A DNA stretch of 64,000 bases. It comes from an uncultured Actinomycetes bacterium. GTDB taxonomy: Bacteria > Actinomycetota > Thermoleophilia > Gaiellales > Gaiellaceae. This document shows, one piece after another, positions 1 through 64,000 of the stretch. A program made the translations under genes and the position numbers. The first letter of the stretch is position 1, and every line of letters begins with the position of its first letter. The notes under the pieces were generated by a model. The model did no database searches, was not told the origin of the DNA, and saw only the letters and a program-made list of their open reading frames with translations. The stretch is taken from NCBI GenBank assembly GCA_963733155.1, contig CAVTCK010000017.1, positions 9,590 through 73,589 on the forward strand, written 5' to 3'.

Positions 1-1286
1 TTCGGCGTCGCGACGATCATGGTCGTCGCGATCGCGATGCTCGGCTCGCTGACCGTGCTCCCCGCACTGCTGTCGAGGCTCGGCGACAAGGTCGACCGGG
101 CTCGCGTTCCGCTCGTCGGCCGCCTGCGCCGCGAGGACGGCGAGGGTCGGATCTGGGGCGCGATCGTCGACCGCGTCCTGCGCCGGCCCGTGCTGTCGGC
201 GGTCCTCGCCGGCGGGTTGCTGGTCGGCGCTCGCGATTCCCGCGCTCCAGCTTCGCATGGTGCAAGCCGGGCCCGGACACGTTCCCGGAGTCCCTGCCCG
301 TCGTCCAGACGTACAACCGCATGCAGCAGGCGTTCCCCGGAACGGCTCTACCGGCCAACGTGGTCGTCAAGGCTCCGGACGTGAACGCGCCGACCATGCA
401 GGCGGCGATCGAGCAGCTCGAGCAGCGGGCGCTCGCGAGCGGCCGGATGCACGAGCCGATCACGGTCGACGTCAACGATGACGGGACGGTCGCGAACATC
501 ACGGTGCCCATCGACGGGAAGGGGACCGACGCGGTCTCGAACGCTTCGCTGGCTCTTCTCCGCGACGAGATCGTGCCCGACGACGGTGGGTGCGCTTCCG
601 GACACCGAGGCAGGCGTCACGGGCCTCACCGCCCAGTGGAAGGACGGCTACCGACGAGATCAAGTCGAAGCTGCCGCTCGTCGTCGGGTTCGTGCTCGTG
701 TTCGCCTTCACGCTCATGCTGGTTGCCTTCCGGTCGCCTGTGATCGCGGCCAAGGCGATCGTGCTCAACCTGCTCTCCGTGGCGCGCCGCCTACGGGGTG
801 CTCGTGCTCGTCTTCCAGCACGGCCTCGGCAAGAGCCTCCTCGGCTTCAACTCCACAGCGGGGATGGACCCGGTGGTCCCGCTGCTCCTGTTCGTGATCC
901 TGTTCGGGCTCTCGATGGACTACCACGTGTTCCTCCTGAGCCGCATTCGGGAGTTGGTTCAGCGTGGGGCGTCCACCGACGAGGCGGTCGCGCACGGAAT
1001 CAAGTCGACGGCCGGTGTCGTCACGAGCGCCGCGATCGTCATGGTCGCCGTCTTCGCGGTCTTCACGACGCTCTCGATGCTGATGTTCAAGCAGTTCGGC
1101 GTCGGCCTCGCGACCGCGATCCTGATCGACGCGACGATCGTCCGCGGGGTGCTCCTGCCCGCATCGATGAAGCTGCTCGGAGACTGGAACTGGTATTTGC
1201 CCAGCTGGCTCCAGTGGTTGCCTCGCTTCGACCTCTCCGAATCCGAGGCCTCGCCCGAGACGAAGCCGACCCCCGTCTCCGCCTAG
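1..1286 (+). pseudogene. MMPL/RND-type membrane transporter, C-terminal part (5' end lies outside the window), multiply frameshifted
   Basis: MMPL-like segments lie in different frames (ORFs 19-384, 257-481, 321-743, 478-897, 590-, 798-1286): LGSLTVLPALLSRLGDKVD; PDTFPESLPVVQTYNRMQQAFPG; EIKSKLPLVVGFVLVFAFTLMLVAFRS; LLFVILFGLSMDYHVFLLSRIRE. At least 5 frame changes. Confidence 0.8.
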
Positions 1287-1299
1287 ACCGAATGGTCAA

Positions 1300-1323
1300 C
1301 CCCCGGGCCTTGCGGCCCGGGGG
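1300..1323 (+). terminator. GC-rich stem-loop after the MMPL-like gene (possible intrinsic terminator, no clear U-tract)
   Basis: cccccgggcc-ttgc-ggcccggggg, a perfect 10-bp stem starting 14 nt after the TAG at 1284-1286. Confidence 0.4.
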
Positions 1324-1492
1324 TGACCGCGCAGGCTCTCTCGGTGGGGCTTGCCGATTCGGGATCGGTGTTTACTTGGCTGGGTTGACCGCGACTGGGG
1401 AGCCCGCCGACGGCGGCCTTCAAGGTCTCTTGACTGTGCGCATGCTTCCCTTCCGTCGTCCCCGTCAACCATTCAACGGAGGGCTGCGCCCA

Positions 1493-1888
1493 ATGACACT
1501 CAAGCTCATCAATCCCGACGAGCTGCCTACGCCGGAGTCTTATACGCAGGTCGTTGCCGCGAGCGGCACCCGGCTTGTGTTCGTTGCGGGACAGGTTGCC
1601 GACGACGCTCGGGGCAACCTTGTAAGCCCCGGCGACCTGGCTGGCCAAGCTCGCCACGCATTCGCCAACCTCGGCCGCTGCCTCGCCGCCGCTGGAGCGG
1701 TGCCGGAGCAAGTGACCAAGATCGTGATCTATGTCGTTCACCACCGGCCTGAGTATCTGCCTGCTATTTCGGAGGCCCGGATTGCGGTATTCGGTGATCA
1801 CAAGCCCGCCGACACCCTGTTGGGAGTGGAGGCGTTGGCCGAGCCCGGGTATTTGATCGAGATCGACGCAATCGCAGTTGTTGACTGA
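1493..1888 (+). CDS. RidA/YjgF-family reactive-intermediate deaminase
   Basis: 131-aa ORF from ATG 1493 (the tail of track ORF 590-1888). YjgF-like sequence: YTQVVAASGTRLVFVAGQVA ... EALAEPGYLIEIDAIAVV. Confidence 0.85.
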   Translation: MTLKLINPDELPTPESYTQVVAASGTRLVFVAGQVADDARGNLVSPGDLAGQARHAFANLGRCLAAAGAVPEQVTKIVIYVVHHRPEYLPAISEARIAVFGDHKPADTLLGVEALAEPGYLIEIDAIAVVD

Positions 1889-2096
1889 GCGGGCGAGAAG
1901 GAGCCCCAGGCGCTTCGCAAGGCAAATCCTCGCTGTCTCACGGATGCTCGCGCGCTACGTCGCGGCGACCGCGTCTTAGTCGACCGCTAGTAATCCGGCT
2001 CGGGGACGAGGATGACGACCTTCCGCTCGCCGTCGAACCCCAGGCCCACCGCGACGCACGGACTCTCGGTGAATCCGCTCCCCATGACCTCGATGC

Positions 2097-2672
2097 TCAG
2101 TCCTCGTACCCGCGGGCAGCGAGCTCGTGGCGAACGAGCGCGCGGGCCTTCTGCTCCCGTAGGCATTTCGGATCACGCACCGTACTTCCGTATGACGCAC
2201 CGAGCTTCGCGGCGATCGCGTCGCGAAGACCGGAAAAGCGCTCCGCTTCCGCTGCGTACGTCGGGGGGAGGTCGGCAAGGCCGAGTTGTTCGCAGGTGTA
2301 TTTGCCCGAGCTCGGGAACACGCCGAGCGCGCCCGTCGAGCACGCAGGCGGCCAGACTCTGGGTGCAGGCCCAGGTCCCATGTCTCCCTGGCGCCACAGC
2401 TCGGCGCAGATCGCCGTCGGATCCCTTCCGTCGGCGTTCACGATCGCGATGTTCCCGTCGAGGTCAGCTGTCTCGAAGCAGCCAACGCTTTCGAGATGGG
2501 TGGGCTCCCGGGTGAGCGCGTAGGTGGTGAAGCCGGTGACGGCCAGGACGGCGATGACCGCCGGACAAGCACGAGAGCCAGGCGAGCCTTCGCCGCGAGC
2601 CTCTGATCCCACATGATCAATTCCCTCACGAGATGCCCTTTCGAAGCTGGAGCGGTCCGGGAGGGAGGTCAC
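2097..2672 (-). CDS. Single-pass membrane protein, putative anti-sigma factor partner of the upstream ECF sigma factor
   Basis: 191-aa ORF starting 35 nt downstream of the sigma gene on the same strand. One hydrophobic helix (ACPAVIAVLAVTGFTTYAL) followed by a Cys-containing extracytoplasmic part. The function is inferred from position only. Confidence 0.45.
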   Translation of the reverse strand: MTSLPDRSSFERASREGIDHVGSEARGEGSPGSRACPAVIAVLAVTGFTTYALTREPTHLESVGCFETADLDGNIAIVNADGRDPTAICAELWRQGDMGPGPAPRVWPPACSTGALGVFPSSGKYTCEQLGLADLPPTYAAEAERFSGLRDAIAAKLGASYGSTVRDPKCLREQKARALVRHELAARGYED

Positions 2673-2706
2673 GCTGGGCCGGGATGCGAGTGTCGTCGTG
2701 CATCCT

Positions 2707-3273
2707 TCACGCCTCCTTCGCCGGGACGGCAGGTTCGCAGTCCGGTTCGTGTCCGTGGCCCGAGTTGAGTTCCCGGATTTGCGCCCGGGCCCTCGAAAGT
2801 CGCGAGCGCACCGTGCCTACCGGAACACCGAGCGCAACGGCGGCTTCCTCATAGCTGAGCTCGGCCCAGGCGCAGAGCGCAAGCACGTCCTGCTCTCGCC
2901 TGGGCAGCCTCGCGATCGCTCGTAGCACAGTTCGCATCTGACGCTCGTCGTCGAGCCGGCTGTTCGCTTCATCGGCAAAGTCGTGGGCGTGGTTGCGCGG
3001 CAGCCGCTCGAGCGCAGCGCGGTGCCGCCGCTGCGAGCGACGTCTGTTGCGGAGAACGTTCGTCGCCACCCCGAGCAGCCACGGCAGGACGAGCTCCCGC
3101 TCGAGGCGCACGTCCGTGCGGCGCCGCCAGGCCTCGAGGAAGACGACCGAGGTCAGGTCTTCCGCGAGCGCCCAGTCCGCCGTGCGCCGGAAGAGATAGT
3201 TGTAGATGGCCTGAGCGTGCCGTTCGAAGAGAACACCGAATGCGTCGGGCTCACCTCCACCGCACGCCTCCAC
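2707..3273 (-). CDS. ECF-type RNA polymerase sigma-70 family factor
   Basis: Region 2 (FERHAQAIYNYLFRRT...DLTSVVFLEAWRR) and region 4 (REQDVLALCAWAELSYEEAAVALGVPVGTVRSRLSRAR) are both recognisable. Confidence 0.85.
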   Translation of the reverse strand: MEACGGGEPDAFGVLFERHAQAIYNYLFRRTADWALAEDLTSVVFLEAWRRRTDVRLERELVLPWLLGVATNVLRNRRRSQRRHRAALERLPRNHAHDFADEANSRLDDERQMRTVLRAIARLPRREQDVLALCAWAELSYEEAAVALGVPVGTVRSRLSRARAQIRELNSGHGHEPDCEPAVPAKEA

Positions 3274-3305
3274 AGGTCACCATCGGTCGCCTGCCCCATC
3301 GACCG

Positions 3306-3334
3306 ATTATGTCCGCGAGCCGGAAAGAGTTCCC
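3306..3334 (-). promoter_or_regulatory. Candidate promoter of the ECF sigma gene
   Basis: On the minus strand: GGGAAC (3334-3329), a 17-nt spacer, then CATAAT (3311-3306), about 30 nt upstream of the start at 3273. Confidence 0.3.
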
Positions 3335-3349
3335 GCGTATCTTGAGAGA

Positions 3350-3395
3350 CGGGAGCGACGGGACCCGAACCCACGACCTCCGGCGTGACAGGCCG
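3350..3395 (-). repeat. Remnant copy of the 3' 46 nt of tRNA-Asp (att-like scar)
   Basis: cgggagcgacgggacccgaacccacgacctccggcgtgacaggccg matches the anticodon-loop-to-3'-end part of the intact tRNA-Asp at 6829-6902 with 2 mismatches. No D-arm or acceptor 5' half lies upstream. Confidence 0.7.
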
Positions 3396-3537
3396 CGCCC
3401 AGCGCCGCGCTCCGACGGGCGGCGATAAGGGTGGATAGGCCGGAACCCTTACGGCTACAGGGTTGCGGCCCCTTGTCCGACGCAAGCAAGCGGTTCCCGC
3501 TCCGCGTCTCGGGATGCGCCGTTCGGCACACGGTGCT

Positions 3538-4179
3538 TCAGTCAGCGGTGGCGGTTGCATACTGCGGGCGCCCGGTGGGCCGATAGACCTGGATCGTTAC
3601 ACCCTTCGAGTCGGCTCGCGAGTCGACCAGGTCAAGCGCAATGTCCGGGCCGGCGTCGGGGAACAGCCGCGTGCCCTGGCCGAGGACCACGGGGACGATG
3701 AGCAGGTTGATCTCGTCGACGAGGTCGTTTTCGAGCAGCCATCGGATCAGTGCACCGCTGCCGTGCACCTGCAGCTCACCCGCCGGCTTGGCTTTCAGCT
3801 CGCCGATGGCAGCCGCGAGGTCACCGGAGAGGAGGGTGGTGTTCGCCCAGCGCGGTTCGGTGAGCGTGGTCGATGCGAGGTACTTGGGCTTCGTGTTCAA
3901 GGCATCTGCGATCGGGTGGTTGCCCGGATCTTCCGCCGCGGCGCGAGCCCGCTCCTCTGCGCCCCAGTAGCCGGCGAAGAGCTCGTAGGTCCGCCGGCCG
4001 AACAGGAACGCGTCGGCGCGCTGGTAGGTCTGGTTGATGAACGTCATGGTCTCGTTGTCGGCCACCCCCATGGCCCATCCGCCGCGCTCGAATCCGTTCC
4101 TGCGGTCCTCATCCGACGCGCCGCCGTTTCCCTGCATCACTCCATCGACGGTGACTTGCGTCATGGTGGTCAGTTTCAT
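3538..4179 (-). CDS. Dihydrofolate reductase family protein (RibD C-terminal domain type)
   Basis: MKLTTMTQVTVDGVMQG...FLFGRRTYELFAGYWG...ELQVHGSGALIRWLLENDLVDEINLLIVPVVLGQGTRLF. Start taken at the internal ATG 4179 of track ORF 3538-4224. Confidence 0.8.
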   Translation of the reverse strand: MKLTTMTQVTVDGVMQGNGGASDEDRRNGFERGGWAMGVADNETMTFINQTYQRADAFLFGRRTYELFAGYWGAEERARAAAEDPGNHPIADALNTKPKYLASTTLTEPRWANTTLLSGDLAAAIGELKAKPAGELQVHGSGALIRWLLENDLVDEINLLIVPVVLGQGTRLFPDAGPDIALDLVDSRADSKGVTIQVYRPTGRPQYATATAD

Positions 4180-4355
4180 GGGTCGTCCCTTCTCTCGTGG
4201 TGGTCTTCCTCGTTGTGACCGCACCGAGGCGCGGGCCTCATCGGTCGAGCGTGGCTCCGTGCTGCAAGTTCCCTCTGCCTCCTTCCCGATGGCCGCCGCC
4301 GCCGTCGCTCCGGCTTTCGCAACCGCACCGAGGAGCGCGCTGGCACGCCGAGAAC

Positions 4356-4784
4356 ATGCTCCCGGTCGTGAACGGCCGCAGACCCGCGGCCGCCTCTGAG
4401 CTCACGTTGCGCGAGCTCGTCGAGCTCTACGTCACCCGGCACGAGGCGATCCGCTCGCCGCGCACGATTGCGACCTTACGCGAGTGACTCAAGCGACCGC
4501 TCGACGCCTACGGCGAGACTCGCCTCGCCGAGCTCGAGACGATGGCGCTGGAGCTCGGCGCCTGGCGCGTGATGCGGCCGCCCCGCTACGCGCACAAGGT
4601 GATGGGCGTGCTCCGCCAGGTGCCGGCCGCCGCCCTCCGCTGGCGCCTGATGAGTACGAACCCTTCCGCCGGCGAGGGCGAGAACCCGGAGCCGCCGCCA
4701 CGGCCGGTGCGCGTCTACAGATTCGCCGAGCTCGACGCGCTCGAGGAGCAGGCCGAGGAGGGTCAATGGAGGGTAGGTCGGTAG
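4356..4784 (+). pseudogene. Tyrosine-recombinase (phage integrase) N-terminal remnant with an in-frame TGA; the catalytic domain is missing
   Basis: ELTLRELVELYVTRHEAIRSPRTIATLRE-TGA(4485-4487)-LKRPLDAYGETRLAEL...ALRWRLMSTNPSAGEGENPEPPPRPVRVYRFAELDALEEQA. The stop is in the same frame on both sides (CGA to TGA is plausible). The ORF ends where the opposite-strand gene 4763-5338 begins. Confidence 0.6.
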
Positions 4785-5338
4785 ATGAGCTCTTGGATGT
4801 GACCGTCGAGCGTCCGGTGCTCGAGCAGCTCCAGGTCGAAGTCGGCCGCACCCTGGAAGATCGGGTCCAGCCCGGTCTGACCGGTGATGACAGGAAAGAG
4901 CGTCACTTGCACGCAGTCGACGAGGCCGGCGGCCATCAGCGCCCGGTTCAACGACAGGCTGCCGTGCGAGCGCAGCGGCACCTCGGACTCCTCCTTGAGC
5001 CGGGGAACGACGTCGACGGCGTCACCGCTCACGACGGTCGCGTTCGGCCAGTCGAGGGGTTCCTCCAGCGTCGTCGACACCACGGTTGCCGGCATGCTCC
5101 TCATCCGGGTGACCCATGGGTCACGCACTTCGGACTCCTCGGTGCTCGAGGCCAGCATCCGCGCGAATGCCCGATACGTGTTGGCCCCGAAGACCATCCG
5201 CTGCTCCGGGCCGTACAAGGCAAGGCGGTGGTCAAGCAACTCGGGGCCTTGCTTACCCCAGTAGCCGGCCCAGTTTGCGCTGACAGAGCCGTAGCCGTCG
5301 AGGCTGGAAAAGACGTCGAAGGTGTAGGTAGCGGTCAT
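4763..5338 (-). CDS. Dihydrofolate reductase family protein (RibD C-terminal domain type), a paralogue of 3538-4179
   Basis: TFDVFSSLDGYG...MVFGANTYRAFARML...PLRSHGSLSLNRALMAAGLVDCVQVTLFPVITGQTGLDPIF. Confidence 0.8.
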   Translation of the reverse strand: MTATYTFDVFSSLDGYGSVSANWAGYWGKQGPELLDHRLALYGPEQRMVFGANTYRAFARMLASSTEESEVRDPWVTRMRSMPATVVSTTLEEPLDWPNATVVSGDAVDVVPRLKEESEVPLRSHGSLSLNRALMAAGLVDCVQVTLFPVITGQTGLDPIFQGAADFDLELLEHRTLDGHIQELIYRPTLH

Positions 5339-5678
5339 GTCGTTCTCCTCGAGAGCGGTTGATCGATGTGGGTTACAGACTGGGGACCACTGCGAAACTC
5401 ATCGCCGTCGGACTGGCCAAAGCGTTGTGCAGGCACTTCCACTTCGTCACGCCACAGGCATCGTGTCTTTGGCCGTGGGCCGCCGGATGAGGGCTAGACG
5501 GCCGTTTTGACCCCGAGGGGTTGAGGGCCTCGCTCGCCACAGCGACCAGGCCTTAGGCCAGACTTCTTTCCGCGAAGAGCCGACGCCGGTGTTTAGGCCA
5601 CTATTGGGCCACGGGCTCGACAGCCGGCGCGGCTCCTAGCCGGCTCGGATTCCCGCCGCTTGCAGGGGAAACCGAGAA

Positions 5679-5721
5679 CGGGAGGAGGGACTCGAACCCG
5701 CGACCTCCGGGTGACAGGCCG
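5679..5721 (-). repeat. Second decayed copy of the tRNA-Asp 3' half (att-like scar)
   Basis: cgggaggagggactcgaacccgcgacctccgg-gtgacaggccg aligns to the tRNA-Asp 3' half with small indels. Same orientation as the intact gene. Confidence 0.65.
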
Positions 5722-5970
5722 TGCGGCCGAAACGAGGGAGACGAGGGGGCGGAACCGTTGTGGACAAAGTTTGAGGGCAAGTGGGGGGCTAGTGGGGCTA
5801 CGGAAGAGCTGAGGGCAAGTTTGGGCCCGACGTTTTAGCCGCGTCGGGCGCAAAGCTGGCGTGAGCGCCTCTCACCCGATTGATCTGAACGGCCCCGTTT
5901 CACCGTTTCCAATCGGGGAGCAGCTACGGGCGCCGCTCCGCTAGACTGCGATCCGCATTAGGCTCTGCGA

Positions 5971-6644
5971 GTGGCATCGGAGAACGTGCGCGAGGCGGTC
6001 GATGCTGGAGATGTCGATGGACTGCGTGAGCTGGTGCACAGCGAGACCATCGCTCGCTGCGACGTTGCTTGTCACCGCTCCTGAGATTGAACCGACATCG
6101 CCGCTGACCTACGTCGGAATGGTCCGCTTCTACGGCTATGCGACCCACAAGCGGACGGGGGAACTTGCTGGAGTGCTCCTCGATGCTGGGGCTGACAAGG
6201 ATGACGAGACGAAAGAACGGAAGCCCTCTGACTGCGCGGCCAGCCGCGGGGATACCGACGTCGTGCGCGTATGCCGATGCTGGCGCCCGCGACGACTCGC
6301 CGACAATCCGCCCGACGCAGCGCTTCGGCTTGCCGCCGCCTACGGGTGGCCCGAGATCGTAGACCTACTGATCGCCGCTGGCGCCGAGCCTCAGTCGATC
6401 ATCGAAGGGAGCAGGGGCCGGAGACATGTGCGCGTGGGATCTCGAAGACGCTGTCGGACTTCCAGCGAGCGTGTGCACTGCGCGCAGCGGCGGTCAACGA
6501 GCGTCTCAATGTCGTCGACCAGTTGCTCGCCGCCGGTACGCCGTTGACGCCGAAGTCGACGGCCATCCAGCCATCTTCTGGGCGGAGAAGCAGGGCCGGT
6601 CGAGGGCCGTCGCCCACCTCATCGATAGAGGCGAGGAGACCTGA
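5971..6644 (+). pseudogene. Ankyrin-repeat protein, frameshifted
   Basis: Ankyrin-like blocks (LAGVLLDAGADKDDE; LRLAAAYGWPEIVDLLIAAGAEP; ALRAAAVNERLNVVDQLLAAGTPL; HPAIFWAEKQGRSRAVAHLIDRGE) are spread over three frames (ORFs 6002-, 6271-, 6426-6644). Confidence 0.6.
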
Positions 6645-6828
6645 CGCGAGCGGTTGAAGCTAGGCGATCACCGCGAGACGAAGCCCTGCGTCACGCTTGA
6701 GCAGATTGCAGCGCCGAGTAGCGTTGGACAGGCGGGCCAGAGCTGAGGAACGTTCAGGGCACTGAGCTGCAACCGCAGAGTGCCCGGACGTCTGTGCCAC
6801 GTCGGGCGCAAGCCGCTTGAGCAAAGGA

Positions 6829-6902
<74 letters not shown>

Positions 6903-7006
6903 GGGCGCCGGACAATCTTAGCCGCGGACGGGCGTCCCCGGGCGTGCCCAAGCGGAGCGAGGCGCCGCCGGTCACGGCGACGCCCCGCTCCAGGGCGGGC
7001 TCGGTC

Positions 7007-7783
7007 TCAGGCGACCGGTTCCGTGAGATCCGAGTAGAGGAGCGAGCCGTGCGTTGTCAGCCTCTCCCCCGTCTCCAGCAGCGTCTTCAGGCCGGAGAGG
7101 ATCTGCGGCCAGCCGCCGTAGATCTCGTCGTGGGCGCCCTCGCGCAGCTGATCGTGCGTGACGATCAACCTGCATGAATCGCCGACGGGCTCGATCTCCC
7201 AGGTAACCCTGGAGGTGCCCTCGGCCTTCACGTCGTCGCTCCACAGGGCGTTGAAGCTCTGCACGAGCCGGTGCGGCGGATCGACTTCCAGGTTCTCGCC
7301 CTCGGCGATTGCGACACCGGCTGCCGCGTGGGCCGCTTCATAACGCGAGCCGTTCGTCCAGTCCGAGGTGACGCCGATGCCGAACGAGTACTGCGACCTC
7401 AGCTCGGGGTCGGTGATCGCCTCCCACAGCCGCTCGGGCGTGGTCTTGATGTAGATCTCGAATACCTTCTCCATCACTTCCTCCTCAAGTCTTTTCTTGA
7501 GCCCGGTGAGGGACGCGGCCCAGGGCTCGGCGTATTTGCTCACCCACCGGTCGTGGACGAGCCGGATCGGGACGGGGTTCAGGAAATGCAGCTTCTCGCG
7601 ACCGCGTCGCTTCGTGGTCAGGAGACCGGCGTCCTCGAGCACACGCAGGTGCTTCATGACGCCGATCCGCGTCATCGGCAGGCGCCGCTCGAGTGCGCTC
7701 AGCGTCTGCCCGTCGTCCGCGTACAGCTCGTCGAGGAGGCTCCGGCGAGTCGGGTCGGCGAGAGCCTTGAACACCGCGTCCAT
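7007..7783 (-). CDS. ArsR-family HTH regulator fused to an SRPBCC (AHSA1-like) domain
   Basis: N-terminus: FKALADPTRRSLLDELYADDGQTLSALERRLPMTRIGVMKHLRVLEDAGLL. C-terminus: FEIYIKTTPERLWEAITDPELRSQY...VTWEIEPVGDSCRLIVTHD. Confidence 0.85.
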   Translation of the reverse strand: MDAVFKALADPTRRSLLDELYADDGQTLSALERRLPMTRIGVMKHLRVLEDAGLLTTKRRGREKLHFLNPVPIRLVHDRWVSKYAEPWAASLTGLKKRLEEEVMEKVFEIYIKTTPERLWEAITDPELRSQYSFGIGVTSDWTNGSRYEAAHAAAGVAIAEGENLEVDPPHRLVQSFNALWSDDVKAEGTSRVTWEIEPVGDSCRLIVTHDQLREGAHDEIYGGWPQILSGLKTLLETGERLTTHGSLLYSDLTEPVA

Positions 7784-7794
7784 GCGAGTAGGTT

Positions 7795-7814
7795 ATGTAA
7801 CCTAATGGTTACAT
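7795..7814. promoter_or_regulatory. Perfect 8-4-8 palindrome in the divergent ArsR/methyltransferase intergenic region (candidate operator)
   Basis: ATGTAACC-TAAT-GGTTACAT, located 12 nt upstream of the ArsR start codon. Confidence 0.5.
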
Positions 7815-7843
7815 GTCAAATCGTGCGCAAACTTTCGTGGCCG

Positions 7844-8845
7844 ATGACAACGAGCCCGCCGCTCTACGGCACCGAGCAGTCGCGGTTCGCGCGATTCCTG
7901 GAGCACCGGGAGCAGCGCAGCCCTGACCCCGTGGCGCGCGAGCTTCGTCGCCGGCTGCTCGCGGGCCTGCGCGGTCGCGTGCTCGAGATCGGATGCGGTG
8001 ACGGGCGGGCCTTCGAGCTTTACCCGCCGGCCGTGACGAGCCTCCTCGCCGTCGAGCCGGACCCGACGGCTCGCGCGGCTGCGGCCTCCCGCGCGGGTGA
8101 GGCGCCGATTCCGATCGACGTGGTCGACGGTGTCGCCTCGGCGCTGCCGGCCGATGACGAAAGCTACGACGCGGCCGTCCTCATCTGGGTCCTCTGCAGC
8201 GTCCCCGACCCGTCCATGGCGTTGCTCGAGATCCGCCGAGTGCTCGTGCCCGGGGGAGAGCTTCGCTTCTACGAGCACGTCCGCTCTCGGCTGCGCTGGT
8301 CGGCACACGACTACATGCCCGCGGACGGCCTGCCCTATATCGGTCGAATGCGGCGCCGCGACGACCGGGTCTACGTGGCGACCGGCTTTGCGAAGTGGGG
8401 GCTGACGAAGGGGATGATCGCCGCCCGGATCATCACAGACGCCATCGTCGGAAGGCCGAATCCGTGGACCGACCTGTACGATCCCGGCCGCGTCACCCCC
8501 CGCGCCTCTGCGAAGGCGCTCGTGGTGGAAAACGCCCGGGTCGCGCGCCATTTCCTCGGCGATCGCCTCCGTCCACGCGCGGGAGGCGAGGTTCACCGCC
8601 TGGCGCCCGGCGAAGGCGCGGTCCTGCGGGTCGGCGGCCGTCATTTCGCGGTTTACCGAGACGACACTGGCACGCAGCACGTCCTCTCCGCGCGCTGTCC
8701 GCACCTCGGCTGCCTCGTCGAATGGAGCGAGGGCGACGAAACGTGGGAATGCCCGTGACACGGGTCACGCTTTACCGCTGAGGGCGCCGTCGTCCAGGGG
8801 CCCGCCACCGGCGATCTGGAGCGTCGCGACCTGCCACAGCGCTAG
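7844..8845 (+). pseudogene. Chimeric ORF: class I SAM-methyltransferase (3'-truncated) fused to the C-terminal part of an FAD-oxidoreductase/Rieske 2Fe-2S protein, with TGA at a Rieske Cys position
   Basis: The methyltransferase part (VLEIGCGDGRAF...VLVPGGELRFYEHVRS) switches at about 8295 to DGLPYIGR...VYVATGFAKWGLTKG...CPHLGCLVEW...WECP-TGA(8756-8758)-HGSRFTAEGAVVQGPATGDLE, ending at TAG 8843-8845 in the same frame. Confidence 0.65.
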
Positions 8846-8933
8846 CGACCAGGCGTCGGGTCTCGGCTCGGGTTGCGCGGGCTCGCAGCGGCGCCGACGT
8901 TTCCGCCATGCAGGACGCGGATACGGATCCTGC

Positions 8934-9422
8934 ATGACCGACCCACTACGCATCTACTTGCAAGACCACCTCGCGGGGGCGATGTTCGGCGTCGAGCTCG
9001 TCGAACGCTGCCGGCGAAACAACGAAGGCACACAGTTCAGTGAGCCGCTCGAAGAGCTCGCCGCGGACATTCGCTCCGACCGCGAGACGCTGATCGACCT
9101 AGCGCGCGACCTGGGAGCCGAGCCTTCGCGTCTGAAGTCGTCCGTCGCCTGGACGTTCGAGAAGGTGCAACGCCTCAAGCCGAACGGGCGCCTCGTGGGC
9201 TATACGCCACTTGCTCGAGTCGAAGAGCTCGAGAGCCTCACGATCGGCATCACCGGCAAGAGAGCCATGTGGCGCCTGCTGGAAGAAGTCTTCGAAAGAC
9301 GCCCGCTCGGCGGTCACGACTTCGCCGCGCTGGCCGAAGAGGCGGAAAATCAGATCGCGCGGGTAGAGGCGCTTCGGCTCAAGGCTGCAGAGGTGGCGGT
9401 CGGCACCCGGGTCCCCGCCTAG
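8934..9422 (+). CDS. Hypothetical protein (helical, no family recognised)
   Basis: Intact 162-aa ORF with ordinary, non-Arg/Pro-biased composition. The antisense frames look like shadow ORFs. Confidence 0.55.
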   Translation: MTDPLRIYLQDHLAGAMFGVELVERCRRNNEGTQFSEPLEELAADIRSDRETLIDLARDLGAEPSRLKSSVAWTFEKVQRLKPNGRLVGYTPLARVEELESLTIGITGKRAMWRLLEEVFERRPLGGHDFAALAEEAENQIARVEALRLKAAEVAVGTRVPA

Positions 9423-9431
9423 AGCCACCGA

Positions 9432-10628
9432 TCAAGGCTCGAGCACGACCTTGATCGCGCCGTCCTGCTTCTTCTGGAAGATCTCGTAGCCGTGCGGGGC
9501 ATCGTCGAGCGGCAGCCGGTGGGTGGCGAGGTCATCGACGCCGAGCGGGTCGTCGTCGTCGGCCACGAGCGGCAGGAGGTCGTCGATCCAGCGCTTGACG
9601 TTGCGCCTGGCCCATGCGCGACTGTGAGCGCTTGTCGAAGATCTGCAGCATCGGCAGCGGGTCGGCCGTGCCGCCGTAGACGCCGATGATCGAGATCGTT
9701 CCGCCGCGGCGGACCGACGTCGATCGCGTCCAGGAGCGCCGGCAAGCCGATCGACGCCCGGCCTTCTCCATCATCGGCCGCGGCGACGGCAGTCGGGCAG
9801 CAGCCCGACGGACTTCTGCGCGAGCCTCGGCGCACCTCGGCGCCGTGCGCCTCCATGCCGACCGCGTCGATCACCGAGTCCGGACCGCGGCCGTCCGGTG
9901 CGTTCGCGAGACGGCCCGGCGACGTCGTCGTGCTCGTCGGCGTCGATCACCTCGACCCCGTGACGGCGTGCCATCTCGAGCCGCTCGGGCACGAGATCGA
10001 CTGCCGAAGACCCGCCGGCGCCCTGGTGCTTGGCGATGCGCGCGCTCATCTGGCCGATGGGGCCGAGCCCGAAGACGGCGACGCTCCCGCCGGCGGGGAC
10101 GTCGGCGTACTCCACCGCCTGCCACGCGGTCGGCAGCACGTCCGAGAGGAAGAGGAAACGCTCGTCCGGCGGGCCGTCGGGCACCTTGATCGGGCCGAAG
10201 TGCGCCTGCGGGACCCGTAGGTAGCTCGGCCTGGCCGCCCGGAACCTGGCCGTAGAGCTTCGTGTAGCCGAAGAGCGCGGCGCCCGTGTCGTGCTCGCGC
10301 ACCTGGGTCGTCTCGCACTGTGACGTGGAGCCCGCGGTCGCACATCCAGCAGTGCCCGCAGGAGATGTTGAACGGGATCACGACGCGGTCGCCGCCGCTT
10401 GATGTGGGTGACCGTCGGCCCGACCTCCTCCACGATCCCCATCGGCTCGTGGCCGAGGATGTCGCCCTCGTCGATGAACGGGCCGAGCACCTCGTAGAGA
10501 TGCAGGTCGGAGCCGCAGATCGCCGTCGACGTGACCCGGACGATCGCGTCGGTCGACTCCTCGATCGTCGGGTCCGGGACGTCGTCGACGCGGACGTCCC
10601 GCCTGCCGTGCCAGGTGAGTGCCTTCAT
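9432..10628 (-). pseudogene. Zinc-dependent alcohol/formaldehyde dehydrogenase (MDR family), multiply frameshifted
   Basis: MKALTWHGRRDVRVDDVPDP...ICGSDLHLYE...GHEPMGIVEEVG; IPFNISCGHCWMCDRGLH; REHDTGAALFGYTKLYGQVPGGQAE; FGPIKVPDGPPDERFLFLSDVLPTAWQAVEYA...VAVFGLGPIGQM; IDAVGMEAHG; C-terminus HGYEIFQKKQDGAIKVVLEP. These lie in at least 5 different frame segments. Confidence 0.8.
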
Positions 10629-10700
10629 GGGGTGCCTCCGTGGGTTGCTAGGTCACGAGGCCGGCCGCGGGTGACGGCGGCCGGCCTGCGTCTTTTTCGC

Positions 10701-11927
10701 CTAGCGATCTGGATAGGGATCGTTGACGCTGTCCCCGCCGGAGACAGTCGCCCACTCCCCTCCGCCGCACGAAGGGCACGGCGGGATGTGCGTTTGAGAG
10801 CTCATCTCGATCGTTTTGCCGCAGTTCATGCACCGGTAGGTGCCGGCCGAGACGTCGCTGCCCGCTGAAACTGATTCGCCATCAGGCTCCTCTCGTTGCG
10901 TGTCGCCTACTTCGCCTTCGACCTGGCGCTCGAGGTTGTGCTCGTCGTGCGGCGACGTGGCTTTGTCGCGGCGCGCCGACGCGTCTGCCCCTTGCCGTTT
11001 GCGACCGCGCCGGTCGGCTCCTTCGGAAGCCCCGCGGCCTCCCGAAGCTTCCTGGCGATCTCTGCGATCTCCTCCGGGCGCGTAGTCCGGGGCGAAGACA
11101 GCCGGCTGGGAGGGGAGGTCATTGGGAAGCGCGCCCTCAGGAGCTTCATCGATGACCTCGAGCTCCTCACCGGTCTCGGGATGGGGGCCGTTGAAGACGG
11201 CCGCGAGCTCCTGGTAGTCCTTCGGCGAGAACCGGTAGAGGCGCAGATGGTCTCCGCGCTTGATGTGCGGCCGGCACTCGGGGATCTTGTCCGTGGGGAT
11301 CCGGGGCGACGGGAAGAGCTTCATCATGTCCGCCCCGGTGAGGTTCTCGAGAGCGCGCGCGTAGGCGACCTGGTGGACGCCGCCACGAACGAGCAGGTAC
11401 CCGGTGAGGGCACGCGCGGCCGGGTGGTCGACCATCTCGTAGACCTTCAGCTTGTTGTTGCGCGCGCCGGTCTCGAGGAAGAAGTTGTGTGTCAGATCCT
11501 CGACCAGGTCGCCAGAGGAGAAGACGTAGTCGCCGTTCCAGGGGCGCCCCTGCGAGTCCTGAGGGAGCGCGCCCTGGCCGCCGGCAAGGAAGTGATGCGG
11601 GTTGCCGATGCCCTTCAGCTACTTCATGGCGGCACTCGGAGCCTTGCCGTTGTCGGTCGGCGTGGCTCCAGTGAGCATCGTGTTGATCGTTGCGGCGACC
11701 AGTTCGATGTGACCGAACTCCTCGCCGGCGATGTTGGCGATCAGGTCGTAGAACGGCCGAGCGCCCTGGCGGTCGCGAAAGTTGAAGGACTGAAACGTGT
11801 AGTTCATGAAGGTGGACATCTCGCCGAAGCGGCCACCCATCAACTCCTGGACAGCTGCGGCGCCCGCAGGGTCAGGGTCGGAAGGCGGCGGCAATTCGGT
11901 TGCGATACGGTCGAGACGCAGGATCAT
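10701..11927 (-). pseudogene. Manganese catalase family protein with an in-frame TAG, a frameshift pair and a C-terminal zinc-ribbon tail
   Basis: GGRFGEMSTFMNYTFQSFNFR...IAGEEFGHIELVAATI...AAMK-TAG(11619-11621)-LKGIGNPHHFLAGGQGALPQDSQGRPWNGDYVF...LLVRGGVHQVAYARALE. PEEIAEIARKLREAAGLP sits in another frame (ORF 10907-11170). The tail is YRCMNCGKTIEMSSQTHIPPCPSCGGGEW. Confidence 0.75.
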
Positions 11928-12199
11928 GGGGCCTCCAGGTGACGTGGGTTTTGTCGTCGGTCGTTACCCCGGTTCCGGGTCCGTAAACGGAGCTCGGAAC
12001 GGGTGGTTGCGAAAGGAGCGGCCAGCGCGAACGCCGGGCTCCAGTCCGAGAGTCGGCGCTGCGATGTAGCGGACAAGGCTAAGACGCTGCATGGGCTTCG
12101 GAGGACTCGGAGTTGGAGGAGGCCGAGCAGACACCGGCCCCCTCCAACACTCCTCCTAGCGGCGGCTTTCCCGTGGAGTTCCTGCTGGAATTACGATCA

Positions 12200-13004
12200 T
12201 CACGGGATCGGGGTGCGCGGCCGCTCCTCCGGCTCGACGCCGGCGGGCTCTGGGCCTTCGCCGTTCTCGGCCTTTGCCTTCATCCGCGCGGCATCCTGCG
12301 TCGTTCGCTCCTTGCCCTGCTGCAGGTCCTGCTTCACCTGCACCTTCGACTGCTGCCCCCTGATGTAGGCGCCCTGCAGCATCTGGGAGGCAACGTCACG
12401 GCCGCCAAGTCCGAAGGCGAGCGCCATGGCCAGGGCGGCCCCACCCATCAGAGCTCGCGTAGGTGATGGTCACGATCTCGGGCGCGATCATGAGCTGGTC
12501 GAGGATCATGAAGCCGGCAATCGCCATGATCAGGACCGGGACGACCGTGGCGATGACCTTCCCTGTTGCCGTGTCGCCCATCGTCCGCGCAACGAGCCCG
12601 GCGACCGCTCCAGCCACCAGCCCGGCTACGAGGAAGATCAGAAACGCAGCGATCACGTTCGGCAGATACGCATAGATCGCCGCGACGAAGTCTTCGAGCG
12701 CGTCGATCCCCAAGACTGAGACCGCAAGGGAGATGGCCCCCAGAAAGACCGCCCAGAACGCGATCCGCCCGATAAGACGGGATGGGCTCGCGGTCACTTT
12801 TTGCACCCACTGGCCGGCCTGGCCTTCGTGAAGCGTCCGATCGAGCCCGGTGCGCTGGAGCACCCGCCCGATCACACCCGCGATCACCTTGGCCACGATG
12901 TAGCCGATGATGAGAATGACGACGAAGGCGGCGAGCTTGGGAAGCCAGACGAAGAATTCGTCTAGGCCCCGCTCAACGCTGTCGCCGATGCTTGCTAGCA
13001 ACAT
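12200..13004 (-). pseudogene. Conserved-TM-helix repeat / small mechanosensitive-channel-like membrane protein, one frameshift
   Basis: ORF 12396-13004 (FFVWLPKLAAFVVILIIGYIVAKVIAGVIGRVLQR...) continues in ORF 12200-12448 (MGGAALAMALAFGLGGRDVASQMLQGAY...). The junction is near 12450. Confidence 0.6.
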
Positions 13005-13076
13005 CTAACCCCTCCTCCAGCGTGCGACCGAGACCGAGCACCGTTTCGTATCCCCGGAGTCGACGGTCGCACTGGA

Positions 13077-13136
13077 TTGACGTGTCCCTACTAACGGGAC
13101 ATATAGGACACTATGTCCCACAAGAAGGAGATGTAA
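13077..13136. promoter_or_regulatory. Nested inverted repeats (TGTCCC/GGGACA array) plus a candidate minus-strand promoter, in the divergent region between the membrane-protein gene and the HTH-SpoIIE gene
   Basis: TGTCCC(13083)-N8-GGGACA(13096), and GGGACATA-N8-TATGTCCC (13096-13119). On the minus strand: TTACAT (13136-13131), a 17-nt spacer, TAGTGT (13113-13108). TTGACG at 13077-13082 on the plus strand. Confidence 0.4.
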
Positions 13137-13169
13137 ACCTGCCGGCGCATAGAATCTGGAACAGATGGA

Positions 13170-14660
13170 GTGCAAGCTAGACACGCGAAGCGGAGGACGT
13201 TGAGCGCAGGGTTGGGTCAGGCCGCCGGTGCGCCGAGCGAGGTGGCCAAAGCGAGGCGTGACCCGGGTCCCGCACGTGCGGATGCGGTTGCCAGTCGCGA
13301 GCGGATCTTGGAGGCCGCCGCCGCCCTCGCCGGGGACCGGCGGGCCACCATGATCGAGATCGCGGCGGCCGCCGGGGTCGGCCGGTCGACGTTGTACCGG
13401 CATTTCTCGAGCCGCCGGGCTCTCGACCAGGCCCTCGCGCAACGGGCCGGCGTTTCTCCCCCGCCGAGTGCGTGGATTGCCACGCTTCCGTTTCGCACCC
13501 CCGGCCAGCTGGGCCGCGAGGGCCCGCTTACCCTCGAGGTCACACACGTTCTCGACGAGGTGCCTCCCCATCTCGTACCCGACCAGCTGGTAGCCGAGGC
13601 CCGGCGGGCAGCGGGCGTCGCCGTCGCCCTCTATGTCGTCGACATCGACGGATCGCAGCTCGTGCGCCTCGCCGGCTCCGACAACTTCCCCGAAGAGCTG
13701 GAGGCGCCGCCAGCTCTGGGCCCGGAGATCGTCCCCGAAGGGCTCGCTGCCTACGGGACAACGCTGCGGCAGCGCCTTCCCGGCTGCGTCGCCGAGCCGC
13801 TCTGGCTGCGGGGCCGCGTCACGGCGCTCTTTCTCTGCATCGGCACGCCGGTCGCGCCCCTGGAGGACATCGCCAAGCAGGGCGCCGCCGCCCTCGAGCT
13901 CGCGAACCATTACACGGACTTCATCGAGGCGAGACGGCGGCGGAAACCGACGACCCCGGCCGCGGAGATCCAGCAGAACCTGTTCCCACCTCGGATCACG
14001 CGAATCGCCGGCGCGCAGTTGGCAGGCGGGCTCCTGCCGACCTACGAAGTCGGTGGAGATTGGTTTGACTTCGTCGAAAACCGTGATGGAGCCTGGCTCG
14101 CGATCGCCGACGCTGCCGGCACGGGCCCGACGGCGGCCGGCCTGGGCGCGTCGGCGCTCGGCGCCCTACGCGCCGCCCGAAGAAGCGGCGACGACCTCGG
14201 CGAGGCGCTTCGTGCGATGGACGAAACCGTGCGCGGACTGGGGAATCCGGATTTCTACGTCACGGCCATCGTGGCCCGTTGGCATGCGTCCACCTGCACC
14301 TTCACGTGGGCGAACTGCGGACACCCAGACGTGATGCTGGTCGGCACGGACGGCCGTGTGAGCACGCTCGAAGGCACGATTCACGCACCGCTGGGGACCC
14401 AGGGAGACCAGGCCACCTTTCAGCTAACGGAGCGTCAAATGGCCGCGGGCGAGCGGCTCATCCTCGTTACGGACGGCATCACCAAGCGGCGGACGGAGAC
14501 CGGTGGGCGATTCGGCCTGAACGGGATCCGCGGAGCCATCGAGGGCGTCGAAAGCGCTACAGCAGCGGCTAGCGCTATGGCCATCCTGCAGGCCGTGAGC
14601 GACTGCTGTCGCGACCCCCTCGAGGACGACGGCACGGTCGTCGTCCTCGGCGTCGCCTAA
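13170..14660 (+). CDS. TetR-like HTH domain fused to a PP2C/SpoIIE-family serine phosphatase
   Basis: N-terminus: RERILEAAAALAGDRRATMIEIAAAAGVGRSTLYRHFSSRRAL. C-terminus: TYEVGGDWFDFVENRDGAWLAIADAAGTGPTAAG...YVTAIVARW...NCGHPDVMLV...LILVTDGI...DDGTVVVL. The exact start (GTG 13170 or downstream) is uncertain. Confidence 0.8.
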   Translation: MQARHAKRRTLSAGLGQAAGAPSEVAKARRDPGPARADAVASRERILEAAAALAGDRRATMIEIAAAAGVGRSTLYRHFSSRRALDQALAQRAGVSPPPSAWIATLPFRTPGQLGREGPLTLEVTHVLDEVPPHLVPDQLVAEARRAAGVAVALYVVDIDGSQLVRLAGSDNFPEELEAPPALGPEIVPEGLAAYGTTLRQRLPGCVAEPLWLRGRVTALFLCIGTPVAPLEDIAKQGAAALELANHYTDFIEARRRRKPTTPAAEIQQNLFPPRITRIAGAQLAGGLLPTYEVGGDWFDFVENRDGAWLAIADAAGTGPTAAGLGASALGALRAARRSGDDLGEALRAMDETVRGLGNPDFYVTAIVARWHASTCTFTWANCGHPDVMLVGTDGRVSTLEGTIHAPLGTQGDQATFQLTERQMAAGERLILVTDGITKRRTETGGRFGLNGIRGAIEGVESATAAASAMAILQAVSDCCRDPLEDDGTVVVLGVA

Positions 14661-14705
14661 CAGCAGGCGCTGTTTGCAGTTCGCCCCGCTGGCTATACCG
14701 GGCGT

Positions 14706-15194
14706 ATGAATGCGCACACGAGGGCTGGGACAGAGTCTGCAGGCCTCAGCAGACCGGGCATCGTCCTCGGGCTTGGCTTAGGTGGATTTGTGGATGGCAT
14801 CGTTCTCCATCAGATCGCCCAGTGGCACAACATGCTGTCCAGCACCGAGCGATGGCCAGCGTCCACGGTCCAAGGGATGGAACGCAACATGCTGGCAGAC
14901 GGTCTTTTCCACGCCGCGACTTGGATTCTCGTGGCCCTTGGGCTGTGGCTGCTCTGGAGCGTCAGACGTTCTGGCGGTCACGCCTCGGGATGGGTGCTGA
15001 TCGGTTGGATGCTCGTCGGGTGGGGGATCTTCAACCTAGTCGAAGGGGTCATCGACCATCAGCTCCTTGGTATCCATCACGTGCGGCACGAAAGCCTCGC
15101 CTGGGACCTGGGTTTCCTCGGCTTCGGCATGCTGCTCGTCGTTGGTGGTTGGCTTTTCGCTCGGTCGGCCGGGCAACCGAGACGAAGCTCGTAA
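14706..15194 (+). CDS. DUF2243-like integral membrane protein
   Basis: GLGLGGFVDGIVLHQIAQWHNMLS...GLFHAATWILVALGLWLLW...GWGIFNLVEGVIDHQLLGIHHV. Confidence 0.7.
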   Translation: MNAHTRAGTESAGLSRPGIVLGLGLGGFVDGIVLHQIAQWHNMLSSTERWPASTVQGMERNMLADGLFHAATWILVALGLWLLWSVRRSGGHASGWVLIGWMLVGWGIFNLVEGVIDHQLLGIHHVRHESLAWDLGFLGFGMLLVVGGWLFARSAGQPRRSS

Positions 15195-15871
15195 GCCTGA
15201 GATCGGGATCATGGCGACCCAGAACACGATCAGCCAGCCGTTGACGCGGCGCATCCCAGGTCGAACGGGTTATTTCTCGAGACGACGGGTACGCCGTTGT
15301 CGAGAGCTAATCGGCGTGGAGTACATGGAGGTCACTATCCCCGTCCCGACGAGGCATACGCCTGATGAGTGCGAGGAAGCGTTTAGGACGCTCTATCGCC
15401 TGCGGGCGCAGTGGAAGGATGGGAAAGGTCCTCCTCGGGGAGGCCTTGGAGGCGATCAAGAGGCTGATCGAAGACTACGAAGACGAGCTAGGCAAACGGG
15501 CCTAGCCTGGCCACCACCGCGGGTCAGCGGCCGAACGTGATTCGTCGATCGCCGCCTCGCATCCGTTGGCCAACTGGTGGGCCGCGTGCGACTATGCGGC
15601 CTCGAGGTCCACCGGCGGTCTCAGCTCTTCGGCGTCTGCCTCAGCTGTGCTGCCTTGCAGTCGTAACCGGACAGCGTCGAGCAGCTCAACCTCTCGCTCC
15701 TCTTCCTGCTCGAGGCGCCCCCACAGGTCACTCGCACTCTCTCCCCACATTCGACCCCTCCATCCCCGGATGACTGCTGCTAACTACCCGGCGAGCCGCG
15801 GCGGGAAACAGGGAATCGTCGGCGAGTAATCACGTCGGTCCCACGACCGCCACGACCTAAAGCGGCCACGC

Positions 15872-16240
15872 CTAAAGCGCGAGTATCTCGGCGAGGCCCA
15901 TGGTCTCGATCACGCCCCGCATGTGAGCGTTCCCGGTCGTGACACGGAGAGCCCTGCCGCTCTCGCGCAGGCGCCGCGCGGCCTGGATGAGGACGTTCAG
16001 GCCGGTGGACTCGATGAAGCTGTCCGATGAGAACTCGACGAGGACGTCCGAGTCCGTGCCGTGGATCGCGTCGGCGAGAACCTGCTCGAGGTGTGGCGCG
16101 GTCGCCAGGTCGACCTCGCCCCTCACGAATACGTGGGCGCTACCGCCGGCGAGCGTCTCGACCGCGATGCGGATGGACGCCGCGGCGTCGATGTAGCCGG
16201 TGCCGTCGCGTTCTGGTACGTTGGAAACCATGGGCGACAA
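15872..16240 (-). CDS. STAS-domain anti-sigma-factor antagonist
   Basis: VFVRGEVDLATAPHLEQVLADAI...VLVEFSSDSFIESTGLNVLIQAARRLRESGRALRVTTGNAHMRGVIETMGL. Confidence 0.8.
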   Translation of the reverse strand: MSPMVSNVPERDGTGYIDAAASIRIAVETLAGGSAHVFVRGEVDLATAPHLEQVLADAIHGTDSDVLVEFSSDSFIESTGLNVLIQAARRLRESGRALRVTTGNAHMRGVIETMGLAEILAL

Positions 16241-16559
16241 GAAAAATACGACAAATAAGTCCCGAATGTCAAGTCCTCAGGATTCGAGGCCGTGGCGATT
16301 CGTCACCAACCACACCCAGGTCCTTGTCTGCATCGCCCGAGATGGTGACGTGCGCCTGCGCGACGTGGCCGAGAGGGTGGGGATCACCGAGCGGGCGGCG
16401 CAGCGAATCGTGAACGATCTCGTCGAGGCGGGCTACGTCGAGCGCAGGAAGGTCGGGCGGCGAAACCACTACTCGATCGACCGCGCCGCGAAGATGCGCC
16501 ACCCCGCCCAGGTCCACCAGGAGATCGGCGAGCTGCTCGACCTGCTCGCCTCCACGTAG
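16230..16559 (+). CDS. Winged-helix (MarR/ArsR-like) DNA-binding protein
   Basis: VLVCIARDGDVRLRDVAERVGITERAAQRIVNDLVEAGYVERRKVGRRNHYSI. Start taken at ATG 16230 within track ORF 16200-16559. Divergent from the STAS gene. Confidence 0.7.
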   Translation: MGDKKNTTNKSRMSSPQDSRPWRFVTNHTQVLVCIARDGDVRLRDVAERVGITERAAQRIVNDLVEAGYVERRKVGRRNHYSIDRAAKMRHPAQVHQEIGELLDLLAST

Positions 16560-16607
16560 CCGCGCCGCTGGTCCGAGGTCCCAATCCCGGAGGTTGCGGG
16601 CATAGCC

Positions 16608-17009
16608 TTGGCTTGCCGAACCTGTGCCCCCACGGCCGCCCGAGGAACTCGAACCTCTCGCGAGGTTCCTTTCGTCGCCGTACTCACCGCCGGCCTCGCC
16701 GTCCTCATGGGAGTGCTGCTGCCCGCAGTCGGCCTGATCGCCACCCTGATCAGGCGCGAAGTCAACAACCGGCTCTTCCAGCTCGCAGAGGGCGACCTCG
16801 GTGAGTTCCACTGCGAGTGCGGTGGGCTTGCGTGCCTCGAGAAGGTCGTCGTGCCGGTTGCCGATTACCGGTGGGTGCGGAACGATCCGGACATGTTCAT
16901 CATCGACTCTCGCCACAGTTTCGAATCCCTCGGGTGGATCGTGAAGCGGCACGAGCGGCTGGAGCATCGTCGAGACTGCCTACCCGACGTGATACCGTGC
17001 GCGTCCTAA
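16608..17009 (+). CDS. Hypothetical membrane-anchored protein
   Basis: One TM helix (FVAVLTAGLAVLMGVLLPAVGLIATLI) followed by a Cys-containing domain. No family recognised and the start is uncertain. Confidence 0.35.
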   Translation: MACRTCAPTAARGTRTSREVPFVAVLTAGLAVLMGVLLPAVGLIATLIRREVNNRLFQLAEGDLGEFHCECGGLACLEKVVVPVADYRWVRNDPDMFIIDSRHSFESLGWIVKRHERLEHRRDCLPDVIPCAS

Positions 17010-17102
17010 CCGCCCGCCTCGGCCGACTACTCCGATGACCGTCGGCGATCACTCCGAACGGGCCGAACTCCCTGCGTTGGGGTTCTGACGACCTCCTACA
17101 CG

Positions 17103-17131
17103 GAACGCGCCCTCCCCATGGGGGCGCGTTC
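17103..17131 (+). terminator. Stem-loop downstream of 16608-17009 (possible terminator)
   Basis: gaacgcgccc-tccccatgg-gggcgcgttc, a 10-bp stem, followed by tccatc (weak T-tract). Confidence 0.35.
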
Positions 17132-17368
17132 TCCATCACGCGCCGCGCCGCTCGGATTGCATCGTGCAGGATGCACTCAGCCTCTGACAGAAACCGCGAG
17201 GCTTAGCGGACGCGCGTGACAACGCCGGCCGCCACTCAAACCCACTGGCCGGTAGCTGCTCGGCCTTACGCTCGCAGAGGTGATTCTTGGAGCTGGAGGA
17301 TCCCTACGGTTGGCGGATCTCGCGCAGGGCGCGCCGCGGAGCACCGCTAACTTCATCCACTGGTAGGC

Positions 17369-18109
17369 GTGGCCGCTCACTTCGGGCGGGAGATGGCACA
17401 AGCCGCGTTCCCGCGCCTCGGACACTTGTCCACGCCACTCGTGTGGGAGGGGCCTTTGAAGCGTCGGGGCCGGGTCCCTTGGAGCGCGGTGGGCGTAGGC
17501 TGCCACACGGTGTTCAGAAGGGACCCCGAGACCCTCATCGCCGCGCTCGGAAGTGCCGACCCGCATGAGCGCGAGGACGCAGCAAACGCGCTCATCGCCG
17601 CGCCCAATCCGAACGCGGAGCAGCCGCTCCTCCAGGCACTCGACGATCCCGAGCCGGCCGTGCGCGGCCAGGCAGCGCTCGCGATCGGCTCGCTCCGCTC
17701 CCGGCTGGCCGTGCCGCGTCTGCTCGAACTGACCCAGGATTCGGATTGGTTCGTGCGCGTGGCCGCGCTGAACGCACTGGGCTACATCGACGCGGCACTT
17801 CCGGCGGAGCCCGCTTTCGCTGCACTTGGAGACGACACGCCGGAGGTGCGCCAGGCGGCAGCGCTGAACATGGGCAGCTCCACAGATCCAGCCGCCGTCG
17901 ATGTGCTCGCGGAAGCGCTCCTGCACGACCCAGATTGGGCCGTCCGTGAGGCAGCCGCTGAAGCCCTAGGCGAGATCGGCGACCCGCGGGCCACCGACTC
18001 GCTTCAGCGGGCGGCGCGGTTGTGGCGCGTGGCGGTCAGCTGGCGCGTCGTCCGAGCGGCCCGACGGGCACTTCACCGGATCGAGAGCGCCCGTGTGGGC
18101 GAGCCCTAG
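17369..18109 (+). CDS. HEAT-repeat (PBS-lyase type) protein
   Basis: Repeated D-x-x-x-VR-x-x-A-x-x-ALG units: DDPEPAVRGQAALAIG, DSDWFVRVAALNALG, DDTPEVRQAAALNMG, DPDWAVREAAAEALGEIGD. Start uncertain. Confidence 0.7.
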   Translation: MAAHFGREMAQAAFPRLGHLSTPLVWEGPLKRRGRVPWSAVGVGCHTVFRRDPETLIAALGSADPHEREDAANALIAAPNPNAEQPLLQALDDPEPAVRGQAALAIGSLRSRLAVPRLLELTQDSDWFVRVAALNALGYIDAALPAEPAFAALGDDTPEVRQAAALNMGSSTDPAAVDVLAEALLHDPDWAVREAAAEALGEIGDPRATDSLQRAARLWRVAVSWRVVRAARRALHRIESARVGEP

Positions 18110-18174
18110 CCAGACGACGTGCGGCGGAATCGTGACGCTTGCAGCGTCTCTCGAAGTAACTTCGCCAGACCCTC

Positions 18175-18325
18175 CTAGAGCTCGATCGCCTCGACCCGCA
18201 GGAGCGCGGCGAGCTAGGGTCGTCGTCCTCGACCTCGGCGATGAATGTCTCGGCCGGCTCGCGCTCGAGGAAGGCTCGACCGTTTCTTCTGGGGCCTGCG
18301 AGCTGACCACGCCGTAGACGAGCAT
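18175..18325 (-). pseudogene. Small conserved-hypothetical gene (about 50 codons) with two frameshifts
   Basis: MLVYGVVSSQAPEETV / RAFLEREPAETFIAEVEDDDP / LAALLRVEAIEL-stop lie in three frames of the minus strand. Family assignment is tentative. Confidence 0.3.
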
Positions 18326-18472
18326 CGGCGGCAGGATGACACGGCCTCCGTCTCCGTGGCTGGCAACTTCTCGAGGGCGGCACCGGGGGCAGCACGCGAC
18401 GCCCTCAGGCGGGCTTCGTGGCAGCCATGTTTCGCTCAACCATGCGAAACCCGTTCAGCCATGGGGCTGGAG

Positions 18473-18545
18473 ATGGGCGGTGCCGGGCTCGAACCAGCGA
18501 CCTCCTGCTTGTAAGGCAGGCGCTCTCCCAACTGAGCTAACCGCC
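18473..18545 (-). tRNA. tRNA-Val(TAC): tRNA-Val (anticodon TAC)
   Basis: Reverse complement: GGGCGGTTAGCTCAGTTGGGAGAGCGCCTGCCTTACAAGCAGGAGGTCGCTGGTTCGAGCCCGGCACCGCCCA. Full cloverleaf. Confidence 0.95.
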
Positions 18546-18548
18546 CAG

Positions 18549-18621
18549 GTGCCCCCAGCGGGATTCGAACCCGCGCTACGGCCTTGAAAGGGCCGTGACC
18601 TGGGCCACTAGTCGATGGGGG
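18549..18621 (-). tRNA. tRNA-Glu(TTC): tRNA-Glu (anticodon TTC)
   Basis: Reverse complement: GCCCCCATCGACTAGTGGCCCAGGTCACGGCCCTTTCAAGGCCGTAGCGCGGGTTCGAATCCCGCTGGGGGCA. Confidence 0.95.
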
Positions 18622-18667
18622 CCAGGCGGGGCAAGGATAGCTGTCCTCCCTGGCTACACTCGCTGCG

Positions 18668-18740
18668 CGGGCCGGTAGCTCAGCTGGTAGAGCAGGGGAC
18701 TTTTAATCCCAAGGTCGCTGGTTCGAATCCAGCCCGGCCC
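18668..18740 (+). tRNA. tRNA-Lys(TTT): tRNA-Lys (anticodon TTT)
   Basis: GGGCCGGTAGCTCAGCTGGTAGAGCAGGGGACTTTTAATCCCAAGGTCGCTGGTTCGAATCCAGCCCGGCCCA. Confidence 0.95.
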
Positions 18741-19167
18741 ATTCCCCGCCGCACGGTTACGCGGAACCCGCATGGCTGCGTGGGTCAGGTGTGTCGGGAA
18801 TGCCGGAAATGCGCGGCCCGTGCTGTCCCGGTGCTGTCTCAGGAAATCGCCGAACTTGACAGCGGCGGAGCCGGCGAGGCGCGGGCCGCAAGGTCTCCCT
18901 AGGACTACCCTGCCCGCGCCCCGGCGAGAGTCAGGCTATGGCTTGCAGCCGGGCTGCCTAGATGGCCGTTCTGGCCATCAGGCAGACGGCTCTCGCCTTT
19001 GCTGTTTAGCGGCGCCACCCTAGGCGACCGAATCTCGGACACTCAGCGGCCAACGCCGGTCCGAAGGGAGTGCGACTGTTATGGCGAATCCGACGCCGTA
19101 CAGACGCGAAGGCAGCGTGAGCTCCCTTCACGACGCGGCTTGTGACATTCCCAGAAGAGAGGTAGGG

Positions 19168-19574
19168 ATGAACTCCAAGAGCATGGCAGGTTGGATCGGC
19201 TTCGCCGGCATTGTGGTGCTGATCGTCGGCTCGATCGACTTCTTTCAGGGCCTAATCGCTCTGTTCGAAGACGAGTACTTCGTCGTCACTGGGTCTGGCT
19301 TCCTCGTCGTCGACCTGACGGCGTGGGGCTGGATCATGTTGATCTGGGGCGTGCTGCTCGTGCTCGCAGGCCTCGGACTCGTAGCCGCGCAGGGGTGGGC
19401 GCGCTGGTTTGCGATCGTGGTCGTGTCGTGAACTTCATCGCCCAGCTCGGCTTCCTCGGGAACAGCCAGTACCCGCTCTGGTCGCTGACCGTGATGGCGT
19501 TGAACATCGTGGTGCTGTACGCGCTGACCGCGCGCTGGAGCGAGAGCGCGGCCGAGCTCAGCGCCGCCCGCTAA
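19168..19574 (+). pseudogene. Small polytopic membrane protein, one frameshift
   Basis: MNSKSMAGWIGFAGIVVLIVGSIDFFQGLIALFEDEYFVV...WARWFAIVVV (ORF 19081-19431) continues as NFIAQLGFLGNSQYPLWSLTVMALNIVVLYALTARW in ORF 19191-19574. The junction is near 19425. Confidence 0.55.
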
Positions 19575-19670
19575 CGGGCTTTCCTCGGATCGAGGCCGTC
19601 GCGCAGCATTCGTGCGCGACGGCCTCGGCGACGAGAGTGGGAAGGCAGAGCTCATGATTGCCGCGCGGCT

Positions 19671-19994
19671 TCACCACTTCCGCGATACCCGCCGGACTCG
19701 GTGCGTGGAGGTCGCTCTGTTGCAGGCCGCGTGTTCTGGCCCTCGGTAGATGTTCCGGTCGAAGTCGTCATGCCCGAGATCCCAATCGGTGCCGGGCACG
19801 ATCGGCTTTCCGCAGCGGGCGCACAGCGCTCGGCCCGAGGCGACGACGAGGGCGAGTCGAGCTCGAAGCGCCTTGTGAGCTGGGCCGCTAACGCGACCGG
19901 CCGGCCTGGGCGCGGCGCCGATCCTCGCGGCGGGCGACGACCTGGCGACAGGAACACGGCGCCCCGCGATACGCGCCGACCGCGCAACCCGCAA
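19671..19994 (-). CDS. Phage-type HNH endonuclease
   Basis: ALCARCGKPIVPGTDWDLGHDDFDRNIYRGPEHAACNRATSTHRVRRVSRKW (an HNH motif with the Cys pair and the DLGH...H..CN signature). Confidence 0.6.
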   Translation of the reverse strand: MRVARSARIAGRRVPVARSSPAARIGAAPRPAGRVSGPAHKALRARLALVVASGRALCARCGKPIVPGTDWDLGHDDFDRNIYRGPEHAACNRATSTHRVRRVSRKW

Positions 19995-20360
19995 CGTGGC
20001 GGCCCTTGACCCGGTAGCCGAGGTCGACGAGACGATCGTCGAGCGTTTCTGGGTTTCACGCGGCGTGCTACCCGGGTGCTACACGGAAACGGCCGCCGGG
20101 CAGGATCGAACGCCCGCGTGGGGAAGGCCAAAGCAGCGACGGTCCGCTGGCCAGGCTTTTCAGGTCCGCTTGCCGCAGGCGGCCAGTGCCTGCTGCCAGC
20201 GGGCCATCGCCACGTCCACGGCTGCGCCCGCTTCCCGCTGGACGACGCATGCGCGAGCGCCGAAGTTCTTTCCGCCTCGACCCCAACCCGTCGCTAGACA
20301 GCGCCGCCGGGCTGGAGGATGCTGCCGACGCAGGAGTTTCGTTCGAGGATCGGAGGATCC

Positions 20361-20675
20361 ATGCGTACTGACCAGGGGCCGGGCCTGTCGGGGCCGGGCG
20401 GGTCGTTGCGCCGCTTCCGCTGGGTTGCGGTGCTGGCGATCGGGATCGCGATCGGGGTGGCGATGATGGCGACGCCGGTGTCGGGCGATGTCGGCAATAG
20501 CGTCACGCATCTTTGGAATGCGCATCTGAAGTCGAAGACGGATGCCCGCTACTACACGAAGGCGCAGGCGAACGCCCGCTATCTGGGCTCCGGGGCGAAG
20601 GCGGCCGATGCCGACAAGCTGGACGGGCTCGACTCGAGCGAGTTCTTTCGGGGAGCGGCCGGGCCCAGGTGGTGA
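20361..20675 (+). CDS. Hypothetical secreted protein (signal peptide, LDGLDSSEF motif)
   Basis: ggagga RBS before ATG 20361. Signal/TM segment FRWVAVLAIGIAIGVAMMATPVSG. The motif ADKLDGLDSSEF is common in tail-fibre-like and secreted proteins. Looks short or truncated. Confidence 0.4.
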   Translation: MRTDQGPGLSGPGGSLRRFRWVAVLAIGIAIGVAMMATPVSGDVGNSVTHLWNAHLKSKTDARYYTKAQANARYLGSGAKAADADKLDGLDSSEFFRGAAGPRW

Positions 20676-20810
20676 TAACGAGGTAGATACGCGCAGACAG
20701 AACCACGTACACGCGTCGAGGGGGACGGCGCACCTTCCCCCTCGACGACGAGATCGACCGCTGCTGTGCCGTCGTAGCCGCCCTGGCGACGGCCTAGACT
20801 CTTCGCTCCC

Positions 20811-22013
20811 ATGCGGACGCCCCTCGCAGCCTGGACGGCGGCCCTCGCTGTCGCCGGCACGCTCGCCGTCTCCTGCGGCGGTGAATCCGAGAGCGAGGCC
20901 AGTACGGCTGTGCCGCCCGGCGGCCATGCCGTGAGCCATGGCGTGGCCCATCTCCAGGAGGAGCTGTCCGACCTCGGGTACTACGAGGGGCCGCACGACG
21001 GTGTCTTCAGCGAGGAAACCGAAGACGCGCTCCGGCAGCTCCAGGCGGACGAGGGGATCGAGACCTCGGGCAAGCTCGACCGGGCTACCCTCGCCGTTCT
21101 CGGCGCGCTCGCCGGCGAAAGCGACGCCCTCTCCGTGAAGGCGGTGCAGACGGCGCTGACGGAGCTCGGTCTCTACACCGGCCTGATCGACGGGGACTAT
21201 GGGCCTGCGACCGAAGCGGGGATCGAAGAGGTGCAGCGGGAGGCGGGCATCGAGGTCGACGGCGAGCTCGGCCCTGACACCGCCGCCGCGCTCAACGACC
21301 TCTACCAGGAGCAAGTCCTCCCCGAGAAGCCCGTCGGTGAGGTCGGCAACACGACGGCCGACCAGGGCGAGGGCGGGCAGCTGCTCCGGCCCGGCTCCAA
21401 GGGGCGCGCCGTGAAGAAGCTGCAGAAGCGGCTCGCACGACTCGGGTACCGACCCGGGCCGGCCGACGGTGCCTACGGCGCCGCCACGGCCTCGGCCGTC
21501 ATGGCCTTCGAGAAGCACGAGGGCCTGGGCCGCGACGGCGTCGCCGGTCCTCAGGTCCGGGCGAGGCTCCGCAATCCGCAGGGAGCAGGCCCGCGCCCAA
21601 AGGGGCCGAGACCCCGGATCGAGGTCGATCTCGACCGCCAGATCGCCTTCGTCGTCTCCGGCAAGGGGGAGGTCACCGTCCTGAACGTCTCTACCGGCTC
21701 GGGAGAGACGTACGACGTGCCCGGCGGTGGCACTGCGGTTGCCTACACGCCCACCGGCCGCTTCACCGTCTACCGCGAGGCGGACGGGATCGTGGAGGCG
21801 CCGCTGGGAAGCCTGTACAAGCCGCTCTACTTCGACGAGGGCTGGGCGGTGCACGGAGCCGCGAGCGTTCCCGGGTACCCCGCCAGCCACGGCTGCGTGC
21901 GAACAAGCGACTACGACCAGGACTTCGTCGCGCGGACGCTCTCGAAGGGCTCGACCGTGCTCGTCTACGGGAAGAGCCGCGGCCAGCAGGCGGAGGCCCA
22001 GCCGGGGTTTTGA
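20811..22013 (+). CDS. L,D-transpeptidase (YkuD domain) with three peptidoglycan-binding repeats; lipoprotein signal
   Basis: Lipobox LAVSCGG. PG_binding_1-like repeats (VAHLQEELSDLGYYEGPHDGVF, VKAVQTALTELGLYTGLIDGDYG, VKKLQKRLARLGYRPGPADGAYG). Catalytic end: GWAVHGAASVPGYPASHGCVR. Confidence 0.85.
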   Translation: MRTPLAAWTAALAVAGTLAVSCGGESESEASTAVPPGGHAVSHGVAHLQEELSDLGYYEGPHDGVFSEETEDALRQLQADEGIETSGKLDRATLAVLGALAGESDALSVKAVQTALTELGLYTGLIDGDYGPATEAGIEEVQREAGIEVDGELGPDTAAALNDLYQEQVLPEKPVGEVGNTTADQGEGGQLLRPGSKGRAVKKLQKRLARLGYRPGPADGAYGAATASAVMAFEKHEGLGRDGVAGPQVRARLRNPQGAGPRPKGPRPRIEVDLDRQIAFVVSGKGEVTVLNVSTGSGETYDVPGGGTAVAYTPTGRFTVYREADGIVEAPLGSLYKPLYFDEGWAVHGAASVPGYPASHGCVRTSDYDQDFVARTLSKGSTVLVYGKSRGQQAEAQPGF

Positions 22014-22026
22014 GAGCACGTCCCAA

Positions 22027-22594
22027 AATGAAGGCGGCGCCGGCGAGGACACGATTGTTGGGCCACAGGCCGGTACGACGCACCTCGAGGGTGGAGACGG
22101 CGACGATCGGCTCACGGCCCTTGGTCCGGAGGCCAATGATTCAGCCAACTTCACGACGTTCGACGGCGGGCCGGGTTCGGATTATCTCGCGGGGAACAAC
22201 CTGTACGACAGGGTTTCCTATGCGGATCGTGCCGCTGATGTCAGGGTGACGCTGGATGGCCGAGCGAACGACGGTGAAGCAGGAGAAGGCGACAACGTCG
22301 TCGACATCAGGGGCGTCGCCACGGGCTCGGGCGCCGACGTCGTGGTCGGAAACTCGCGGGCGAACTTCATCAGTACGGGTGCAGGTCGCGACAGCGTGCG
22401 CGCGGGCGCGGGGGGCGACAGCTTGGACGGAGGGCCCGGCCGCGACGATCTGCGTGGCTCGACAGGCAAAGATGGGTTCGAGGCGCGCGACGGCTCCCGT
22501 GACGTCCTCGGGGCGGCAACGGGCGCGACTTCGCCGTGCCGATCGAAACCTCGACGTCCTCACCTCGATCGAGCGGCAGCGCTTGCGTCGCTGA
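22027..22594 (+). pseudogene. RTX-like calcium-binding repeat protein fragment (no start codon or signal peptide; at least 2 frameshifts near the 3' end)
   Basis: GG-x-G-x-D type repeats: GGAGEDTIVG, EGGDGDDRL, DGGPGSDYLAG, TGAGRDSVRAGAGGDSLDGGPGRDDL. The C-terminal pieces GNGRDFAV and ADRNLDVLTSIERQRLRR lie in other frames. Confidence 0.5.
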
Positions 22595-22638
22595 CGCGGG
22601 CCGCGCTGAAGCCGGCTCCGGTCTGGCATCGTGACCGG

Positions 22639-23130
22639 GTGATCCTGCGCGAGCCCGCTACCGCGCCCGACCCGCGGGTGCGGACGTACTGGCTGGTCGA
22701 GAACCTGATCGCCACCGGCGTCGTCGCGGGGCTCGTGATCGCGGGCACGGTCGTCGCGGCCCTGCTGGGCGCGAGCACGGTGGCGTGGCTCGTGGGCGGG
22801 CTCGGCGGGCTCCTCGTCGTCGTCCTCGTGGTGCTCTCGTTCGTCGGCGCCGGGCTCGACTACCGGCACTTCCGCTACGAGGTCGCCGACCTCGGGCTCG
22901 CCGTCGCGAGCGGCTGGCTCTGGCGCCGCTACCAGGTCGTGCCGCACGCCCGCGTGCAGACGGTGGACACGACCTCGAACCCGCTGATGCGCGCATTCGG
23001 CCTCGTCTCGGTCGAGGTGACGACCGCGTCGGCGGCCGGCGGCACCTCGATCCCCGGGCTGACTCCGGAGGTCGCCGATGGGCTCGTCGAGGAGCTCGCG
23101 CGCCGCGCCGGCTTGGAGGAGGGAACCTGA
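22639..23130 (+). CDS. YdbS-like membrane protein with a bacterial PH (bPH_2) domain
   Basis: Two TM helices (ATGVVAGLVIAGTVVAALLG...LLVVVLVVLSFVGAGL), then YRHFRYEVADLGLAVASGWLWRRYQVVPHARVQTVDTTSNPLMRAFGLVSVEVTTA. Start taken at GTG 22639. Confidence 0.7.
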   Translation: MILREPATAPDPRVRTYWLVENLIATGVVAGLVIAGTVVAALLGASTVAWLVGGLGGLLVVVLVVLSFVGAGLDYRHFRYEVADLGLAVASGWLWRRYQVVPHARVQTVDTTSNPLMRAFGLVSVEVTTASAAGGTSIPGLTPEVADGLVEELARRAGLEEGT

Positions 23131-23266
23131 GCGTCGCTCGCCTTCGGCTCGCTCCCGTGGGGGAAACCATGTTTCCCCCACGTGCCCCCTTCTTTGAGAC
23201 AGTGAGGGAACCTCCCGGGTCCCTCACACGCCCTCCCCACCCTCACAGGCCTGGTGGCCTGTGAGC
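23127..23266 (+). repeat. Family-A intercistronic repeat, copy 1 (three hairpins; open 45-codon frame ending in a GTGA overlap)
   Basis: About 85-90% identical by eye to 51731-51873. Hairpins at 23157-23181, 23202-23227 and 23242-23265. Bounded by TGAGCG on both sides (the stop at 23128-23130 and the start at 23261-23263). Confidence 0.85.
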
Positions 23267-24697
23267 GCGAGGGCCGCCGAGCTCGAGGGGCGCTTGCACC
23301 CCCTCGCCGTGCTCGTCTATGCGCGCCGGTTCATCGGCGCGAGCATCCTGCCCCTCCTCGTGCTTCTGGTCTCCGCGGGCACGCGCGTGCTCGTCCCGCT
23401 CCTGGCGGTCGCGCTCTTCGTCGGGCTGCCGCTCGCGATCCTTTCCTGGTGGCGCTTCCGCTACCGCGTGAGCGGAGGGCGGCTCGAGCTCCACTCCGGC
23501 GTCTTCAGCCGGTCCGTGCGGACGATCCCGCGGGAGCGGGTTCGCGGCATCGACGTGACCGAGCCGTTCGTCCACCGGCTGTTCGGGCTCGTCAAGGTGG
23601 AGGTCGAAGCGGCAGCGGGAGGCGACTCGAAGCAGGCCGAGCTCTCGCTCGCTGCCGTCTCGCGCGGGCAGGCCGACGAGCTCCGCGAGGCGCTGCTCGG
23701 CGGCGGCGCGGGCGCCGCCGAGGCGGCGGAGGCCGAGCCGCTCTACCAGGCGACGCCGGGCCTGCTCGCCCTCGGCGGGATCACGAGCATGAGCTACCTC
23801 CTGGCCCCGGCCGCGATCGTCGGCGTCGTGCTCAACTTGGCGGACGATCTGCCCGGCGACGTTGTCGAGAGCGCCGTCGAGGGTGCTGCCGACCGATTCC
23901 CCACCGACCTCCTCGGGCTCGTTCTAGTCGGAACGGCGGCGGTCGCCGTCGTTCTCGCGGCTGCCGCCGCCGGCTCGCTGCTCGTCGACTGGGCGTTCAC
24001 GCTCAGGGACGAGGGCGAGCGGCTGGCCGCCACCCGCGGGCTACTCACGCGTCGCGCCGTTCATCTCGACCGGGATCGCATCCGCGGCGCGGACGTGCGC
24101 GATTCCCCGCTCCGGCGGCCGCTCCGCCTTGCCTCCGTCACGGCGATCGCCGCCGGGCTGCGCGGCCGCACCGGCGGGACCTCGCTTGCACCCGTGCTTC
24201 GCTCGCGGTCCGTCCCGGCTCTTCTTCGCGCTGTCGATCCCGCGGCGCCCGACCCGAGCGCGCCGCTCGTCGCTCATCCGCCCGCCGCGCGGTGGCGGCG
24301 GCTGACGCGGGCACTGCCGCTGCCGCTCGCCGGCCTGGTCGCCGCCGCAGTCTTCGGTGTCCTCTGGGCAGTCGCCGCTGCGGCGGCGCTCACGGCTGCG
24401 GCTGTCCCGCTCGCGCTCGACCGCTACCGCCAGCTCGGACACGCGTACGACGGCCGGCGTCTCGCTCTGCGAGGAGGCACGTTGCGACGCCGCTGGTCGG
24501 AGGTCGATCCCGACGGCGTCGTCTCCTTCGACCTGCGGAGCTCGCCGGGGCAGCGCCGTGCCGGCCTCGCCACGCTCACCGTCCACCTCGGGCAGGGCGC
24601 CGGCTCGCGCCGTGCTCTGGACATCGGGGAGGAGCAGGCGGCCGAGCTCCTCGGCCGCGTACACCCGCAGCTCTTCGGACCTCTCAGCCGACGCTGA
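23261..24697 (+). CDS. YdbT-like membrane protein with repeated bPH_2 domains
   Basis: LHPLAVLVYARRFIGASILP...WWRFRYRVSGGRLELHSGVFSRSVRTIPRERVRGIDVTEPFVHRLFGLVKVEVEAA, followed by two further similar modules. GTG start. Confidence 0.8.
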   Translation: MSARAAELEGRLHPLAVLVYARRFIGASILPLLVLLVSAGTRVLVPLLAVALFVGLPLAILSWWRFRYRVSGGRLELHSGVFSRSVRTIPRERVRGIDVTEPFVHRLFGLVKVEVEAAAGGDSKQAELSLAAVSRGQADELREALLGGGAGAAEAAEAEPLYQATPGLLALGGITSMSYLLAPAAIVGVVLNLADDLPGDVVESAVEGAADRFPTDLLGLVLVGTAAVAVVLAAAAAGSLLVDWAFTLRDEGERLAATRGLLTRRAVHLDRDRIRGADVRDSPLRRPLRLASVTAIAAGLRGRTGGTSLAPVLRSRSVPALLRAVDPAAPDPSAPLVAHPPAARWRRLTRALPLPLAGLVAAAVFGVLWAVAAAAALTAAAVPLALDRYRQLGHAYDGRRLALRGGTLRRRWSEVDPDGVVSFDLRSSPGQRRAGLATLTVHLGQGAGSRRALDIGEEQAAELLGRVHPQLFGPLSRR

Positions 24698-25121
24698 GCA
24701 AGTCAGTGAGGGTCACCTTCAAGGCGTCGACGCGCTCGTCGTCGAGGCGACGCCGAACGAGCAGGTCGAGCTCGGCGAGCACCTCGGCGGCGATCGGCTC
24801 GAAGGCTCGGGCACGACTCGTAAGGAAGACAAGCGACGCGCGGCCGTCGCTCGGGTCCGCGCGCCGCTCGACGAGCCCGTCACGCTCGAGCCGCCGTACG
24901 AGCTCCGTCATCGTCTGCTTGCTCAGGCGAGACCGTCGTGCCAGCTCGCCCAGGCGAAGCCCGTCCTCCTCGAAGAGCGGCAGCAGGATGGAGCCGTACG
25001 ACGGGCGGATGTCCCCGTAGCCGGCTGCGGCGAAGCGCTCGGTCAGGAGCTCGTTCCAGCGCTGTGTCGCCTTGGCGAGCAGAAAGCCGAGGTCGTCACG
25101 GCCGACGGCCCGCTCGCTCAC
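24684..25121 (-). CDS. MarR-family transcriptional regulator
   Basis: LGFLLAKATQRWNELL...LRLGELARRSRLSKQTMTELVRRLERDGLVERRADPSDGRASLVFLTSRA. Confidence 0.85.
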   Translation of the reverse strand: MSERAVGRDDLGFLLAKATQRWNELLTERFAAAGYGDIRPSYGSILLPLFEEDGLRLGELARRSRLSKQTMTELVRRLERDGLVERRADPSDGRASLVFLTSRARAFEPIAAEVLAELDLLVRRRLDDERVDALKVTLTDLLSVG

Positions 25122-25507
25122 GAAAAGATCCGGCGGATGTTCTCGAACTCGCGGAGGAGCGACCGATACTGCGAGTCGAAATCCTCGTCGGGCAGGCCGG
25201 GCGCCTGGAACATCGTGAAGCTGTAGGCGCTCGCGCCGCCCGGCAGCCCGACGACCCGGGTGGGGAAGAGCCCGAGCTCGTCCTCAGTTGGGCCCGCGTA
25301 CATGTCGATCACACCCGTCTCCGGATCCGCCTCGATCGCGAAGTAGAACTCTCCGCGCCCGTTCACCACCTTGGCCTTGCCCTCCTCGTACCTGAGCTCC
25401 CGGGCGAACTCGGTCGCCCAGCCGGGCAGGTTCTCGACCCGCGACAGGTAGTCGAACACCTCGTCCTTCGGCGCCGCGAGCACAGCCGTGACAGTCCGGG
25501 TTTCCAT
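25118..25507 (-). CDS. SRPBCC-superfamily (polyketide-cyclase/START-like) protein, co-transcribed with the MarR gene
   Basis: VTAVLAAPKDEVFDYLSRVENLPGWATEFARELR... Its stop overlaps the MarR start by 4 nt. Confidence 0.65.
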   Translation of the reverse strand: METRTVTAVLAAPKDEVFDYLSRVENLPGWATEFARELRYEEGKAKVVNGRGEFYFAIEADPETGVIDMYAGPTEDELGLFPTRVVGLPGGASAYSFTMFQAPGLPDEDFDSQYRSLLREFENIRRIFS

Positions 25508-25522
25508 CGCCGTGCCTCCTCC

Positions 25523-25552
25523 AAGTAGTCTGTATACGTACTACTTAGTACG
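25523..25552. promoter_or_regulatory. AT-rich overlapping inverted repeats upstream of the SRPBCC-MarR operon (candidate MarR operator)
   Basis: AAGTAGT(25523-25529)...ACTACTT(25540-25546), and CGTACT(25537-25542)-ACTT-AGTACG(25547-25552). The only AT-rich patch in this neighbourhood. Confidence 0.4.
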
Positions 25553-27541
25553 GTACCAGACGGCTATCCGACCGCGGCGGGCTGCACGGCATCTTGGACG
25601 CAGTCGGGGAAGAGGACGTGGAACGAGGCGCCCCCGCCGTCCCTGATCCTCGACCCAGCTCCGACCCCCGTGCACTGCTGTGAACTGCGCGACGAGCGAC
25701 AGGCCGATTCCGGCGCCCGGCGTCATCGCGAGCACGCTCGGGCCGCGGTTGAAGGCCTCGAAGACGACCTCCTTGTACTCGTCAGGGATCCCGGGGCCGT
25801 CATCGTCGACGACGAGCAGCATGTCGCGGCCTCGACGAGTGAGCCGGACCCCGATCGAGCCCTCGTTCGGCGTGTGCTTGTCCGCGTTCATCACCAGGTT
25901 CTCGACGATGCGCTCGAGCTTCGCCTGGTCGACTTCGGCGACGACGGGCTCGCAGTCGACGCGAAGCGTACGGCCGTCCGGAGCACACTCGTCGACGACT
26001 CGCCGCACGAGCGCGTCGACTTCGACCGACTCGCGCCGGAGCGGGACCAAGCCCCGCCGCTGGCGCTCGACGTCGAGCAGGTCGGCGATCAAGCGTTCCA
26101 GCCGGCGGGCGCCACGGGCGAGGGCGGAGACGGTCTCGTCGAACGTCTCCGCGCTCATGGTCTCTCGGTGCTTCTCGAGCGTCAGCGCGAAGCCGAGCAC
26201 CGAGGTGAGCGGCGTCCGCAGTTCGTGCGACACGGCGGCGAGGATGTCCTGGCGGAGCCTCTCGACCTGCCGCTGCTCAGTGACGTCCTGCCCGGTCCCC
26301 AACATCGCCACCGGCTGCTTCCCACGTAAGACGACGCGCCCGCGGCTCGACAAGATGCGCTCGTGACCGTCAGGGCGGACGATCCGGTGCTCGAGCGCAT
26401 ACGGTTGCCCGTCCTCCAGGGCGGTCTGAACCGCCCGGTCGGCGAGGTCACGATCGTCTGGATGGACAAGGTCGAGGTAGGTCGCGTAGGTCAGAGGCTC
26501 CGCGCGCACGCGGTCGACGCCGAAGACCTGGTAGAGCTCGTCCGACCACCTGACGAGGTCGCGCTCGATGTCCCACTCCCAGCTGCCGATGTGGGCAATG
26601 CCCTGGGCTTCGCTCAGGCGGGAGGCCGAGAGGGCAAGAGCGCCGCTTGCCGCCTCCCGCTCGGCCAGCGTCGCGCCGAGGACGAGCAGGCTGATCGCCA
26701 GCACGGCGAACGACGCCTGAGCGAGCTGGACCCGCTCGGTCGCAGTCTCTCCACCGAGCGGAAGGGAGCCGTCGACAGCGCCCCAGGTCGCGAGCGCGCC
26801 GGCAATGAAGACGGACGCCGCTGCGCCCGCCTGCCTGAATCTGAGCGCGGCCCAGAGAAAGACCGGAAAGATCAGGACGAACGGGTAGCGCCAGGCGCCG
26901 CCGAGAAAGACGATCGCGCTCGTCGCGATCAGCGCGGCCGTCAGCACCGCGCCCTCGGCCAGGCGCGCGCGGCGCGGCAGCCCTTGCTGCCGCGCGTCGT
27001 AAAGCACGAGCAAGAGGGGCGCTACGACGAGGATCCCCATTGCGTCCCCGAACCACCAGAGGAGCCAGGCCGAGCCGAAGGAGTCCTGACGCGCGTCGGC
27101 AAGGCTCAGCACGGTGACGCCGTTCGTCGCGCTGATCGCCGTGCTCACGACGGCGCCGCCGACGACGAGCGCCAGCACCGAACGAATGCGGTCCAGCCGG
27201 ACCGTGAAGCCGATTCTGCGAACGAGGAAAGCTCCGGCCACCGCCGCGGCCGTGTTCCCGAAGGCGATTCCGGCGGCAACCCCGAGCGAGGCGTCGCTTG
27301 TTGCGTTGGCGAGAAAGGCGCCGAGGGCGACGGCAGGCCAGAAACGCACTCCGAGAACGAGAAGCGCGGCGAGGGCAATCCCGGACGGGGGCCACACGGG
27401 CGTGATCACCCCGTGCGAGACGGACAGGCTGAGGCCGAGCTTGGCGCCGCCGAAGTAGGCGCCGGCGATCAGCAGGAAGCAGGCGGCGTCGCGAACGTGC
27501 CTTCGAGCCGCCGGTGCCCCGTCGAGGTTACGCCAGTCCAT
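25541..27541 (-). CDS. Sensor histidine kinase (MASE1 membrane domain, PAS, HisKA, HATPase_c); probable frameshift in the last ~35 codons
   Basis: MASE1-like N-terminus (GAKLGLSLSVSHGVITPVWPPSGIALAALLV...). PAS (GIAHIGSWEWDIE...). H-box AAVSHELRTPLTSV. G-box VVDDDGPGIP...GAGIGLSLV. The expected tail GGASFHVLFPD...AAVG-stop (25564) lies in another frame from about 25640. Confidence 0.75.
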   Translation of the reverse strand: MDWRNLDGAPAARRHVRDAACFLLIAGAYFGGAKLGLSLSVSHGVITPVWPPSGIALAALLVLGVRFWPAVALGAFLANATSDASLGVAAGIAFGNTAAAVAGAFLVRRIGFTVRLDRIRSVLALVVGGAVVSTAISATNGVTVLSLADARQDSFGSAWLLWWFGDAMGILVVAPLLLVLYDARQQGLPRRARLAEGAVLTAALIATSAIVFLGGAWRYPFVLIFPVFLWAALRFRQAGAAASVFIAGALATWGAVDGSLPLGGETATERVQLAQASFAVLAISLLVLGATLAEREAASGALALSASRLSEAQGIAHIGSWEWDIERDLVRWSDELYQVFGVDRVRAEPLTYATYLDLVHPDDRDLADRAVQTALEDGQPYALEHRIVRPDGHERILSSRGRVVLRGKQPVAMLGTGQDVTEQRQVERLRQDILAAVSHELRTPLTSVLGFALTLEKHRETMSAETFDETVSALARGARRLERLIADLLDVERQRRGLVPLRRESVEVDALVRRVVDECAPDGRTLRVDCEPVVAEVDQAKLERIVENLVMNADKHTPNEGSIGVRLTRRGRDMLLVVDDDGPGIPDEYKEVVFEAFNRGPSVLAMTPGAGIGLSLVAQFTAVHGGRSWVEDQGRRGRLVPRPLPRLRPRCRAARRGRIAVWYRTK

Positions 27542-27590
27542 GCCTCAGGTGCGCATTGTCACAGACGCGCGCCCCCAGGCAAAGGGGCTT

Positions 27591-28964
27591 CTAGGCGACG
27601 CCGGCCGGCTTGGGCAGCGGCTCGATCGCCTCGAGCGCGCGGACGATCTCGTCCTCCGGGAGCGCGAAGTCCTCGAGCTGCCCGTGGAGGTAGGCGTCAT
27701 ACGCGCCGAGGTCGAAATGGCCGTGGCCCGAGAGGTTGAAGAGGATCGTGCGCTCGCGGCCCTCCTCGTCCGCCTGCGCCGCGGCCTGGACGACTCCGTG
27801 GATCGCGTGTGCGGCCTCCGGCGCCGGGATGATGCCCTCCGTGCGAGCGAATCGCACCGCCGAGGCGAAGACGTCGATCTGGCCGTAGGCCTCCGCGCGG
27901 ACGAGCCCGTCGAGGACGAGCTGGGAGACGAGCGGCGCCACCCCGTGGTAGCGGAGGCCGCCCGCATGGATGCCCGGCGGAACAAAGTCGTGCCCGAGGG
28001 TGTGCATGGGGACGAGCGGCGTCAGCCGGCTCGTGTCCCCGAAGTCGTAGGCGAACGGGCCGCGGGTCAGCGTCGGGCAGGCGGCCGGCTCGCAGGCGAG
28101 CACCTCGATCTCGCGGCCGCCGATCTTCTCGCGCAGGAACGGGAACGCGAGCCCGGCGAAATTGGAGCCGCCGCCGACGCAGCCGGCGACGAGATCGGGA
28201 AACGCGCCGGCCAGCTCGAGCTGCGCTAGCGCCTCCTGCCCGATCACGGTCTGGTGCATGAGCACGTGGTTCAAGACGCTTCCGAGCGAGTAGGCGCTGT
28301 CCTCGCGCTGCACGGCGTCCTCGACGGCCTCGGAGATGGCGATGCCGAGGCTGCCCGGCGAGCTCGGTTGGGCCTCGAGGATCGCGCGTCCCGAGTTCGT
28401 GTCCTCGGACGGGCTGGCGACGACGCTCGCGCCCCAGGCCTCCATCATCGAGCGGCGGTATGGCTTCTGCTCGTAGGAGACCTTGACCATGTAGACCTTG
28501 CACTCGAGCCCGAAGAGCTGCGCGGCGAGCGCGACGGCGCTCCCCCACTGACCGGCGCCGGTCTCCGTGGCGATGCGCGTCCGGCCCGACTCCTTCACGT
28601 AGTACGCCTGCGCGACGGCGGTGTTCGGCTTGTGGCTCCCCGCCGGGCTCGTGCCCTCGTACTTGTAGAAGATGCGCGAGCGGGTGCCGAGCGCGGCCTC
28701 GAGGCGGTGCGCGCGGTAGAGCGGTGTCGGGCGCCAGAGCCGGTACACGTCGCGGACCGCGTCCGGGATCGGCACCTCGGCGTCGGTCGAGACCTCCTGG
28801 AGGATCAGGTCCATGGGGAAGAGCGGGGCGAGGTCGTCGGGGCCGACGGGCTCGCCGGTGCCGGGATGGAGCACCGGCTGCGGCCGGTTCGGCATGTCGG
28901 CGGCGATGTTGTACCAGCGCTCCGGGATCGCGCTCTCGGGCAGGGTGATCTTCGTCTCCGTCAT
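27591..28964 (-). CDS. TrpB-like PLP-dependent enzyme (tryptophan synthase beta, TrpB2-type, stand-alone)
   Basis: 457 aa, intact. ERWYNIAADMP...LYRAHRLEAALG...IFYKYEGTSPAGSHKPNTAVAQAYY...ETGAGQWGSAVALA...VGGGSNFAG. Start ATG 28964. Confidence 0.9.
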   Translation of the reverse strand: MTETKITLPESAIPERWYNIAADMPNRPQPVLHPGTGEPVGPDDLAPLFPMDLILQEVSTDAEVPIPDAVRDVYRLWRPTPLYRAHRLEAALGTRSRIFYKYEGTSPAGSHKPNTAVAQAYYVKESGRTRIATETGAGQWGSAVALAAQLFGLECKVYMVKVSYEQKPYRRSMMEAWGASVVASPSEDTNSGRAILEAQPSSPGSLGIAISEAVEDAVQREDSAYSLGSVLNHVLMHQTVIGQEALAQLELAGAFPDLVAGCVGGGSNFAGLAFPFLREKIGGREIEVLACEPAACPTLTRGPFAYDFGDTSRLTPLVPMHTLGHDFVPPGIHAGGLRYHGVAPLVSQLVLDGLVRAEAYGQIDVFASAVRFARTEGIIPAPEAAHAIHGVVQAAAQADEEGRERTILFNLSGHGHFDLGAYDAYLHGQLEDFALPEDEIVRALEAIEPLPKPAGVA

Positions 28965-28981
28965 GGGCGGCGAGGATACTC

Positions 28982-29936
28982 CTACGGCGTCTCGCCTGCG
29001 AGGATCGTCGCGAGGACGGCGGCGTCGATGTTCCCGCCGGAGACGATCGCGACGACCTTGTCTCCGGGGACCCGTCCCGAGAGCGCTGCGGCGACGGCGA
29101 GCGCACCCGCGCCCTCCGCTACGACGCGGACACGCTCGGCGAGCAGGCGCACGGCCGCCGCCGTCTCGTCGAGCGAGACGACGACCGACCCGTCCAGAAG
29201 GGGCCGGCCGAGGCCCCACATCTTCGGGAGGAGCGCGCGGGCGCCGGCGCCGTCCACCCAGGTCGCCCGGTAGTCGATCTCGCGGGGCTCGCCGGCGGCG
29301 AGCGAGGCCGAGAGCGGCGCCGCGGTCTCCAGCTCGACCACGATGCATCTGGGTCGCCGGGCGCGAGCGCCTTGACCGCGCTCGCGATCCCGGTGAAGAG
29401 CCCGCCGCCGCCCCAGGGCACGAGCACGGTGTCCGGATCCGGCAGGTCCTCGAGCAGCTCGAGGCCGATCGTGCCGTTCCCCGCCATGACGGGCTCGTCC
29501 TCGACACGGGTGGACGAAGAAGCCCTCGACGCCGGGGAAGCTCCGCTCCTCGAGCGCCTGCCACCAGCGGTCGAACGGCACCTGCACGACGCTGCCCGCC
29601 GAGACGCTCGATCGCGGCGAGCTTCGTCTCGGGCGCGTGGTCGGGCACGATCACGGTCGCAGGGAACGCCGAGCTCGCGCGCGCGCCCAGGCCGACGCCC
29701 TGCGCCATGTTGCCGGCGCTCGCGGTCACGACGCCGCGCGCCAGCTGCTCGCGCGGCGCTGCCGCCATCGCGTTGTCGGCGCCCGCGAGCTTGAAGGAGC
29801 CGATCGGCTGGAGGTTCTCGAGCTTGAGCTGGATCTCGGCGGGCGCGTCGTCGAGGTGCGAGCCGGATCAGCGGCGTCCGCACCGCGGTGCCGGCGATCG
29901 TTCTCGGGCGCGGCGGATGTCCTCGAGCGGGATCAC
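28982..29936 (-). pseudogene. Threonine/serine dehydratase-like PLP enzyme (EutB-like), at least 5 frameshifts
   Basis: [13 protein letters not shown] / TPLIRL / [17 protein letters not shown]...[13 protein letters not shown]...[19 protein letters not shown] / [11 protein letters not shown]...FVHP / [40 protein letters not shown] / [10 protein letters not shown]...VAIVSGGNID. These pieces alternate between three frames. The GTG start overlaps the upstream TGA (GTGA at 29933-29936). Confidence 0.8.
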
Positions 29937-30870
29937 AGGTCCACCTCCGTCCCGGCGCCCGTCTCGCGGGCCCGGCGGCAAACGTGCTCGACGGCGGCGA
30001 GGTCCTCGACGGCGAGGCCGAGGGACTTGAACACGGTCAGCTCCTCTGCCGACGTCCGCCCGGCGGCGGCGCCGGTGAGGAGCTCCCCGAGCTCTCCGCG
30101 GATGTGCTCCGGCCCGATCGCCCCCTCGCGCTGCGCGAAGAGGAAGTCGCCGGACTCGTCGAGGGTCGACTCGCGCCGGTCGACGAAGAGGGACGCCGCC
30201 GCCATCGTCTCGGTGTCGAGCTCGCGCGTCGTCGGAATGCTCGAGCCGACCGCGTTCACGTGCGCGCCGGTCGCCAGCCAGCCGCGGCGGACGACCGGCT
30301 CGGGCGAGGAGGTGGTCGTGCAGACGACGTCGGCGCCGCGGAGCGCCTCCTCCGCGCTCGAGACAGGCTCGACCGGGAAGGGCGCGTACTCGACCCTCGC
30401 CTGCGAGCGCTGCGGCGGATTCGGGCGTCCGGCTCCAGACCCGTGCCTGCTCGAAGTCGCGGACGGCCGCCATTGCCTGCAGGTGCGAGCGCGCCTGCAC
30501 GCCGGCGCCGAGGACGGCGAGCGACGCGCGCATCCTCGCGTGCGAGCAGGCGGGTGGCGACGGCCGAGACGGCCGCCGTTCGGATCGCCGTGATCGCCGA
30601 GGCGTTCACGGCCGCCCGGAGGACGCCCGTCTCCCCGTCGAAGAGGAGGACGGCGCCCTGGTGTGCGTCCAGCCCGCGCGCGGGGTTTCCGGGAAAGACG
30701 CAGACCGCCTTGAGCGCATAGGCGGCTTCCGGACGGGCGCGGTACGCGGGCATGAGCCCCATGAGCCCCGCTGCCTCCGCCGGCCGGACGATGAATCTGA
30801 GCGGCTGCTCCATGTCCCCGCGCTGGAGCGCGGCGAGCGCTTCGGCCATGGCCTCGATGCACTCCTCCAT
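29933..30870 (-). pseudogene. Ornithine cyclodeaminase/mu-crystallin family protein (EutC-like), 2 frameshifts; N-terminal start unclear
   Basis: MEECIEAMAEALAALQRGDMEQPLR...AVCVFPGNPARGLDAHQGAVLLFDGETGVL...ITAIRTAAVSAVATRLLA / AVLGAGVQARSHLQAMAAVRDFEQARVWSRT / GADVVCTTTSSPEPVV...GAHVNAVGS...[13 protein letters not shown], in three frames. The upstream extension TDGVLVLGEADVARLLP has no in-frame start codon. Confidence 0.8.
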
Positions 30871-31029
30871 CGGGAGTAGGCGCGCGACGTCCGCTTCGCC
30901 GAGGACGAGGACGCCATCGGTCTCGGATGTGCAGCTTCTGCGTTGCGAGCACCGAGCATCGCACTCGTCCGGCCGAGGCTGGACGCCTTGGCAAGGGCGA
31001 GGGCTCGGCGCCGGTGATCGCGCGACGGG

Positions 31030-31998
31030 CCAGTGAGCTGGCGAGCGCTCGTCTCGTCGCGCTCGGCGGCCGAAGGCTCACGTCTCCGCGGCGATGCCGG
31101 CCGAGGCTGCGCCGCGGCCCGATCACGATCGACGTCACGCGTTCGTCGGCGAGGAGCCAGGCGAGGCGAGCGTCGCCATGTCGACGCCGCGTGAGCGGGC
31201 CGCCTCGTCGAACGATGCGAGAGCGTCGAAGGTCCCGTCGCGCGCGAAGTCGCGGTAGGGCTCGGGCCGGAGCGTCATGCGCGAGCCCTCCGGGTACGGC
31301 TCCCCTCGCCGGTACTTCCCGGTCAGCCAGCCGCCGGCGAGCGGACTGAAGGGCGTGTAGCCGAGGCCGTGGCGCGCGCAGAGGGGGAGGACGTCGGCCT
31401 CGTCGCCGCGCTCGAGCAGGCTGTAGGAGTTCTGCACCCAGTCGAAGCGGACGAGGCCGCGTTCCTCACTGACCGCGAGCGCCTCTTCGAGCTCGGTGCC
31501 GCTCACGTTGCTCCCGCCGACGGCGCCCACCTTGCCGGCGCGGACGAGCTCGTCGAGGGCCTCGAGCGTGTCTCCGACCGGGGTTTCTGGATCCGGCTCG
31601 TGGATCAGGTAGAGGTCGACCCGCTCGACGCCGAGTCGCGACAGGCTCCCCTCCACCTGGCGGCGGATGCGGTCGGGCGCCAGGCCGCGATCGGCCGGGT
31701 CGCCCTCCACGGAGTGGAAGACCTTCGTCGAGAGGACGACGCGCTCGCGAACCTCTGACCCTCGGCGCGCGAGCCAGTCGCCCGATCGCCGCTCGCTGCG
31801 ACCACCCCCGTAGGCGTCGGCCGTGTCGAAGAGTGTGATGCCGTGCTCCCAGGCCGCATCCATGAGCGCGAAGGCTTCCTCCTCGCTCTCTCCCTGCCCG
31901 AAGAACTCCGGCGCCGAGCCGATGCCGCCGAAGTTGCCGCAGCCGAGCGCGATGCGGGAGATCTCGATGCCCGTCTGCCCCAGCCGGCGGTACTCCAT
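31030..31998 (-). pseudogene. Aldo/keto reductase, frameshifted in the C-terminal ~50 codons (3' end approximate)
   Basis: MEYRRLGQTGIEISRIALGCGNFGG...LFDTADAYGGGRSE...VVLSTKV...RVDLYLIHEPD...GKVGAVGGSN intact from ATG 31998. After VDMATLA the continuation (AWLLADERVTSIVIGPRR...) is in other frames. Confidence 0.75.
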
Positions 31999-32022
31999 CG
32001 AGCGGGAAGTATCCTGCAAGCC

Positions 32023-32753
32023 ATGAGCGAGCACCTGACCGAGGAGGAGTTCGCGCCGATTCTGCCGGGACGCGGCGCCAGCGACTACGAGCGCTACCTG
32101 CGCACGGACGACCTGCTCGAGCTGCAGAAACGCCCCGAGGAGATGACGCACCGCGACGAGCTCCTCTTCCAGACGACGCACCAGTCGTCGGAGCTCTGGC
32201 TCAAGCTCGCCTGCTTCGAGGTGGAGACCGCGACCGAGCACATGCGCAAGCGCGAGCTTGCCGCGGCGATCCGGCTCCTGCGGCGCGCCGTCGAGTGCAT
32301 CCGGCTGATCACGGAGCAGATCCACATGCTGGAGCACATGTCGCCCTGGGAGTACCAGGAGGTGCGGCGGGTGCTCGGGCACGGGAGCGGCTTCGACTCG
32401 CCCGGCTGGAACGGCGTGCGCCGGGTGACGCCGCCGCTCGGCGCTGCATTCCACGAGCTCCTCCGCGAGCAGGGCCTCACCGTCGTCGAGCTCTACCGCC
32501 GCGGGCGCGAGCTCGAGGAGCTCTACCAGCTCGGCGAGCTCCTGATCGAATGGGACGAGCGGGTCATCCTGTGGCGGGCACACCACTTCAAGCTCGTGGA
32601 GCGCGTGATCGGCGGCGAAGTGGTCGGGACGCAGGGAACGCCGGTGGAGGTGCTCGGCAACCTCGTCGCCAAGAGCCGCTTCCCGGAGCTCTGGCGCGCC
32701 CGCAGCGAGCTCACCGAGCTGGCCAAGCTCGAAGACGAGACGCCGCCAAGTAA
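32023..32753 (+). CDS. kynA: Tryptophan 2,3-dioxygenase; 3' end uncertain (no in-frame stop before running antisense into the next gene)
   Basis: SDYERYLRTDDLLELQKRPEEMTHRDELLFQTTHQSSELWLKLACFE...MSPWEYQEVRRVLGHGSGFDSPGW...WRAHHFKLVERVIGGEVVGTQGTPVEVL...FPELW. The frame stays open to 33153. A TAA at 32751-32753 lies in the +1 frame. Confidence 0.8.
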
Positions 32754-32760
32754 CAGACTG

Positions 32761-33922
32761 TCACGGGGCGAGGAGCGCGCGGTGGCGGCTGAGCGCTGCC
32801 AGGAGCGCGTCCACGTCCTCGCGCGAGTTGTATCCGTGGAAGGAGACGCGGAGGTTCCCGTCTCGCGACGAGGTGACCACGCCTTCGGCCTCGAGCGCGG
32901 CGACGAGCGCGTGCTCGTCGGTCGAGGCGACCGCGACGAGCGGCCCGCGTCGGTCCGGGTCGCGCGGCGTCACGACCCGGCCTCCCAGGTCGTCGACTCC
33001 CTCGATCAGCTGGCGGTCGAGCCCGCGAACGTGCTCCTCGGTCGCCGCGACGCCGATCTCCTCGACGAGCTCGATCCCGGCGAGCCCCGCGTAGATGTTG
33101 GGGACCGGGGAGTTCCGAACTCGAACCGCCGCGCCGTCGCCGCCGGGGAGTAGTCGTGGATGTCCATCTGGAAGATGTCCTCGTCGGCGAACCAGCCCGT
33201 GCTCGTGGGGCGGATGCTCTCGACGAGGTCGCGGCGGCAGTAGAGGAACGCGAGGCCGGCCGAGCCGAGCAGGTACTTGACCGTGCCGGCGGCGAGGAAG
33301 TCGACGTCGAGCGCGCGGACGTCGAGCGGGATCGCCCCGGCGGCCTGATAGGCATCGAGGAGGACGAGCGCGCCGCGTTCGTGCGCCAGGCGAACGACTC
33401 CCTCCACGTCGACGCGGCTGCCGTTTCGGTAACAGACGTGCGTCACGGCCACGAGCGCCGTGTCGTTCGTCGATCGCGGCGTCGAAGTGCTCGAGCGGGA
33501 TGGTCGCGTCCTCGGCCTCGGGGACGTGCACGACGCGACGTCCGCGGAGCTCCTGGGCGTGGGCGATCTGGCCGACGGTGGGGAATTCGAAGTCGCTGAT
33601 GACGATCGTCGTCCGCTCTCCCTCGAAGCGAAGCCCCGAGAAGAGCGCGCTCACCCCCGCGGAGAGCGAGGTCGTGACGGCCACCTCGTCGGGATCGGCG
33701 CCGATCAGCCGCGCGAAGGCTCGCCCGCGCCGCCTCGGCGCGCTCGACCCAGTACTCCCACGGCGCCCCCTGCTCGTCCCAGTCGCGCAGATAGCCTGGT
33801 AGGCGGCCCGCACGTCGTCGGAGAGCGCGCCCTGCGAGCAGCTGTTCACGTACGTGAGCCGCTCGAAGATGGGGAAGCGGTGGCGGATCCGCCCGGGGAG
33901 CGCCGTCGCCGGCTCGACAGCC

Positions 33923-33933
<11 letters not shown>
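32761..33933 (-). pseudogene. Class V aminotransferase-fold PLP enzyme (cysteine desulfurase/kynureninase-like fold), about 4 frameshifts
   Basis: FPIFERLTYVNSCSQGALSDDVRAAYQA / ARLIGADPDEVAVTTSLSAGVSALF...FEFPTVGQIA / VTHVCYRNGSRVDVEGVVRLAHERGALVLLDAYQAAGAIPLDV...GTVKYLLGSAGLAFLY / PNIYAGLAGIELVEEIG...LRVSFHGYNSREDVDALL, split between ORFs 32761-33933 and 33006-33452. Confidence 0.8.
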
Positions 33934-34603
<670 letters not shown>

Positions 34604-34643
34604 CTCGTCGAGGCGAAGCAGCTGCCCGTTGGCCGGCCGTCGG

Positions 34644-35444
34644 TCACGACTCCTCCTCGCTCGCGGCGCGCGCGCCCAGATAGGCCTCGACCACGCGCGG
34701 ATCGGTCGCCACCTGCTCGAAGGAGCCCTCGGCGATCTTCTCGCCGTGGTCGAGGGCGACTACCCGGTCGGAGATCCCCTCGACGACGTGCATGTCGTGC
34801 TCGATCAGGAGGATCGTGTAGCCGCCTTCGGTCTCGCAGACGCCCGATCAGCTCCGTGATCTCGTGGGTCTCGACGGGGTTCATCCCGGCGGCCGGCTCG
34901 TCCAGGAGCAGCAAGCGCGGCGTCGTCCCCGTGGCCCGCGCGATCTCGAGGCGGCGGCGGTTGGCGTACGAGAGGCTGTAGGCGGGCTGATCCATCCGGT
35001 AGCCGATCAGCCGCTTGCCGAAGAAGGCGAGCCGCTCCTCGGCGAGGGCGTCCACCTCCCGCTCCTCGCGCCGGGCGGCGGGCGTTCGCAGCGCCGACTG
35101 CCAGAAGCGCGCCTTCGTGTTGCCCGTAGGTCGCCGCCTTGACGTTCTCCTTCACCGTCATGTTCAGGAAGAGGCGGAGTGTCTGGAACGTGCGCGCGAT
35201 CCCGAGCTTGGCGATCTTGTGCGGATCGAGCCCGACGATCCCCTGTCCCTCGAAGAGGATCTCGCCCTGGTCGGGCTCGTAGATCCCGGTGACGAGGTTG
35301 AAGAGCGTCGTCTTGCCGGCGCCGTTCGGCCCGATGACGCTGACGATCTCGCCCTCGCCGACGGTCAGGTCGAGGCGGTCGATGCAAACAAGCCCGCCGA
35401 ACGACTTGCTCACGCCGTCGCAGCTCGAGCAACGGGGTCGTCAT
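34644..35444 (-). pseudogene. livG: LivG-like ABC ATP-binding protein, at least 3 frameshifts
   Basis: MTTPLLELR / SKSFGGLVCIDRLDLTVGEGEIVSVIGPNGAGKTTLFNLVTG...IARTFQTLRLF / LSYANRRRLEIARATGTTPRLLLLDEPAAGMNP / TILLIEHDMHVV...DPRVVEAYLGARAASEEES-stop, in several frames. Confidence 0.8.
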
Positions 35445-36879
35445 ACGGCATTCTCCACGCGGGGAGTGCCGAGAAGCCCTTGAGGGCGTGCCGTCATCAT
35501 CGCTACGAGAATGGCGCCGAAGAGAAGCTGCCTCGTCACGCTCGGCTGCTCGACCAGGCGGTTCTCCCAGACGAACGCCGCCAGGTAGATCGTCGGCACG
35601 AGCAGGAAGAGGCGCTCGTTGCCGGCGAGCAGGGTGAGCAGAGCACGGCCGCCACCAGAAGCACGAAGGCGACGTTGCCCGACCGTGTCCTGGCTCTCGG
35701 CGGGGATCACCACCCAGGAGTCGAGGAGCCGCCCGAACGCGCCGCCTGGGCTCTCGCCGGCCACTCCTTCGGGCCAGATCCAGGCGACCAGCCCGTGCAC
35801 GGCCAGGCCGAAGACGACGATCGCGCCGACCACGACGGCCAGCCGCTTCCAGGGGCGCACGGTCGCCACGAGCACGGCGATGACCGCGCCGTAGAAGAGC
35901 CAGCGCGCGTTGTCGGGCGTACGCAGGATCTCGGGCACCGCCGCGACGACGATCGCGCCGAGGACCGCGCCCGCGATCGAGCCGACGCCTCCGAGGATGA
36001 GGGCGGCGTAGATCATGATCAGCAGCACCACTTCGAAGTTCTGGGGAAAGACCCCCGTCTGGACGGCGGCGAAGATCGAGCCCGTGAGCCCGGCGATCGC
36101 GGCTCCCATCGCGAAGGCGAGGAGCTTGAGTCGGTTGACCGGCGTCGTCATCAGCTCGGCGGCGAGCGGGTCCTCCCGCGAGGCCCGCCAGCCGCGGCCC
36201 GTGCGCGAGTCGTTCAGATAGAAGAGGCCGACGGCGATCAGCGCGAGCAGGATCAGGAGCAGGAAGTAGTAGTCGCGCACGTCGGCGAGCTGGAGGCCGA
36301 AGAAGTCCATGCGGTCGATGCCCGGGATCCCGTTCGGGCCGCCGGTCAAGTTGAGCGGCTCGTCGCGCCAGGGCAGGTCGATGCGGTCGAGGTTGAGGGT
36401 CAGCTCGACGAAGATCTGCGCGAAGAAGAGCGTGGTGATGGCGAGGTAGTCGCCCGACGAGGCGCCAGGAGGGCAGCCCGAGCAGCAGGCCGAGGAGCGC
36501 CGAGGCGACGACGACGACCGGGATCGCCAGCTCGGTGGGCAGGTGGACGTCGAGATGGTCCGACGAGACCCAGGCGTACATGTACGCGCCGAAGCCGTAG
36601 AAGGCGACGTAGCCGAGGTCGAGCAGCCCGGCCCAGCCCACGACGATGTTGAGCCCGAGCGCCAGGAGCGCAAAGAGGAGCACGTTGACGCCGATACGGA
36701 TGAGGAAGGCCGAGTCGGTCAGGAACGGGAAGAGCGCGCAGATCCCGCAGGAAGACGAAGAACCGCGGGCCCGGCCCGACGCGGTCGAACGCGCGGCGCG
36801 CGGGGGCGGTCAGCCCCGTGTAGTACTCGGTGCGAAGCTCCTGCTCGGAGACCCACTCGTCGGTGCCGATGCGAGGCAT
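35441..36879 (-). pseudogene. livM: LivM-like ABC permease, about 4 frameshifts
   Basis: MPRIGTDEWVSEQ... / LLFALLALGLNIVVGWAGLLDLGYVAFYGFGAY / DYLAITTLFFAQIF...GGPNGIPGI...RASREDPLAAELMTTPVNRLKLLAFAMGAAIAGLTGS... / LFGAILVAMMTARPQGLLG, across ORFs 36400-37803, 35007-36683 and 35441-36673. Confidence 0.8.
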
Positions 36880-36883
36880 GGGC

Positions 36884-37803
36884 TCACACCTTTCGACAGC
36901 ACCGGCGACCCGAGCAGCCCTGTGGGGCGGACGAGCATGACGGCGATGAGGATTCCGAAGACGATGAGGTTCTGGAAGGTCGAGGAGACGTAGCTGGCGG
37001 TGAACGCCTCCGCCAGGCCGATCACGAGCCCGCCGAGCATGGCGCCGGGGATGTTCCCGATGCCGCCGATCACGGCGGCCGTGAAGCCCTTCAGCCCGGC
37101 GACGAAGCCCATGAAGTGGAAGACGCGCTCGAACACGAGCCCGACCATCACCCCTGCGGCTCCCGCCAGCACCGAGCCGATGAAGAACGTCGTCACGATC
37201 ACCCGGTCGACGTCGATCCCCATCATCGCCGCCGCCTCGCGGTCGTAGGACGTCGCCCGCATCGCCTTGCCGAACCGCGTCCTGCTCACGATCAGCGTCA
37301 GGGCGATCATCAGCAGGACCGCCGAGCTGATCACGAGGATGCGGACGAGCGAGATCCGCAGCGGCCCCGCCTCGATCCCGGTCGAGAACGGGATCAGCTC
37401 CGGCGTGCTGTACGTCCGAAACTGCGCCGAGAAGAGCAGGAGCGCGGATGCCTGGAGGAAGAACGAGACGCCGATCGCGCTGATCAGCGGCGCGATGCGC
37501 GGCGCATTGCGCAGGGGCCGGTAGGCGAAGCGCTCGACCACCACACCGAGCAGCGCCGGCGCCGAGCATCCCCGCCAGGAACATGAGGATCAGGAGCGGG
37601 GCCACGGGGAGCATCGGCGAGGAGGCGCCGCCGAGCGCCGTCAGCACGAAATAGCCGATGAAGGCGCCGATCATGTAGACCTCGCCGTGGGCGAAGTTGA
37701 GGAGCTTGAGGATCCCGTAGACCATCGAGTAGCCCAGGGCGATGAGGGCGTAGACGCTCCCCAGGGTCACGCCGTTCACCAGCTGCTGAACGAAGAAGTC
37801 CAT
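36884..37803 (-). pseudogene. livH: LivH-like ABC permease, 1-2 frameshifts
   Basis: MDFFVQQLVNGVTLGSVYALIALGYSMVYGILKLLNFAHGEVYMIGAF (ORF 36400-37803) continues in ORF 36810-37544 (ERFAYRPLRNAPRIAPLISAIGVSFFLQ...IGGIGNIPGAMLGG...). The expected stop lies in a third frame at 36884. Confidence 0.8.
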
Positions 37804-37879
37804 AGCTGCTCTCGATGCCCGGATCGGCCGTGCGGCCCCCGCAGGAGCCGCACGGCCAGTGACCCGGGATTCTCTCTAA

Positions 37880-39073
37880 CTACTCGACGAGCGTGTAGCT
37901 CCCGTCGTCCTGCACCTGGAAGATGAAGAACATCGCGTCCTCGATGTCGCCGATGTCCGTGAATGCGATCGGCTGTCCGAGGATCGACTCGGGCAGGTTC
38001 GTCTGCTGCGATCTGGTCGACCATCGCCTCGCGGGTCGGCTCCTCGCCCGCCGCGCAGAGGGCCATGGCCGCCTCCATCACGACGGTCGTCGCGGCGAAG
38101 GTGGGCGGACCGAACGTGCCGAAGTCGCCGTACTCGGCCTCGAACGCCGTCGCGAGCTCCTGGACCGCCGGGTCGTCGAGCGCCCGTGATGTCGGGGGCG
38201 AACGACGAGACGTAGGAGCCGGCGATCTTGAAGTCGTCAGGCGAGAAGAGGCCGTCCGACCCGAAGATGACCGCGTCCTTGCCCTGCTCGGAGAGCTGGT
38301 TCCCGAAGAGCTGGGCGTTGGCGGCGACCTGCCACGGCAGGAAGACGACGTCCGTGTCGTCGGCGACTCCCGAGGCGAGCCCGGAGAAGTCCGTCTGGTC
38401 CTGGCTGACGGATTCCCGCTCGACGGTCACGCCGGCGTCCTCGAGGGCCGTGGCCGTCGCGTCGGCGAGGCCCGTCGAGTACGAGGTCTGGTCGTCGATG
38501 ATCAGCACGTTCTGCGCGCCGAGCTGGTCGGCCATGTAAGCGGCGTCGGTCGGGCCCTGGTCGGCGTCCGTGGGGACGACGCGGAAGAACGTCTCGAAGT
38601 CCTCCGTCAGATCCGTTGCGGTCGCCGACGGCGAGATGAACGCCATGGTCGCGTCGCCGTAGATCGTCCCGACCGCCTCGATCTCCTGGCTTCCCGCCGG
38701 GCCGACCACGGCGATGATGTCGCTGTTCGAGACGAACTGGGGCGCGACCGTGGCCGCCTGCGCCGGGTCGAGCTGCGTGTCGCCCTCGACGAGCGAGAAG
38801 GTCGTTCCGTGCTCGGTGTTGAACTGGTCGACGGCGAACTTCGCCCAGTTGAGCTGCTCCTGGCCGATCGCGGCGACGTCGCCGGTGAACGGGCCCATGA
38901 TCCCGATCGAGGCGGTGCACTCGACGGGCTCCATCGTGCCGTCGTCGGTGGCGGTCGTATCAGGGGCCGCCGCCCCTCCGTCGTCGTCGATCGTCTCCGC
39001 CGCAGCCGGCCGCAACCAGCGCGAGCGCGGCCACGACCAGAGCGAGCAGGAGCCAAATCCCGGACTTCCTCAT
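37880..39073 (-). pseudogene. livK: LivK/LivJ-like periplasmic substrate-binding lipoprotein, about 3 frameshifts
   Basis: Lipoprotein signal MRKSGIWLLLALVVAALALVAAGC (ATG 39073), then a frame change. IGIMGPFTGDVAAIGQEQLNWAKFAVDQFN...VVGPAGSQE (ORF 37876-39015). MEAAMALCAAGEEPTREAMV (ORF 37776-38081). The end FFIFQVQDDGSYTLVE-stop is at 37880. Confidence 0.8.
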
Positions 39074-39810
39074 GCGCTTTCCTCCTCTTCCTGGGCCTCA
39101 GGGACGTTGTAGGCCGTCGAGGGATCGCCGGCAGGATGGAAGACGCCGAGGACCCTGAGCGTCCCCGTGCCGACGTTCTCGAGGATGTGCGGTTCCCGCG
39201 GCGGAAAGTGAATGCACGAGCCGGCCCGCACGGCCGAGCTCTCGCCGCCCATGTGGAGGACACCCTCTCCCTCCAGGATGTACGCCACCTCCTCGTAGGT
39301 GTGGTAGTGCGGCTTCGCCCGCCCGGGTGGAATCGAGCCGACGAACTGCGTGACGGTGCGGCAGCCGACCTCCTCGTTCGCCACGTAGCGAAACTCCCGG
39401 TCTCGGCCCGCGGGATGGGCAGGCTGGTCGGCTAGACGAACCTCGACGGGGGTCGGCCGCTCCTTCGCCTCGTCCTCGGGCTCGAGGGCGAGCACCGAGA
39501 CGACGACGAGCTCGTCCGGGCCCGGATCGGCGACCTCGTAGGTTGCGCCCGGCGGGACGAGCAGCCCCGTCTCAGGCTCGAGGGCGCGGCTCGTGCCGTC
39601 CAGGTCGACCGTGCCGGCGCCGGCGACTGCGAAGAGAAGCTCCTCCCGGCTCGAGCCTCCGCGCCGGCTCGAGCGCCCGGGTGCGAAGCGGACCACCCGC
39701 TGCTCGAGGGCCTCGCAGCCGAAGCCCGGGCCGATGGTCACGCGCGTCGTGGCGGTGTCGCCCTCGTCGCGCCGGGCCTCGGCCGAGGCCTCGTCGGTCA
39801 CGTACCGCAT
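39070..39810 (-). CDS. Bicupin-domain protein, first gene of the minus-strand Liv operon
   Basis: Intact 246 aa. Two cupin cores (VVRFAPGRS...ELLFAVAGAGTVDLDG, and GRAKPHYHTYEEVAYILEGEGVLHMGGESSAVRAGSCIHFPPREPH). Its stop overlaps the livK-like ATG (ATGA). Confidence 0.7.
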   Translation of the reverse strand: MRYVTDEASAEARRDEGDTATTRVTIGPGFGCEALEQRVVRFAPGRSSRRGGSSREELLFAVAGAGTVDLDGTSRALEPETGLLVPPGATYEVADPGPDELVVVSVLALEPEDEAKERPTPVEVRLADQPAHPAGRDREFRYVANEEVGCRTVTQFVGSIPPGRAKPHYHTYEEVAYILEGEGVLHMGGESSAVRAGSCIHFPPREPHILENVGTGTLRVLGVFHPAGDPSTAYNVPEAQEEEESA

Positions 39811-40009
39811 CAGCTAGGCCCCGGGTGTGGGGCTGGAGCCGTCGCGGTGAACCGTGACCTCGAGCATGGGCCTCACTTTCACTCTCTCAGACGGCGTGCC
39901 GGCAGGCTGGTTAGGCGCCCCCGTCCGCGCTTCGCGGGCCAACCCTACACCGCAGCGATGCTTGGCGGTAATTAGCGTTGGCGTGCGAATTGCCGGTCAA
40001 GGATCTAGG

Positions 40010-40040
40010 TTGACGTGCGGGCGATCAGGTTGGTTAGGAT
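40010..40040 (+). promoter_or_regulatory. Candidate promoter of the plus-strand super-operon (near-leaderless)
   Basis: TTGACG (40010-40015), a 19-nt spacer, TAGGAT (40035-40040), then 8 nt to ATG 40049. The direct repeat gatc(t/a)aggttg flanks the -35 region. Confidence 0.3.
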
Positions 40041-40048
40041 CGCTCGCG

Positions 40049-40860
40049 ATGCTGCTGAGCGAGGTCGGGTACGCACGACCTTCCAGCGTTGACGAAGCCG
40101 TGCGGCTCCTGGCGGAGAACGACGGGGCGAGGGCGCTTGCGGGCGGCCAGACCATCGTCAACGTGATGAAGGCGCGCGCCGCCGCGCCCGACGTCCTCGT
40201 CGATCTCGCCGACCTCGAGGAGCTTCGGGCGATCGCCGTCACGGGCGACGGCGCGCTGGAGCTCGGCGCGCTCGCCACCTACTCGCAGCTGATCACCTCG
40301 GCCGAGGTGAAGCAGACGCGCCCGATCGTCGCCGAAGTGGCCGCGCAGATCGCGGACGTGCAGGTGCGGAACCGCGGGACGGTGGGCGGCAACGTCTGCT
40401 CCAACGACCCGACGAACCACCTGCCCCCTGTCTTCGTCGCCACGGGAGCGGCGATGACCGTTCTGGGAGCCGAGGGAGAGCGCATCGTCCCGGCGGAGGA
40501 GTTCTTCCTCGGCGTCTACATGACCGCGGCCGGGCCGGGGGAGCTGCTCACGAAGGTCGTCCTTCCTCCCGCCGGCGATGCCCGCGACGGCTTCAGCGCG
40601 GTCACGATCGGAGCGGACGGGACGTGCATCGTCAACGCTGCCGCGACCGTGAGCGGCGGACGAGGCCCGGGTCGTCGCTCGGCTGCGTTGCCGCCACGCC
40701 GGTCCTCCTTACCGCGGAGGCCGACGAGGACGCCGTGCGCGACGCGGTGCGTGGCGCCGAGCTCGACCCTCCGTCGGACGTCCACGGCCCTGCCGAGTAT
40801 CGTCGGCAGCTCGCCGAGGCAGTTGCGGCGCGCGCGGTCGCCGCTGCGAGAGAAGACTAG
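40049..40860 (+). pseudogene. Molybdenum-hydroxylase FAD-binding medium subunit (CoxM/XdhB-like), one frameshift near 40670
   Basis: ARALAGGQTIVNVMKARAAAPDVLVDL...VQVRNRGTVGGNVCSNDP in ORF 39854-40894. C-terminus GCVAATPVLL...DVHGPAEYRRQLAEAV in ORF 40624-40860. Confidence 0.8.
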
Positions 40861-41349
40861 ATGGAGCCCGTCACGAGCATGCAGGTCTCGGTAACGGTCA
40901 ACGGCGACGTCCACGGGCGGGACGTGGAGGCACGCCGCCTGCTCGTCCACCTCATCCGAGACGACCTCGGCCTGACCGGCACGCACATCGGCTGCGACAC
41001 GGGAAACTGCGGCGCCTGCACGGTCATCCTCGACGGCGCGGCGGTCAAGTCCTGCATGCTGCTCGCCGTCCAGGCCGACGGGGCCTCGATCGAGACCGTC
41101 GAGTCACTCGCCCTGGGCGACGGCGAGCTTCACCCGCTCCAGCAGGCCTTCTCCGCACACCATGCGCTCCAGTGCGGCTACTGCACGCCGGGGATGCTGA
41201 TGAGCGCGAAGCATCTGCTCGACCACAACGCGGAGCCGACGGAGAACGAGATCCGGCGCGCGATCCAGGGAAACATCTGCCGCTGCACCGGCTACGTGAA
41301 CATCGTCGAGGCGATCTCGGCGGCCGCGAAGGGAGAGGTATCGGCGTGA
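40861..41349 (+). CDS. Molybdenum-hydroxylase [2Fe-2S] small subunit (CoxS-like)
   Basis: GCDTGNCGACTV...SC...QCGYCTPGMLM...NICRCTGY. Both cluster motifs are intact. Confidence 0.9.
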   Translation: MEPVTSMQVSVTVNGDVHGRDVEARRLLVHLIRDDLGLTGTHIGCDTGNCGACTVILDGAAVKSCMLLAVQADGASIETVESLALGDGELHPLQQAFSAHHALQCGYCTPGMLMSAKHLLDHNAEPTENEIRRAIQGNICRCTGYVNIVEAISAAAKGEVSA

Positions 41350-43815
41350 CGACGACTGCGCCCGAGCAGGTCGAGGCCCCGCAGAAGGGCTTCGCCGGCG
41401 AGAGCATTCCGCGCAAGGAAGACAAGCGCCTCGTGCAGGGACAGGGAGTCTTCGTCGACGACGTCCGCCGCCACGAGGTCGGCTACGTCCACTTCGTGCG
41501 CTCGCCCTACGCGCACGCGGCGATCACGAGCATCGACGTTTCGGCGGCCGAGGCGCTCGAAGGCGTCTACGGCGTGCTGATCGGCGAGGAGGTGGCCGCG
41601 CTCACCGATCCGTTCTTCCAGCTCTCCGTCCCCCCGGGCTCGGAGATCAAGGACTACGCCCTCGCGGTGGGCAAGGTGCGCCACCTAGGGGATCCCGTCG
41701 CGGCGGTCGCCGCGCGCACGCGCGAGCTCGCGCGCGACGCCGCCGAGCTCGTCGAGGTCGAGTACGAGCCGCTCCCCGTCGTCGTCGACCCGGAGCATGC
41801 GCTCGACGAGGACGCCGGCGTCCTCCACGACGAGGCCGGCTCGAACCTCGTCTGGTCCGGCGAGTTCGACTGGGGCGACTTCGAGGCGGCGCTGGACGAG
41901 GCCGACCACGTCGTCAGGATCGACCGGCTCCACTTCGACCGCTTCTCCTCGACCCCGCTCGAGACGAGCGGCGCCATGGTCGAGTACGACCGCGGAACCG
42001 GCCAGTGGACGATCCACGCGAACAACCAGTTCCCCGGGTTCGCCATCATCATGATGGGCGCCCGCGCTCCGCACCGGGATGGACAAGCTCCGCTTCGTCT
42101 CCCAGGACATCGGCGGCGGCTTCGGCAACAAGATCTGCACCCACCCGCAGCTGGTCGCGCTCTGCCTGCTCGCGCGCAAGCTCAACCGCCCCGTGCAGTG
42201 GACGGAGTGGCGCACGGACCAGCACACCGGGAACAGCCACGGGAACGAACGCGTCTTCCTCGACATCGAGGTGCCGGTCAAGGCGGACGGGACGATGCTC
42301 GGCTTCAGCGTGCAAGGCGATCGACGACTGCGGAGCCTTCAGCCGCTACGAGCCGCTCGGCTGCATCATCTGGGCGCAGGTGACGCCGGGGATGTACCGC
42401 TGGCGCAACGTTCACATCGACTTCACGCAGGTGTGCACGAACAAGTCCCCCTGCGGGCCGAACCGGGGCTACTCGCGCATGCAGCACCTCTGGTTCACGG
42501 AGCGCGTGATCGACATCGTCGCCCACGAGCTCGAGCTCGACCCGGTCGAGATCCGCAAGCGCAACTACATCAAGGCCGAGGAGATGCCCTACGAGACGCC
42601 GAACGGCTGCGTCTACGACTCCGGCGACTACGCGCGCTGCCTCGACATCGCCCTCGACCTCGTCGGCTATTCGTCGCTCGAGGAGAAGCGGCGAGACGCC
42701 GAGAGCCGGGGAAAGCTGCTCGGCGTCGGCATCGGCTCGACGCTCGACTCGGGGACGAACAACTTCGGCCAGTCCCAGCTCCTGAACCCGGATCTCCAGT
42801 TCTCGGGCAACAACGAGGTGGCGAGCGTCAAGCTCGACATCTTCGGCGAGGTCGTCGTCACCCTCGGAACGACCCCGCAGGGCCAGAGCCACGAGACCGT
42901 CGCCTCCCAGATCGTCGCCGACATCCTCGGCGTCACCCCCGACGACGTGCACGTGCGCGCCGGCCACGACAGCTACTGGAACACACACGCCGGCTTCTCC
43001 GGGACGTACGCGAGCCAGTTCGCGGTCACCGGCCTGGGCGCGGTCAAGGGAGCCACCGATCTGCTCGCCGACCAGATCCGGCGGCTGGCCGCGGTCATCC
43101 TCGGAGCAGACGGGCCCGGAAGAGATCGAGCTCGGCGGCGGCTTCGCCAAGCGGCGCGACAACCCGGAGGCCGCCCTGCCCTTCCTGGCCTGCGGCGCGA
43201 TCGTCAACGCGAACAACGCCGGGCTGCCGGAGGAGCTGGACGACGTCACGCTCAACTGCCGCTACGTCTACAAGCCGCCCTTCCAGGTGCCGGACAAGGA
43301 GCGCAAGTTCGGGAATCTCACACTCACGTACGCGTCCCAGATCCACGTGTGCGTGCTCGAGGTCGACCCCGAGACGGGCGTCTACGAGATCGTCGACTAC
43401 TCCGCCGTGGACGACTGCGGCAACCGCATCCATCCTCAGATCGTCGAGGGCCAGGTGCACGGCGCCGTCGCGCACGGGCTCGGAGCGGCGATGTTCGAGA
43501 CGATGGCCTACGACGAGGACGGGACGCTCCTGACGTCCAACTTCTACGACTACCACGTCCCGCACGCGCTCGACATGCCGCCGCTTCAGGACGGACGCGA
43601 TCGAGTCGCCCTCGCCCTTCACCTCGCTGGGGACGAAGGGGATGGGCGAAGGAGGCGGCGCGAGCATCCACGCGGTCTGCGCCGCCATCCAGGACGCGCT
43701 GCGCTCGGCGGGCAACGCCGTCGTCACCGACAGCCACAACCCGTACCACCGGGTGTGGGAGCTGCTCCGCAACCCCGAGGCCAGCCGGGAGCTCGTGAAG
43801 GTCGAGGCCCGGTGA
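41346..43815 (+). pseudogene. Molybdopterin-binding large subunit (CoxL/aldehyde oxidase/xanthine dehydrogenase family), about 5 frameshifts
   Basis: IPRKEDKRLVQGQGVFVDDV... / MDKLRFVSQDIGGGFGNK... / AIDDCGAFSRYEP...CGPNRGYSRMQH... / FAKRRDNPEA...EVDPETGVYEIVDYSAVDDCGNRIHPQIVEGQVHG / FTSLGTKGMGEGG, in alternating frames (ORFs 41172-, 42079-, 42005-, 43287-). The active-site loop matches neither the VAYRCSFR nor the AYRGAGR CODH signature. Confidence 0.8.
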
Positions 43816-44259
43816 AGGTCGAGGGCACGCGGAGCTACGCGGCCTCGCGCGAGCAGGTGTGGGAGGTCCTCAACGACCCGGCGGAGATGGCGGGCCTCAT
43901 GCCGGGCGTCGAGAGCTTCGAGATCGTGGACGACGAGCACTGGCAGGCCAAGGTCAAGGTGCCGCTCGGGCTCGGGAGCCTGCGCATGAGCATCGACTTC
44001 ACGAAGGCCGAGTCCCGTCCGCCCGAGCACGCCCGCCTGCAGGCGAAGGGCAAGGGCGTCGGGGCGATCATGAGCATGGAGACCCAGTTCGACCTGAGCG
44101 AGGACGGAGACGGCACGGCCATGCGCTGGGAAGCGGACGTCCGCATCCTCGGCCAGGTCGCGAGCATGGGCCAGCGCGTCATCCAGCCGATCGTGAACCA
44201 GCAGGTCGAGAACGTGCTCACCGCCCTCGACGCCCGCGGTCGCAGCCGAAGGCGCGTAG
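43812..44259 (+). pseudogene. CoxG-like SRPBCC subunit; a frameshift near the 3' end fuses the ORF to the next gene
   Basis: VKVEGTRSYAASREQVWEVLNDPAEMAGLMPGVESFE...MSMETQFDL...QRVIQPIVNQQVENVL. The expected end AVAAEGA-TAG (44257-44259) is in the +1 frame. The GTG start overlaps the coxL-like TGA. Confidence 0.7.
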
Positions 44260-44282
44260 CGGGCGAGCGGCTCCCGACGACG

Positions 44283-45316
44283 ATGGCTCCGCCCTTCCGC
44301 GTCGGCGTCATGCAGCTGACCATGGAGCCGCTCGAGGAGATGCTCGAGACGGCCGCGGTCATGGACCGGGTGGGCATGGACACGATCTGGCTGGCCGAGG
44401 CCTACCCCTGGTGGCGAAAGCACGGGATGGAGGCGCGCTCCTCGACCGTCGTCTCGGCCCTGATCGCGGAGCGGGACCGAGCGGATCGCCGTCGGCTGGG
44501 GGATCATCTCCCCGTTCACGCGGCACCCGGTGCAGGCGGCCATGGACGCGCGGGTCGTCCAGGAGGCTGCCGGGCCGGGGCGTTTCCTGCTCGGCTTCGG
44601 CACCTCGAAGATCTTCTTGAACAACGCGCGTGATGCAGACGAAGAAGACGCTCGGGCCGATGCGCGACGCCGTGGCGATCGTTCGCGGCGTCCTCGCGCG
44701 GTGAGCCCTTCGAGTACGAGGGCGAGACGTGGAGCGCCTCCGTGCCCGGCCTCGCGGAGGCGGCGGAAACGCCGCGAGAGGTCCCGCCCGTGTACGTCGC
44801 GGCGACGGCGCCCAAGATGCAGGCGCTCGCGGGTGAGATCGGCGACGGCTGCCTGACGCCTTCGATCACGACGCCGGCCTTCGTCCGCTACACCCGCGAG
44901 AACGTCAAGGCCGACATCGACATCGGCTGCACAGTCGTCGCCTCCGTGCACGAGTCCGACCGGGACGTGGGCGCGACGGCGCCCGTGAGATCGCAGCCAT
45001 GTACCTCGCCAACAAGTTCCAGAACATCAAGGGGTCGGCGGACACGCTGCTCGAGCTGGCCGGGATCGAGATGGAGGAGCTCGCGCCCGTGGCCGAGGCG
45101 ATGGAGAGCGGCGGCCGCCTCGCCGCGAAGGAGCAGGTGACCGACTCCCTCCTCGACCGGTGCAAGCCGATCGCCGGCACGCCCGAGGACTGCGTCGCGG
45201 CGATCGAGGAGTACCGCGAGGCGGGCTGCACCCACGTCATGCTCGAGCTCTGGGGCGAGGACCGCCACCGCCAGCTCGAGGTCTTCGGGGAGCGCGTCCT
45301 CCCGCAGGTGCGATGA
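44283..45316 (+). pseudogene. LLM-class (luciferase-like) flavin/F420-dependent oxidoreductase, about 3 frameshifts
   Basis: FRVGVMQLTMEPLEEMLETAAVMDRVGMDTIWLAEAY / IAVGWGIISPFTRHPVQAAMDARVVQEAAGPGRFLLGFG / VPPVYVAATAPKMQALAGEIGDGCL / MYLANKF...GTPEDCVAAIEEYREAGCTHVMLEL, in different frames. Confidence 0.75.
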
Positions 45317-46511
45317 TCGACGAGCGCCGCCTGATCGACCTCGCAATCCGGCTGGTCTCGACGCCGTCGTTCACCGGCTCCGAGGAGGCCGCGGCGGAGC
45401 TCGTCCGCGACGAGCTCGCTTCCCTCGGCCTCCAGGTGCAGTGGCAGCAGGTCGAAGAGGGGCGCGCGAACGTGCTCGGAACCTGGCCGGGCGAGGGCGG
45501 CGGCCCGACGCTCATGTTCAACGGCCACCTGGACACCTCGTACTCGGGACGCGAGCCGTGGCTCCAGGGCATTCCGGGCTTCCAGCCCGAAGGCTTCGAG
45601 CGCGACGGCCGCATCTACGGGCTCGGCATCTCGAACATGAAGGGCGCGGTCGCCTGCTACGTCGAGGCGGTGCGGTCGCTGATAGAGGACGGGGTGCGCC
45701 TGCGCGGCGACGTGATGATCGCCGCCGTCGCCGGCGAGATCGAGAAGACGCAGGAGGGCGATGCCCAGGGCGCCGAGTACCGCGGGTACGCAGCCGGGTC
45801 ACGCCACCTGGTCGGCCACGGCGGCGCGGCCGACATGTGCATCCTCGGCGAGCCGACGGAGAACAAGGTGGTGCTCGCGCACTTCGGCACGCTCTGGCTG
45901 CGCCTGCGCACGCGCGGGCCGTTCATCCACACGGCCTTCAGCGCGGGGCGGCAGGAGGAGAACTCGATCGTGCGCATGGGCGCCGTGCTCGAACGCGGTG
46001 CTCGCCTGGCTGCCGAGCTGGGAGGAGGAGATGAGCTACGGCGACGTCCGCGGGGTCGCCAACGTCGGCGCGATCCGCGGCGGCTTCGGCTGGCGCGTCT
46101 CGCAGAACGCCGCACGAGACCGACCTCTACCTCGACCTCCGCGTCCCGCCCTCGGTTCCCATGGCGGAGGCCCGCCGGAAGGCGCTCGAGTTCGCCCGCG
46201 GCCTCGACGGCGTCGAGGCGGAGGCGTACGTGACGGCGCCGGGGGCCGAGATCGAGGAGGGGCATCCGCTCGTGGCCGCGCTCGACGCCGCCCACGCCGA
46301 GGTCTTCGGCGAGGCGCCCGAGCGCGACGTCACGCGCTGGTTCTCGGACGCGTCGGTTCTCTCCCGCTACGGGATCGCCACGGTCAACTACGGTACGTCG
46401 AGCGGCCTGCCCGACGCGGAGCTGGGGGAGAACCTGGAGATCGAGGGGCTGGTGAAGACGGCGGAGGTCTACGCGCGGGTCGCGACGAAGATCTGCGGAG
46501 TGGTGGAGTGA
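45313..46511 (+). pseudogene. M20-family amidohydrolase (ArgE/DapE-like deacylase), about 2 frameshifts
   Basis: LVSTPSFTGSEEAAAELV...MFNGHLDTS...GLGISNMKGAVACYVEAV (ORF 45160-). WLPSWEEEMSYGDVRGVANVGAIRGG (ORF 45761-). MAEARRKALEF...GEAPERDVTRWFSDASVL (ORF 46161-46511). ATGA overlap with the upstream gene. Confidence 0.8.
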
Positions 46512-47374
46512 AGCTTGTCACCTTCGACGAGGGCCGCGTAGGCGTTCTGGACGGCGAGGAAATCGCCGTTCTCGACGCCCCGAGCATGCGGACGTACTTC
46601 GAGCGCGGCGGCGCAGGGGAGACCGGCGAGCGGGTTCCGCGCGAAGCCGCCCGCCTGCGCGCGCCGATCGTCCCCAAGAAGTTCTTCCACACGGCAGGCA
46701 ACTTCCGCGAGCACGAGGAGGAATCCAAGCGCGTCGACTGGTCGCACGAGATCGCCCCCTGGATCGTCTTCTTCCAGAACGTCGACGCGATCGTCGGCCC
46801 CGACGAGCCGGTCGTCTATCCCGAGCATCTGACCGAGGAGCTCGACTACGAGCTCGAGCTCGCCGTCGTCATCTCGAAGCCCGGGAAGTGGTTCGGGCCC
46901 GAGGAGGCCGCCGACTACATCGGCGGCTACGTCATCTTCAATGACGTGACCGCACGCGACATCCAGCGGCGTGAGATGCGCTCGGGCGTCTTCTCCTTCT
47001 GCAAGGCGATCGACACGTTCTGCCCGCTCGGCCCGTGGATCGTCACGCCCGACGAGATCTCCGACCCGCACGACCTTGCCATGGAGCTCCGGGTGAACGG
47101 CGAGCCGCGGCAGGTCTCCCACTCGAGCCGGATGTCCGTGACGATCCCGGAAATCGTCTCCCACTACTCGGCGCTCGGGTACAGCGCCGGCGACGTCGTC
47201 TCGACCGGAACCGTTTCCGGGGTGGCGGGCTTCAGCGAGGACGCCGCCTCGCTCTACCTGCGGCCGGGCGACGTGATGGAGGGCGAGATCGAGGGGATCG
47301 GCGTCCTCCGCAACCCCGTGGTCTCGTGGGAGGAGGCGCACGGGGAGCCGGCACCGCCGCGGGTCCGTTGGTGA
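46508..47374 (+). CDS. Fumarylacetoacetate hydrolase (FAH) family protein
   Basis: Intact 288 aa. PKKFFHTAGNFREH...LDYELELAVVISKPG...IGGYVIFNDVTARDIQ...CKAIDTFCPLGPWIV...GDVVSTGTVSGV. GTG start in a GTGA overlap. Confidence 0.85.
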   Translation: MKLVTFDEGRVGVLDGEEIAVLDAPSMRTYFERGGAGETGERVPREAARLRAPIVPKKFFHTAGNFREHEEESKRVDWSHEIAPWIVFFQNVDAIVGPDEPVVYPEHLTEELDYELELAVVISKPGKWFGPEEAADYIGGYVIFNDVTARDIQRREMRSGVFSFCKAIDTFCPLGPWIVTPDEISDPHDLAMELRVNGEPRQVSHSSRMSVTIPEIVSHYSALGYSAGDVVSTGTVSGVAGFSEDAASLYLRPGDVMEGEIEGIGVLRNPVVSWEEAHGEPAPPRVRW

Positions 47375-47664
47375 CCGCCTCTCCGGCTTGTGCTCTTGTG
47401 GAGATGGGAGACCCGCCTCCCCAACCCGATGGCTTTAGAACTCGTCTCAAAATGAAGCCTTGTGCCGTCGGGCCGCGCTGCTCGCCCCGAGAGCGGCGTC
47501 CTCAGTCGCGCCCATACCGCTGCGGGTATGGGCGCTCCCTGCGTCCTTGTCTCGGAACGATCATCGCACCCCGACGGCGAAGCGTCATTCTGAAACGAGT
47601 TCTCAGCCTAACCCGACAATCCGCGCGCGTGGGAGACGGATCCGCGCCGGAAGCGTGCCGGTGA
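47371..47664 (+). other. 97-codon intercistronic ORF spanning the whole FAH-M24 gap, with GTGA overlaps at both ends; contains repeat B1
   Basis: GTG 47371 overlaps the FAH TGA (47372-47374). TGA 47662-47664 overlaps the GTG 47661 of the M24 gene. The frame is that of track ORF 47035-47664. Confidence 0.6.
47437..47603 (+). mobile_element. Family-B MITE-like repeat, copy 1 (22-nt imperfect terminal inverted repeats, central hairpin)
   Basis: TIRs agaactcgtctcaaaatgaagc / gcgtcattctgaaacgagttct (19/22 complementary). Hairpin cgcccatacc-gctgcg-ggtatgggcg at 47509-47534. Shares gcgtcctc.gtcgcgccc and gcgctccctgcgtccttg.ctcg with copy 2. Confidence 0.8.
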
Positions 47665-48829
47665 GCTGGCCTCGCGACTCGGCGAAACTCGACCGGGTAC
47701 GCGCGTTGATGGCGGACCGCGGAGCTCGACGCCCTCGTTGTCAGGGCGCCCGACAACGTCCTCTATCTGTCCAACTACTGGTGCATGAAGGGCTACGACG
47801 TCGTCGTCTTCCCGCGCGAGGGTGACCCGACCCTGGTTGTGCTCGAGCCCCAGCAAGCCGACGCCGAGCGCATGGCCTGGACGTCCGACATCCGTCTCTT
47901 CAAGGGCTACGACGAGCGCGATCCGCGCCCGCCGACGGCGCGCTCGCTCGAGCTCGCCCAGGCGGTCGTACGCGAGGCAGGGTACGAGCGGGTCGGCCTG
48001 GAGCTTTCGCTCGGGACGCAGGCCGCCGACCGCATGGTCGGGGAGCCGACGCACGTACACGCACGACTTCTTCCACGCCTTCGGCGCGGCGGAGGACGCG
48101 ACGCCGCTCCTCGTCGAGGCGCGCGCAGTCAAGACTCCGCAGGAGATCGAGCGCATGCGGCTCGCCAACGAGCTCGCGGCCCGCGCGATGGAGCACGTCC
48201 GGCGCGAGCTGCGGCCGGGCATGAAGGAGAGCGAGGCGGGGGCCCTCTGGGAGGGCTTCGTCCACGGCGAGGGCACCGGCTACCAGGGCAAGGTGGAGCT
48301 TGCGCGCGGGTTCTGCGCTCGTCTGGTCGGGCCCGGGCATCCGCACCTTCACGGCGACCGGCGACCGCCCCGTGCAGGAGCACGAGCCGACGCTCTTCGA
48401 GATCTGGGTCTGCGTCGACGGCTACTGGTGCGACCACACGAAGAACGTCTGCCCCGGCGAGCTCGCGCCGGAGTACGAGCGGCTGCTCGAGCAGCCTGCT
48501 CGCGGTCTACGAGGCCGCGATCGACCACCTCGCGCCTGGTGCGCGACCTGGCCGAGCTCGACCGCCTCGTCCGTGACGGCATCGCTGAGGCCGGCTACCC
48601 GGGCCAGCCGTCGCACCCCGTCGCCCACGGCGTGGGGGCGCGTGCCCATGAGCCGCCGTACGCACACCAGGCCGGAGGCGGCATCATCCAGGAAGGCATG
48701 GTGCTGGCGATCGAGCCGGGGGCGTACTGGGAGGGCGGCGGCGGGCTCCGCCTCGAGGACAACTTCCTCGTCACCGCTGACGGCGCCGAGCGGCTCTCCT
48801 CCTTCCCCGACGACTTCCGCGCGACGTGA
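47661..48829 (+). pseudogene. M24-family metallopeptidase (creatinase/Xaa-Pro aminopeptidase/ectoine-hydrolase-like), about 5 frameshifts
   Basis: SAKLDRVRALMADRG / MKGYDVVVFPREGDPTLVVLEPQQ... / FFHAFGAAEDATPLLVEARAVKTPQEIERMRLANELAARAMEH... / LVWSGPGIRTF...FEIWVCVDGYWCDHTKN / AELDRLVRDGIAEAGY...HGVGARAHEPP...GMVLAIEPGAY...LEDNFLVT, in alternating frames. Confidence 0.8.
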
Positions 48830-49998
48830 TCGAGCGGGACAGGATCTGGACGGGCAGCGTCAACGAGCCGTTCCAACGCGGCGGGTCGGTGGGGCTCTAC
48901 GACACGACCCTGCGCGACGGCGAGCAGACCGTCGGCGTCGTGCTCTCGCCGGAGGACAAGCTGGAGATCGCCCGCGCGCTCGACGTCCTCGGCATCGATC
49001 GGATCGAGGCCGGCTTTCCTCGTGTTTCCGAGGACGACCGCCGCGCGATCGAGCTCATCCTCGCCGCCGGGCTCCAGGCTGAGGTCTGGGGCTTCTCGCG
49101 CGCGGTCCCTGCCGACGTCGAGGCTCTGGTCGCCCTCGGCGTGCGTGCGTCAGTCGTCGAATCTCCCATCTCCGACCTCAAGCTCGACGCCCTGGGCGTG
49201 AGCCGCGAGACCATGCTCGAGCGGATCTCGAAGGCCGTCGCCTTTGCCGCCGGGGAGGACGTCACGGTCGCCTACTTCGGCGTCGACTCCACGCGGGCCG
49301 ACCCCGAGTTCTTCGCGCGGGCGTACTCGGCGGCGGTCGAGGCTGGGGCCAAGGAGGTCGTCGTCGTGGACACGCTCGGGATCGCCACCCCCGAAGCCGT
49401 GGGCGACCTCGTCGGGCGCACCGTCGAGCTAGTCGGCGCCGACGTGCCCGTTCACTTCCACGGGCACAACGACTTCGGACTCGCCACGGCGGCCGCCGTG
49501 GCGGCGGTGCAGGCCGGCGCCGCCTGGATCCAGGGGACGATCAACGGCATGGGCGAGCGCGCGGGGAATGCGAACCTCCTCGAGGTCGCGCTCGCCCTCG
49601 ACGCGCTCTACGGCGTCGAGACGAACCTGCGCCTGGAGCGGGCGCGCGAGGTCTCCGAGCGCGTGCGGGAGCTCTCCGGCTACCAGCTCGAGCCGTGGAA
49701 GCCGCTGGTCGGCGACACGCTCTTTCGCCGCGAGAGCGGGGCGGTCGCGAGCCAGTTTCACGACCCGCCCTCGATCGAGCCCTACTCGGCTGAGGTGGTC
49801 GCGGCCGAGCGGGCGATCGTGCTCGGCAAGAAGAGCGGCATCGACTCCATCCGGATCAAGGCGGCGGAGCTCGGCCTCGAGCTCTCCGAGGAAGAGGAGC
49901 GCGCTCTGCTCGAGGCCGTCAAGGCGCGGGGAGCGGAAAAGCGCGGCCTCGTCTCCGACGACGAGCTCGCCGAGCTGGCGCGCGCGCTCCACGACTAA
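48826..49998 (+). CDS. HMGL-like (2-isopropylmalate/homocitrate synthase family) aldolase-type enzyme
   Basis: Intact 390 aa. LYDTTLRDGEQTVGV...IEAGFPRVSEDD...VVVDTLGIATPEAV...HFHGHNDFGLATAAAVAAVQAGA...GTINGMGERAGNA. Confidence 0.85.
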   Translation: MIERDRIWTGSVNEPFQRGGSVGLYDTTLRDGEQTVGVVLSPEDKLEIARALDVLGIDRIEAGFPRVSEDDRRAIELILAAGLQAEVWGFSRAVPADVEALVALGVRASVVESPISDLKLDALGVSRETMLERISKAVAFAAGEDVTVAYFGVDSTRADPEFFARAYSAAVEAGAKEVVVVDTLGIATPEAVGDLVGRTVELVGADVPVHFHGHNDFGLATAAAVAAVQAGAAWIQGTINGMGERAGNANLLEVALALDALYGVETNLRLERAREVSERVRELSGYQLEPWKPLVGDTLFRRESGAVASQFHDPPSIEPYSAEVVAAERAIVLGKKSGIDSIRIKAAELGLELSEEEERALLEAVKARGAEKRGLVSDDELAELARALHD

Positions 49999-50013
49999 GT
50001 AAAAGGAGGACGT

Positions 50014-50406
50014 ATGCCACGCGACGACGTCAACCCGGCAGCGCTCCATCCGGCACCCGGCTTCAGCCACGTCAGCGTCGCCGACGGGAGCCACGAGGTC
50101 TACTTTGCCGGCCAACTCGCGCTCGACCCTGAGTTCGGGATCGTCGGCGGCGACGATCTGGGCGAGCAGACGAAGGCGGCGATGCGGAACCTCCAGGTCG
50201 CGATGCAGGAGGTCGGCGCCGCGTGGGACGACATCGTGCGCAGGACGATCTACACCCTCCACCCGACCGAGTACGAGGTGATCACGGCCGCGATCGACGA
50301 GGTGACCGGCGGCGCTGCGCACCCGGCGCAGACCATCGTCGGCGTCATCGGGCTTGCTGTTCCGGGCTGCCTGATCGAGATCGAGTGCACCGCCTCGCTC
50401 GACTGA
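50014..50406 (+). CDS. RidA/YjgF-family protein (second copy in the window)
   Basis: AAGGAGG RBS at 50003-50009. GFSHVSVADGSHEVYFAGQLALD...QTKAAMRNLQVAMQEVGAAWDDIV...GCLIEIECTA. Confidence 0.85.
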   Translation: MPRDDVNPAALHPAPGFSHVSVADGSHEVYFAGQLALDPEFGIVGGDDLGEQTKAAMRNLQVAMQEVGAAWDDIVRRTIYTLHPTEYEVITAAIDEVTGGAAHPAQTIVGVIGLAVPGCLIEIECTASLD

Positions 50407-50409
50407 GCC

Positions 50410-51153
50410 GTGCTGGTCTTCCGACATTTGACATCTGATCAAATGCGCGGGACGATGGCCGTCGTGAAGCGCACGGCGCTCGCCCAGGGGAAGCCGCGTC
50501 ATCAGACGATGGCGGAGGCGGCGGTAGCGGAGCTTCAGGAAGGGATCCTTACGGGTGAGCTGCCGCCGGGGTCGCCGCTCCGGCTCGAGGAGCTCGCCCG
50601 CTCGCTCGGGATGAGCATCTCCCCGGTTCGCGAGGCGGTGCGCCAGCTGGAGGGCCTGGGTCTCGCGGTGCACGTCCCGCACCGCGGTGCGCGGGTCAGT
50701 GAGCTTGCGATCGAGGACCTGCACGACGCTTACGAGGCCCGGCTCGCGCTCGAGCCGCTGGCCGTCCGCCGGGCGGCGGTGCGGTTCACCGACGAGGACG
50801 CCGAGCGCGGGCGTGTGCTCCTGGACGACTACGCGGCGGCGCATCGGCGCGGCGATCAGCGGGCCGCCCGTCGCTTCCACGCCGAGTTCCACCTCTCCCT
50901 GTACGCCGCCTCCGGCTCGGCCTGGCTCATGCGCCTGATCCGCCCCGCGTGGGAGAACTGCGAGCGCTACCGCGCGCTCTCCCTTGCCGGGCGGTCGCTT
51001 CGCCAGCGGCGCGAGGAGCACGAGGCGATCCTCGCGGCCTGCGCGCGTCAAGACCCGGACGAGGCCGCGGAGCTCGTTCGCCGGCACCTCTCGCTGACCG
51101 CCAACCTCGTCGCCCGGCGCATGGGCGCCGGCGACCTCTTCGAGAACTCGTGA
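50410..51153 (+). CDS. GntR-family (FadR/FCD subfamily) transcriptional regulator; the start is probably internal (ATG 50455 or 50509)
   Basis: HTH: LPPGSPLRLEELARSLGMSISPVREAVRQLEGLGLAVHVPHRGARV. FCD-like helical C-terminus: FHAEFHLSLYAASGSAWLMRLI... Confidence 0.8.
   Translation: MLVFRHLTSDQMRGTMAVVKRTALAQGKPRHQTMAEAAVAELQEGILTGELPPGSPLRLEELARSLGMSISPVREAVRQLEGLGLAVHVPHRGARVSELAIEDLHDAYEARLALEPLAVRRAAVRFTDEDAERGRVLLDDYAAAHRRGDQRAARRFHAEFHLSLYAASGSAWLMRLIRPAWENCERYRALSLAGRSLRQRREEHEAILAACARQDPDEAAELVRRHLSLTANLVARRMGAGDLFENS
50425..50445. promoter_or_regulatory. AT-rich inverted repeat with an embedded TTGACA, immediately upstream of or within the 5' end of the GntR gene (candidate operator or internal promoter)
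   Basis: CATTTGA-catctga-TCAAATG. TTGACA at 50428-50433. Confidence 0.35.
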
Positions 51154-51734
51154 GCGACTACGCGGAATTCGCGCCCGACCCCCGGGTCCTCGTCGGCGGC
51201 TACATCGAGGCGGATCCCGCCTTCGCCCCGCGCCGGCCGGCCAGCGTGGACGAGGAGACGTTCAAGTCCGCGATGCGCTCGCTCGCCGCGGGCGTCGTCA
51301 TGGTGATCGCGCGCAAGGGCGACCGGCTCTGGGGCCTGACGATCAGCGCGTGCTGCTCGATCTCGGCCAACCCGCCCCGGGTGCTGATCTCGCTCGCCGA
51401 CGACGCGAGCTGCCGGGACGCGATCCTCGAGACGCGGCGCTTCGGCCTCAGCGTGCTCCGCGACGACCAGAAGCATCTGGCCGAGCTCGGCGCGGTGCCG
51501 GGCGCGCCCAAGTATGTGGACGTGTTCTGCGAGGACGCGGGCTCCGAGGAGCCGACGACGATGATCGCGGGCGCGCTCGTCCACCTCGAGTGCGCCGTCG
51601 AGCGCGTCTTCGGCGTGAGCGGCCACACGCTCCTGATCGGCGACGTTCAAGCAGTCGTCTCCTCGAGCCGCGAGGGCGGCCCGCTCCTCTACTTCGACCG
51701 CACCTTTCACGCGCTCGGAGACACCCTGCGATGA
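51150..51734 (+). CDS. Flavin reductase (FMN-binding split-barrel) family protein
   Basis: FKSAMRSLAAGVVMVIARKGDRLWGLTISACCSISANPPRVLISL...TLLIGDVQAVV...PLLYFDRTFHAL. GTG start in a GTGA overlap with the gntR-like gene. Confidence 0.8.
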   Translation: MSDYAEFAPDPRVLVGGYIEADPAFAPRRPASVDEETFKSAMRSLAAGVVMVIARKGDRLWGLTISACCSISANPPRVLISLADDASCRDAILETRRFGLSVLRDDQKHLAELGAVPGAPKYVDVFCEDAGSEEPTTMIAGALVHLECAVERVFGVSGHTLLIGDVQAVVSSSREGGPLLYFDRTFHALGDTLR

Positions 51735-51873
51735 GCGTCGCTCGCCTCCGGCTCGCTCCTGTGGGGGAAACCAGCGCTCCCCCACGGGCCCCCTTCTTTG
51801 AGACAGTGAGGGAACCTCCCGGTTCCCTCACACACCCTCCACACGCTCATAGGCCAAAGGTCGGCCTATGAGC
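51731..51873 (+). repeat. Family-A intercistronic repeat, copy 2 (46-codon ORF with ATGA overlaps at both ends; three hairpins)
   Basis: ORF MSVARLRLAPVGETSAPPRAPFFETVREPPGSLTHPPHAHRPKVGL, 51731-51871. Hairpins at 51761-51785, 51806-51831 and 51846-51872. Flanked by ATGAGCG on both sides. Confidence 0.85.
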
Positions 51874-53508
51874 GAGCGCTACGACGTCGTTTTCGTCGGC
51901 AGCGGCATCAACTCGCTCGTCGCTGCAGCTCTCCTCGCCCGCGGGGGGAAGCGCGTGCTCGTGCTCGAGCGCAACGACTACGTCGGGCGGCGCGATCCGG
52001 ACCGCGGAGATCACCGAGCCGGGCTTCGTGCACGAGGTCTTCTCCTCGCTGGCACCCGCTCTTCCTCGGCTCGGCGGCCTATGCCGAGCTTGGGGAGGAG
52101 CTGGGCTCGCGTGGCCTCGAGTACCTGAACACCGAGCTGCCGACGGCCTCGCTCTTCCCGGACGGCTCGAGCGCGTTCCTGAGCACGTCCCACGAGGCAA
52201 ACGTGGAGGAGTTCGAGCGGCTCGCGCCCGGGGACGGCGAAGCCTGGCGGCGGGTCGTCGACGGGTTCATGCCCACCGCCGACCTGGCGTTCGGCGTGCT
52301 CGGCACGGAGCTCTGGTCGTCGTCCGGCGCCGGCCTCGGCGTCAAGGCGTACCGCCGGCTGGGACGGCGCGGCCTGGTCGAGTTCAGCGGCGCTCTGCTC
52401 GCCTCCTGCCGCGACTGGGTCGCCGAGACGTTCGCCTCACCGCAGGTGCACGGGCTCCTCGCCCCGTGGGTCCTGCACACGGGGGTCGGGCCGGACGCGG
52501 CCTCCTCCGGGTTCATGACCCGCGTGATCGCGGTGGCGATCGAGCTCGGCGGCATGCCGGTTCCCCGCGGCGGCGGCGTGCGGCTCGTGGAGGCGCTCAC
52601 GGGGATCGTCCGCGACGCGGGCGGCGCCTGCGAGACGGGCCGCGACGTGGAGCGCGTCCTCGTCCGCGACGGACGCGCCGCCGGGGTCGCGCTCGCCGGG
52701 GGCGAGACCGTCGAGGCCGGGGAGGCCGTCGTCGCCAACGTCACTCCGACCCAGCTCTACGACCGGTTGCTCGCCGGCGTCTCGATCCCGGCCGAGACGG
52801 CGGAGGCGGCCCGCCGGTTTCGCTACGGCCGCGCGGGCATGCAGATCCACATGGCCCTCTCGGAGCCGCCGCGCTGGGCGGGCGACGAGCGGCTCGGGCG
52901 CACCGCGATCGTCCACCTCACGCCCGGCCTCGACGGCGTCTCCCGGGCGGTGAACGAGGCAGAGCGGGGGCTGCTCCCGGCCGAGGCGACGATCGTCTGC
53001 GGGCAGCCGACGACGGTCGACCCTTCGCGCGCTCCGGAGGGCGCGTCGATCCTGTGGATCCAGCTCCAGGAGCTGCCGGCGCACGTGCGCGGCGACGCCG
53101 CCGGCGAGCTCGACGTCGGAGACGGGGCGTGGACGGGAGGGCTTGCGGGAGCAGTACGCAGACCGCATCCAGGCCCGCCTCGCGCTGCAGATCGAGAACC
53201 TCGACTCGGCGCTCCTCGAGCGCGTCGTCCTCTCGCCCGCGGACATCGAGACGGCCAACATGAACATGGTCGGCGGCGACATCTACAGCGGCTCCTGCAG
53301 CCTCGACCAGAATCTCGTCTGGCGGCCGCGCCCCGAGCTTCCCGGCCACGGGACGCCGATCGACGGGCTGTACCACATCGGCGCGAGCACGCATCCCGGC
53401 CCCGGGCTGGGGGCGGGCTCGGGGACGCTCGTGGCGAAGCACCTGCTCAAGCCGCCGCTCCCCAAGCGGGCGCTCAGCCGCCTGGGATCGCTTCGGGAGC
53501 GGGTTTGA
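51868..53508 (+). pseudogene. Phytoene-desaturase-family NAD(P)/FAD-dependent oxidoreductase (CrtI-like), 3 frameshifts
   Basis: MSERYDVVFVGSGINSLVAAALLARGGKRVLVLERNDYVG / AIRTAEITEPGFVHEVFSS / HPLFLGSAAYAELG...MEEFERLAPGDGEAW...GMPVPRGGGVRLVEAL... / REQYADRIQARL...GGDIYSGSCSLDQ...GLYHIGASTHPGPGLGAGSG, in ORFs 51868-, 52028-, 52203- and 53143-53508. Confidence 0.8.
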
Positions 53509-53581
53509 CACTTGATAAAACATGGTTCAGAGTCGCGGCGGCGGGGCGTTGCGGCGCCTGGATCCGACCGGGAGGTAGAGG

Positions 53582-54676
53582 ATGAGGTTCAGCCTGTACT
53601 CGGAGATCCAGCACTGGCCGGGCAAGTCGCCGGCCCAGCTCTACGAGGAAGTGGTGGAGCAGGTGGTGAACGCAGACCGCCTCGGCTACCACGCATACGC
53701 CGCGATCGAGCACTTCTTCTTCCCCAAGTTCTCGATCTCCGCGAACCCGTTCGCGCTCTGGGGCATCTGCGCGGCCCGCACGAGCCAGATCAGGTTCCGG
53801 ACACTCGGTCACGTCCTCCCGTACCACAACCCGACGATCCTGGCGTCGCAGATCGCTGCGGCCGACATCTTCTTCGGCGGCCGCTACGAGTTCGGCGCCC
53901 TCCGCGGCCACGGGTGGATCCCGCTCAAGGCCGGCGTCCCGCTCGCCGAGACCCGCGACCGCTACGAGGAGTCGCTCGACATCCTCTTCACGGCGCTCGA
54001 GCAGGAACGGTTCTCCTACGACGGCGACTTCTACAAGATCGACGACTCACACGTGGTGCCACGGCCGCCGCGCAGCTTCCGCGTCTTCCTGGGCGGCACG
54101 AGCGACCGCACGTACGAGCTCGCCGCCGAGCGCGGCTGGGCCGTCGTCGTGCCCCCGCTCCTGCCCTACGCCGCGCTCAAGGAGCAGCTCGACCTCTACC
54201 GGTCGAAGTGCGCCGAGCACGGCACCGAGCCTGACATCGTCTGGATCCACGCTTGCTACATCGACGAGGACCGGGACGCCGCCAAGCGTGAGGCGGAGCA
54301 GGGCATGAAGCAGTTCCTGGCCGGCAACGCGTCGCCGCTCACGGAGGGCGACGAGCTGCCGCCGCCGGACGAGCTCGAGGCGGCCGGCTACGGGTTCTAT
54401 GCCGCCGGCATCCTCGAGCAGCTGGCGGAGACGCCCTACGACGAGATGATCGACGGCGACGTCATCTGGGTGGGGACGCCGGAAGACGTGATCGAGCGCA
54501 TCGAGGCGGTCCGCGACGTCTGCGAGGGCCTCACCGAGATCTCGATCACCGTCAATGCCGGCGGATTCGAGCACTGGCAGGCGATCAAGGCGCAGGAGCT
54601 CTTCGCGGCGAGGGTGATCCCGCACTTCCGCGAGCAGGCGCCGGTCGAGTCCACGGGCGATCCCGCCTACGCCTAG
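53582..54676 (+). CDS. LLM-class (luciferase-like) flavin-dependent oxidoreductase
   Basis: Intact 364 aa. MRFSLYSE...VVNADRLGYHAYAAIEHFFFPKFSISANP...FRTLGHVLPYHNP...FLGGTSDRTYELAAERGW. Confidence 0.8.
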   Translation: MRFSLYSEIQHWPGKSPAQLYEEVVEQVVNADRLGYHAYAAIEHFFFPKFSISANPFALWGICAARTSQIRFRTLGHVLPYHNPTILASQIAAADIFFGGRYEFGALRGHGWIPLKAGVPLAETRDRYEESLDILFTALEQERFSYDGDFYKIDDSHVVPRPPRSFRVFLGGTSDRTYELAAERGWAVVVPPLLPYAALKEQLDLYRSKCAEHGTEPDIVWIHACYIDEDRDAAKREAEQGMKQFLAGNASPLTEGDELPPPDELEAAGYGFYAAGILEQLAETPYDEMIDGDVIWVGTPEDVIERIEAVRDVCEGLTEISITVNAGGFEHWQAIKAQELFAARVIPHFREQAPVESTGDPAYA

Positions 54677-54723
54677 TGCCCCTCCAGGCAATACAAGCAA
54701 GCCGGCATTACCTGAAGGGGCAC
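54676..54723 (+). other. Long imperfect intercistronic hairpin (17-bp arms, 2 mismatches), comparatively AT-rich
   Basis: gtgcccctccaggcaat-N14-attacctgaaggggcac, lying between TAG 54674-54676 and GTG 54726. Confidence 0.5.
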
Positions 54724-54725
54724 TC

Positions 54726-55614
54726 GTGAGCCCGTCCGCTCCTCCCTTTGCGGTCTGCGAGTTCACGACGCTCAACGCGAGCTTCGAGGACGACCTTGCC
54801 GCGTATCGCGCGGCCGGCGCGAGCGGGATCGGCATCTGCGAGATCAAGCTCGAGGAGGGCCGCGAGGAAGAGCAGCTCGAAGCGTTCAGGGCGAGCGGCC
54901 TCGAGGCTACGAGCGCAGTCCCGGCGGTGCCGTCGATCCTGCCGCTTCCCCACCTTCCCGGTCCCGGAGGATCCGGCCGCGCGGATCGAGGCTCTCCGCG
55001 CGAGCGTCCGGCGGCTCGCGCCGTTCGAGCCGACCGCGCTCGTATGCCTGACCGGCCCGGCCGGGGCGCTCGGGAACGAGGACGCGCGGCGCCTCGTCGT
55101 CGCCGGGCTCCGAGCCGTCGCGGACGAGGCTGAGCGCGCAGGATTCCCCGTGGGGCTCGAGCCGATGAGCGCCCACTTCCGCGAGGACTGGACGATCGCG
55201 ACGACGCTCGACGAGGCGGCCGAGCTTCTGCGACGAGGCCGGCCACGAGAACGTCGGGATCCTCTTCGACACGTGGCATCTGTGGGACACCGCGGACCTG
55301 GCGGGGGCGATCCAGGGTCACGCGCCACAGGATCGTCGGCGTCCACGTGAACGACTGGCGTGAGGAGACGCGAGGCTGGTGCGATCGCGTTCTCCCGGGA
55401 GACGGTGTCGCGGACCTCCCGGCGATCCTCGGCGCGCTTGCGGACGCCGGCTGGAGCGGCGCCTACGAGCTCGAGGTCTTCTCCGGACGACGGGACGTTC
55501 GGATCGGCGTATCCCGATTCCCTCTGGAAGGAGGACGCCGGCGACCTCGCCCGCCGCGGACATGACGCGTTTCGCCAACTGTGGGAGCGGCCCGCCGTCG
55601 AAATGAAGGCGTGA
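54726..55614 (+). pseudogene. Sugar-phosphate isomerase/epimerase (xylose-isomerase-like TIM barrel), 4 frameshifts
   Basis: FAVCEFTTLNASFEDDLAAYRAAGASGIGICE / DPAARIEALRASVRRLAPF...GFPVGLEPMSAHF / DEAGHENVGILFDTWHLW / RIVGVHVNDW...LPGDGVADLPAILGALADAGWSGAYELEVFS / DGTFGSAYPDSLWKEDAGDLARRG, in alternating frames. Confidence 0.8.
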
Positions 55615-56618
55615 CTGAGCGCGTCTGCATCGTCGGGGGCGGCGTCATCGGCAGCCTCTATGCCGCCCATCTCGCCTCGGTCGCCGACGTGTGGGTGTTG
55701 ACGCGGCGGGCCGAGCACGCCCGCTCGCTCGAGGAGGACGGGCTCCGGGTCTCGGGGAAGCACGACTTCACTGCGCGCCTGCGGGCTACGTCCGACCCGG
55801 GTGAGCTGCCGGAGATCGATCTGGTCATCCTCGCGACGAAGGCGACCCAACTCGACGAGGCGGCGGCTGTCCTTGAGGGGCACGTTCCGAGAGCCACCGT
55901 GATGACCATCCAGAACGGCCTCGGCGCCGAGGAGATCGTGGGCCGCCACGGCGACTGGCCGATCGTCTCGGCCGTGACCTTCATGAGCGGTGACCGCCAC
56001 GCGGACACGCACGTCGAGTACGAGCTCGACACGCCCACGTGGTTGGGCCCGTACGCGGGGACCGGCACGCCGTTCGACCGGGTGCAGGAGATCGAGGGGC
56101 TTCTGCGCGCCGCGGGGCTCGAAGCGGAGGCGTTCCCGGACCTCCTGCCGGCGCAGTGGTCGAAGCTGATCTTCAACGCGACGGTGAACACGGTCTCGGC
56201 GCTCACCGGTCTCGGCCACGTGGAGCTCTTTGCCCGCGAGGAAGAGCCGACGGATCTCGGACGCCTCGTGCATGCGCTCATGGACGAGGGGATGCACGTG
56301 GCCGCGGCGGCGGGCGTCGAGCTGCACGAGGACCCGTGGGAGATGAACGTCCTCGCCGTGCAGAGGGGGGAGACGCAACAGAGCGACTATGCGCACGTGC
56401 CGTCCATGCTCGAGGACGTGCGTTCGTCGAGGCCGACCGAGGTCGACTTCATCACGGGCGCGCTCGTCCGCGAGGCCGAGCGGCTCGGCGTGGAGGTGCC
56501 GTTGCACACGGCGATGTACCGGTTGGTGAAGGGGAGAGAAGCGGCGTATCCGCCGGGAGAAGGCCGGGCTCCGGCGGTGGCCGGCGAAGTGAAAACGGTC
56601 GAGAGGAGTTCGGCATGA
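55611..56618 (+). CDS. Ketopantoate-reductase (PanE/ApbA) family oxidoreductase
   Basis: Intact. VCIVGGGVIGSLYAAHLA...LVILATKATQ...MTIQNGLG...QWSKLIFNATVNTVSALTG...SMLEDVRSSRPTEVDFITG. GTG in a GTGA overlap. Confidence 0.8.
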   Translation: MTERVCIVGGGVIGSLYAAHLASVADVWVLTRRAEHARSLEEDGLRVSGKHDFTARLRATSDPGELPEIDLVILATKATQLDEAAAVLEGHVPRATVMTIQNGLGAEEIVGRHGDWPIVSAVTFMSGDRHADTHVEYELDTPTWLGPYAGTGTPFDRVQEIEGLLRAAGLEAEAFPDLLPAQWSKLIFNATVNTVSALTGLGHVELFAREEEPTDLGRLVHALMDEGMHVAAAAGVELHEDPWEMNVLAVQRGETQQSDYAHVPSMLEDVRSSRPTEVDFITGALVREAERLGVEVPLHTAMYRLVKGREAAYPPGEGRAPAVAGEVKTVERSSA

Positions 56619-57848
56619 GAGGAACGACGAGATGGAGCTTGCTGCTCGCGCTCGTGCTGGCGTTCGGGCTCGCGGTTGCAGCCTGCGGCGGCGACGATGA
56701 CGACGACGGCGACGCGGCGGCGGACACGGCGACCACCGGGGAGGGCGAGGCGTCCGGCGAGCCGATCGTGATCGGCGCCGCGGTGGACCTGACGAATCAG
56801 ATGGCGCCCTTCGACGGGCCCGCCGTGACGGCGGCGCAGATCCAGGTGGACGCGATCAACGCAGGCAGGCGGCGTCGACGGCCGGCAGGTCGAGCTGCGC
56901 GTCGTCGATCACCAGCTTGACCCGGAGCGAACGAAGTCCGCGGCGATCGAGCTGATCGACGGCGGCGCCGAGGTCCTGCTCGTGACCTGCGACGTCGACT
57001 TCGCCACCCCGGCCGTACAGGAGGCGATCACGCGGGGAGTCCTCGCGGTGGCGCCCTGCATCGGGACCGATCAGATGGGCCCGGAGCGCTTCGGCGACGC
57101 GGGGAAGCTCGCGTTCAGCATCGGCAACGTCGCGCAGGACGAAGGCGCGGCCATGGCCGAGTTCGCGATCGAGCAGGGCTGGATGACCGCTGCGACGGTG
57201 ACCGACAACGTCATCGTCTACTTCCAGGACGTCGTCAAGGCGTTCGCGGCGCGGTACGAGGAGCTCGGCGGCGAGATCGCGGTCGAGGAGTCGTGGACGC
57301 AGGGCGACGGGACGATCCAGAACGTCGTCAGCTCCCTCGACGGCGCGAACGTCGACGTGATCGCCACGTCGACCGCGTTCGACGACATGCCCGCCCTCGT
57401 CGGCGGCCTCCGCAGCCTCGGCAACGAGACGCCGATCATCTGCGGCTGGTCGTGCGACGGCAACTACTGGCTGCCGGAGGGCACGAGCAACTTCTACACC
57501 GTGACCTATGCGTCGGTCTTCGGCGACGATCCGAGCACCGAGGTGCAGGCGTTGATCGACGAGATGACGGCTCAGGACCAGGCCCCCGGCACCGGCGGCT
57601 TCATCACCGGCGCCGCGGCCATCGACGCGATCGCGGCGGCGGTCGAGGAGACCGGCGGCACCGAGGGCGAGGCGCTCGCGGACGCGTTCGAGTCGTTCGA
57701 CGGCCTCGAGACGATCTCGGGGGACATCAGCTTCTCCGAGGAGTTCCACTCGGTCTTCGGTCGCGAGTACCGAGTGATGGAGGTGCAGAACAGCCAGCCC
57801 GCGTTCGTCGAGCTGAGGGCGGCCAGCTCGCCCGCCGAGATCGAGTGA
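56615..57848 (+). pseudogene. livK: LivK-like ABC substrate-binding lipoprotein, one frameshift near 56865
   Basis: Lipobox LAVAACGG and PIVIGAAVDLTNQMAPFDGPAVTAAQIQVDAINA (ORF 56039-56920), then GGVDGRQVELRVVDHQLDP...LLVTCDVDFATPAVQEA... (ORF 56982-57848 frame). Confidence 0.8.
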
Positions 57849-57855
57849 TCGCCGT

Positions 57856-58615
57856 GTGACCGATACGGCGCCGGAAGCCCGCCGCTGGCCCGGAGAGACT
57901 CTCCGGGCCAGCGGCATATCACGCTCCTTCGAAGGCGTGCACGCGCTCAACGGCGTGTACGCTCGAGCTGCATCGCCACGAGGTCGTCGGGCTGATCGGC
58001 CCGAACGGCGCCGGGAAGACGACGCTCGTCAACATCGTCACGGGCTTCGACTCCCCTACCGAGGGCGAGGTCGAGCTCGCGGGTGAGGCGATCACGTCGT
58101 GGGCGCCCCACCGCCGGGCGCGGGCCGGGCTGGCGCGGACGTACCAGCAGGGGAGGCTCTTCTCCGGCCTCTCGGCGCGCGAGAACGTCGAGGTGGCCGC
58201 GCTCGGCGTCGGTGCCTCGCCCCGCGAGGCGAGGCGGCGGGCCGGCGAGCTCCTCGCCCTGCTCGGGCTCGAGCGCCGCGCGGACTCCTCGGCGGCCGTC
58301 CTCCCGCACGGAGAGGAGCGAAAGCTCGGCGTCGCGCGCGCGTTGGCCACCGATCCTCGTTTCGTCCTCATGGACGAGCCGGCGGCGGGCCTGTCCGAGG
58401 CCGAGGTGCCGGACTTCGCAGAGGTCGTGCGGACGGTGCGCGAGGAGCGCGAGGCCGGCGTGCTCCTGATCGACCACAACGTCGCCCTCATCCTCGAGGT
58501 CTGCGACCGCATCCAGGTTCTCGACCAGGGCAGGACGCTCGCCGAGGGAACGCCGGCAGAGATTCGGCGCAACATCGACGTCACGGCCGCCTACCTCGGG
58601 AGCGCGCGTGCGCTA
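57856..58615 (+). pseudogene. livG: LivG-like ABC ATP-binding protein; a frameshift near 57957 and no in-frame stop before repeat B2
   Basis: ISRSFEGVHALNGV, frame change, then LELHRHEVVGLIGPNGAGKTTLVNIVTG...LPHGEERKLGVARALATDPRFVLMDEPAAGL...LLIDHNVALI...DVTAAYLGS. Confidence 0.8.
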
Positions 58616-58780
58616 AGAACCCGTTTCGAAATGAAGCCGGGTGTCGCCGGAACGCCCTGGACGGCGCGATTCTGCGTCCTCGGTCGCGCCCGTATTCTCG
58701 AATACGAGCGCTCCCTGCGTCCTTGCCTCGCACTCGCCCAGGACGCCCCGACGACAGCGCGTCATTCCAAAATGAGTTCT
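58616..58780 (+). mobile_element. Family-B MITE-like repeat, copy 2, between the livG-like and livF-like genes
   Basis: TIRs agaacccgtttcgaaatgaagc / gcgtcattccaaaatgagttct (17/22). Hairpin cgcccgtatt-ctcg-aatacgagcg at 58687-58710. Open in the livG frame throughout. The livF-like ATG (58772) lies inside the right TIR. Confidence 0.8.
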
Positions 58781-59493
58781 GACGCCATCCTCGAGCTCCG
58801 GGATCTCGAGCTCCGCTACGGCGGCGTCCCCGCGGTGCGCGGCCTCAGCCTGCGGCTCGAGCGCGGCGAGGTGGTGGGGCTCGTCGGCCCGAACGGAGCC
58901 GGGAAGACCTCGACGCTCCTGGCGATCATGGGCGTCGTCCAGCCGTACCGCGGGGAGATCCTGCACGCTCGGGCGGCCGCTCGCGGGCCTCGGGACGGAC
59001 GCGATCGTGCGCTCGGGAGTCGCGCTCGTGCCCGAGGGACGGCAGATCTTCCCGGAGCTCACGGTCGAGGAGAATCTCAGGCTGGGGCTGGTCGGCCGCC
59101 GCTCGCGGGACGGCGCCGAGGATGACCTCGCGCGCGTCGCCGCCCTCTTCCCCGTCGTCGGCGGGGACCGCCACCGCCCTGCGGGCGTGCTCTCCGGCGG
59201 GCAGCAGCAGCAGCTTGCGATCGCGCGGGCGCTCGTCGCCCGGCCCGACCTTCTCCTCCTCGACGAGCCCTCCCTCGGGCTTGCGCCGACGGTCGTCGAG
59301 GATGTCTTCGCCGCGCTGGCGGAGATCCGGGAGGGCGGCGTCACGATCCTGCTCGTCGAGCAGCGGGCGCAGTTCGCCGTCGGCTTCGCCGACCGCACCC
59401 ACGTGCTCGCGAACGGGCGAGCTCAGGCTCACGCTGACTCCGGCGGACGCGGACGACACCGCCCGCATCACCGCGGCCTACTTCGGATCGTGA
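58772..59493 (+). pseudogene. livF: LivF-like ABC ATP-binding protein, 2 frameshifts
   Basis: ILELRDLELRYGGVPAVRGLSLRLERGEVVGLVGPNGAGKTSTL / GVALVPEGRQIFPELTVEENL...LSGGQQQQLAIARALVARPDLLLLDEPSLGL...ILLVEQ / [25 protein letters not shown]. Confidence 0.8.
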
Positions 59494-59506
59494 CTGGAGG
59501 GCGGCC

Positions 59507-60392
59507 ATGAGTGCGCTCCAGACCCTGATCGACGCGGTCGCGCTCGGGTCGATCTACGCGCTCGTCGCCATGGGGATCGGCCTCGTCTTCGGCGTCATGC
59601 GGCTGATCAACTTCGCTCACGGGGAGCTGATCACTGCCGGGCGCCTACGCTCTCGCCCTCACGAACCACTTGCCGCTCGCGGTGAGCCTCGTCGCCTGCT
59701 TCGGCGTCGTGGTCGCGCTCGCGCTCGCGATGGACGTGACCTACCGGCCGCTGCGGACGACGACGCCGACCACGATGCTGGTGACGACGTTCGCCGTCTC
59801 GTTCCTCCTCCAGGCCGTGGCGCTCCTCGCGTTCGGCGCGCGGGGGAAAACGTCGGCGTGCTCCCCGAGCTGAACCGGGCCGTGTCGATCGGCGACCTTC
59901 GCATCCGGTGGGTGACGCTCGTCTCCATCGCGGTGGGCGGCGTGCTCCTCGGAGCGACGGCCGCCGTCCTGCTACGCGGACGGATATCGGGCTCCAGATG
60001 CGCGCGGCGGCGATGAACGCGCAAACGGCGCGGCTGCTCGGCGTGCGCGCCTCGACGGTCATCCGTTTCGCGTTCGTCCTTGCCGGGATCTCGTGGCCGC
60101 CTCGGCGACCGTCCTGCTCACGGTCCAGCGGCCCCTCGTCACACCGACCTACGGCTTCCAGCTCGTCATCCCGGCGCTCGTGGGGGTGGTGGTCGGGGGC
60201 ATGGACCGGCTCGTGAGCGCGACGCTCGGCGGCTTCGCGATCGGCTTCGCGGCCGCCGTGCTCGGCGACGTCCTCCCCGCCGACGGGCGCGTCTTCCTGG
60301 ACACCGCGCTCTTCCTGCTCGTCATCCTCGTCCTGCTCGCGCGCCCGAGCGGGCTCTTCACCCGCTCGCGCGCGGCCTGGGAGCGGCTGTGA
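59507..60392 (+). pseudogene. livH: LivH-like ABC permease, 4 frameshifts
   Basis: [45 protein letters not shown] / [13 protein letters not shown]...[25 protein letters not shown] / [18 protein letters not shown] / [19 protein letters not shown] / LLTVQRPLVTPTYGFQLVIPALVGVVVGGMD...LLARPSGLF. Confidence 0.8.
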
Positions 60393-61390
60393 GGCGCGTC
60401 GCCGAAGGATCGCAGCTACTCGCGCCGGTCCTGCTGCTGGCCCTCGTCGGGGTGGTCGGGAGCTTCACGTCGCGGTCGGTGCAGTTCCAGTTCCGCTTTG
60501 CGCTCGTGATGGCGACGATCGTGATCGCGCTCTACGTCTTCGTGGGGAACTCGGGGGTCGTCTCCTTCGGGCACATCAGCTTCGTGGCCGTCGGCGCCTT
60601 CGCAGCAGGCCTGACGACCGTGCCGGAGGCGCTCAAGCTCTCGCTCAGCCCCGATCTCTTCCCGGTCATCGCGAGCGCCGAGGTGGGGAACGCCGTCTCG
60701 CTTCTCCTCGCCGCAGCCGTAGGCGGCCTCTACGCCCTGCTCGTCGGCGGGCCGCTCATGCGGCTGTCCGGGCTCTCGCGCGGGCATCGCCACCTTCGCC
60801 GTGCTCGTGATTACGAACAACGTCCTCCGGAACTGGGAGGCGATCGGCCCGGGGGCCAGGACGCTCTCGCTGGTCCCGGAGACGACCGGCTTCCTCCAGG
60901 GGACGGTGGGTGTGATCGCGGTCGCCGTGCTGGCCTTCCTCTACCAGCGCAGCCGCTTCGGCCGGGTGCTGCGCGCCTCGAGCGAGGACACCGCCGCCGC
61001 CGAAGGAGCGGGAATCGACATCTACCGGCAGCGGTTGCTCGCCTTCGCGCTCTCGGCGCGCTGGCCGGATTCGCCGGCGGCCTGCTCGTCCACCTCCTCG
61101 GCAGCATCACGACGCAGCAGGTGTACCTCGACCTCACCTTCATCACCCTCGCCATGCTCGTGATCGGCGGCGTCCGCAGCCTCTGGGGGGCGGTCGTGGG
61201 CGCGCTGCTCGTGAGCGGCGTCAACTCCTTGCTGCTCACGGCCGAGAACGGGCTCGATTTTGGGGTGACCGAGCTCAACGTCCCCACGGGGACGCGCCTG
61301 GTTACGCTGGGCGTCGTCATGACGCTGATCCTCCTCTTCCGGCCGCGCGGCCTCACGGGTGGCCGCGAGGTGACGCTGAGGAGGTCGTGA
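60389..61390 (+). pseudogene. livM: LivM-like ABC permease with a compensating frameshift pair (about 60780 and 61060); the ORF stays open but about 93 codons are read out of frame
   Basis: Track ORF 60080-61390 is continuous. However, its middle (SRGHRHLRRARDYEQRPP...) is nonsense, while ORF 60801-61163 carries the real sequence (VITNNVLRNWEAIGPGARTLSLVPETTGF...RVLRASSEDTAAAEGAGIDIYRQRLLAFALS). Confidence 0.75.
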
Positions 61391-62310
61391 CGCGGGTTTG
61401 CGTCGTCGGGTGCGGGGCCGTCGGCTCCCTCTTCGCGGCGTCTCTCGCGCAGCTCGACGACGTCGAGGTCTGGGCGTACGACCTCGATGCCGAGCACGTC
61501 CGCGAGATCGGCGAACGCGGACTCCGCCTCTCGGGGGCCGGCGAGCTCGTCGGCAGGCTGCACGCGACGACCGACGCCTCGGGCCTGCCTCCCTGCGAGC
61601 TCGGAATCGTGGCGACGAAGAGCATGCACACGGACGCCGCCGTGGCAGCTGCCGCCCACGCTCTCGCGGAGGGCGCCGTCTGCTCCGTCCAGAACGGGCT
61701 CGGGAACGAGGAGGCGATCGCCGCCCACGTGCCCCGCGTGATCCGGGGCACGACCTTCCCGGCCGGCCACATTGTCGAGCCGGGCCACGTCCACTGGGAC
61801 GTCAAGGGCGACACGACGATCGGCCCCTTCGAGCCGAGCCCGGCCTCGATGGAGGAGGTCGAGCGGCTCGCGGACTCCTGCACACGGGCTGGGCTGCCGA
61901 CGGAGGCGGTCCCCGACGCGCGCGGCCCGCAGTGGCGGAAGGTCATCTTCAATGCGGCGACGAACCCGGTTGGAGCCCTCACGGGGCTGACGCACGGCCG
62001 GGTCTGCGAGGACGCCGGGCTGCGCCGGCTCGTCAGCGGCCTCGTGGACGAGGGCAAGGCCGTGGCTGCGGCGCAGAAGATCGTGCTCGACGCCGACCCC
62101 GAGGAGCTGATCGACTACGCCGCCCGTCCCGACGTCGCCTACGAGCACAAGGCGAGCATGCTCCAGGACGTCGAGGCTCGCCGGCAGACGGAGATCGACT
62201 ACCTGAACGGCGGCATCGCCCGCTTCGGCCGTGACCACGGCGTCGAGACTCCGCTGAACGAGGCGGTGACCGCGCTGATCAAGGGACTGGAGGCATCGTG
62301 GGAGCGATAA
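61387..62310 (+). CDS. Ketopantoate-reductase (PanE/ApbA) family oxidoreductase, second paralogue
   Basis: Intact 307 aa. VCVVGCGAVGSLFAASLA...GIVATKSMHT...SVQNGLGNEE...QWRKVIFNAATNPVGALTG...SMLQDVEARRQTEIDYLNG. GTGA overlap with the livM-like gene. Confidence 0.8.
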   Translation: MTRVCVVGCGAVGSLFAASLAQLDDVEVWAYDLDAEHVREIGERGLRLSGAGELVGRLHATTDASGLPPCELGIVATKSMHTDAAVAAAAHALAEGAVCSVQNGLGNEEAIAAHVPRVIRGTTFPAGHIVEPGHVHWDVKGDTTIGPFEPSPASMEEVERLADSCTRAGLPTEAVPDARGPQWRKVIFNAATNPVGALTGLTHGRVCEDAGLRRLVSGLVDEGKAVAAAQKIVLDADPEELIDYAARPDVAYEHKASMLQDVEARRQTEIDYLNGGIARFGRDHGVETPLNEAVTALIKGLEASWER

Positions 62311-63431
62311 GCGGCGAGGTCGAGCGGCGGTTCCGGAACGTCAGAGAGGCGCTCGTGCGGAACAACCTCGACGCCGCCGTCGTCGCGGGAAGCGAATACA
62401 CGGGCTTCGAGGGGGCGGTGACGTACCTGTCGGGGTTCGTGATCGTCCACCGCTACGCGTACGTGCTGCTCCCGCTCGACGGCGAGCCTACCGTCGTCTT
62501 CCCGGCCGAGGCCCGCTACGTGGGCGAGCACGGGACGACGTGGATCGAGGAGCAGGTCTTCGTCGAAACGCCCGGCGCGTGGCTCCGCGAGCGGGCGACC
62601 GAGCGCGGCTGGAACCGGCTCGGCGTCTACGGGCTCGACTACGTCATGCCCGTGCGCGACTACCGGGCGCTGGCGGACGGCGGGCCGGAGGTCGTCTCCT
62701 TCGACGTCGACTTCGACCTCGCGCGCGCGGTGAAGAGCGAGGAGGAGATCGCCTCGGTGCGCGAGAGCGTCCGGATCAACGCGGAGGGCTTCTGGATCTT
62801 CCTGGAGGAGTTCGCGGTCGGGAAGAGCGAGGCCGAGCTCCTGGCGCCCTGCGAGCGCTACTTCGTCGAGCAGGGGTGCGGGCGGCTGACGATGGACATG
62901 GTGCTCGTGGGCGAGGGCGGCGCCGCGGAGCCCGAGTTCCGCATCGCCAGCCCCGAGCGGCGCATTCGTGCGGGCGACCTCGTCCTGCCCTCGCTCGAGA
63001 TCGCGGGCCCCGGCGGGCACTGGGTCGAGGTCTCCCGCGCGATCGCCGACGGCGAGCCGGGAGACGAGGCCAGGCGCATGCTCGAGGCGTACGAGGAGTA
63101 CTTCGAGGTGGCCCGCACGGCCATGCGGCCCGGCGCCTCGGCACACGACGTGCACCGGGCCGTCGCACGGGGCTTCGCCGAGCGCGGCTACCAGCTCGGC
63201 CATGTCACCGGCCACTCGATCGGGATGACGATGATCGAGTTCCCGAAGATCGGCGAGGGCGTCGAGACGGAGCTCGCCGAGAACATGGTCTTCTCGATGC
63301 ATCCCCACGCGATCGCTTCCGACGGGAAGGCGTGCCTCTACATGCAGGACACGTGGCTCGTGACGTCCGAGGGCGGCGAGCCGCTCGCGGGCCTGCCCAT
63401 GCGGATCTTCCAGGGCGGCGAGTCGCGCTAA
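62298..63431 (+). CDS. M24-family metallopeptidase (creatinase/Xaa-Pro-peptidase-like), intact paralogue of 47661-48829
   Basis: VKSEEEIASVRESVRINAEGF...MDMVLVG...AGDLVLPSLEIAGPGGHWVEVSRA...GHVTGHSIGMTMIEFP...MVFSMHPH...MQDTWLVT. Confidence 0.8.
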   Translation: MGAISGEVERRFRNVREALVRNNLDAAVVAGSEYTGFEGAVTYLSGFVIVHRYAYVLLPLDGEPTVVFPAEARYVGEHGTTWIEEQVFVETPGAWLRERATERGWNRLGVYGLDYVMPVRDYRALADGGPEVVSFDVDFDLARAVKSEEEIASVRESVRINAEGFWIFLEEFAVGKSEAELLAPCERYFVEQGCGRLTMDMVLVGEGGAAEPEFRIASPERRIRAGDLVLPSLEIAGPGGHWVEVSRAIADGEPGDEARRMLEAYEEYFEVARTAMRPGASAHDVHRAVARGFAERGYQLGHVTGHSIGMTMIEFPKIGEGVETELAENMVFSMHPHAIASDGKACLYMQDTWLVTSEGGEPLAGLPMRIFQGGESR

Positions 63432-63437
63432 CGGGCT

Positions 63438-63920
63438 CTAGGACGCCTCGCAGTCGTCGTCGACGACCGCGGCGCCGGGGAGTCGCGAGAGCAGCGAGGA
63501 AAGCGTGGCGAGCTCCTCGTCGCTGAACCGCCCGACGAAGAGGGATTCGATGCCGGCGACGTGCGTCCGCGAGGCCTCGCGCAGCTTCTCCAAGCCCTCC
63601 GGCGTCAGCTTCGCCCAGACCACGCGGCGGTCTTCGGGGCAATTGAGACGCTCGACGAGCTCGGACTGCTCGAGACCTTCCAGGAGCCGGGTGATGCCCG
63701 ACGCCGTCAGCAGGACGCGGTCGGCCAGGTCGACGCGGCGCAGCCTTCGCTCGGGGGCCCGCGCGAGGTGCAGGAGCACCTCGTAGTCGTTGATCGTGAG
63801 CCCGTGCTCCGCTACGAGCTCGGCGGAGAGCTCGCGAGTCAGCGCCGCATGGGCGCGGAGAAACCGGATCCAGGCGTCGAGCCTGGAGGTGTCGGGAAGC
63901 GCCTGGGTGCTCACGGTCAT
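63438..63920 (-). CDS. MarR-family transcriptional regulator
   Basis: LTINDYEVLLHLARAPERRLRRVDLADRVLLTASGITRLLEGLEQSELVERLNCPEDRRVVWAKLTPEG. Confidence 0.85.
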   Translation of the reverse strand: MTVSTQALPDTSRLDAWIRFLRAHAALTRELSAELVAEHGLTINDYEVLLHLARAPERRLRRVDLADRVLLTASGITRLLEGLEQSELVERLNCPEDRRVVWAKLTPEGLEKLREASRTHVAGIESLFVGRFSDEELATLSSLLSRLPGAAVVDDDCEAS

Positions 63921-64000
63921 GGGATGACTGTAGTGATCTCGTCAGCGAGGGCGCGCCGGAGGATGTCCAGGAGCGCTTGCTGATCGGCCGCCGAGAGCGC
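63917..64000 (-). CDS. 3' end of a further gene (MarR-like C-terminus?), truncated by the window edge
   Basis: ALSAADQQALLDILRRALADEITTVIP-stop. Its TGA overlaps the ATG of the MarR gene (ATGA). Confidence 0.4.
   Translation of the reverse strand, partial: ALSAADQQALLDILRRALADEITTVIP

Follow-up and report, generated by a model that had tools for sequence, protein, structure and literature searches.

The palindromic elements of Rickettsia (RPEs) lie inside genes, in phase with them, and their open frame is conserved. Subgroups of the bacterial IS5 family with TNA duplications appear in the ISfinder descriptions. The MIRUs of M. tuberculosis are direct repeats in tandem that are not known to have TIRs, a hairpin or a target-site duplication (TSD); Supply et al. 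are said to have described them in 1997 as lying between cistrons, with small ORFs that overlap the stop codon of one flanking operon gene and the start codon of the other. Among the bacterial MITEs that have been reviewed are Correia/NEMIS of Neisseria, ERIC/IRU and YPAL of the enterobacteria and RUP of the pneumococcus (PMC2229807). A C|TNA|G target with duplication of TNA has been documented for the NuwaII group, part of the IS5-related PHIS superfamily (PMC4482050).

The window analysed here is a whole stretch of 64,000 nucleotides from an uncultured bacterium of the Gaiellaceae (contig CAVTCK010000017.1). An earlier note, made from the letters alone, had described in it a repeated element with TIRs that lies between a livG-like and a livF-like gene and has a second copy elsewhere in the window. 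This description was borne out: copy 2 (58616-58780) and copy 1 (47437-47603) are 73% identical over 168 nt (blastn E = 1.6e-19), and a 22-nt consensus, AGAACYCRTYTYRRAATGAMGC, fits all four terminal arms in the window against a chance expectation of 0.01 matches. The reverse complement of each window copy aligns to the same copy across its full length. The features of the element are as follows.

58617-58779, plus strand: family-B element copy 2, core of 163 nt, GAAC...GTTC; a non-autonomous TE (MITE).
47438-47602, plus strand: family-B element copy 1, core of 165 nt; intergenic, with flanks TTA (47435-47437) and TCA (47603-47605).
58617-58638, plus strand: left TIR of copy 2.
58758-58779, plus strand: right TIR of copy 2.
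Ends of elements with these TIRs: GAACTCGTTTC...GAAACGAGTTC.
58614-58616, plus strand: left TSD copy (TAA) of copy 2, most likely the true livG stop codon.
58780-58782, plus strand: right TSD copy (TGA) of copy 2, the GA of which opens the livF codon GAC; in frame 1 this TGA is the stop of the element-spanning ORF.
58686-58711, minus strand: apical hairpin (the 'central hairpin' of the earlier note), perfect on the minus strand, GCGCUCGUAUUC-GAGA-GAAUACGGGCGC.
58674-58681, plus strand: conserved motif GCGTCCTC, AGGACGC on the better-folding strand; first direct copy, in an internal loop.
58717-58724, plus strand: conserved motif GCGTCCTT; second direct copy.

The explanation of the locus that we favour, and hold with good confidence, is that a MITE sits on the livG stop codon, that the livF start was rescued within its TIR, that there is no real fusion of the two genes and that the fold-back of the element has been kept.

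A scan for the arm pattern, which took one genome per species, gave more than 117 loci in some 60 assemblies among the matches listed, with up to nine loci per MAG among those same matches. The hosts are nearly all MAGs and are labelled Gaiellales, Gaiellaceae, Gaiella, Thermoleophilia or unclassified Actinomycetota. With a profile built from both window copies we recovered at least 78 full-length copies, in which the core, GAAC...GTTC, spans 161-165 nt and is most often 163 nt long. The profile scores one orientation about 100 bits above the other, which gives the family a polarity. TIR-only derivatives of 29-89 bp are also present, and two long 'elements', L051 and L093, are copies split by unrelated transposase genes of the IS256 and IS30 types. 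When 72 copies are aligned, the columns of the TIRs hardly vary, and conservation is highest of all in a directly repeated GCGTCCT (on the favoured strand, AGGACGC), the two copies of which are unpaired in the predicted fold and lie opposite each other in an internal loop.

Across the family copies the flanks give the logo C-TNA-[element]-TNA-G. The trinucleotides on the two sides are matched, the pairs TTA/TTA and TAA/TAA occurring 13 and 11 times and the pairs TTA/TAA and TAA/TTA zero times and twice, respectively (Fisher p = 2e-5). The matched flanks are a 3-nt TSD within a palindromic target, C|TNA|G. No reading frame is kept across the family: of 68 copies, 20 have the livG-type frame open, and for the other frames the number runs from 1 to 38. 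A reading of the repeat as a coding element is rejected for this reason. Chance alone could leave a frame open through the element, others among the frames being open in 27-38 of the 68 copies. From its TIRs, TSD, small non-coding size, dispersed copies and empty orthologous sites (see below), we conclude that the element represents a MITE family without earlier description, from soil Gaiellaceae; the bacterial MITE, of which these features are the hallmark (PMC2229807), is already known as a kind. A literature search brought up no account of comparable elements in Gaiella. An abundant new repeat family with a clear target rule, C|TNA|G, is thus added to the Gaiellales, a major soil lineage whose organisms are almost wholly uncultured.

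Most likely, a transposase acting in trans would make 3-nt staggered cuts at the palindromic C|TNA|G. Searches for an autonomous partner were negative: the interiors adjoining 57 unpaired TIRs share no recurrent ORF, and distant TIR pairs in 1.25 Mb of loci enclose ordinary genes only. A scan of viral contigs and a blastn search of plasmids each gave no match to the element. As no autonomous partner was found among these loci, viral contigs and plasmids, the family of the transposase is judged solely by the target site, which points to a DDE enzyme of the IS5/PHIS (PIF/Harbinger) type as the mover.

The copies bear a precise relation to the genes around them. A GC3 heuristic served to call ORFs and gene strands at the loci. 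It yielded 52 long ORFs, rich in GC3, that point at an element end, 39 of which extend as far as the end. The stop codon falls exactly at the junction in 35 of these 39, where one-third would be expected by chance (p = 3e-13), and is either TAA or TGA at -3, taken from the duplication, or TAG at -2, made up of the duplication and the element's first G. At the convergent loci L075, L111, L015, L080, L037 and L070, a stop is provided by each of the two junctions. The duplication, with the terminal G and C of the element, would regenerate a stop on both sides. In a genome of ~70% G+C, the insertions that survive would be those on stop codons, which offers a simple account of how the element is tolerated: at this base composition such sites would often be stops, and the duplication would restore them. 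Downstream genes mostly begin 6-24 nt past the element, and this short gap implies that many copies lie within operons, directly on the stop codon of the upstream gene. Convergent contexts outnumber divergent ones by 17 to 5 (p = 0.017); in tandem contexts the two orientations of the element occur 11 and 10 times, with no bias. Orientation shows no link to local GC skew when the element itself is excluded (38 of 78 copies). A trend with skew appears when the element is included in the calculation and is gone on its exclusion.

The long inverted symmetry of the element allowed its pairing to be followed through the family. RNAalifold, run on a MAFFT alignment, recovered the hairpin in part only, a shortfall that we attribute to gap placement; we therefore used a structure pooled from the individual predicted folds, a full-length hairpin of 56 pairs, and counted its states on the alignment of 72 copies. 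Overall, 85.1% of cells are paired (56 pairs, 72 copies), a figure that, like the covariation counts that follow, is to be read with the derivation of the structure from the folds of the same sequences. Double changes are found at 33 of the 56 pairs, compared with 22.6 in shuffles, none of 500 of which reached the observed number; cells with double changes number 265, as against 83 in shuffles and 25-55 when the partners are slid, and the covariation score is 0.196, against 0.03-0.06 for the slid controls. The apical hairpin covaries strongly, with pair states across the copies of, for example, GC 50/CG 18, CG 27/AU 21/GC 13, AU 47/GC 24 and GC 47/UA 13/CG 7. It reads cgcccatacc/ggtatgggcg in copy 1 and cgcccgtatt/aatacgagcg in copy 2 (58687-58696 and 58701-58710); between the copies there are double changes at three pairs, together with one C.A mismatch. 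The three compensatory pairs and single mismatch are as the earlier note had read them, and the covariation that it proposed to look for in further copies is what the 72 copies display.

The same note argued from these changes for selection on structure. Covariation upholds the argument for the structure itself; the strand is another matter, since it is the opposite one to that examined in the note that is favoured. The C.A mismatch of copy 2 is a G.U pair on the complementary strand, and this is a general pattern: among the non-Watson-Crick cells, taken in the plus-strand orientation of the window, A:C and C:A total 276 and G:T and T:G 60, the same asymmetry being seen when columns are counted (33 versus 10, p = 6e-4). 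The complementary (minus) strand is predicted to be the more stable in 71 of the 72 copies, with a mean of -104 kcal/mol compared with -84 kcal/mol, and controlling for composition leaves a mean z of -9.2 for the complementary strand and -6.0 for the other, the complementary value being the lower in 69 of 72 copies. Copy 2 is predicted to fold on the minus strand into a near-perfect hairpin of -107.7 kcal/mol (z -8.7) and on the plus strand into a structure of -67.8 kcal/mol (z -1.9). Mismatch states present in two copies or fewer are strand-symmetric (33 versus 27) and those present in three or more are not (22 versus 6, p = 0.004), a division into 'rare' and 'shared' states that rests on sparse sampling, with one genome per species. 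Rare states being symmetric and shared states asymmetric, the comparison suggests that the strand bias arose in propagating lineages rather than in resident copies.

These data point to a hairpin of ~80 bp, predicted to be strongest antisense to livGF, in which pairing appears to have been held by compensatory change in the source lineages. Plain double-strand cut-and-paste provides no explanation of the strand asymmetry. Candidate reasons for the fold would be a single-stranded step in propagation, or a better tolerance of insertions that fold compactly. That the fold-back has been selected on one strand in the propagating lineages, together with its two near-invariant AGGACGC loop motifs, is a proposal that we advance tentatively and consider possible but unlikely. 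If true, it would mean that an otherwise ordinary-looking MITE of the DDE type passes through a single-stranded stage specific to one strand, in which a protein binds folded ssDNA or RNA, and it is on the possibility of such a step in MITE propagation that the covarying, strand-specific fold and the twin loop motifs bear.

A constraint of this kind might also be exerted by the host, if the element were mainly a structured RNA at the host level (cis-regulatory, a stabiliser or processing site, or a small RNA) and not a transposon. Strong covariation along the whole hairpin is in keeping with such a role, as are the clear preference for one strand with G.U-type intermediates and the presence of two near-invariant unpaired motifs that exceed even the TIRs in conservation. 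The enrichment of copies at gene 3' ends, evident in the excess of convergent over divergent contexts given above, agrees with it too, and transcripts of other bacterial MITEs do act on neighbouring mRNAs (PMC2229807). However, the matched TNA duplications and empty orthologous sites denote mobility, and the lack of an orientation preference in tandem contexts means that the strand favoured by the fold coincides with that of the mRNA in just half of the cases, and it is antisense in each of the window copies. Neither promoter nor terminator came up in simple scans around both window copies, a search of the window against Rfam 15 at the gathering score returned tRNAs only, and among Rfam hits at E <= 1 in four loci nothing overlaps the element. 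Moreover, the contrast between symmetric rare mismatches and asymmetric shared ones places the constraint in the source lineages. We regard a primarily host-level RNA as improbable and return to the element as a MITE.

The junction occupied by copy 2 can be compared with its unoccupied counterparts in relatives, found by a metagenome scan with the LivG protein that brought up orthologous operons at 87-94% amino acid identity. The features of the operon are as follows.

57856-58616, plus strand: livG-like ABC ATPase gene, interrupted as sequenced by a single-base insertion at ~57958.
58772-59491, plus strand: livF-like ABC ATPase gene, interrupted as sequenced by single-base insertions at ~58970 and ~59418.
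58608-58610, plus strand: remnant of the ancestral livF start, GTG in the window and ATG in relatives (CATGCCTGA).
58611-58613, plus strand: CGC, against a dinucleotide (CC, AC or CT) in six relatives; of the three bases, one is a private insertion.
58772-58774, plus strand: replacement livF start ATG, inside the right TIR, derived from ACG.

The earlier note had suggested comparing the junction in relatives, and seven orthologous livG-livF junctions (L118, L119 and L121-L125) turned out to be without the element, with a single TGA or TAG in its place. They read CATGCCTGA, the livG stop TGA overlapping the livF start ATG; in L123, for example, the junction is GGC CGG GCG CAT GCC TGA CGC GCT GCT CGA G. 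LivG of a relative ends ...AAYLGRAHA*, and livF of the relatives begins at the ATG within the junction, giving MPDALLEIRGLELRY. In the window, the corresponding sequence is GCG CGT GCGC TAA [163-nt core] TGA CGC CAT CCT CGA G, and when the element and one TSD copy are removed, the window is colinear with L118 at 90% nucleotide identity (blastn). The empty site reads C|TGA|C. Comparison of the window with the empty junctions of its relatives therefore identifies this TGA as the insertion site: the element entered at CC|TGA|CG, where TGA ends livG and also falls within codons 2-3 of livF (ATG CCT GAC...). The TGA was duplicated on insertion, its left copy now being TAA (58614-58616), which still serves livG as a stop, and the insertion parted the old livF start, now GTG at 58608, from the rest of livF.

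A substitute for the lost start is to be found within the element. An ATG at 58772-58774 is set 8 nt in from the right end (AAAATGAGTTC|TGA), at a position that reads ACG in copy 1. The column of its T is C in 69 of 72 copies, and the window copy is the only one with an uncompensated T, as a single G.U cell, L050 being changed on both arms. Between the element and the conserved ILELRDLELRYGG there is no in-frame ATG, GTG or TTG other than this ATG. Close LivF relatives all start MP[DES]x[ML]LEI from the ATG in CATGCCTGA, the best of them being Gaiellaceae MAG proteins of 94-95% identity, all of which start MPxx. Counted to the T of the TSD, the distance is 8 nt for the new ATG and was 5 nt for the old, and hence the reading frame is kept. 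A C-to-T change in the right TIR created the in-frame ATG, with which MSS-DAILEL... would replace MP-DAILEL.... That ATG 58772 is the only plausible livF start, derived by a C-to-T change, is well supported by these comparisons, in agreement with the claim of the earlier note that the right TIR supplies the livF start; that it is the start codon in use we infer from the sequence. No Shine-Dalgarno-like sequence is present upstream of it. The livG-livF junction thus appears to be a clean natural case in which a gene loses its start to an insertion and is rescued by one point mutation in the element end.

Translation of livF might be helped by a further ORF. When an extra base just ahead of the TAA (discussed below) is removed, an ORF of 57 codons spans the element. 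It begins at GTG 58608, downstream of GGGAG at 58598-58602, the old ribosome-binding region, and ends at TGA 58780-58782; its GTG overlaps the livG stop and its TGA the new ATG (ATGAGTTCTGA). Speculatively, this ORF could relay livG-livF translational coupling across copy 2. Just 27 of 68 copies have this frame open, and the spanning ORF is hence not a property of the family.

It remains to consider the apparent fusion of the two genes. Taken as it stands, the sequence indeed has no stop in the livG frame (coordinate mod 3 = 2), as the earlier note stated, the frame running from ...AAYLGSARAL through RTRFEMKP...TTARHSK into MSSDAILELRDL. The comparison of the window with L118 over livG-livF contains four gaps, each of them a single-base insertion in the window:

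~57958: insertion that breaks livG.
58611-58613: insertion within CGC, two bases in six relatives, immediately 5' of TAA.
~58970: insertion that breaks livF.
~59418: insertion that breaks livF.

About 12 single-base insertions and two deletions are private to the window within 6.6 kb, none of them in homopolymers; besides the base at 58611-58613, the insertions include those at 55227, 55322, 55486, 56863, 57958, 58970, 59418, 59641 and 60779, and at these private indels L118 and L119 agree with each other against the window. Without the extra base at 58611-58613, livG ends AAYLGSARA* at TAA 58614-58616, and it is only through this base that livG is in phase with the element and livF. The apparent fusion is most likely the product of a stray extra base in an error-rich sequence. 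We lean towards sequencing error rather than true mutation as the source of that base; no second assembly with a filled site was found, the best LivF relatives being 94-95% identical. Were the extra bases real, livG and livF would both be frameshifted and no fusion protein would be possible. A functional LivG-LivF fusion is not supported in either case.

The earlier note had the element fuse the two reading frames; taken in full, such a reading would be of an RPE-like in-frame insertion giving a fusion of two ATPases through a 55-residue linker, with the frame under selection. The frame is open through the element as sequenced and in phase with livF, copy 1 is open in the same relative frame, and in-frame fusions of MITEs are known for RPE, ERIC and YPAL (PMC2229807). 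Against this, the phase hangs on the one base that six relatives lack, and as sequenced the breaks in livG (~57958) and livF (~58970 and ~59418) would preclude a fusion protein anyway. The shared open frame of the two window copies is real but does not extend to the family, in which it is maintained in only the 20 copies of 68 noted above; the note itself had named loss of the frame in other copies as a finding that would count against its view. Furthermore, the junction stops the ORF in 35 of the 39 cases in which one reaches the element end. We think a real fusion very improbable, and an RPE-like coding insertion was rejected on the same frame and junction-stop counts. As a warning for annotation, elements of this type in error-rich assemblies can yield false gene fusions.

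Least probable of all, and to our minds hardly credible, is movement through a ssDNA hairpin (REP/RAYT, IS200/IS605-derived or integron attC-like) in place of double-strand DDE transposition, for although the strand-specific fold, the asymmetry from propagating lineages and a stem better conserved in structure than in sequence would suit it, the element has a matched 3-nt TSD, a palindromic C|TNA|G target and 22-nt TIRs, its ends do not by inspection fit the attC core sites RYYYAAC/GTTRRRY, its copies are single and dispersed with no cassette arrays, and TIR-only derivatives of 29-89 bp persist. We know of no target-site duplications or long TIRs in REP/RAYT, IS200/IS605 or attC systems, and elements of the REP/RAYT and IS200/IS605 types insert beside a short target that lies on one side only. 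Identity with an attC site was rejected because the ends miss the core sites and a TSD is present, and identity with REP/RAYT or IS200/IS605-type elements on account of the matched 3-nt TSD and the 22-nt TIRs.

Taken as a MITE, the element of the Gaiellales can be set beside the known systems. Like the MIRUs, copy 2 lies in an operon junction and, once the extra base is removed, would have an ORF of 57 codons that overlaps the livG stop and the new ATG; unlike them, the element has TIRs, a hairpin and a TSD, and the spanning frame is open in 27 of 68 copies only. With the RPEs it shares the character of a palindromic repeat able to appear within reading frames, but it keeps no frame and its junctions terminate the flanking genes. 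Its 3-nt TNA (TWA) duplication, preceded by C and followed by G, is that of NuwaII among the Tourist-like MITEs and PHIS, which likewise include short TIR elements mobilised in trans (PMC4482050). NuwaII and PIF are eukaryotic, in contrast to the Gaiellales element, and the likeness is one of target site, no transposase gene having been found.

The closest resemblance in general form is to the bacterial MITEs, which are also 100-200 bp in length, with TIRs, a TSD, no coding capacity and many dispersed copies, are predicted to give a long stem-loop transcript, and lie mostly beside genes and inside operons with occasional apparent in-frame fusions (PMC2229807). The element nevertheless differs from those reviewed in that it has no sequence similarity to any of them and no known partner IS, and in being very G+C-rich and not A+T-rich. 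It targets C|TNA|G with a 3-nt duplication instead of TA, its junctions stop the flanking genes in 35 of 39 cases, and its predicted fold is better on one strand by ~20 kcal/mol, as found in 71 of 72 copies.

Where convergent genes face each other across a single family-B element, at the loci L075, L111, L015, L080, L037 and L070 of other assemblies, the end of each gene coincides exactly with one junction between the element and its flanking DNA. Both junctions are used in this way: on one side the stop codon is TAG, and the gene on the other strand stops with TAA. In the family-B copy at locus L050 (1094–1270), the change that creates the ATG of copy 2, the element at the livG–livF boundary of the window, is present on both arms, and the base pair is therefore retained. 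The candidate starts of a long outward open reading frame at this locus include the ATG made by that change.

The family-B copies at L051 (4596–6154) and L093 (2943–4733) are each split by an insert, one carrying an IS256-type and the other an IS30-type transposase gene. These inserts are other insertion sequences; neither is the family-B parent element. Derivatives of 29–89 bp with an internal deletion, which retain the two terminal repeats and have TNA-like flanks, are present at L008, L009, L022, L023, L026, L033, L043, L049, L084, L095, L112 and L113.

The window also contains the following features:
3348–3395 and 6827–6874: 3′ half of tRNA-Asp, duplicated
23128–23251 and 51732–51855: family A, a second repeat family
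35237–35351, minus strand: liv-type ABC ATPase paralogue of 57979–58093, which lies on the opposite strand
55227, 55322, 55486, 56863, 57958, 58970, 59418, 59641 and 60779: private single-base insertions (examples)
59846 and 61055: private single-base deletions

The partial tRNA-Asp copy, 48 nt in length, 96% identical and 3.5 kb from the gene, may be an attachment-site remnant left by an integrated element. The ATPase segments are 75% complementary over 115 nt, and this paralogous gene on the opposite strand implies a second branched-chain amino-acid transporter cluster in the window. The two family A copies, of 124 nt and 90% identity, are chains of short G+C-rich hairpins, and a TGA stands immediately at the start of each.

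Between 54900 and 61800, comparison with two independent relatives revealed private single-base indels at a density of about one per 500 nt; the majority are insertions that lie outside homopolymers, and many genes are broken by the indels. Either the window sequence is error-rich or the source genome is decaying. Apparent LivG–LivF fusions are recurrent in draft assemblies: P0112, a 388-residue protein from a different metagenome-assembled genome, is entered in the database as a 'LivG-LivF fusion', and its junction region has a frameshifted appearance.
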